A stretch of 40,541 nucleotides of DNA from Protoeuglena noctilucae (GCA_958009085.1 OY253669.1:1736001-1776541); one strand, 5' to 3'; shown: positions 1 through 40,541, counted from the stretch's first letter. Numbers and translations: made by a program. The notes: generated by a model not told the origin, from the sequence alone.

Positions 1-36
1 CCCCCACGACCAACCATTCCTCCTCCCCGCCCCCAG

Positions 37-2353
37 TGACACGGACGTTCTCTTCGACGATCACGGCTTCCTCCTCGACCAGGCCGGGCCCCGCAGCCCC
101 GCGTCACTGCGGGCGTCGGCATCCCCCCGCGCCGCGCCCCACGCCCGCCCCGCCACGGGCCCCCCGGGCCCCTCGCCCCGCCACTCCGCGCACTTCGCGG
201 ACGCAGCCCCGGCGCACCCGACCGCCGCCGCCGTGCGCGTGGCTTCCCCGCCCTCGCCCCAGCCCCTGCCCCCGTTCTCGCCCCCGCTCCCCCTGGTCGT
301 CGCACCCGCGAGCCCCGCCACCGCCCCCCGCGCCTCCCCCGCCGCCGCCCCGGCCCCCGAGTCCCCCCCTACCCTGGTGGTCTTTTCGGGCGCGACGGCC
401 TTCAACACGGTCGCGGCGTCGCTGCGCGGCCTCACCACGCGCGTCACGCACGTCCTTCCGGTGTCGGACGACGGCGGCTCGACGGCCGAGATCGTGCGCG
501 TGCTGGGGGGCCCGGCCGTGGGGGACATCCGCTCGCGCTGCCTGCGCCTGTCGGACCGCAGCGACGACGAGGGCCGCGCGGTGGCTGCCCTCTTGGGCCA
601 CCGCCTCCCCGGGACGTCCGCGGCTGAGGCGAAAGCGCAGTGGTACGCGATCGTGGAAGGGGACCACGAGCTTTGGCGCGGGGTGTCAGAGCCCTACAAG
701 CACACCATCCGCGCCTTCCTGGTCCACTTCCAGGCCAACATCATGCGGCACTCGTCCGAGCGGTTCGACTTCCGCAACGGAAGCGTCGGAAACTTCTTCT
801 TCGCGGGGGCGCGCGTCTTCTTCCGATCACTCGAGGTGGGGATGCAGTGTTCGGGGTGGGCGGGGGCTTGTGCAGCCGCGGTGCCCTGGTGTTTGCGTTC
901 AGTGCCACCCCCACTGCCACTCTCGCCCACACCCACATCCGCACCCTCACCCTCACTGCCACCCTCACCCTCGCTGCCACCCTCACCCTCACCCTCACTG
1001 CCACCCTCACCCTCACCCTCACTGCCACCCTCACCCTCGCTGCCACCCTCACCCACACCCTCACTGCCACCCTCACCCTCACCCTCACTGCCACCCTCAC
1101 CCTCGCTGCCACCCTCACCCACACCCTCACTGCCACCCTCACTGCCACCCTCACCCTCACCCCAGGCCGCCATTTTCCTTTTCTCCCGCGTCGCCCGCCT
1201 CCCTGAGGGCTCCCTGGTGGCCCCGGCCATCCTCACCGAAGAGCGCATCACGCTGGGGGCGGAGCTGGCTGACGGCACCTTCATACGGGGGCAGAACGCC
1301 ATCTCGCACCCGCCCCGGGGCCACGGCGGCGTCGAGGCCGTGAGGAAGGACCTGGAGGACCCCCCCATGCCTGCCCGTGTGCGACGCGTCTTTTACCTGG
1401 TGAGGCCCGGCGCCATGGGGGTACCCTCCGTGACACTGAGGGTGGTTAAAAAGGGCACAGGCCAAGGGCACGAGGAACGAGGGGGCTGATGAGGAAACGA
1501 GATATACTACCACCGACATCGCTGCGCATGCCCTCGTTGATCCGCGATGGGTCGTTCCGCCGATGCGCTCCCCCTCGCGCGCCCTCGCCCTCCGCCCTTG
1601 CCACCCCAAGCGCTCCCTGACCCGCCACCCCTCCTTTTCCCCCCGCAGTCCTCCGAGGGCACCCGCGGCGAGCACGAGGTCTTCCCCCGCGCCAACCCCC
1701 GCGTTCTGCAGCAATTGGAGTCGGCCGAGCTCATCGTCTACGGCATGGGGTCGCTCTACACCTCCGTGTGCCCCAGCCTGGTGCTGCGAGGCGTGGGGGA
1801 GGCCGTGGCAGCGCGGGCGTGCCCCAAGGTGCTCGTGCTCAACGGATCGCACGACAGGGAAACTACTTACATAGAGGGAGGCACAGAGGGAGCGGATGGG
1901 GAGGGCGGGCGCGCGTTCATGAGGGACATGGCGGCGGGCGAGGGGGGGACGGGCGCAGGGGCCGAGTTGGTGCGGGGGGCGGGCGGCGAGGGGCCCGGGC
2001 CGGCGGGTGGTGGAGAGAGCGCGGGGGCGGCGGGCGTGCGGCGGATGCGGGCGAGCGACGTGGTGACGGCCGTGGTGGACGCGCTCAATCGCCGGCACGC
2101 CCTGGGCGCGTCGTCGCTGTCCCACTCCCCTGGCGCCTACGTGACGGCGCTGGTGGCGCCCGAGGGCGGCGGGGTGGAGGTGGACGAGGAGGCACTGTGG
2201 GCCCTGGGGGTGCACCGGGTGGTGCGCGTCGCAGCGCACCCGGACGGCCGGGGCGGCGCCCTTTACGACCCCGACGCCCTCGTGGCGGCGCTGGGGGAGC
2301 TGGCGGGAAGGGGCGGCGCTGCGGGGGAGAGGGGCGCTTCGGAGGAGAGCTGA
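37..2353 (+). CDS. CofD/UPF0052 (YvcK/GlmR-like) family protein, 5'-partial; exons ~37-835, 1166-1399, 1649-2353
   Basis: Spliced translation has LVVFSGATAFN, HVLPVSDDGGSTAEIVRVLGGPAVGDIRSR, FDFRNGSVGNFFFAGAR and IVYGMGSLYTSVCPSL, typical of eukaryotic UPF0052 proteins. GT-AG sites keep the frame. Confidence 0.88.
903..1162 (+). repeat. Intronic degenerate hexamer array (CACCCT/CACTGC/CGCTGC)n
   Basis: Visible tandem hexamers in the 3' part of intron 836-1165; source of the spurious PSPSL/HPHC/TLT ORFs. Confidence 0.9.
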
Positions 2354-2923
2354 CGGGGAGCGCCTTCCAAGGCCTGTTTCGGGCGTGCGTTGCGTGCCCT
2401 CGGTGCATGCCTATCTGCTTTTTGAGTTTTTTTTCCAGCTGGCCTCTTGGCTGAGCTGTTTCTTTTCCTGCCTACCAGCCGCGCTGCGGCAATACGTTGC
2501 GCGAGCTGCGCGTCCCACGCTCCGTGGCGTGGCGTCCCCGTTGCTACCCTACGGTCGCGCGCCTTGGCCGCGGGATCGGCTTTTCCATCGCGAACTGCGA
2601 ACTCCCTTGAATTGTCCAGACAATCCGAGCGTGACGCTGCAAGAAGCCGAGACTCAGACTCACAGCCCAGTGCCCTGCGGGACGCAGGTGTACACTTCGC
2701 GTCGTGTCGCATTCGGCGGTGCCCAGTGTGCGCGCCACCAAGCGTTGGCATTGAGATCGCGGATGAACTGCATTTGTACGCCCCGCCCGGGCCTGGCTCT
2801 CGCTGTGTCGGTAGCAGTCGCTGTCGGGACGACTGTTCTTGCCGCACTGCAGGAGGAGGGCCCCCCTAGCGAACCGCAGGCCTCACGCGGCCAGGCCACG
2901 TCGCGGAACGTCGCGTGAGAATC

Positions 2924-4679
2924 ATGTCGAACGAGGGGGACTTTGACGCCGTGTTCGAGGAGGCGCTCAAGGGCTTCCCGTCGCGCATGAGACAGGTGCG
3001 CCGGCGGACGTGCGCGGCGGGGCGCGCCCACCCGCCCCGTGCAGCGCAAGGGGCCCCCGCGCATCGCTGGCGCACGTCAGTTGCCACATCGCAGCGATTC
3101 TCGTTCTTTGTATCGTCTACTTGCAGGCTGTGGATGCCGGAGGCGGGGCAGGGGACGGAGCGCCCGCGGCGGGGGCTGCAGCGGGGTCGGGCCAGGTTGC
3201 CGGGGCGAGCTCCGACGCGGGACCCGGCCCTGCCGCCCCCGGGCGCATGACGTTCGATCCTCTCGGTCGGAAGCGCCCAGCGGCGTCGCGTCCCAGGCCG
3301 GCGGGTGCTCCGGAGGGCGACCCTGGTGCCGCTGTGGGTGCGGTCCCGCCCGGCGTCTCTGCTGGCGCCGAGCCCGGTCCGGCCGTGCCAGGGCCAGCTG
3401 ATCCAGGTGTAGATCAGCTGGCTGCGGACGTGGTGCGGCTCCTGGGGGAGCTGCGGACGACGGGGGCGGCGGGGGGCGCTCGGCCGGGCCCGCCCCCTCG
3501 CCCGTCCGCCCACCGCAGCAACCGTGCGAGCGCGGGGTCCGCGGCCCCTCGCGCGAGCGCGGGCGCGGGGCCTTACGGCGACGACGCCTTCGCGGAGACG
3601 CTGCGGCGTCTGCAGGCGGAGGTGGGGGGGTCCGGGAGGGGCGCGGGTGGCGACTCCCCGGGTCCGTCGGTTGGGTTTGACCCATCGCAGGCCTTCACGG
3701 ATGAGGAGCTGGATGGCCTGGCGGATCAGGTGAGGATTTGGGGATGATGGGTGGGGTGGGTGCGATGGGTGGGGTGGCGACGGGGGGAGGGGTTAGCTGG
3801 CGAGGGGGCGTGTCGTGTCAAGGATGATGATGAATAGACTTAACCTCGCCATCCTTGCAGTTCCACGGTTCGGGCGACTCCCCGGAGATGCACGGCCTGA
3901 TGGACACCATCATGCGTCAGCTGCTGAGCAAGGACGTGCTGTACGAGCCACTGAGGTGAGAGAAGCACGATGGGAGGAGCACCGTGGGCGCAGTTGAGAG
4001 GATGGCTGCTCTCACACGGCAGGGGAGGCGCCGCGTGTGGTGTGCGAAGGTCTGTTAGAGACACTTGCATCAAGTACCTCATAGCTAACTGACGTGCCTT
4101 CCCCACCTCATCCCCACACACAGGGAGATTGGCAGCAAGTACCCCGCCTGGCTGGAGGAGCACGGTGCGTCGCTGTCCCCAGAGGAGCTGGGCCGCTACC
4201 GCCGTCAGCTGGAGTGCATCCGCCGCATATGTCGACAGTACGAGGAGGACGACGGGGACTTCCCGGCCATCATGGGAATGCTGCAGGAGATGCAGGTGAG
4301 GGATGGGGGATTGTGTGGGGAGGGGTGAAGTGGCACGGGTGGAGTAGGATGGGTTGCTGCAGGAGGTGCAGGTGAGGGGAGGGATACACACGGCATGGAT
4401 GGGGAGAGTCCCTTTCCCAGACGGCCACCCGATGCAGGAACCGAGCAGGCAGGGCGGCCCAGCGTCACCGTGGCTGCCGGCACATGGCCCCACGCGCTGT
4501 ACAGTCGCTCATCACAACATCCCTTTCCCCCCCCGCCCGTTTGTTCCCAGGAGTGCGGCCAGCCACCCGACGACATTGTCAAGGAATTGGCGCCAGGGAT
4601 GAGTTTCGGGCCAGACGGCCTCCCTTCAATCCCCGCCATGCCCGGGCCTGCGGGAGACGGCAACTGCAGCGTCATGTGA
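2924..4679 (+). CDS. PEX19: Peroxin 19 (peroxisomal membrane protein import receptor); exons ~2924-2995, 3127-3729, 3861-3955, 4124-4295, 4551-4679
   Basis: MDTIMRQLLSKDVLYEPLREIGSKYPAWLEEH...MQECGQPPDDIVKELAPG is the Pex19 C-terminal domain; the protein ends in a CaaX box (CSVM-stop) and has an acidic N-terminus. Confidence 0.93.
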
Positions 4680-5444
4680 GATGACGGAGAAGCGAGGCTA
4701 TGTATCGATTGCGTTCTTGTTGAATGCGACGGCAGCAATCGCCCTAACTGGCCAAGTGTTGAAGGACTTCCACCCGGGTGTGTTGGCTGGGCAGCACCGT
4801 AGCACAGCCGTTGCGTGTGCGCGTTGGCATCCCACGGCCCAAGAGCCCCCCAGGCTCCTGACTGCCTGCGCTTGAGGTGATTCCAAAGGCCACTCGGCAT
4901 CTCAACAAACAGGGACCCGACATGACGACCGCTGACACGCACACTTGCGTTTGTGCCACTTGCACTACGTCGTCATGTTTCTCCCTCCCACTCGCCGCCA
5001 TCTCAATTCAATCTACCTTCTCCTAGCGCCCACCCGGCGCTCTCGGCTCCGCATCGCGCACACCGGCCGCAGAGTGAGCCGCTGACGATCTCCCGCCCCG
5101 ACAGTTCATCTCCGGGCCGTCTCGCCGTGTTCCAAAGCGTGTTTGCATCATGTTGTTCCGGTCCGGGCTCCGAGCCCTGCTGCGGACGCAGGCCTGGGCG
5201 CCCCGGGACGCCAGCGCTGGCGCCGTCGGTGTTATGGAGCTCGCCAGGTGCAGGACACAGATCCGATGCCCATGTCGTCGCAGATGTGTTCCGAGATGTC
5301 ATTTGTATCCACAGCGAGGCCGGCGGGGGCCATGAAAGGCGGCGTCGCTCGCGGGGGCACGCCTCGCATCGTGCAGGCTGCTGCCCGCCCCGCTGGCCCG
5401 ACGCGGCCGATGCGCCGCTGCGCCACCCTCCTGCGCGCAGACGC

Positions 5445-8400
5445 ATGTCTACGGGTGCCGATCCCGTTCTCGGGCGGACCGAGGGGCGCTACGGGCTGCA
5501 GGTGTCCAACATCCCGGCCGACATACAGGTGCGGCCGCGGGAGCGCATCCGCACGCGCTGAACGAGCGATCTCTCGCTATTTGCGCACGAATGGGAGGTC
5601 CGATGCTATCAACCTGCGCCCCGCCCCGCAGGCCGCGGACGTGGCTGCCGTGTTCCGCGTGTTCGGTCCCGTCAACCACGTCCACTTGCTGGGCGCCGCT
5701 GGGGAGGGGGAGGTGGAGGGCGGGCGGGTGTGGAGGGACAAAGGAGGGAAGCGGAGCGCGATGGCAGCGGACGAGTGAGCGTTTGGAGGCGTAGATGCAC
5801 TCGGTCGATTGCCGATGCGTATTCCGTCCCAGTTTGTGCGTCCCTGCTCTCTCCATGTGCACTCTCTGGCTTGCGCTCGCTCTCACCTCCACACAGACGC
5901 TCTTTCCTCTCCCCTGACTGCCCCACACACTGTTCCCTTCACGCACACCCACCCTTCCCCACTTCCCCACCCCAGCACCCGCCCATCTCTGACTGCCCCA
6001 CCCGCACGCACTCTCTTCTTCTCACACGCACACCCAGACGCACTCTCCCATTCACACCCACGCTCTCCTCCCCACGCTCTCAGCAATCGCCCATCCCTGA
6101 CTGCCCGCGTGGAGATGGCCACGCGCGCGAGTGCCGACTGCGCCATCCTGGAGCTCAACCGGCGGAGGCTGTTCACGGGCGGGCCGGGGCCGCTGCTGGT
6201 GTCGTACAGCAAGGGGACCAGGGACTGGGTGAGTGGGTGGTGGTGGTGGTGGTTGTGTAGTACAGAGATGAGGGACTGGGTGAGTGGTCATTCCGTCTCA
6301 TCTCTCACCCCACCTCTCCCCATCTCCCCCCAGCTCTCCACCCTCGTTGCCCGCGAGCTGGGCCTCGCCGACGCGCTTCAGTCCAAGGAGGGCACCACCC
6401 CCCGCGTCGCCATCCGCAACGTGCCGGAATCGTGGGGAGAGGACCGACTGCGTGATGCTCTGGCGTCCCTGGGGGTGGGGGAGCCCGTGGGGGTGGAGGT
6501 CAAGGGCAGGAGCGGGACCATGTGAGTGAAGGGGGGTGTGGATGGATGGGTGTGAGGGTGCATGGGTGTGGGTGGGGGTAGCTGTGTGGGTGTGGGTGAT
6601 ATGGATGGGGAGAGAAGGTGCAGGAACGGGACCATGTGAGTGAATGGGGTGGGTGTGGATGCATGGATGTAATTGAATGATGGGGACTGCGGGGTGCAGG
6701 GAGTTTGTGGTCGTGAGTGCAAACACTCTTGTTCACAACACACACAATGCCCCTGCCACTCCCTCCCTCAGCCTGTGTTGCCGTGTGCACACACACACAC
6801 ACACACACCTCCCCTCCCCCCCCCATCCCCCCAGTGTAATCGAGATGCCATCCCCAGATGCCGCCATTGCTCTGAAGAACGCCGCGTGGGAGTGCGTGGT
6901 GGATGAGGAGGGGGGGCAGCTGGTGCGGTCGCCCACGGGGAGCGGAAGGCGAGTGGGCGGTTGATTGATAATGCGATTACTAGACGTTTCACAGTCACTC
7001 ACAGTTAATGGCTCATTCATATCTCATCCATCTGACGTCGCCCAGGGGGGGCGGCAGGCGAGTGGTCCATCCAATGTTGCACAGTGCCACTCTACCCTCA
7101 ACACCCCGTCTCTCTCCCCTCTTCCCCACCCACTCTGCCCCCATCCACTCTCACACTCTCCCCCCCTCTCCCCCCAGGCGCCTCCGCGTGACCATGTACG
7201 ACCCCGAGACAGCCATGGCCAGGCGACTGGTGGTGGGGGAGGTGAACCCGGAGAACCGGTGAGTGAAGTGATGGGTATCTATCAAGTAATGGAGGAGACG
7301 GGTGGTGGTGGCAGATGTGAGACTGGTGGTGGGGTGGTGGATGCATTCACCATCACCCACACCCATCCTCGCCCTCTCATCAAAGACAACACTTACCCAC
7401 CCAACCCCCTCCCCCACTCCCCCCCAGCTGCCTGTGGATGCGCTTCGCCGTCGACCCCAGCCGCCCCTTCCGCGCCGACATGGTGGGGGAGTTCGCGGCA
7501 AGGCACGGGGAGGTGCAGCACCTGTCCACGTTCGAGGTGAGATGGGGATGATGGGGATGGCAGTGGAATGGTTTGGTACACGTGAACAACAGTGGATTTG
7601 TGATTGGTGCATTTGAACAAAGGAGTTGCAGCACCTGTCGACATTCGAGGTGAGTAGTAATTGAATGGATGGTTTGGTACACGTGAACAAGGGTGGTTGG
7701 ATGGGTGCATTTAAACAGGGGAGGTGCAGCACCTGTCGGTGTCACTTCCCTCTCATCCCACAGCCCCACCTCCCACATACCCACCCACACACTCACCCCC
7801 ACCCTCACCCCCCCCCCCCCCTTCCCCCAGCGCGACGGCGCCGTGACATCCGAGGTCCTCTTCCGCCGCATCTCCGCCATCGAAGCGGCCATCACATCCC
7901 TAGACAACCCAGAACACAACCGCGACGCCCTGTGTGCCATGGACGGTCGCGTGGCTGCCATGCCCGTGTCTAGGCGCACTCGTCGCGCTGTGCAGCGCCT
8001 GCCGCCCCCCGGGGTGCCCCCCTCCCACGTGGCGCTGCGGGTGTTCGGGGGGCTGCCCGAGGAGGGGAGGGAGGCGGCGGGGGTGGTGAGGGAGGCGCTG
8101 AGGTGAGGGGTGGTGGTGGGGGGGGAAGGGGGTTGGTTGGTTGGTTGAGTGAGGGGTAGTGGTTGGGTAGTGACTGAGAGGTGGGGGATGGTGCGGGAGG
8201 CGCTGAGGTGGGGGGTGGGGGGGTGGGGGGGGGGGGGGTGGAGTAGTGACTGAGGGGTGGGGGGTGAGTGTGGGGGGTGGTTGAGAGAAAGAAAGGGAGG
8301 GTTAGAGGGTGCAACGGGGGGGGCACGCAGCTGCATGAGCGGTTTACGACTCTTTTCATCCACCCTCACGCACCCGCCTCATCTCATCTTACCTCGTCTC

Positions 8401-9413
8401 ATCTCATCACATCGCATCTCATCTCATCCCCTCTCATCTCCCCCCGTCCACCCCACCCCGCAGGCAGCTGGGCAGCTTCACGGCCGTCACCGTGCGCCGT
8501 GCCCGGACCGGCCCCACCGTGACGGCGTGGGGGACGGCGCAGGACGTGCAAGCGGCTTTGAACGAATTGAACGGGCGGACCCTCGCGTGAGTGGCAGCGT
8601 GGATGGAGTTGGGGTGTTGGTGTTAAGATGAGGGTGTTGGTGTTGACATGGCATGGCATGCCACCCTCGCGTGAGTGACGCATGCCGCCTATGCCGTGCA
8701 TATGCTCCGCTCACCCAACCTGTCTGTTGAAATAGCCGCCGTCTGAGCCGTGGCTGCACTGCACTGCGCTTCTCACTTCGCATAGCTCTTACCACCCCCA
8801 CCACCCTCACCGCCCTCACCGCCCTCACCGCCCTCACCCCTCTCACCACCCCTGAACCCCCCTCACCCTCACCACCACCCTCACCACCCCACCACCCTCA
8901 CCCTCTCCCACACCCTCACCCTCACCCCCCTCACCCTCACCACCCTCACCACCCCCACCACCCTCACCACCCTCACCACCCCCACCACCCTCACCACCCC
9001 TCACCCTCCCCATCCCCCCAGCGATGGCCTCGGCCCCGTCACTGTGCGCCGCAACATGGTGGTCGGCATGTGGGACTACGTGCCAACCACGGGGGAACTC
9101 AAGGTGAGCTCGATAATCATGGGTCATGGGCCATTCATGTATGTATATATGTATATATATTATGAAGGTCATGTCATGCATTGTCATGGCATTAACGCAT
9201 CTGTCACCTGCCATGTGCACATCTGCCTCTGCCATCGCCCCGTACAGTTGTGCGTCTGCAGTCGTGCATGTCTGTTGCCACGAGCGTTGTACCAGTGGCA
9301 TGTTCCATGATCCCATGCTTCACTGTGTTTCCCCTCTGCCGCAGCGTGTGGAGGTGCGCGGGAGGGGCGGGGAGCACAGGGAGGGGGGCGACGACGAGGG
9401 CGGCAGGGCGTGA
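5445..9413 (+). CDS. Multi-RRM-like RNA-binding protein, about 10 exons (start uncertain)
   Basis: Exons translate to RRM-like segments: LQVSNIPADIQAADVAAVFRVFGPVNHVHL, VAIRNVPESWGEDRLRDAL and AALNELNGRTL. Splice sites are consistent, including a GC donor at 6949. Confidence 0.65.
8790..9018 (+). repeat. Intronic (CACCCT/CACCAC/CACCGC)n low-complexity array
   Basis: Visible C/A-rich degenerate repeats just upstream of the acceptor at ~9021. Confidence 0.85.
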
Positions 9414-9817
9414 GGGGGGGCGTAGCAAGGGCATGGGTCGAAGCTAAGAGGAGCAGTGCTTCGGGATGTGAGAGGGCGCCATAGATTGGGTGTGGGTCAA
9501 AGCGGAGAAGTGGCGGGGAGTCAGGGGAGTGAGGGTCGCCATGACCAGCGGTGGCGGTGGTGTGCTCGACGTTGAAAGGCAACGCAAGCGACGCCGCGGC
9601 TGACGAAGAATAGAAATGCGACATGAATATGATGAAGCGAGTGATACTCGGCAAGTAAGTAATACTAACTTGACGTGACACCGGCTTGCCTGTCAAAACA
9701 AGCCAGCCGGGGCCCAATGGCAACCAGCACAGGAAGCTGCCACACGCAGATACAGATACACTAACAATGAGCCGAATGAACGAATGGAGGTGTTAGTGAG
9801 AGGAATGCAGATGTTAC

Positions 9818-11391
9818 TTAGAGCTCCGCGGCGCCCCCCGCTGCCCCACCGGTGCCCCACCCCAAAGCCCACATCACTGTCCCCGCCACCCCACCTGCCA
9901 CTCCCCGCCCCACCACCACGCATGCCCACATGACCAATCCCACCACCCCCTGCACCGCCCTCACCACCGCCCTCACCACCGCCCCGCACACCCACGCAAC
10001 GATCGCCACCACCACCCACACCGTCCTATACGCCAGTATCAAAAGCAACGCCCCCGCCACCAGCACCACCGCCCCCAGCTGCAGCAGCGTGGCGCCCGTC
10101 AGTTGCTTTCCCGTGGCCATCCTCACTGCAGTGTTGAATGCCTCCCATCGAGTGCCCTGATACTGTGCCACCAGTGCGTTGTTATGCTCGTACACCTTTA
10201 TCGCCTCATCCACCACGGCGTCCTTGTCACCCGCGCTCAGCTGGCAGGGGCCGGGGCCGTCCGCCGCGGAAAGCAGAGCGCTGCGGGGGAACAGGGAGGG
10301 TCAGATATGCATGCAAAGATGGGTCGCCTATCGCAGGCCACGACACCCCTCTCTCGTCACTAAGCACTCCCTCTCCCTCTCACCCACTCACTCACCCGCC
10401 CCTTGCCCCTCGCCACCCCCACCACCACCATCCCCGCCCCTCACCGCAGCCGCTTGGCCACTCACCCACCAGTTTCCACCATTTCTCCCCTACCCACTTC
10501 CCCTAACCACCCCCACCACCACCCCCTCTAATAACCCCTCACCGCAGCCGCTTGGCCACCCCCGCGTCCCCCCCATCGATGTTTTCAAATTCAAACGCCC
10601 TCGTCGACGCGCTCTCTCCCAGCGCCTCCTTTATTCGCTTCCGGATGACCTTGCCCCCCGCTGTCAGGGCCATGCCAAGCACATACGCATAGGCAAGCAA
10701 GCGCACGGGCTGCGACTCCGCCAGGTGCCTCAGGTGCCCCAGGTACGGCTGGCAGGGGGACTTCTGAAGACCAGGGGGGGAGGGGAGACTGACTGTGAAA
10801 CGGTGGAGGTCATTTCTATGCAGTAACCCCATGACCCACCACCTGCGCTCGTCACCTCAGCCACTGCCCCACCCACCCACCTGCACTCATCCCCTCTCCT
10901 ACCCCTCCCCCCCCCACCCATCCACCCACCCACCTGCACTTCGCCTGTCCACCTGTCCCCCATAATGGCTCTCAGATTCGCCTCAAAAGCCCTCTTCCGG
11001 TCCATCGCTTGCCACACCTCCGCGGCCTCCCGCAGCACGGGCAGGCGGCCCCGGCACTCGCTCAGCAGCCGCTGCACCTCCGCAAATACCGGGTAAAACA
11101 GCGACAGCGCCTGGGCGAATCGCTCTGCGCGAGAGGCGGACGCGAGGCAGGGGTCACATCACACGTTGGGAGAGAACAGCGCGCGCGTGAGAAAGCCTTC
11201 GTCGGCCTCACCTCTGCTTCTAAGCGCAGCGACCAGTTTCATGTTCACCAGCGCGTCCGACAGGCTGCGTGTGCGAGCGCGGGAGGCCTTTTGCAAGCGT
11301 GAACGTGACGGGACCTCCCGCTCGCCTCGCCGCAGGCCCACCTGTGCGCTTTGCGCGTGGCCTTGCGCAGACGTGTTTGCAAGGGCTCCAT
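9818..11391 (-). CDS. Heme oxygenase, animal/insect-like type with C-terminal hydrophobic anchor; 5 exons
   Basis: Spliced N-terminus MEPLQTRLRKATRKAH-SLSDALVNMKL includes the proximal heme His (intron 11341-11265). Also PYLGHLRHLAESQPVRLLAYAYVLGMALTAGGKVI, VVDEAIKVYEHN and a long hydrophobic tail. Confidence 0.85.
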
Positions 11392-11735
11392 CGCGAGCGC
11401 CGCGACCTCTTGGGATCGGCCGCAGGCCACAAGACCAATGCTGCGGGAAGCTCTTGAGCTTGTCGCTGCCTGCCGCGGATCAGAGAGCTCAAAGCCAACC
11501 CTTCTGGCCATCCCATTCATGCACAGCTTCCTGCTGCCCCTGGGATCTTGACCCTCGGATCTCCAGCGAGTGCAAGTTTGTCCGACCTACTGGCGAGGGT
11601 CTCAGCCCGGTCTGCTTCATATAGAGCGTCGGGGACGGACAGAGAAAGCTGACTTTGTGACGGTTAGGACCTTGATTGCTTGATCCCAGAACGGCTCGCT
11701 GCCTCGCCGCGTCTGGGCGCCGAATCACAGCGCCC
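11392..11735. promoter_or_regulatory. Probable bidirectional promoter between heme oxygenase and Maf
   Basis: Head-to-head start codons only ~345 bp apart; no specific motif identified. Confidence 0.5.
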
Positions 11736-12902
11736 ATGCTTGTCGAGCACCTCCCGCACCTCCAGGTGAGCATCACACAAGCTTACTGGTCGCGATGTGC
11801 AATTTATGGTTAGTTCGATTAACTCGTCTGGTCATCGTCGCTCATGCATCACGCCCGGGTTGCCTGTGCAGACGCTGCGGGTCATCCTGGCCAGCGCGAG
11901 CCCGCGGAGGCGCGAGCTGCTGCAGCTCCAGGGCCTGAAGTTCGAGGTGGTCGTTTCGGGTTTCGCGGAGGACTTTTCGAAGTCCTCATTCGCCAGCGCG
12001 GCGGACTACGCGCGCGCGACCTCAGCAGCCAAGGCGCAGGAGGTGGCCGGGCGCGCCTGGGACGCGGGCGCGACGCCGGACCTGATCATCGCAGCGGATA
12101 CAGTAGTGGAGCACAACGGCGTGATCCTCGAGAAGCCAGCGGACGAAGAGGACGCCTTCCGGGTGAGCTGCGAGGGACCGACCGAGGTAGCATGGTTTGT
12201 ACCATTAGTTACTACGCATGCTGCCTTGGCTGCACTCCCTGAGTATAACTGACACCTCCCAGCTTCCACTTTGACCTCTCCGCCAGGTGTTGCGGTCTCT
12301 GTCCGGCAGCACCCACCACGTGCACTCGGGGGTGGCGCTGGTGCTGCCGCGGGGACCGAGGAGGGCCGAGGCAGTGACCCGCAGCTTCGCGTGCACCACC
12401 GAAGTGAAGTTCGACCAACTCAGGTGACACCTGGGGGAGATGCTGCGGTGGATAGGCACACGGGTGTTGTGGGGGAGTTCGACCATCTCAGGTGTGACAC
12501 TTGAGGGAGATGTTGTGGTGGGTGGTACAGGGCTAGCTATGCACACGGCTGTCGTGGGGCAGTGAGCTGGGTGTCAATCAGCTGCGGCAAGCAAGCTGGT
12601 GCGTCGTGGTGGCTCTGCCACGCTCAGGCGCGCCCGCCCACCCTCTCGCATTCCGACACGCACACCTACCCACACCCGCCCACCCTGCCCCACACCCACC
12701 CACCCTCATCCCCAGTGACGCCGTCATATGGGCATATGTGAAATCAGGCGAGCCGATGGACAAGGCTGGGAGCTACGGCATCCAGGGCGCGGCGGGGGCG
12801 TTCGTGCGTGGCATACGCGGGTGCTACTTCAACGTGGTGGGGCTGCCTGTCAACCGAGTGGCGAGGGAGATTGCGGGGATGGTCAACGAGGGGCTGCTGT
12901 GA
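11736..12902 (+). CDS. Maf-like nucleoside triphosphate pyrophosphatase (YhdE/ASMTL-N type); 4 exons
   Basis: [38 protein letters not shown] and [24 protein letters not shown] are Maf signature motifs. Confidence 0.93.
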
Positions 12903-13150
12903 GGGAGAGGGTGGGGTGGTTGTTGTTGTGAGAGACATGGGGGTGGTTGTTGTTGTTGTGGGGGGCCGATGGGGTGGCCCCATCTGGGCGAGCCTGTCGC
13001 AGTGTGCGAGGGAAGGAGAGGAGCTGGGCTCCATCTACTGCGCTTCGTAGTAATCGCTGCTGTGTTCCATCGCTGTGCACGTTACGCTTCGATTGAATCC
13101 ATGACTACACGTCCATTGCATCGGTGCGAGCGTTGGCAGGCGCCCCGCCA

Positions 13151-16100
13151 TCAGCCAAACCCGCCCCACAGCTGATTCATGGCTGTCCTGGTCCGGATGA
13201 CCATGTCTGCGGGGACAGGCGAGAGGAGAATTGTCGCTGTTTACACTGCGGTGGTGCCAGTAAGCGCGCCAATGTTACTTTCCGCGTGCCAATGCACTTA
13301 TGCCAGTACTCGACAAGCAACCCCACATTACCATTGCCAGTCCCTCACCCGACACGAGGGCGTAGTCCGGTGGCAGCTCGAAGTGCCTGATGGACAGCCA
13401 CACGCGCACGGCGCGCTGGATGATCACTACCTTGCGCCGGATGGTGGTGAAGGGGCGGGGGGTGGCCAGCAGGCCCAGCACGCGCTGGCGGGCCAGAGCC
13501 CTGCGGGGTGGAGGGGGCGGTGAGGGGTGCGGAGTGAGGGGTAAAGAGGGTTGGCGTGCCGTGTTACTACACATGCAGCGAGATGTTGGGCAGCGGCTGC
13601 GACACTGGACTGCTGACGAGACTGCGGCATGACGTGCGGCTGCTAACGATAGTTGTCTTACCTCTTACTGCACTATCTGTCAGATAGTCTTATGCATGTC
13701 TGCGTGCCTCCTGCTTCGCCCCACCCCCACCGCCGCCTCACCTCATCGGCCGCTTCATCCCCAGCATCCCAATGCGCACGATCATCTCCTCGCAGAACTC
13801 CTTGCGGGTCTTCTTGGCACGCCACAGCTTCTGAATGACGCCCGCCGCCCTCTCCCTGCGCAAGCGGGGCAGGCGGCGCGTCGGCTAATAGCGGCAATGC
13901 GAGCATGGCACAGTGCCACCACCGGGCAGGGTGACGATAGTGACCTGTCACCCATGCATATCCCATCCGTGCGAATGCCACTCGCTCATGTGCCACCCAC
14001 CCCACACCGTCACCTGCTGCTCTCCCAGCGCTGCCTCATGCTGCCCCTGCCCCTCACCGTCCCCTCACCTGCTCTCCCGGACCTGCCGAATGCACCGTCG
14101 GAACATCTGCTGCCGCCAGTGCATCTCAATGAGAGCCACGGCGTCCGCCAGCCGCAGGATCTCCCGTCGGTCCACGTAGCCACGCCAGTGGCGCTGCGGG
14201 GAGACGGGGGGCAGAGGGACAGTGTGAGCTTCACAGGTGCGAGCGGGAGAGAGAGAGCGAGAGCGAGAGCGAGAGTGAGATCGAGAGCGAGAGCGTCTGT
14301 GGGCCAGCGATAGCGTGACGGTCGTGGCCATAAAAGTAACGCCAACCTGAGTAGCAGGCACAGTGCCTCCCTCATCTCCCCCATTCTCATGTCCACCACT
14401 CTCATGTCCCCATCAGTCCTCACCTGGATGGCCACCGCGCACGCCTCCTCCCTCATGTCCCCCAGCTCGTCCTGCGCCGCCCCCGTCTCGAGGTTGTACC
14501 ACACCCGCCGGCCGTAGTAATCCCAGAAATCCATCCAGGGACCCGTCATGGGGATCTCCTGCGTTCGTTAAGACACCAGGGGGCATGCGACGGGCATACG
14601 GTGGGCATGGGCTGGTTGGCTGTGACACAGGGTGGTAGGGGACAGGGTAGGGGACTAACAGGCGTGGGTGAAGGATCAACGGGTGGGGTGAGGGTGAGAT
14701 TAAGAGTGCAAGCGATGGGTGCGCGTGCTAGACAGACCGTCAGGTGTGAGTGAGGGTGAGATTATGAGTACAAGCGAACAGCAAGCATGCGAAACAGACC
14801 CATCTCGCCCCATCTCGCCCCACATCACCCACCTTGCACCTCCGAATGACCCCCTCCTCGTCCAGCGCCCCCGGCTCAAACCGCGCGGGCGGCCAGTCGT
14901 ACAGATCCGGGAGCACCGACAGTCGCGGACGGGGCTCCAGCCGCGCCTTGCGCACCAGCTGCTGGTGGATGCGCACCGTGGGGTTCTCACGCGACTTGGC
15001 GCCCGTGCGCACGTTCACGAACTCCACCCCGCCGTCCGCCGCCACGGCCCTGGGGTGATGACGAGCGAAAGCAGAGCTGGGACTGTTTACTAATATGCAC
15101 GTAAGAACGCTGTCCCTCCAAACGGATGCCGGTCCGGTGCTGCAACAGCCCTCTCCCCATTCAGCACCACCCCTGCACCCCTCTCAGGGCAACACCCCAC
15201 CCCCAGGTCCCCCCCTCGCCTCTGCCACCCGTCCGGCACCCCCTCGAGCACCGCCTTCTTGGCGATCCACGTCAGGTGCGCGTCCACCGTCGGCTCGATC
15301 TCCAGGCGTCGGCACATGCGGGCCACCTCCCCCGGGTCCGACAGCGGGCCCAGCAGCTCCAGCACGAACAGGTCGTTCACCGGCTGCTGCTTGTTCTGCA
15401 ACAATAGGAGAAACACAAAAACGCGATGCGGGGTCTCGCGGAGACCCGTGGACCCGCACAGCACGTATCGCACGGCACGTCACGCGAAGCACGTCGCGAC
15501 GCCCCCCGCGCATCGCTCGCCTTGGCCCACTTGAGGTACTGGACGAGTTTCTGGAATCGCTTAAGCGCCGGGTGCTCTGTGGAGTCGACGCCGTGGGCCA
15601 AATGGACGTAGTGAAGCGTCCCCGACATGTGCTTGACGATCTTCCAACCCGCCGGGAGAGGCTGCTGCAGCATCGCACGGTACTCCTCCACCACCCACGT
15701 GATCTCAAAGTCCATCAGAGGATCGATCCCCAGCAGCAGCATCAGGGCCCTGCGGACAGCCACAAGTTGCGAACGAAGTCGAGTCCCTTGGCGCCAGTGT
15801 CGGGGCCTACCATCCTCGCGACGTGGCCGCCAAGTCCCATTCGCGTGCCCGCGCAGCTCCGGTGCTTGCAGAGCCCTGCCCGCACGCTAGCATGGCCAGC
15901 CCTCCCCACGCACCGCGAGTTGTCCTTCGCTGCGCTCAGGTCGTTCTTCATCTCCTCCATCTTGTCCTGCATTTGCTTTATACTCGCTCCCGCCGCGAGC
16001 CGCCTGAGAGCAAGGCCCGATGCCGCCGGTGGGCGGGCGGGGACAGGCAAGCGAGCGCCGATAGGGCACACGTCCGCGGCGCACGGCGCCCGAGAGATGG

Positions 16101-16232
16101 AATATCGGCCGTCAGGAGACGAACTGTGCATTCAACGTGCTCGTCGTCGATGGGCGCGACTCACCGGCTCTGCACGGACGCCACCGAGCGCGGCCCCGCC
16201 ACGGAGGTCACGCGCGACACCTCCGTCGCCAT
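13151..16232 (-). CDS. Protein with CEP164-like WW modules and IQ-like motifs; about 10 exons; 3' end either 13275 or 13151
   Basis: LGIDPLMDFEITW...QPLPAGW...HYVH...STEHP and LEIEPTVDAHLTWIAKKAVLEGVPDGW resemble CEP164-type WW modules. WMDFWDYYGRRVWYNLETG is a further WW. IQ-like motifs are IQKLWRA and IIQRAVRVWL. A ciliary or centriolar role is inference only. Confidence 0.7.
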
Positions 16233-17103
16233 TTCTGCGTCCCCTCCCGGAGTCCCGCGCCGCGGAGAATGTCGTTCCCTTTGCGCGGAAGCAGCTACAG
16301 CGGCGTCTCCTCAATGCCCGAGATGCAGTCGAGGATTCCGACTATCGCTGCATGTGGGCCGGCTTGAGGCCCTCTGCGCGGAGCCCAGCGCTTGAGGAAT
16401 CGCGCACAGGCCCTTGAGTGTGTGATTATGACGTAGCGCTGCACAAAGCGATGCTGGGCGCGGCCTGGGGGCAAGACACCAGAGTAGCTGGCGTGAGGCC
16501 GCGGCGAAAGGTCTCCGGAGTCAGTATGTGGACACCTATCCCGGCACATGACACGATAGGGTGGCTGTTTGCGCCTCTGCGTCGCGCGATGGCAGAAGAC
16601 CATCCCGCACGCTGCATGAAACCGATGTCGTCGCCAGGCTGGCTGGGTCTGTCCGTCCCCGCGCTCCCGCGACTCCAGTTCTGCACTCAATCAGCGTCGA
16701 CAGAAGACGTCGGAGTTTCCAACGGCTGAGCTCTCGGGTGCAACGCCTCCCAATAGTGTTGTGCGTGGAAGCGAAACCCCGCAAAGCTGCGTTGATTCCA
16801 GGTGCGTTTGGCCTGCGGTGAATGGGATTGTCGATGGGAGCGTATCGTGTCACGAGCGAGCCGCGATGCGCATTCTCGCGAGCAGGGGCCAGTGCAGCTA
16901 GGTGGCGCTGCTTCCTGGCCGCGTCCCGCCACATGGACCGCGCAATCCGCTCCCGGCTCGCAGTGCTATCCCTGTCATCGCAGCACCTATTCATCGACGA
17001 AGCCATTCTTCCGTTCGCCCCCGCTTCGTGACCCGCTGGGGAGCGCCCTCTCCATCGTTCCCGCGTCCGGCGCCGGGGCGGCCCCGCGGAGGACATCGGA
17101 GCC

Positions 17104-20100
17104 ATGTCCGACGATGAATTCGACTATGCCTTCGATGGCGAGGCGCGTTCCGGCGAGAACTTCCAGCGGCAGGTGGGGGCAGCGCCATGCCCCGCACTAG
17201 CGCCGCGCGTGCCATCCCCGCGGCCCCATTCCCGCGTGTCTCGCCCCGCAGTTCAAGGCGGAGCCCATGCCGGCGCGGCTCGTCATGAAGCAGTCCCTGA
17301 AGACCCCCTTAGAGTGCGTTTTAGAGGAGGAGGAGGTGGGCGAGGCTGCTGATGTCAACGGCGGGTCGCCACGCCAGCCGCGGCGCAACCAGGGCCGCAA
17401 AGGCGGCGCGGCGCCTCTCATCGCCGAATCGGTTACGGCAATAACGGCATCAGCGGCGGCCACCCCAGCCCCCGCCCTACCTCGCGCCCCCGCACCCCCG
17501 CCGGCCCCCATCCCTGCGGCAATCGGAGCGCCGGTGCGGGGCGGTCGGATCGCCGTCGCCGCCCCCGCCGCGCCCGTCGCTCCCCGCCCCGCCCCCCCGG
17601 ACGCGCCGCCACCCCCCGTGTTGCACTCGCGTGGGGCACCTGGCAAGGGGGCTGGGGCTGGGTACGTCGCTTTACTTGCATCGATGGGTGGCGCAGAGGC
17701 GAGGGCTCTGAGGGCTGGGCTCGTGGCGGTGCCACCTCGGGAAGCGGGGGTGGGGGAGAATGGGGAGGGTGGGGAGGAGGATGAGCTGAGGTGAGACGGG
17801 GTGCGTTGGGGTGGGACATGGCAAGGTGAGAGGTGGATGAGATGAGACGAGATAGGATATGATAGGTTGGGGTGGGTTGGGGTGTTGGGTGGTGGGGTGA
17901 GGGGGTGGGTGGAATGGGGTAGATGGGTTGTGGCATGGTGAGGTGAGGGGGTGGATGGAATGGGGTGGGATGGGATGGGAGGTGGCGTGGTGAGGGTGTC
18001 GTGGCGGTGTGTTCTTCTCATGTCCCCTTCTCCTCCATCTCTCCCATTCTCCATCTTCTATCCCATCTCATTCATCTCTCATCCATCTCTCCCCCATTCC
18101 CAGGCTCATGTCCCTGCGTGCGTTTGGCACCGAGGACCCCGGAGACGCGGGGGGGGCCGACGACGACAATCAAGCACACCACGATGCGTGGCAGGGGAGG
18201 GACACGGGAGATGCAAATGCACATGCGGAGTGGAGGGGACAAGAGGGCGTAAATGGTGCCGCAGAGAGAGACGCATCTGCGCACCCGCATGCACATGCAC
18301 ATGCACATACACACGGTGTCGTCATGCCAGCCCCCGCCCCCCCCCCGCCCTCCGCCGACCTGGGGGGCTTCGGCAGCGTTGACATGGCCGTGTGGTCGCC
18401 CGTGGCAGCCGCGAGGGGCGCGGCGGCGGCGCAGAGCGGCGGGGATGGGGATGGGGTGGTGAGAGGCCATACCGCACAGGAGTGTGGGGGGTTAAGCGGA
18501 GCATCGGAGGGGGATGGGTCGGAAGCTGCCGGGGCGGACGAGTGGGGAACACTGGGAGCGGTGGTGCTTGACTTGGGTGAGGAGCAAGAGCAAGAGACAT
18601 CCGAGGGGACGGGGGAGTGGCCGGTGCGACCGGGGTTGCGCGGCACTATCACCAAAGGGGGTGGTGCGCCACCCCTCCCCAGCCACGGCCAGGGCCGCAA
18701 TCGGGAACCCAGCCGGGACGCCAGCTACCCCGGGAGCACCGCGAGTGCTCCCAGCGGCGCGCAGTCACCGCCGTGGTCGGCCGCCGGTCACCCGGCCGCC
18801 CCCCTGCACCTCGCCCGCTCCGCCCTGCTCTCCCAGCAGCGCCGGGGGTCGCACAACTCCCCCTCCGCCAGCGCCGCGGCTTTGGGGGCCCGGGTGCCGC
18901 CTTTTGACGATGCAGCCTCCCCCGGCCGCCGCCCGGCTACTAGCGATGACGGTGCGAGGGGGCCGAGGGGGGCGGCTGCTGCGATCCTCAGGGCGTTTGG
19001 GGGCGCGCCCGGGCCGGGAATGGCGCCGCGCGAGGGCGAGGGGGGGGTGCCGGTGCCTGGGCGGCGGATGAGGTTCGATTCCGGGGGCCCTGGGCTGCAG
19101 GCGGAGGGGAGCGGGGCGTCGTTGGACAGCGTGGGGAGTGCCGCGAAGGGTCGCATCAGCGGCGGCGGGGGGCTGAAGGGGACGGGGAGGCGAGACAGGA
19201 AGCAGTCGGGTGAGGAGGGGGGGGGTGCTGTGGTGTTGTATACTATGCTAGTGAATATCGCACTGCGATGTACATGAGTCCCTCTTGGTAACTCTCTCAT
19301 CCACCCTTCCATACCCTCTCGCATCTCCTGGTTTCACTCGCTTCTCCTAACATCACCACTCAACCCCACCCCACCCTCTCTCCCCCCCAGTCAAGTTCGC
19401 GGATGACGACGCCCCGTCCCCCGCCCCCTCCCCCGGCCCCCCTCCCGCCCCCTTCTCCCTCAGTCGGCTGGGCAGCGATGCCTTGGAACAGCGACGCGCC
19501 GCCGCGATGGCAGCCGGGTCTCCTGCCACCAGCCGCGGCACCAGTCGCCCCAGCAGCAACCAGAGCAGTTGGCGGGGCAGCCGATTGGGCAGCTCGCCCG
19601 CTGTCAGTCAGACCAGTCTGGCTATGGGGAACGCGGGGGACACGGATGAGGGGGACGGGGGGAGGGGGGCGGGGAGGGGAGGGGCGGGGGCGCTGGGGGT
19701 GTGGAGGGAGAGGGAGGGGGAGGGGGTTGGGAAGGAGGGTGATGGTGGCAGGGTGAGGGGGGCGGTGGGTGGGGGGTGATGTGTGGAGGGGGGGTGACAT
19801 TCACATAGGATGCTTGTTGACTCCCTGTGTCGACAATTCTTGGCTTTTGTATTGCATTGTGTTCATATGATTGCACGCTTAACCACCGCCGCCACCACCC
19901 TCGTCTTCTTTGCTGCCGCCACACCTTGGCTCTGTGCTTACTCGCCACCATCGCTTGCTGCTTTTATGCCTTTATTCTTTTCTCACTCGCCACCCCCGCT
20001 GTGCCGCACTGTCGCATCACTGCCCTATGCTCTCACAGGCACCCCCCTTTCGTGCTTACCATCGCAGGAGCCCCCCACCCCCGCTCTGGGTCCCATGGCC

Positions 20101-23100
20101 AGCCCCCGCATGCAAATGGCGGCGGAAGAGGGGTTCTTTCCCGTGGCACCGGGTGAGGTTGATGGTGATGGGGGGGGTAGTGGTGGTGGGGATGGTGGTG
20201 GTGGGGTTGATGGATGGTGGGGGTAATGGTGGGGTGATGGGGGTGGGAGGTGGTGGTGGGAGTGATGGTGGGTGATGGTGGGGTGACAGTGATGGTGGGG
20301 GTGATAGGGAGGGTGGTAATGGTGGGGCGGACAGTCATGCGATGGTGGGAGTGATGGTGATGCGGGCAGAGGGAAAGTGATAATCGTTTTTTCACCTTCT
20401 CTCATACGCAGCTCATCACTACCCCACCCGCACATGTCGCTTACTGCCACCCCCTCCCTCCTCCGCCCCCCCAGGCACCCCCCGCTCGGCCCCCCCCCGC
20501 CGCCTGCCCCGCCACAAATCAGACGGCACTGCCATGGCGGATCTGCTGGAGGTGGGGGATGCACAGCGACACACTGTCTAGACTAACATAACATAGATGC
20601 ACTGCCATGGCGGATTTGCTGGAGGTGAGCATGCTGGGTGCACAGCGACACACATGGCATTGCACGACACGCACATGCACCCCGTGCCCCTCTCAGCCAC
20701 TCTCACAACCGCACTCCACCCCACCTCACTCTCACTCTCACTCTCAGTCCCCCCACTTCCCCCCACAGTCTCCTGACCCCCATGCTACCCCCGACGACAT
20801 CCACATGCACCCCGTCCCCCGCGGCCGCCCCGACGCCCGCGGCTCCGGCGCCCGCACCCTCTCGGTGCCCGGCAAGCGCATGACGGCGAGGGACCGGAGC
20901 GTGAGCAGCCGCAAGCAGGGGCCGGGGAGGGCGGAGGGGGGCGGCAGGGATCGGGATAGGGATAGAGACAGCGCGACGAGCCGGGACGGGAGCGAGGCGG
21001 CAGCAAGGAGGAGGTACACGGGTGAGGGGGTGGATTTATGTGGATGTTTGGAAATATGGATGTAGCTATGATAAGTATAACCATGAAGATGGATAGATGG
21101 ATGGGTGGGTGGATTGGTGGATGGATGGGTGGGTGGTTGTGCGTGGGTGAGTGGCGGGTGGGGCGGGTGAGTTGCCGGTGCGCGTTTGATCATGAGGTGT
21201 GCAGTGAGTGCATTGATTGCGATGCGACGCGAGAAAGCATGCGTGCGTGTCTGCGTCCCGCGTGAGAGGCTGTCACGAGCATCAACTACCTCGCTCCACC
21301 CCTTTCAGGCGGCTATGAGACGGGCAACCCCCACCGCCGCAAGTCCACGGCCGTGGCGTCGCGGAAGTCGAGCGGCTGGCACCTGCCGAGGGTGAGAAGG
21401 GTGATGGCATATGGGGTGATGGGATGAGAGTTAACGTTGCATATCAACACTCACCCACTCCCTTTATCCACAGGACCTCCCCGGCGATCATCCCGACATG
21501 CTCGACCTCCCCGACGACTTTGGGGACGGGGCAGAGTACCCGGGGGACGAGTGGGCCAGGGCGGTGAGAGAGGGGTGCATGCGTGGCGGTGCATTTGGGG
21601 GTGCATGCGGGTGCATGCGGCGCAACCAGTCGTGCCGTCCACCCCACCCCTCCCCTCCCCCTCCCTCTCTCACTCACAACCAGTACAATCACACTCACCT
21701 CACATTCCCCTGCCCCATCACTCACAACCAGTACAGTCACACTCATCCCCCCCACCCCCTCTCCCCTCTCACTCACAACCAGTAAACGTCACACTCACAT
21801 GCACACCCCCTCCTCCCCATCTCTCCCTCAGAACCAGGATTTGCGCGCAAAGGCCGCCCCCCGCCGCGAGGGCGCCTTCTCCCCCGTCACCTCCGCCGCG
21901 GCATGGCAGGACCTCTCCTCCCGCGACATGTCGCAATTACTAACAGCCGACGTGGTATTTGAGAACAGCCCCGGGGGGTGCATGGGGATACTGGTGTCGG
22001 TTCTGACGCCGCGGCTGTCGGAGCCGGCGATGGTCGAGGAGAGGCGGAGGCTGTTCGGGGTGGCGAGGATGAAGCTGGACGACGAGGATCCCATGCACAT
22101 GTGAGGGATGCTGGGGGTGTGGGGGGATGTGCTATGAGTGGTGTTCTGTGCTGTGCGGTTGACACCTCTCATCCCTCCCCCCCCCCCCAACACCCCCAGG
22201 CGCGTGCTCTCGACCGCATGGCAGCTGTACATGCATCACACCCACCCCTCCCATCTCTCACCCCTCATCTCTCTCTCTCCTTCTCTCTCTCACCCCCAGG
22301 CGCGTGCTGACCACCGCGTGGCAGCTGTACATGAACGTGGACCGACTGCCCCCCCGCATCGGCACTCACTGGGAGGTGCTGGGGTTTCAAAGGGACGACC
22401 CCGCCACGGATCTCAGGGCCGCGGGGTGAGTGGGGATGGGGGTGTGACATGGGGTGGGGGGGTTGATGGGGATGGGGGGGTGAGCGTGTGTGGGTGGGTG
22501 GGGGGGGTGTGTTGAGGGGGTGTGAGGGGGGGAATGGATGAGAGGAGTGATGGATGGGAGAGTGGTGGGTGGGTGGGTGAGAACGGGAGGTAGAGGGAGT
22601 GCGGTGTGAGCGAGGGGTGTGGTGCATGGATGCTACGTGCTGGCGGCGCTGGGACCGGCTTTGCAACGCACGGCTCACCACCCCATCCCCCTCCCACCCT
22701 CACATCCTCACTCCCCTGTCTCAATAACCCTCCTGTCTCCATCCCCCTCATATCTTCATATCTTAATACCCCTATCCCCATGCCCCCCCAGGATGCTCGG
22801 CCTTCTCCACTTCCTCCACCTGGCTGAGCTGAGCCTCAGCCGCGCCAGCGAAATGCTCGAGTTCTCAAGGGACAGGTAAATGGGGTGGGGTGTGTGATAA
22901 CTGGGAATGTGAGATGATAAAAGTGGTTATGATTGTGTGTGTGAGATGCTCGAGTTCTCAAGGGACAGGCGAGTATTACTGGTTGGGTGTGTGAGATGAC
23001 GGGAGTGGTATTGGCTGGGTATGTATGCGAGATGCTGGAGTTCTTTAGGGACAGGCGAGGGGTGGGGTGTGTGATGACTGGGTATGTGAGGGGATGAAAC

Positions 23101-23663
23101 ATATCAAACACACCCACACCCCCACCCCCACCCCCACCCCCACTGCCACCCCCACACCCACACCCACCCCCACCCATCCTCATCCCCACCCAACCCCCCC
23201 CAGTTCCTTCGGCTTCCCCCTCGCCGTGGTGAGCATCAACGCCACCAAATGGGCCATGGACGTCATCCGATCGGGCGCCCTCAATCGCCTTGCTATTCGG
23301 CACCGTTCGATGGAGCGGGCGGCCGCGCTGTTCCAGGCGGGGGCGGTCTACACGTTTGTGGACAAGTGGAGGAGGGGGAGGTTCACCATGGCGCAGGCGA
23401 GAGGAGGGGTGGGGTTGTAGGGGTGTGGGGATGGGGGTGACGGTGGGGGTAGCAGCGTGGGTGATATGCGGGGGTGGTATTGCGACGCGTGTATTGGAGT
23501 CCCATCTCACCTCAATGCCTCACCTCATCTCCCCCCATCCAACCCCCTGCAGTCCGGCTTTGTGATGCGTGACGTGGAGAGCCAGGCCAAGCGCCACCCC
23601 CGGGAGATGGTCGCAAGGGCACTCGACCGGGACTTCCAATTCGAAGTGGTGGCGCTGTCATAG
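17104..23663 (+). CDS. ELMO/CED-12 domain protein (ELMOD-like) with a long low-complexity N-terminal region; many exons
   Basis: C-terminal exons give [29 protein letters not shown] and FPLAVVSINATKW, the ELMO domain core. N-terminal exon structure is less certain. Confidence 0.82.
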
Positions 23664-24138
23664 TGAACGGTGTCAGACACTGCTGTAGTCGCTGGTGACT
23701 GTGCGTGCCATGCGGAGGGGTGGCGCTGTTGTAGTCAATGGTGGCAGTCTGCCATTAAGAGTAGCAGTGATGGATAGTGTTGCACAATGCTAGCCACACT
23801 AGCGCGACGTGGCGGACCCACCGCCGCATGTGGCGGTGCATCCCCCATGCATAGAAAGCGTAGCGTAGCAGCAACTTAGGAGTGAATGTAGATGCAAAGC
23901 AGTAAATCGCGCTCTCCCACCACACTTCAACGAGCAGCGAGCAGGGTCAAAGAAACGAACACCAGTCACGTGCACAGGAACTGCGTCCCCCAGCGCCCAT
24001 GCCTCCCATCACCAGCATCACATCGCATCGCGTTGCATCAGCGTCTGCATCGGTACCAGCACCAGCACCAGCAACTGCGTGAGTGCACCCTTTCACGCAC
24101 CCCCCCCACCACACCCATCCACCCCCTACGCCTGACCC

Positions 24139-25140
24139 TCAGCGCAGGTTGGCCCCTGCGTATACGAACTGCTGGAAGTCCATGGTGACGGTCCCCACGG
24201 CCCTCTTGTCAAACGCCCGGAAGGTGGCGCGGCACGACTCGATAAACACGCTGAGCATGATGAACTCGGCCATGCCCATCGACCCGGTCTGGTTGGGGTC
24301 GAAGGCCGTGAAGCACCGCTCAAACACGGGGGGCTCCAAATGGATGCTGTTGTACTCCAGGGCCTGGGCCACCTCGGAGCGAGTCAGGGAGCCGTTCCTG
24401 GGGGCCGTGTCGAAGTAATCGAAGTTCTCCCTGAGGGGGGGGTGGGGGGGGGGGTTGGGGGTGTGGGGATGGCAGTGGGGGTGGCAATGGGGGTGGGGGT
24501 GGGGGTGGAGGTTAGGCTGGCAGTGAGAATTGAGAATGAGAGCGCAAGTGCGGGTTTACGTGACCACAAGCATGCAGCTTGCAAGCGAGACCCCCGCTAG
24601 ATGGTCGTCAGCCCCCCACTCACTTGCACCGCGCGAGGAATCGGTGGCATTCGCCGAACTCGGACTTGGTGAGGCACCCGATGCGCCGGGAGTCGAACAT
24701 GCGCATGATCTGCAAAGGCCACGCAACAGCACGCTCGCCACGCTTCCCCATGCGTCGCACCCCGAAGCCGTCCCTGCGCGGCGCTGAAGCGCAGCGCTGG
24801 GGCCATCCTTGCCCCGCACGACCTCACCATCGCAGTGGCCGTCAAGCTCAGATTGATGCGGTATTCCTGCTGGAGCGCAAGCTGCATGGCCATCGTGGTC
24901 ATCTCCTCCCCCGCCTGCACATAGCTCCCGTACCTGCGGGTGGCGAACCTCGTGTAAACTTCAATACCTATTCGGCGCGAGGCCTGGAGGTGCGTTTCGG
25001 CGCTCCGGGACGCGAGCACGGTGAGGGCGCCCCAGCCAGGGCCCTGCACACGCTCTGGAGGCCGGGCAGGAGCAGCGCGGGATGCCAGGGCTCCTCCCTC
25101 ACGTGGTGTCAGGATGTCTACCCCAGGCCGGCCCCGACAT
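24139..25140 (-). CDS. Penta-EF-hand calcium-binding protein (ALG-2/sorcin/peflin-like); 4 exons, start uncertain
   Basis: IMRMFDSRRIGCLTKSEF, FDYFDTAPRNGSLTRSEV, FTAFDPNQTGSMGMAEFI and FRAFDKRAVGTVTMDFQQF are successive EF-hands in PEF arrangement. Confidence 0.85.
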
Positions 25141-25399
25141 CCTCCCCGAGCTTCAGCCAGCGCACAGTGGACGGTCCCTGCTGCCACAACGGTCCCTTCC
25201 TTCACAAAAGCGCAGGATTGAGCGGACACACTGGTTGCGCCGTTTCTCCGGCGGTCGCGGGGCCCCGGCCGTGAAGGGAGGGCCGCGGCCAGGCTGTTTC
25301 CTGGCGCCGGATGGAGTCCCCGGCCGATTTCCCGCAGACGTCGCCGCGACGTGCTGCATTTCGGTCGTTAGGACGCGTGCGCGCCCCCCGCTGCGTCTG
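25141..25399. promoter_or_regulatory. Probable bidirectional promoter between the penta-EF-hand gene and Mini-RNase III
   Basis: Head-to-head predicted start codons ~260 bp apart. Confidence 0.45.
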
Positions 25400-26398
25400 A
25401 TGGCGGCGCCCCGCGCCGGCTGTCCGGTTGGCAGCGTCGCAATAGGGCAGCCGTTTCCACGAGCCTCCTGTGCACTCTGCGTTTCAGAACTGCGCCGGCG
25501 ACATCCTTCGGTGCCAATCTCACGGCCGGCTGTGTTATCTCCACGCCTGCGTCCCCACGCGCGGCTCTGCACGTCTGCAGGTACGCGAAGCTGCAGCGAG
25601 ACCTCCCGAGCTGTGCGCGCTGCGACCACCCGCTCTGATTAGCCCACCCCCACCTCGACGCAGCTGTCTCAGACCCCTGCTCGTCCGGCTATTCCCCCGC
25701 GGTGCGCTTCCCCGGGCCGCCCGACCTCCACGGCCTGCAGCCGCGGCAGCGGTGGAACGCCAACAGCCTCGCGTATGTCGGGGACGCTGGCAAGTTGCAT
25801 ACCCTCCTCCCGCTCAGCTGCGCTCCCTGCCCGCCGCGCTGCGACGCCGGGCGACACGCGTGCCCTGCTCTCCCCGCCCCGCAGTGTGGGAGCTCTTCCT
25901 TCGATCGGAGTTCTTTTACCCTCCCCGCGCCTCCGGTCTCATCCAGTCCTCCGTCGTGGCCATGGCCCGGGCCGAGGCGCAGGATACCCTGCTGCACGCG
26001 ATGCAGGACTCCCCGTTTCTGACGGAGCACGAAAAGGACGTGCTGGTGAGGGGCGGTGCCTTCATGCTTGTCGCAGGCGGGTGGCTGTTGCTGAGATGCG
26101 ACCTGGCGGCAGCTCTGCCCTCGCCCACTAGTTAATGTGCTGTGACTTGTATGTGATGCTGGTCCCAGTGCCTCTCTCGCAGCGTTGGGGCACGCGGGCA
26201 GAGGTGCGGCCGCCCCGGGGCCTCCCCCGCCGCACCTACAGCAACGCCACGGCGGTGGAGTGCCTTTTCGGGTTCCTGTGGATGACCGATCACGCGCGGC
26301 TGAGGGAGGTGCTGCAGTGGTCGAGGGATGCGCTGGGGGAGGGCGGCGGGGCGGGGCGAGCGGACGGGGAGGTGGCGGGGGGAGAGGCCGGGGAGTAG
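25400..26398 (+). CDS. Mini-ribonuclease III (MrnC/RNC3-4-like), probably plastid-targeted; 4 exons
   Basis: WNANSLAYVGDA|VWELF, ARAEAQ, LTEHEKDVL|RWG and YSNATAVECLFGFL motifs; no dsRBD seen; Arg/Ser/Ala-rich N-terminal extension. Confidence 0.9.
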
Positions 26399-26502
26399 CG
26401 TTGATGTGTTTACGTGCGACTGATGCTTAAATCACGCCACAGTTACAGCGACATGCGACCGGTGTTACTGCTGCCATCGCATCACGCCGCGCTTTGCTAG
26501 TG

Positions 26503-27255
26503 CTAGTGGTGGTACGGCTCCCCACGAAGGATGGTCCACGCTCGATAGATCTGCTCCAGCAGCACCTGCGCTCGCGAAACACGCCTTGCGTGCAAATGTG
26601 ACGCGGCTGCTTGCATTTGCATCCGGACAACTGCGTGAAATCCCCTGCTCTCTCACCAGATGCGCGATTTGGTGGTTCAGGACGCACTTGGACAGCGACA
26701 GGGATCGGTTCGACCGCTCGACAACTGCCTTGCCGTGGCCAAAGGGGCCGCCGATGCAGAACTGCGGTTGCGGACGGGAGCCGCGCGATGCCGGGCCGCG
26801 CATCGCCGCGATGAACGCAAACGTTTGTCGGCGGCAGCACGCACTACCACGCGGCCGCGGCCCTCGTCTCCTGCGCCCGCCAGCAGGGCCGCGAGTCCCT
26901 CGCTGCTGATCAGCTCGCCCCGCTCGTCCAGCCGCACCACCAAATCGCCCGGAGTTAGCAGCCGCGCAACGCGCTTTCCCTCGTCCTCCTGCTGCCGCGC
27001 CGGGTCGCGCACGTTGCCCGGGTTCGGCCGCACGACGTCGGCAGAAAAGGATGTGTATCTCTGAATGCGGGACTCGTACTCGCGTGCGAGCGCGTCGGCG
27101 CCGGGCAGGGCGCCCCGGCTGACCGTGATGACGGAGATTGGGACGGCGCGCACCGCCCGGGCTCCCTGCGCGGGGCCAGACGCGCGAATCCTGCACGAGC
27201 GGCGCGGCGCAGGTGCGCAGGGGACGCGCACCCAGGCGTGCGCCCCACCGCCCAT
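26503..27255 (-). CDS. rlmH: RlmH-like SPOUT rRNA methyltransferase (23S m3-pseudouridine-1915 family), probably organellar; 3 exons
   Basis: VVRLDERGELISSEGLA, FCIGGPFGH, LSLSKCVLNHQIA and LLEQIYRAWTILRGEPYHH-stop. A TGTAA (chlorophyte poly(A)-signal-like) lies on the minus strand at ~26443-26447. Confidence 0.93.
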
Positions 27256-27370
27256 CAGCGCGGCGCGGGTCCTTCACGGACGCACTGCATTGTCTGCCAG
27301 CTGTGCAGTGCAGAGTGTCTTCTAGCAGAAGCGCGTGCCCCGTCCAGGTTTAACGGCACTGTGTCGGAGA

Positions 27371-30300
27371 CTGGCAAGGTCGACCTTGCCAGGGGGGCAA
27401 ACGTCGCTCTTCGTCAGGACCGGGGGGCACCCCCTGGTCCCTGCTCGGCAGTGGGACAGGCGGGGCTGAAAGAAGTCATTGGAAAGGTGGTCATCTGGTT
27501 CAATGGCGTCTATTCTATGGGAGGCTAGCTAGCCGCGCTTGTGTTGGCAGAGACGCCTCAGATGGCCATGGGCATGGATGTGGAACAAGCGTGTACCTCC
27601 CTCTCTGCCCCTCTGCCGGCCGAGATGTTGTACAAATTCCTCAGCGCCGTCATGTCCATCACAACCCCGCACCTCCACGCGCAACGCAGACGATAGCACG
27701 ATCCACGTCCTTTGCAGCACCGCCCCCCCCATGCGTATGGTGGCGTGGATGTCGGGCAAGAGAACCGATGTCGGGCACGGGTCCTCTTGCCTGACAACGA
27801 CGCCGTCACGCGCATGGAACAGGCGGTCAACAAGCGACATGGGTGGCGCTGCCATCTGTCGTCATATCCATCGCGGTGATTACGCTCCCCATCGCCCTCT
27901 CATCAACCCAGGACCGCTGCCTCACCGCAGTCCCCCTACCCACCGTTCCCCTAAAAGCGACGCAATTCAAGTGCGGTGATCAAACGACCAGAACACGGCG
28001 GCGCATGTGGCGCCATGTAAGTCACCACGGCGTCGCCATTCGGCCACAGTAGTAGCCACAGTAGTAGAGAACTTGGATCGCCCCGCTTCTTGGGGAGAAC
28101 GGTGGCAGGGCAGGCTGTACCCAGGAGACACAGCCGTGCCCTGCTGTGGAGAGGACAACAGGGATCGCCGCTGTCGCCCGTGGCGGCAGAGGCACTCCCC
28201 GTCATCCTGGCCACAAGAAGCACCGCAGTAACCACTGTTGTACAGTCCACCCGTGGGACCGCGTCGCTTGTCGAGAGAAAGAGAACGGTGGGAGGGTGCC
28301 TTGCACGACGCAGACGGCGGTTCAGTGTTGGGGGGGCGACAGCGACATGCCAGGCACGCCGTGGCGCGAGCATCCTTGTGGGTCCTGGATGTGACACGGC
28401 AGGTCCAGAGTACCCACCATGTCGCGCCCAGCACCCAGAACGAATGGTCGCGCCACGGCGTGTCCGTGACGGTGATCGGGGGCCCCGACGGTCGTCTCCC
28501 CTTTGGCTGGCCGACGCACGCATCCTGGGGGCAAGGGGCGAGGCGCGGGACATGTGGGGGGTGCAAGGGGCATAAAAGGTCGCACGGATGAACTCGCACA
28601 GTTGGGCGGGTGGCATGACGAAGCAGCGATGCGGCATGGATAAGTAAGACACTCATAGGTCCACTTGTTTCCCTCGCAAAGCGGCGGCGTCCCTGTTGCC
28701 CTGCATACCGTCGTCGTGACCATCAACATGCTCATCCAACATGCCCCCATCATCGAGACGCAGCTCACCCTCGGTAGGTACATCGCCACTGACACCACCG
28801 CATCTTGCGTGACCATCCGACGGCGACGTTGCGCTCCCTCTCGTTGACAACATCGTCCACCATTTGAGGCCAGACGCCCTGTTGAAGGACGGGAAAAGCG
28901 TTCCGAAACTACGGGGATGCGAGTGGACGCCGTCGCGGTGGTCGATACCATCACGATGGCATCAACTTGCACCTCCATCTCCCCGGAAACACCTTTGTCG
29001 GCCTTCTTCGGGACATCTGGCCTGACATGGTCCACGATGCTCCCCACGAAACGGCGCTCCCTTACATGAGTGAAGCCTTGCGTGTTGTGCAGGCGGTGTC
29101 CTGCGGCAGAGGGGAGGGTGTGGGTGTGCGTGGGCGAGAGGGGGGCTGGTGGACGGGGCATGTGAGTGAAAGGGTGGTGGGGCAGAAGCGAGGGCATGTG
29201 TGTGTGCGACAGCGGGGCTGCCGGATGGGGCGTGTGGCCGCCGACAACACTGCTAGCCCTCGAAGCCACCGCAGCTGTCCTCCCCTTGACCAGAGATGAC
29301 GGCGCAGGCGAGGCCCCACTCACCGTGTCACGGTGTGGTGGCGCCTGCTCCAATCCCACCTTCCGCCCGGGGCGTTCGTCTGTCGATTCGTTGTTCCCAC
29401 AATGATCATCGTGAATGCCGGCGTGGCTGCAACCACGGTGGTCACATACACGCCGGCTTGGAGAACGATCATCGTGGGAACGACGAGTGGATTAGCGGAA
29501 GCCCCCGCGTCACCAGGGATCGTGCAGAGCCTGTTGTGTTCGGGCCTACCCAGGGGCTGGGTACCCATGCCACCACGGCAGTTGCAAACGGCGATTCGTG
29601 GCGCTCTCACCTTCTCTTTCCGTCAATCGCGCGCCCTTGGCCCACGCCTCTTCCCCGCCCCCACCCGCAGTCTGTCACCTCCGCATTACGCGTCGATGAC
29701 GAACTCTGGGCAAGGGCAGAAAGAAAGAACGGGCCAAAGGCGGCGACACCGAGCCAGGCACCTCCAACGCCACTCCATCCCAACCCCACACAACACGCTC
29801 ACCTCTCCCCCGACCGCCGTCGTGGCCGTGCCTGCTGCCGGGAGTGTGGAACGGCAGCAGCCGCCGCGGCTCTACGCGAAGATAACTACTCGGCAAAGCC
29901 AGGGGGCGTGGCCTCGTGGCTCAGCGAAGTGGTCATGCTCGTGTGGAGCCGCGGTGGCTGCTGCGCCCGTGCTCCTGACTGCGCCGGGCCGCCCGGGGCG
30001 GGCCAGCGGACAAGCGCTCCCTGGCCGGGCTGGCCGGAGGCGGGGACGCACTGGTGCTAGTGCGTATCGGTCTGGCACAGGGTAGGTGGCCTGCCCCAGG
30101 CACAGACGGAGTCGCCCTAGCTCACGCACCAGTCGGGCCCCGCCTCTGCCCCCACCTTCATCCCCAAGCTCGCCACCGCCTCCTGCAAAGGGGGGCAGGG
30201 GGGCTCGAGGCGGTGCCGGCGCTAGCTCGTAAAGGGCGATGCGGGCTAGGGGACGATGACAAGGCGGGTTTCGAATCGTCCTCCCATCCCCGCCTTGAGC

Positions 30301-31760
30301 ATACCCGCCGGTCCCCCAGGGGGGCCCATTCCCCGTGGGGCCCACTCTTCCCGGAACTTCTTGGGCTGCAGGTGGAGGGCGTGCACGTGGAGGCGGTGAA
30401 CCGCGACTCCCGAGACATGAAGCTCTGCGCGTCTGCACTGGGACGCGTGGCACGTGGCACTCACCGCGCCGGGGCAGTGGTTGGTTCGCGGTGTGCAGAG
30501 CGTTGAAGGCGCACCGCAGGACCAACGAGCAACGCTTCACCCTCTACAAGCTCCCCGACTGCCAGCCGCGCGCGTTGGAGGCCTACGTGTCATTCAACAT
30601 GCAAGAGGCGATCGTCCAATACCTCGTTAACCTCAAGAACATCACCCGGGCGCCGTTCGGGGACCCGTGCCGGGGCACAGGATCTCCGTGCACAGAGCAT
30701 TCCAGACGCCCTGTGCACCGCGAACCACTGTTCCGGCGCGGGTCCCGGAAAGGCAACCCGGTGATGTTCTTGAGGCTCATGAGGTATCTGACGACCGCCT
30801 CCAACGGCGCGGCTGGGACTCAGGGAGCTTGCGCAGGGCGTACGTCGGAGAGCATCGCCTTCTAAGGGGGATCCTCGGCTTTCCCGCAAGCGCATGAACG
30901 CGCGTGCCGGCGCCAGCAGCTGCGCCGGTGCAGATCACCTAAGCAGGTCCCCGAATCTCGCCGTGCTCTATGTGGCGAGCTTCATGAGGAAATCCCCGTC
31001 TGCGTTGACGGACCACTGGGTGTCCAGCAAGAGCCCTGCTTGACACGAGGGTTCTTGCTCGACACCCAGTGGTCCATGGACGCAGACTTGGCTTTTCTCA
31101 TGAAGCTCGCTTGAAGGAGCCCCGGGCCGTCGACCTTCGCTAGTACATTGCGTCACAGATCCCGTCGCCTTCGACAACCGCATGCATGGCGCTGTCCCAT
31201 AACGCCTGCAGGTAGGGGTCGTGATGGGACGCCGCTCGCGGGGTCGATGGGTCTGGCGGCCGACCTGGAGTTGCGCACGACGCAGCGGTGGCATGTCAGG
31301 GGGAAAAGTGAGCTTAACGCACGCTTAGACTGGCCGGACTGCTGGACTACCCTACCCTAATGGATTGGCGTTATGCGCGCGGCCGCGCATGTCACCGGCA
31401 CGGGGCACCAATCCATCGCAGATCCCCGGTCGTCGCCTCACTCCGTCCGCACCAGGAAACGAAGTGCGGCGTCCCGGAGCCCGTTAAATTTCAGAGCGAC
31501 TCGCTCTGAAACCTAACGTCCACTCAGGAGGCCCGATGCATCGCAATCTACGACCATGATCTGCGGCCACTTGGATCGTCGGGCATCGTGTGACCCCGGA
31601 GTGGACGCCAGGTCCTGGAGCGACCCGCAGACCTCGTTGGCTGTGGCAACGCGTCCGTCGATCTGCGACAAAGGGCGCGCTGGCGTCACGGTCGCGCAGA
31701 GACGTGCGTTGTAGTGGGATGAGCTGCGGGGGGCAATTTCGTCCTCCACACGCGCTCCGC
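27371..31760 (+). ncRNA. Putative polycistronic hairpin (pri-miRNA-like) or structured non-coding RNA locus with at least 8 long imperfect stem-loops
   Basis: Inverted-repeat arms paired by eye at 27729-27817, 28353-28464, 29368-29507, 29841-29975, 30032-30150, 30540-30838, 30975-31110 and 31156-31255. No recognisable protein or multi-exon coding structure. Several stems have more G-U-compatible differences on the + strand. Confidence 0.6.
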
Positions 31761-31799
31761 CCGCTCCCAGCAAGATGGCTGTGTTGACATTTCACACAG

Positions 31800-32165
31800 T
31801 TCGGTTCCCGGGCGCCTCGTTCGTGAACGCGCCCCCCTGCTCCATTTGCCCCGTCCGCACCTGGAAGCGGCGTCCGTTCACGCGCTTCACTCGTCTCCTG
31901 CTGGCAGGCCAGGTCGCGAATGTTCCCCGAGTCCTGCCGCACGACCTCGGCCGAAAAGGCCTCGCGATCACGCGCCAGCGCGTCCACGCAGGGACGGGCG
32001 CCTTGGCGGGCGCCCCACCGCCCATCAGCGCGGCACAGGTCCTGTACGGACGCATTGCGTAGTCCGCTGGCCGTGCAGAGCGTCTTCAGCGCGTACGTCG
32101 CCGTCTACCTTCACGTTCCAGGCGAAGAGACTGGCGAGGTCTGCCAGGAGCGTGGGGGCCCAAAG
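31800..32165 (-). pseudogene. Degenerate partial duplicate of rlmH exon 1 and its upstream region
   Basis: 31880-31960 aligns to ~26968-27050 (FSAEVVRQDSGNIRDLACQQE vs FSADVVRPNPGNVRDPARQQE). GCGCCCCACCGCCCATCAGCGCGGC occurs at ~27240 and ~32010, and GAGACTGGC(A/G)AGGTC at ~27367 and ~32127. The copy has an internal deletion and frameshifts. Confidence 0.85.
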
Positions 32166-32312
32166 ACTGAATTGTGCATATGCGAGCGAAAAGAGGGACA
32201 ATCTTTTGATGTTCTTGGCCAGCGGGAGTCACTTTTGCTGAGCTAATTCCTGTATTTTACCCCCTTATGAAGTCCACTGCGCCCTGCGCAGTCCCGGAGG
32301 CGCATTCTCGTT

Positions 32313-35300
32313 ATGATTCTGTACGGCAAAGCCTGGTGGGGCATCCCACTCCTGTTCCGCGTCTATGGCTCAGCGCTCCCGCGGGCCCAGCCCTTCGCCA
32401 TCATCGCCGTGGTCGAGAACGTCCTGCTGACGCAATTTGCAGGTCCAATTGCTATTCTTGTGCTCGTACGCTGCACATCTGTGCTCATACTTTCTCTGTG
32501 GCCGTGCCGCTTTCCGCGACGCCGCCCCCGCGATTCGCGGCTGCAGACAAGCGGGCCGAGCTCTGGTGGCGGCACCCGTATCCCTTCGCGGCTTTCGCCT
32601 GGGTCGTCGGATTCGTGCTCGTCTTCCGGAGCAATAATGCATATACGCGCTACTTCGAGGCCCTGAGCAGCTTCCACAACATGACGGGCGAGTAGCACAG
32701 CATGCGCATCGTGCACGCCGCCAGCTGCGCCATCCCCGCCGCCCCTCCTCCCCCGCCCTCGCTGCGACGGGCAGGACGCTGGGCACACGGTGACATCCCA
32801 CGCGTTAATATCCCCGTCTGCCCCGCGCTCCCGCAGGTCGCCTGACGGCGCTGGTGACCATGGGCCTTTCCTATGACCTCGACTTAGAGACGCAGAAGCG
32901 CCGGGAGGACCATTTCCGATTCCAGCAGCGCCTCATCCACTCCGCCAGCCTCTTCCTGGGACTGTCAGTGCAGGTGTGCCTCCCAAGCGCATGCGCTCTC
33001 ACCCACTCCCACCCTCGCACTCAACCTCACCTCTCCTCACCCCTCACGTGTTCTCCCCATCCTCAGGCCCTGCGCCTGGACTGGGACCTGGCCAACGTCG
33101 TGCAGCACGAGGGCTCCAAGCCTCCCCCCCTGGACACCTTAGTCCTTCCCGATGTGGGCCGGTTCAACCGCAACCACTGGGTGTTCCGACCACGCGACAT
33201 CGTGCTGCTCAGGTGACATGACGGGGCAAGCAGGGCTGCCCACATAGACTAGACTGTCATGTCGCTTTCTGTGACCCACGGATGTGCCACGACTGTCACG
33301 ACTGCGCCTGTAGTTTGACGCCGGTGGCCTTGCTCGTACACATGGTGTACATGTTGCATGCGGCAAAGATGAACAGCCCATCATCCACCCATCCCCATGC
33401 ATCTCTCCCGCCCCCCCAGGTCCAGTCGCGAGGACCGCCGCAAGTTCAACCAGGGCCTCCCCGTGCCCGTGCTGGGGGGACTGCTCCCCGAGGAGGCCAG
33501 CGAGCTGAGGGCGGGAGCCACGAGCGGGGACCTGCAGGACGACTTCTACGACTCCAACGCCGCAGGCGAGGGGGAGGGGTGGGGTGGGTGATAGCAATTG
33601 AGTGAGGCAGGCGAGGGGGAGGGAGTGGGGGTGGGGGTGGGGGTGATAGCAAGCGAATGTGGCGGGCGAGGGGTGGGGTGGCATGTGGAGTGCAGCACGG
33701 GTTGCACCAAATCCTGTAGAAGTTCCCGCTTGATCGTGTCTCTCATCCCACGCCACCCTCTCCCCGTCTCTGCAGAGCGCCCCAGCGTGGCTGCCATGTG
33801 GCTCATCGACGTGCTGACTGAGAGGCGGGCGGAGGGGGGACTGGGGGTGCCGGCACCCATACAGACTAGGATGGACCAACAGCTCGGGGAGGTGAGGCTG
33901 TCTGGTTGTCGTCGTGACTGGGTGTGGGACCGTTGGGTGTGATTGCATCGGTGTGCACGCATGCGTGCGTGCATGCGTTCGGTCACTCCCACCGTAGCCA
34001 TGGCTCCACTCCCTTATCGCCAATCATGTTTCCCACTTCATGTGCTATTCTAGTGCAATCACTCCACACCTCATCCCTTCCCCCCAGGTCCTGGTGGCGT
34101 ACGAGCAGTGCCGCAAGATCGCACAGATGCCCTTTCCCTTTCCAACCACTCAGTTCCTGCTCGTCATCCTCGTCATCTACGCACTCTCGACGGTGAGACA
34201 CGGCAGGGACTGCGGGCGGGGGGCTAAGGGTCAAAATAGCTGGCAGCGTGAGACTGGGGGACGGAGCAGGTGGGTGCAAGGGGGGTGCGGTGTGGCGCAG
34301 GAAGGCTTTGTGTGGTTGTTTCGTCTCCAGTGGTCGCATTGGTGCTATCCTAACGACCATGCTGTCCTTGTCCCCGCAGCCCATATTGATGGCTGGGTGG
34401 GTGCCGTCGAGGTGGCTGTCGGCCGTGTTGACTTACATCGCCGTCGTCACCTACTGGAGCGGTAAGCAGGGGTGATGGGCATGTATGACTCGCATGCTGC
34501 TGACTGTTGTCACGCTCTGGAGTGGTGAGCACGGGCGTCGATGTGGTTTGCATGCTTTAGAGCCTCAATAGTAATACTAAGGCGATGTGCTGCTTTTGGC
34601 TCCCATGCGTGGCCGCTCCCACTCAAATGCCCATCTCCCACGCCCATGCCCCTCGTCCCGTGTCTCCAGTCAATGAAATTGCGAGAGACATCGAGGACCC
34701 TTTCCTATACGACCCCAACCACCTGCCCGTGACACGACTGCTGGTGAGCAATGGTGCATGCAGATGACATGGGACTGCTGGTGAGAGGGGACGCATGCAG
34801 ATGGCACGCCCCTCCACGTGCATCCATCCATGCACTCACACCCATCCACCCATCCACTCTGCTATCATGCACTCACATATCTTATCTCTGTTACTCACAC
34901 GCAGTACCAGTTCAACGAGCGCCTGATGCACCTGTGCCGGGCGCGCAGCCGCGTCATCCCCGTGTCTCGATTGGAGGGTCGCGAGATCGAGGGGCTGGTG
35001 CGGTTCGGGCAGACCAAGGCATTCGAGACGCACGGGAGCAGCCCAGAGATGCTCAAGGCGAGGGCAAAGGCTGCGACTGTGGTTGCAATGCAACCGTGAC
35101 TGTTTACTGCCAAGGTCTTCCCCACTGCCAGCCCCACCCCCACTGCCACCCTCACGGTGCACGAGGCTCCTTTTGCTGGGTGGTAGTAATCTTGGCCGAT
35201 TGCAATCCCCACCGCTCTCGCTCCTCGTCCCCGCAGCGTTACATGGCTCAGGTGGACAGCAGCTTCGCCAGCCGCGCCCCCGTGCACCCGGCAGCCGACG

Positions 35301-35458
35301 CGGTCATTAGGGAAGACGATCACATGTGGGGGGGAGGGGCAGCGGGGGAGGGGGGCAACGGGGAGGGGGAGGGGGCGGCCAGCAGAAATCGACGGTTCAG
35401 TGGGGTGACGACGACCAAGACGGGCGGCAAGTACAGCACGGTGTCGTCGGAAGCTTAG
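32313..35458 (+). CDS. Bestrophin-like (UPF0187/YneE/VCCN-BST type) anion channel; about 11 exons
   Basis: GFVLVFRSNNAYTRYFEA, CRKIAQMPFPF and VNEIARDIEDPF..DPNHLP motifs plus hydrophobic helices. Three GC donors. Confidence 0.88.
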
Positions 35459-35839
35459 TTGACATGCATGGAATGAGTATATGCAAGCATGAGAACAGAC
35501 AACCACAGCAGGGGATCGGAGCGGTGGGGCCAGCCGCAGCGTGCCTCAGCGTCCGCTGTTCGTGGCGGTGGGATTGATAGCGGGCGTGCGGCTGACCTAA
35601 CCGTGCCAGGCTGCCTTGCGGATGCACGCCCGGTAGACTGTGAAGGGAAGACGTCTTTGTAGCATTGGAGCCTGCATGGGCGCCACAGCTGTCAGCCCCG
35701 GTGTCACAAGCAGGTAGGGTTTTGGACTCCCCTGGCCCTTTCGAGCCTTCCTTTGGCAAGCAAGACATCACAGCTGTCGTCAGCATTGGGAATCTCTGAG
35801 TCTCAGCCCCACTCTCGCGCGAGTGGCTTCAGGGCACCC

Positions 35840-38257
<2,418 letters not shown>

Positions 38258-38943
38258 CTTCCTGCCAGCCGCCGTGGATTGAGGCGTTTTGCGCGCGAGC
38301 GCTTTTTAAATCGGATTTTCAGACTCGACGTGTACAGTTCTTTCTGATTGGATTGCCCGATGTTGCGAAATACTGCCCAGGGAAAGCCCCTGTAGGGAAG
38401 TCGTCACCATGACCGATCGCGGCTATCCAAGGGGCCCGGGCACCGCCACCTGGGTCATATGCAATGGTTTCGAAGTCTCATGCGAGCTGCCAACAATCAG
38501 GCCCCGAGCACGCGTGGAGCGAGTAGTGGCTCGCTATGAGCCACTACAGGAACAAGGTGTGCGGTCCGTGGCGGCCTTTGGATGCAGTGATGGACTGCCT
38601 TGCCATGGGAAAGGCTGAGACGCCTCGAGTGCGTCCATCGCGTGAAAAGACTTTCGCACGCGCGCCTTCCCCCTGAGGGGCTTTGTGGCTCGTCGGTGGC
38701 CCGCCAGGCAAGGTATTCCTGCCGCTAATTTGCACGACTGCGCGGTTTATGCATGACTCGCCCAGCCTTGGTGTCTCGGCGCGCCTCTGGCCCTGGTCTG
38801 GTCGAAGGGGCCAGTGCCCTCCATGCCCCGCACCGGCGCCCCCTGCGCGCGCCATCCACGCCGCGTCCGCTGCGCAGCTTTGTATTGTGCACTGCGTGTG
38901 GCCGTCTCTGAGCTTTCAGAGCCCGCGAAGCCCCGCGCGCGAG

Positions 38944-40294
38944 ATGGGCGTCCGGGTTGCAGAGGACACCCGGAAGCGCGCAGCGCAGGCGCTCCCCGCT
39001 CTTGCAACTCGGATTTGCCGGTTTTATGTAGCCTTTTCCATCGTTTCGCGTCTCTCGCTTTTCGCCCGCCCCACCGCCGAGGCTGCCCCGCCCCCACCGC
39101 AGTCGCTGGCTCCCTCCAGTGACCCCGCCTACCTCAACACGGGCGGGGCGGGGACGGGAGTCCTGCAAAACGCGGCAGCATATGGCGGGGCGTACGCAGG
39201 AGGCCTGGGGATGGGCCAGGAGGTGAGGCTCGGGGCGGGTGGCGCGCTTGCACCCATGCATTGCTTGGCGTGGTTGGCTGGCACCATCCGCAGCCCCGCG
39301 GTTCGCGATTGTCGTCTCTTGCTTTCTCTGCCCGCAGGGATGGCCCATGGGTCACTACTACGACCCGGTGAGTGCTCCCTGTCCCCCGCTTGCCACGACA
39401 AAGCTGCCCTTGCACTCCCTCCCCTGCCTTTCTATGAACGTCCCATGGATCTCCCCATGCCACACATGCCAGGTATCTCAATCAGTACCGCCATTCACCC
39501 TCCTGCTCCCCCGCAGTCATCATATGCGTCGCTATATGCCAGTCAACTCGACCCCTACCACAGCCTGCGTGCCCGGGACATGGCCGCGTCGATGATGGGG
39601 TGGGACGCATACAGCATGGGCATGTACTACTCGGGTGAGCAAAAAACCATGGGAGTGACCGTAGGGAGTGTCCTCAGGGCTGTGTACGTGCATTTGTGTG
39701 CATGCGTTTGTGTGCCTCGTGCCATGCGCTGCACTGCCACGGCCCAATATGACCCTGACCATTGTGACCCTGTACTATTGTTACCCTAACCTCTCTCCTC
39801 CCCTCCCCCCAAGGCCTCACTTCCCCCACTCCCTTACAACTAGCCATCACGACATTTTGACACTCCCCCTCCCCCCCCCCCCCCAGGCCTCACTCCCCCC
39901 CTCCCCTACGGCTACCCAGGCAACCCTTACGCCCCACCCCTGCCCCTCCTCCCGGGCACCGCGCTGCCCTCGGCGCCCCCAGGCATGGCGCCAGAAACGT
40001 GGGCGGCTGCGCTGGAGTCGAATTCAAATCTCGCCATGCTCAAGGAACAGAGGGGGGCGGGGGCGGGGAAGGGGGGGGCAGGTGCAGGTGCGGTGGTGGT
40101 GACGGTAGAGTGACATGAGTGGTATAGATGGGCACACGCAATGACACACATAACATACTATCTCACACCCGTCACGTCTCCCACTCTCCCACGCGTGCTT
40201 CTGCCCACCCCCCGCAGCTGCTGCCGCCACCCCCGCTGAGCTGGGGCAGGGGCGGGGCAGGCGCAACAACGCAGGTGGTGGGGGTGCGGGTTAG
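38944..40294 (+). CDS. Hypothetical Tyr/Pro/Gly-rich low-complexity protein, about 6 exons, apparently ending at or truncated by the telomere
   Basis: Exons ~38944-38988, 39103-39222, 39338-39367, 39516-39634, 39887-40087 and 40218 onward join in frame (SDPAYLN..GWPMGHYYDP..PLPYGYPGNPYAPP). No folded domain recognised. Confidence 0.55.
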
Positions 40295-40541
40295 GGTAGG
40301 TTAGGTTTAGGTCATTAGGGTAGGTTTTTAGGGTTAGGGTTAGGTTAGGGTAGGGTTAGGGTTAGGGTTAGGGTTAGGGTTAGGGTTAGGGTTAGGGTTA
40401 GGGTTAGGGTTAGGGTTAGGGTTAGGGTTAGGGTTAGGGTTAGGGTTAGGGTTAGGGTTAGGGTTAGGGTTAGGGTTAGGGTTAGGGTTAGGGTTAGGGT
40501 TAGGGTTAGGGTTAGGGTTAGGGTTAGGGTTAGGGTTAGGG
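40291..40541 (+). repeat. Telomere (TTAGGG)n; variant repeats 40291-40355, perfect array 40356-40541 (31 units)
   Basis: Visible directly, with the G-rich strand running 5'->3' to the window end. Confidence 0.98.

Follow-up and report, generated by a model that had tools for sequence, protein, structure and literature searches.

The interval at positions 27371–31760 of a 40,541-nt stretch of Protoeuglena noctilucae DNA (the whole stretch that was analysed, here called the window) contains a series of long inverted repeats. Does this island encode a precursor of small regulatory RNAs, as its hairpins suggest, or are the hairpins a property of the DNA only? The original prediction was a single + strand RNA, either a polycistronic miRNA precursor or a large structured RNA.

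We folded each of the 11 predicted elements on both strands with RNAfold and compared them with 100 dinucleotide shuffles per element, the control proposed with the original prediction. Seven of the 11 fell far below their shuffles (z −5.8 to −16). These strong hairpins and a 22-bp palindrome stand, whereas three elements proved to be weak (27415–27443, 28102–28147 and 31156–31255, Table 1). A minus-strand window at 28100–28219 reached z −8.7, and three additional hairpins were found that had been absent from the predicted list (28836–29054, ~29649–29728 and 31496–31628). As predicted, the stems are mutually unrelated and hence no repeated MITE: stem-versus-stem comparison revealed no sequence common to any two of them.

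A gapless inverted-repeat scan gave six matches scoring at least 14 in the island, versus a mean of 0.01 and a maximum of 1 in 100 shuffles. The same scan gave six such matches in the rest of the window, all of them C-rich/G-rich low-complexity pairs with loops of 182–389 nt. Tiled BLAST of the whole 40.5 kb window detected eight palindromic self-alignments (E ≤ 1e-5), all at 27729–31518; the introns and intergenic DNA of the remaining window contained none of them, and this includes the 8 kb towards the telomere. In folding, 9 of 120 minus-strand windows of 120 nt in the island had z ≤ −4 (versus 3 of 436 in three control stretches), and none of 11 windows wholly inside introns reached z ≤ −2. 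That is, the hairpins are real and, within the window, restricted to this interval; the strong structure is exonic, and intron-internal windows are at chance.

The interval had been described as lacking a recognisable gene, but spliced transcripts were found there among contigs from four metatranscriptome runs. All five canonical island introns (among 15 of the 19 joints listed) read CT..AC on the + strand and GT..AG on the minus strand, and the island RNA is therefore minus-strand, contrary to the predicted + strand precursor. Three of these introns were recovered in 2–3 of the 4 runs, the remaining two in one run each. Whole hairpins lie inside single contigs (30975–31110 in 30718–31201, 29841–29975 in 29611–30064 and 28353–28464 in 27961–28523). 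Neighbouring hairpins are bridged by expressed contigs, for example 27961–28523 joined to 28768 and beyond, which bears out the prediction that several hairpins share a common RNA, and the minimum free energy fold of the modelled spliced RNAs keeps the hairpins. Contig cover in the four runs was absent at 27636–27902 and low at 30166–30581, holes that prove nothing. Across 30166–30581 the two parts are connected by low cover in a single run, and we therefore describe one or possibly two spliced minus-strand units, from ~32090 to 27952. No letter differences between RNA and DNA (editing) were listed in the RNA contigs, which drop rare variants. Likewise, the four runs listed no differences between one another from which covariation in the stems might be read.

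Table 1 Features of the island and its left neighbour (z, folding relative to dinucleotide shuffles, given for + / − strand where both are reported)
Feature	Position	Strand	z	Details
RlmH-like SPOUT methyltransferase gene, left neighbour	26425–27323	−		PF02590, E 1.6e-11 and 1.2e-8
Palindrome	27371–27392		about −5	22 bp, perfect
Weak element	27415–27443		−2.2	
Hairpin	27729–27817		−8.0 / −7.9	89 nt; palindromic self-match E 1.5e-10; between island transcript 3' end and RlmH-like promoter, outside transcript models
Exon E7 (last)	27952–28524	−		contigs 27952/27961–28523 joined to 28768
Weak element	28102–28147		−3.4 / −4.0	in E7 with neighbouring stems
Hairpin	28353–28464		−9.2 / −8.7	in E7
Intron	28525–28768	−		GTGAG..CAG; joint 28523>28768, 3 of 4 runs
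Exon E6	28769–29100	−		RNA contig joints; contains 219-nt hairpin
Additional hairpin	28836–29054		−9.46 (200 shuffles)	219 nt; palindromic self-match 28833–29057, E 4e-11; in E6
Intron	29101–29323	−		GTGAG..CAG; joint 29099>29323, 2 of 4 runs
Exon E5	29324–29426	−		left arm of 29368–29507; right arm in 3' end of next intron
Hairpin	29368–29507		−8.6 / −8.5	halved by splicing
Intron	29427–29610	−		GTGAG..CAG; joint 29426>29611, 1 of 4 runs, shorter side 30 nt
Exon E4	29611–30166, upper limit uncertain	−		contigs 29611–30064, 29929–30166
Additional hairpin	~29649–29728		−7.0 (window 29620–29739)	in E4
Hairpin	29841–29975		−12.0 / −8.3	in E4
Hairpin	30032–30150		−5.8 / −4.0	in E4
Hairpin	30540–30838		−14.0 / −17.4	E3; one of two largest
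Exon E3	30581–31205, lower limit uncertain	−		contigs 30581–30784, 30627–31016, 30718–31201; joint 31204>31395
Hairpin	30975–31110		−15.9 / −14.7	E3; one of two largest
Weak element	31156–31255		−2.3	
Intron	31206–31395	−		GTGAC..CAG; 1 of 4 runs, shorter side 28 nt
Exon E2	31396–31662	−		contigs 31394/31395–31662, joined to 31861
Additional hairpin	31496–31628		−6.73	in E2
Intron	31663–31860	−		GTGCG..CAG; joint 31662>31861, 3 of 4 runs
E1 and promoter-proximal region	31861–32150	−		contig 31861–32057 spliced to 31662

The strand of the joints bears directly on the proposal that a polycistronic RNA from the + strand yields canonical miRNAs, similar to those of Chlamydomonas, which we consider very improbable. 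Plant and algal miRNAs are recognised by a foldback of at most 300 nt, a 21-nt duplex with at most five mismatched and three asymmetric bases, and a precise miRNA/miRNA* pair with 2-nt 3' overhangs. The island stems are covered by RNA contigs spliced on the minus strand, and have the foldback and duplex geometry: 21-nt windows with at most five unpaired and three asymmetric bases are present in all 11 stems (46–299 nt), and in 45 of the 51 windows of 30975–31110. Such geometry allows miRNA-like duplexes, which is a structural permission only. Sub-threshold look-alikes of miRNA families were located at 30997–31088, the best being mir-769 (38.7 bits versus a gathering score of 57), but no Rfam match in the whole window reached its gathering score, and by this measure the hairpins belong to no described miRNA family. 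The arms had also been described as often G–U compatible on the + strand. However, the 108 mismatched positions comprise 26 G/T, 24 A/C and 58 that are neither; there is no G:U bias on either strand, and therefore nothing indicates selection on pairing. Since the stems are long and heterogeneous, imprecise dicing is favoured over canonical miRNA production. A mismatch pattern of this kind is what neutral DNA-level repeats would predict.

The green-algal frame of the proposal is not supported by the chromosome end. In Chlamydomonas the telomere repeat is TTTTAGGG. Here, the chromosome end consists of (TTAGGG)n, with the island located 9–13 kb from the telomere. TTAGGG is described for haptophytes, glaucophytes and most ochrophytes, and TTTAGGG for chlorophytes (PMC3622300), which speaks against a typical chlorophyte. 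In addition, two of the seven + strand introns examined are of the GC-AG type. Telomere type and GC-AG introns together suggest that the lineage is probably not green.

Where does the minus-strand RNA begin? The RlmH-like neighbour is expressed and spliced, with exons 26425–26562, 26654–26761 and 26845–27323 in RNA contigs that end at 27313/27323; a protein search with its exon 1 recovered only its own cluster. The E1 region duplicates the 5' end of this gene (26969–27390) in a diverged form with a broken frame; blastn identities are 81.7% (82 nt) and 80.4% (107 nt). Island transcription thus begins within a diverged copy of the RlmH-like promoter and first exon.

One complex rearrangement, or a few, for instance by template-switching repair near the chromosome end, could have left both the RlmH duplicate and the inverted duplications as relics. 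The duplicated promoter would then cause incidental transcription followed by opportunistic splicing, and the hairpins would have no role at the RNA level. We take this to be a possible account that deserves weight, though its chances stay well short of even. The 9–13 kb distance from the telomere fits it, as do the missing wobble bias on either strand and the failure to find a homologue, target or conserved family. Furthermore, the frame-broken RlmH fragment (about 81% identity) is about as diverged as the hairpin arms (66–89%), a similarity that fits one era of origin. On the other hand, the other introns and intergenic DNA of the window, with the 8 kb on the telomere side among them, have 0 of the 8 palindromes, and the structure is located in exons, not in introns. 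It is also general knowledge that long stems on expressed RNA are diced in any RNAi-bearing cell, with or without function.

Another possibility is one or more orphan protein-coding genes with palindromic exons. Several features would suit such genes: five canonical introns, open frames that reach 297 codons in the spliced model and 389 in the genomic DNA, and the strong codon-like GC periodicity at 30480–30659 on the + strand (0.40 / 0.88 / 0.53, in a left arm). Yet the long frames disregard the introns seen in RNA contigs. Their products have a high content of Arg, Cys and Trp, and a protein search with the 389-aa ORF found only itself. The sole coding-like stretch lies on the strand opposite to the transcript. 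GC periodicity was weak in eight island exon segments (0.01–0.27, versus 0.24–0.51 in ten flanking coding exons), and a Pfam search with 20 ORFs of the island and its surroundings gave no family beyond the two flanking genes. Long spurious ORFs are common in this 65% GC window (77 of at least 170 aa), and a Pfam family was present in 2 of the 48 long ORFs tested outside the island; the flanks had been taken for wall-to-wall coding sequence, but short exons separated by introns make up the window. The island does not combine a frame that fits its introns with the periodicity and the homologues or domains of a protein-coding gene, and we give this explanation scarcely any credence. Judged by their weak periodicity and by the absence of Pfam, Rfam and protein relatives, the island exons are apparently non-coding.

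Codon-like periodicity is nevertheless retained in two arms. A word-indexed search of longer proteins with the 77-aa coding-like arm (P0001) gave no parent. Using phmmer against 1.84 billion protein representatives, six matches were obtained, one of which is the locus's own ORF. The other five were taken as spurious: the four that were inspected (P0004, P0006, P0007 and P0008) all consist of internal repeats, and identities to P0006 and P0008 were 28–32%. The best score in the ESM Atlas was 0.78, below the useful level, the three short partial matches in JGI metagenome contigs (16–40 residues) included no relative, and IMG/VR gave none for P0001 and P0002. For the arms as a whole, no parent or target gene was detected in the window, the protein libraries (1.84 billion representatives), metagenome contigs or viral contigs, and 21-mers from the 11 hairpins had no match elsewhere in the window at two or fewer mismatches. 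The two arms with codon periodicity are what a further proposal draws on, namely that the island is a subtelomeric archive whose stems are inverted copies of pieces of different genes (selfish, viral or since lost), joined in one spliced non-coding RNA and diced into siRNAs that silence these genes in trans. We regard this as improbable; if true, a unicellular marine alga would possess a memory locus comparable to an hpRNA locus or a piRNA cluster, running on a borrowed housekeeping promoter.

Old foldback or MITE-like insertions from several families, taken later into the exons of a non-coding RNA, would account for the form of the hairpins: like such elements, they have long terminal inverted repeats, short loops and no coding capacity. 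In addition, one of nine hairpins (28839–29053) lies between two copies of a perfect 8-bp direct repeat, GCGCTCCC. However, the null probability of such a repeat is 1.7% per locus and about 0.15 for at least one among nine hairpins, and the other eight are at chance. Flanks matching at 6 or more of 8 positions occurred in 3 of the 9 hairpins (including 28839–29053) versus 44% under the null. Target-site duplications of the nine hairpins were accordingly at chance level and none was convincing. The stems share neither sequence nor termini, and no second copy of any stem was found in the 40.5 kb window. We therefore consider an origin from insertions unlikely.

Our preferred, still tentative explanation is a spliced non-coding minus-strand RNA composed of old local inverted duplications and diced, in the manner of an hpRNA, into siRNA-like small RNAs. 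The duplicated RlmH-like promoter and first exon would start minus-strand transcription at ~32090. The exons would be largely built from old, unrelated local inverted duplications, and the RNA would carry at least nine hairpins of 80–300 nt. Given a Dicer-like enzyme, the stems of the minus-strand RNA would serve as substrates and release siRNA-like small RNAs of heterogeneous kind, as expected for an hpRNA-type locus rather than for a set of precisely excised miRNAs. The locus is thus a good candidate source of small silencing RNAs. Since the arms are drifting (66–89% alike, with no wobble bias), a silencing role would be weakly constrained or already fading. From the miRNA or structured-RNA interpretation, this explanation retains the exceptional, unrelated hairpins carried together on contigs, and gives up the strand, the G–U bias, the coding premise and the green-algal frame.

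How does such a locus compare with known systems? Active hpRNAs are usually near-perfect, whereas the island arms are 11–34% diverged. The Drosophila hpRNA endo-siRNA loci described in PMC10317233 otherwise resemble the island: long inverted repeats on one RNA (here shown by contigs spanning hairpins), several hairpins per locus, stems much longer than a miRNA hairpin, and a seemingly young or fast-decaying nature. The island differs in that the searches with its arms yielded neither parent nor target gene, in being a candidate siRNA source only, and in its unicellular marine algal host. Two of its arms carry relics of coding sequence. Polycistronic miRNA hosts (animal mir-17~92, plant and algal clusters) also combine unrelated hairpins on a spliced non-coding RNA, but theirs are short (60–100 nt), conserved and precisely cut, whereas those of the island measure 80–300 nt and are unconserved. 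Long-hairpin miRNA/siRNA precursors processed by DCL3 in Chlamydomonas, also a unicellular alga, are imperfect hairpins in Pol II transcripts and unconserved across lineages, as in the island (PMC4817775). By the title of that report they reside mostly in introns and UTRs of coding RNAs, whereas the island hairpins are exonic, on a spliced RNA that is apparently non-coding, in a lineage that is probably not green.

For Emiliania huxleyi, gene models of AGO, DCL-like, RDR and HEN1 proteins and hairpin-derived small RNAs are described, among them 18 predicted miRNA precursors of 71–252 nt, mostly intergenic and given as without miRBase relatives (PMC4839659). These are likewise hairpins of a GC-rich marine phytoplankter, but dispersed single ones defined from small-RNA reads. 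This RNAi precedent would be relevant to the island only if the organism is a haptophyte. In the account of PMC4156623, no canonical miRNAs are reported for diatoms. Hairpin-derived small RNAs in non-green marine phytoplankton are unsettled, and miRNA-type regulation in unicellular marine algae is disputed. Here, the island provides a compact, testable substrate that is expressed, spliced and equipped with at least nine strong, unrelated stems. It also documents how a new non-coding RNA can arise close to a chromosome end from a duplicated housekeeping promoter and first exon. Should small RNAs be absent, the island would represent clean inverted-duplication debris, prone to miscalls by folding-based miRNA predictors in GC-rich genomes.

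The perfect palindrome at 27371–27392 is located about 50–70 bp upstream of the apparent 5' end of the RlmH-like gene, and a degenerate counterpart exists at ~32129–32147 in the duplicated copy, where it aligns with 27369–27385. It is likely a promoter-proximal element, separate from the hairpin RNA.

The island (27371-31760), an interval of serial hairpins, is a real, unusual feature, and its hairpins are real and restricted to it. When folded against 100 dinucleotide shuffles each, as the original prediction had suggested, seven of its 11 elements fell far below the shuffles (RNAfold z -5.8 to -15.9 on the plus strand, -4.0 to -17.4 on the minus strand). The 22-bp palindrome (27371-27392) was also perfect as claimed, but three elements (27415-27443, 28102-28147 and 31156-31255) proved weak. 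Three hairpins absent from that list were found in addition (see table). All eight palindromic self-alignments of the tiled window with E<=1e-5 lay within 27729-31518, and a gapless inverted-repeat scan gave 6 island matches versus 0.01 expected. Comparable scan matches outside the island were C-tract/G-tract pairs only (loops 182-389 nt). Windows with z<=-4 numbered 9/120 in the island versus 3/436 in the control. That the hairpins are foldback transposons is improbable; as originally noted, the stems are mutually unrelated. An 8-bp perfect direct repeat, GCGCTCCC (28831-28838 and 29054-29061), flanks the 215-bp palindrome 28839-29053; it resembles a target-site duplication, but with nine hairpins tested the probability that one or more such repeats arise by chance is about 0.15, which is not significant.

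Most of the island is covered by contigs of four metatranscriptome runs that belong to a single study. These contigs contain at least five joints at which the skipped parts read CT..AC on the plus strand, equivalent on the minus strand to GT..AG introns with C-rich tracts; three introns were supported by 2-3 of the four runs and two by one. The listed introns thus lie on the strand opposite to the plus-strand precursor originally proposed. A canonical miRNA precursor on the plus strand is very unlikely: the island resembles polycistronic miRNA hosts in layout and all 11 stems have miRNA-like structure by fold geometry alone, but it fails as a member of any miRNA family, since no Rfam family matched at its threshold. 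Since cover between the two exon chains (30166-30581) is low and from one run only, they may be parts of one RNA or two separate RNAs. The transcript model is incomplete, as it draws on 15 of the 19 joints and 32 of the 83 contig pieces. A contig of one run (X10) leaves out 31017-31088, the 72-nt tip region of hairpin 30975-31110; the ends of this skip are non-canonical (TG..CT) and share 3 nt of microhomology. Another run (X9) reads uninterrupted across it. Reverse transcriptase jumping on the stable stem, an effect of assembly and a deletion variant are all candidate causes of the skip.

Strong structure sits in the exons of this transcript. None of 11 windows wholly within introns reached z<=-2, and the hairpins survive in the MFE structures of the spliced transcript models. 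The exceptions are 27729-27817, outside the transcript model, and 29368-29507, which straddles an exon/intron border and therefore loses its right arm by splicing. The first exon together with 70-90 bp upstream (31870-32150) is a diverged copy of the 5' end of the neighbouring RlmH-like gene (26969-27390; 81.7% identity over 82 nt, 80.4% over 107 nt), in which a deletion of about 120 nt breaks the frame. The 22-bp palindrome lies 50-70 bp upstream of the apparent RlmH-like transcript start, and a degenerate version of it recurs in the duplicate; we read it as a putative promoter element outside the hairpin-RNA system. At this apparent 5' end an X10 contig shows a backward joint (27322 to 27070) with two extra letters.

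The spliced models contain no protein-like frame that respects the introns. GC periodicity was 0.01-0.27 in eight island exon segments versus 0.24-0.51 in ten flanking coding exons, none of the island ORFs had a Pfam family (20 ORFs tested in and around the island), and a 389-aa frame retrieved only itself in a protein search. The left arm of the largest hairpin, at 30480-30659, departs from this (GC3 0.88, GC2 0.40 in a plus-strand frame), and much the same is seen in both arms of 30975-31110. These arms look like coding-sequence relics, in antisense or sense orientation relative to the RNA detected; a parent gene was not found in the protein, metagenome and viral libraries searched. Orphan coding genes, which such arms might recall, are scarcely credible as an account of the island.

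Among 108 mismatched positions in seven hairpins, 26 were G/T (wobble on plus-strand RNA), 24 A/C (wobble on minus-strand RNA) and 58 neither. That is, we saw no sign of maintained pairing on either strand, and the claimed plus-strand G-U compatibility was not supported. No sequence differences between runs were found on which covariation could be judged. Since arm identities (66-89%) are close to the ~81% at which the RlmH duplicate has diverged, both would fit an old origin in common, with later drift. A second complementarity register (30464-30503 versus 30706-30741) flanks the largest hairpin; part of the hairpin's right arm can thus pair with two different segments upstream, a hint that the history of duplication was more complex. 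The main rival explanation, that the locus with its transcript and stems is functionless debris left by a complex subtelomeric rearrangement, is a serious prospect, if well below even; the island lies 9-13 kb from the chromosome end.

The locus is transcribed, spliced and structured, and we tentatively favour, at a little short of even confidence, a non-coding minus-strand RNA diced into hpRNA-like small RNAs. On this reading a duplicated housekeeping promoter launches the RNA, which after splicing carries nine or more long stems that arose by local inverted duplication; given RNAi in the cell, dicing would turn these into a heterogeneous set of siRNA-like small RNAs, much as at hairpin-RNA (hpRNA) loci. 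Dicing, like any target, is what we infer. Judging from excerpts of the sources, hpRNA/inverted-repeat siRNA loci (PMC10317233) and Chlamydomonas long-hairpin precursors (PMC4817775) are the closest in proposed working, and the locus is best filed, provisionally, as a new candidate in the hairpin-RNA class.

The window covers the final 40.5 kb of a chromosome and is closed by a (TTAGGG)n array (40282-40541) that degenerate units (TTAGG, TTTAGG, GTTTTTAGGG) precede. Because chlorophytes have TTTAGGG, and haptophytes, glaucophytes and most ochrophytes TTAGGG, according to excerpts of PMC3622300, a typical green alga, the premise of the original prediction, is an unlikely source. Excerpts of PMC4839659 describe AGO, DCL-like, RDR and HEN1 gene models in at least one GC-rich marine haptophyte, with predicted hairpin precursors of 71-252 nt; for diatoms, those of PMC4156623 give canonical miRNAs as not found. 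GC is ~60-74% across the window, whose sequence is present in marine metagenome and metatranscriptome runs.

Coordinates of features in the island and elsewhere in the window
Feature	Position	Strand	Support
Additional hairpin	28836-29054		z -9.5
Additional hairpin	31496-31628		z -6.7
Additional hairpin	about 29649-29728		window z -7.0
Island introns	28525-28768, 29101-29323, 29427-29610, 31206-31395, 31663-31860	-	RNA joints
Exon chain 1	32090(>=32057)-31861 / 31662-31396 / 31205-30581	-	RNA contigs
Exon chain 2	>=30166-29611 / 29426-29324 / 29100-28769 / 28524-27952	-	RNA contigs
RlmH-like SPOUT methyltransferase gene, left of island	exons 26425-26562, 26654-26761, 26845-27323	-	expressed, spliced
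Gene right of island	from about 32210	+	weak, sub-threshold bestrophin match
GC-AG introns (donors GCAAGT and GCGAGT)	25789-25883 and 32687-32835	+	RNA joints, both
CofD	1541-2350		Pfam, E 2.9e-13
DHQS_C (3-dehydroquinate synthase C-terminal domain)	37268-38047		Pfam, E 5.7e-28

Only 2/48 long ORFs outside the island have a Pfam family, so the contrast drawn earlier with a "wall-to-wall coding" window fails. The window's genes have short exons and introns of 83-244 nt (RNA contigs), and GC-AG introns made up two of the seven plus-strand introns examined. Next to the RlmH-like gene on its left is an expressed plus-strand gene (25500-26364) that has three introns and matches no Pfam family. Microsatellite-like long tracts, some C-rich (CACCCT-like) and others G-rich, occur at 869-1204, 8768-9037, 19409-19700, 23092-23468 and elsewhere; where opposed and ~180-390 nt apart, such tracts give low-complexity inverted-repeat matches unrelated to the island hairpins. 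A 55-nt G-rich unit is present twice in tandem at 33568-33677, its copies 76% alike.
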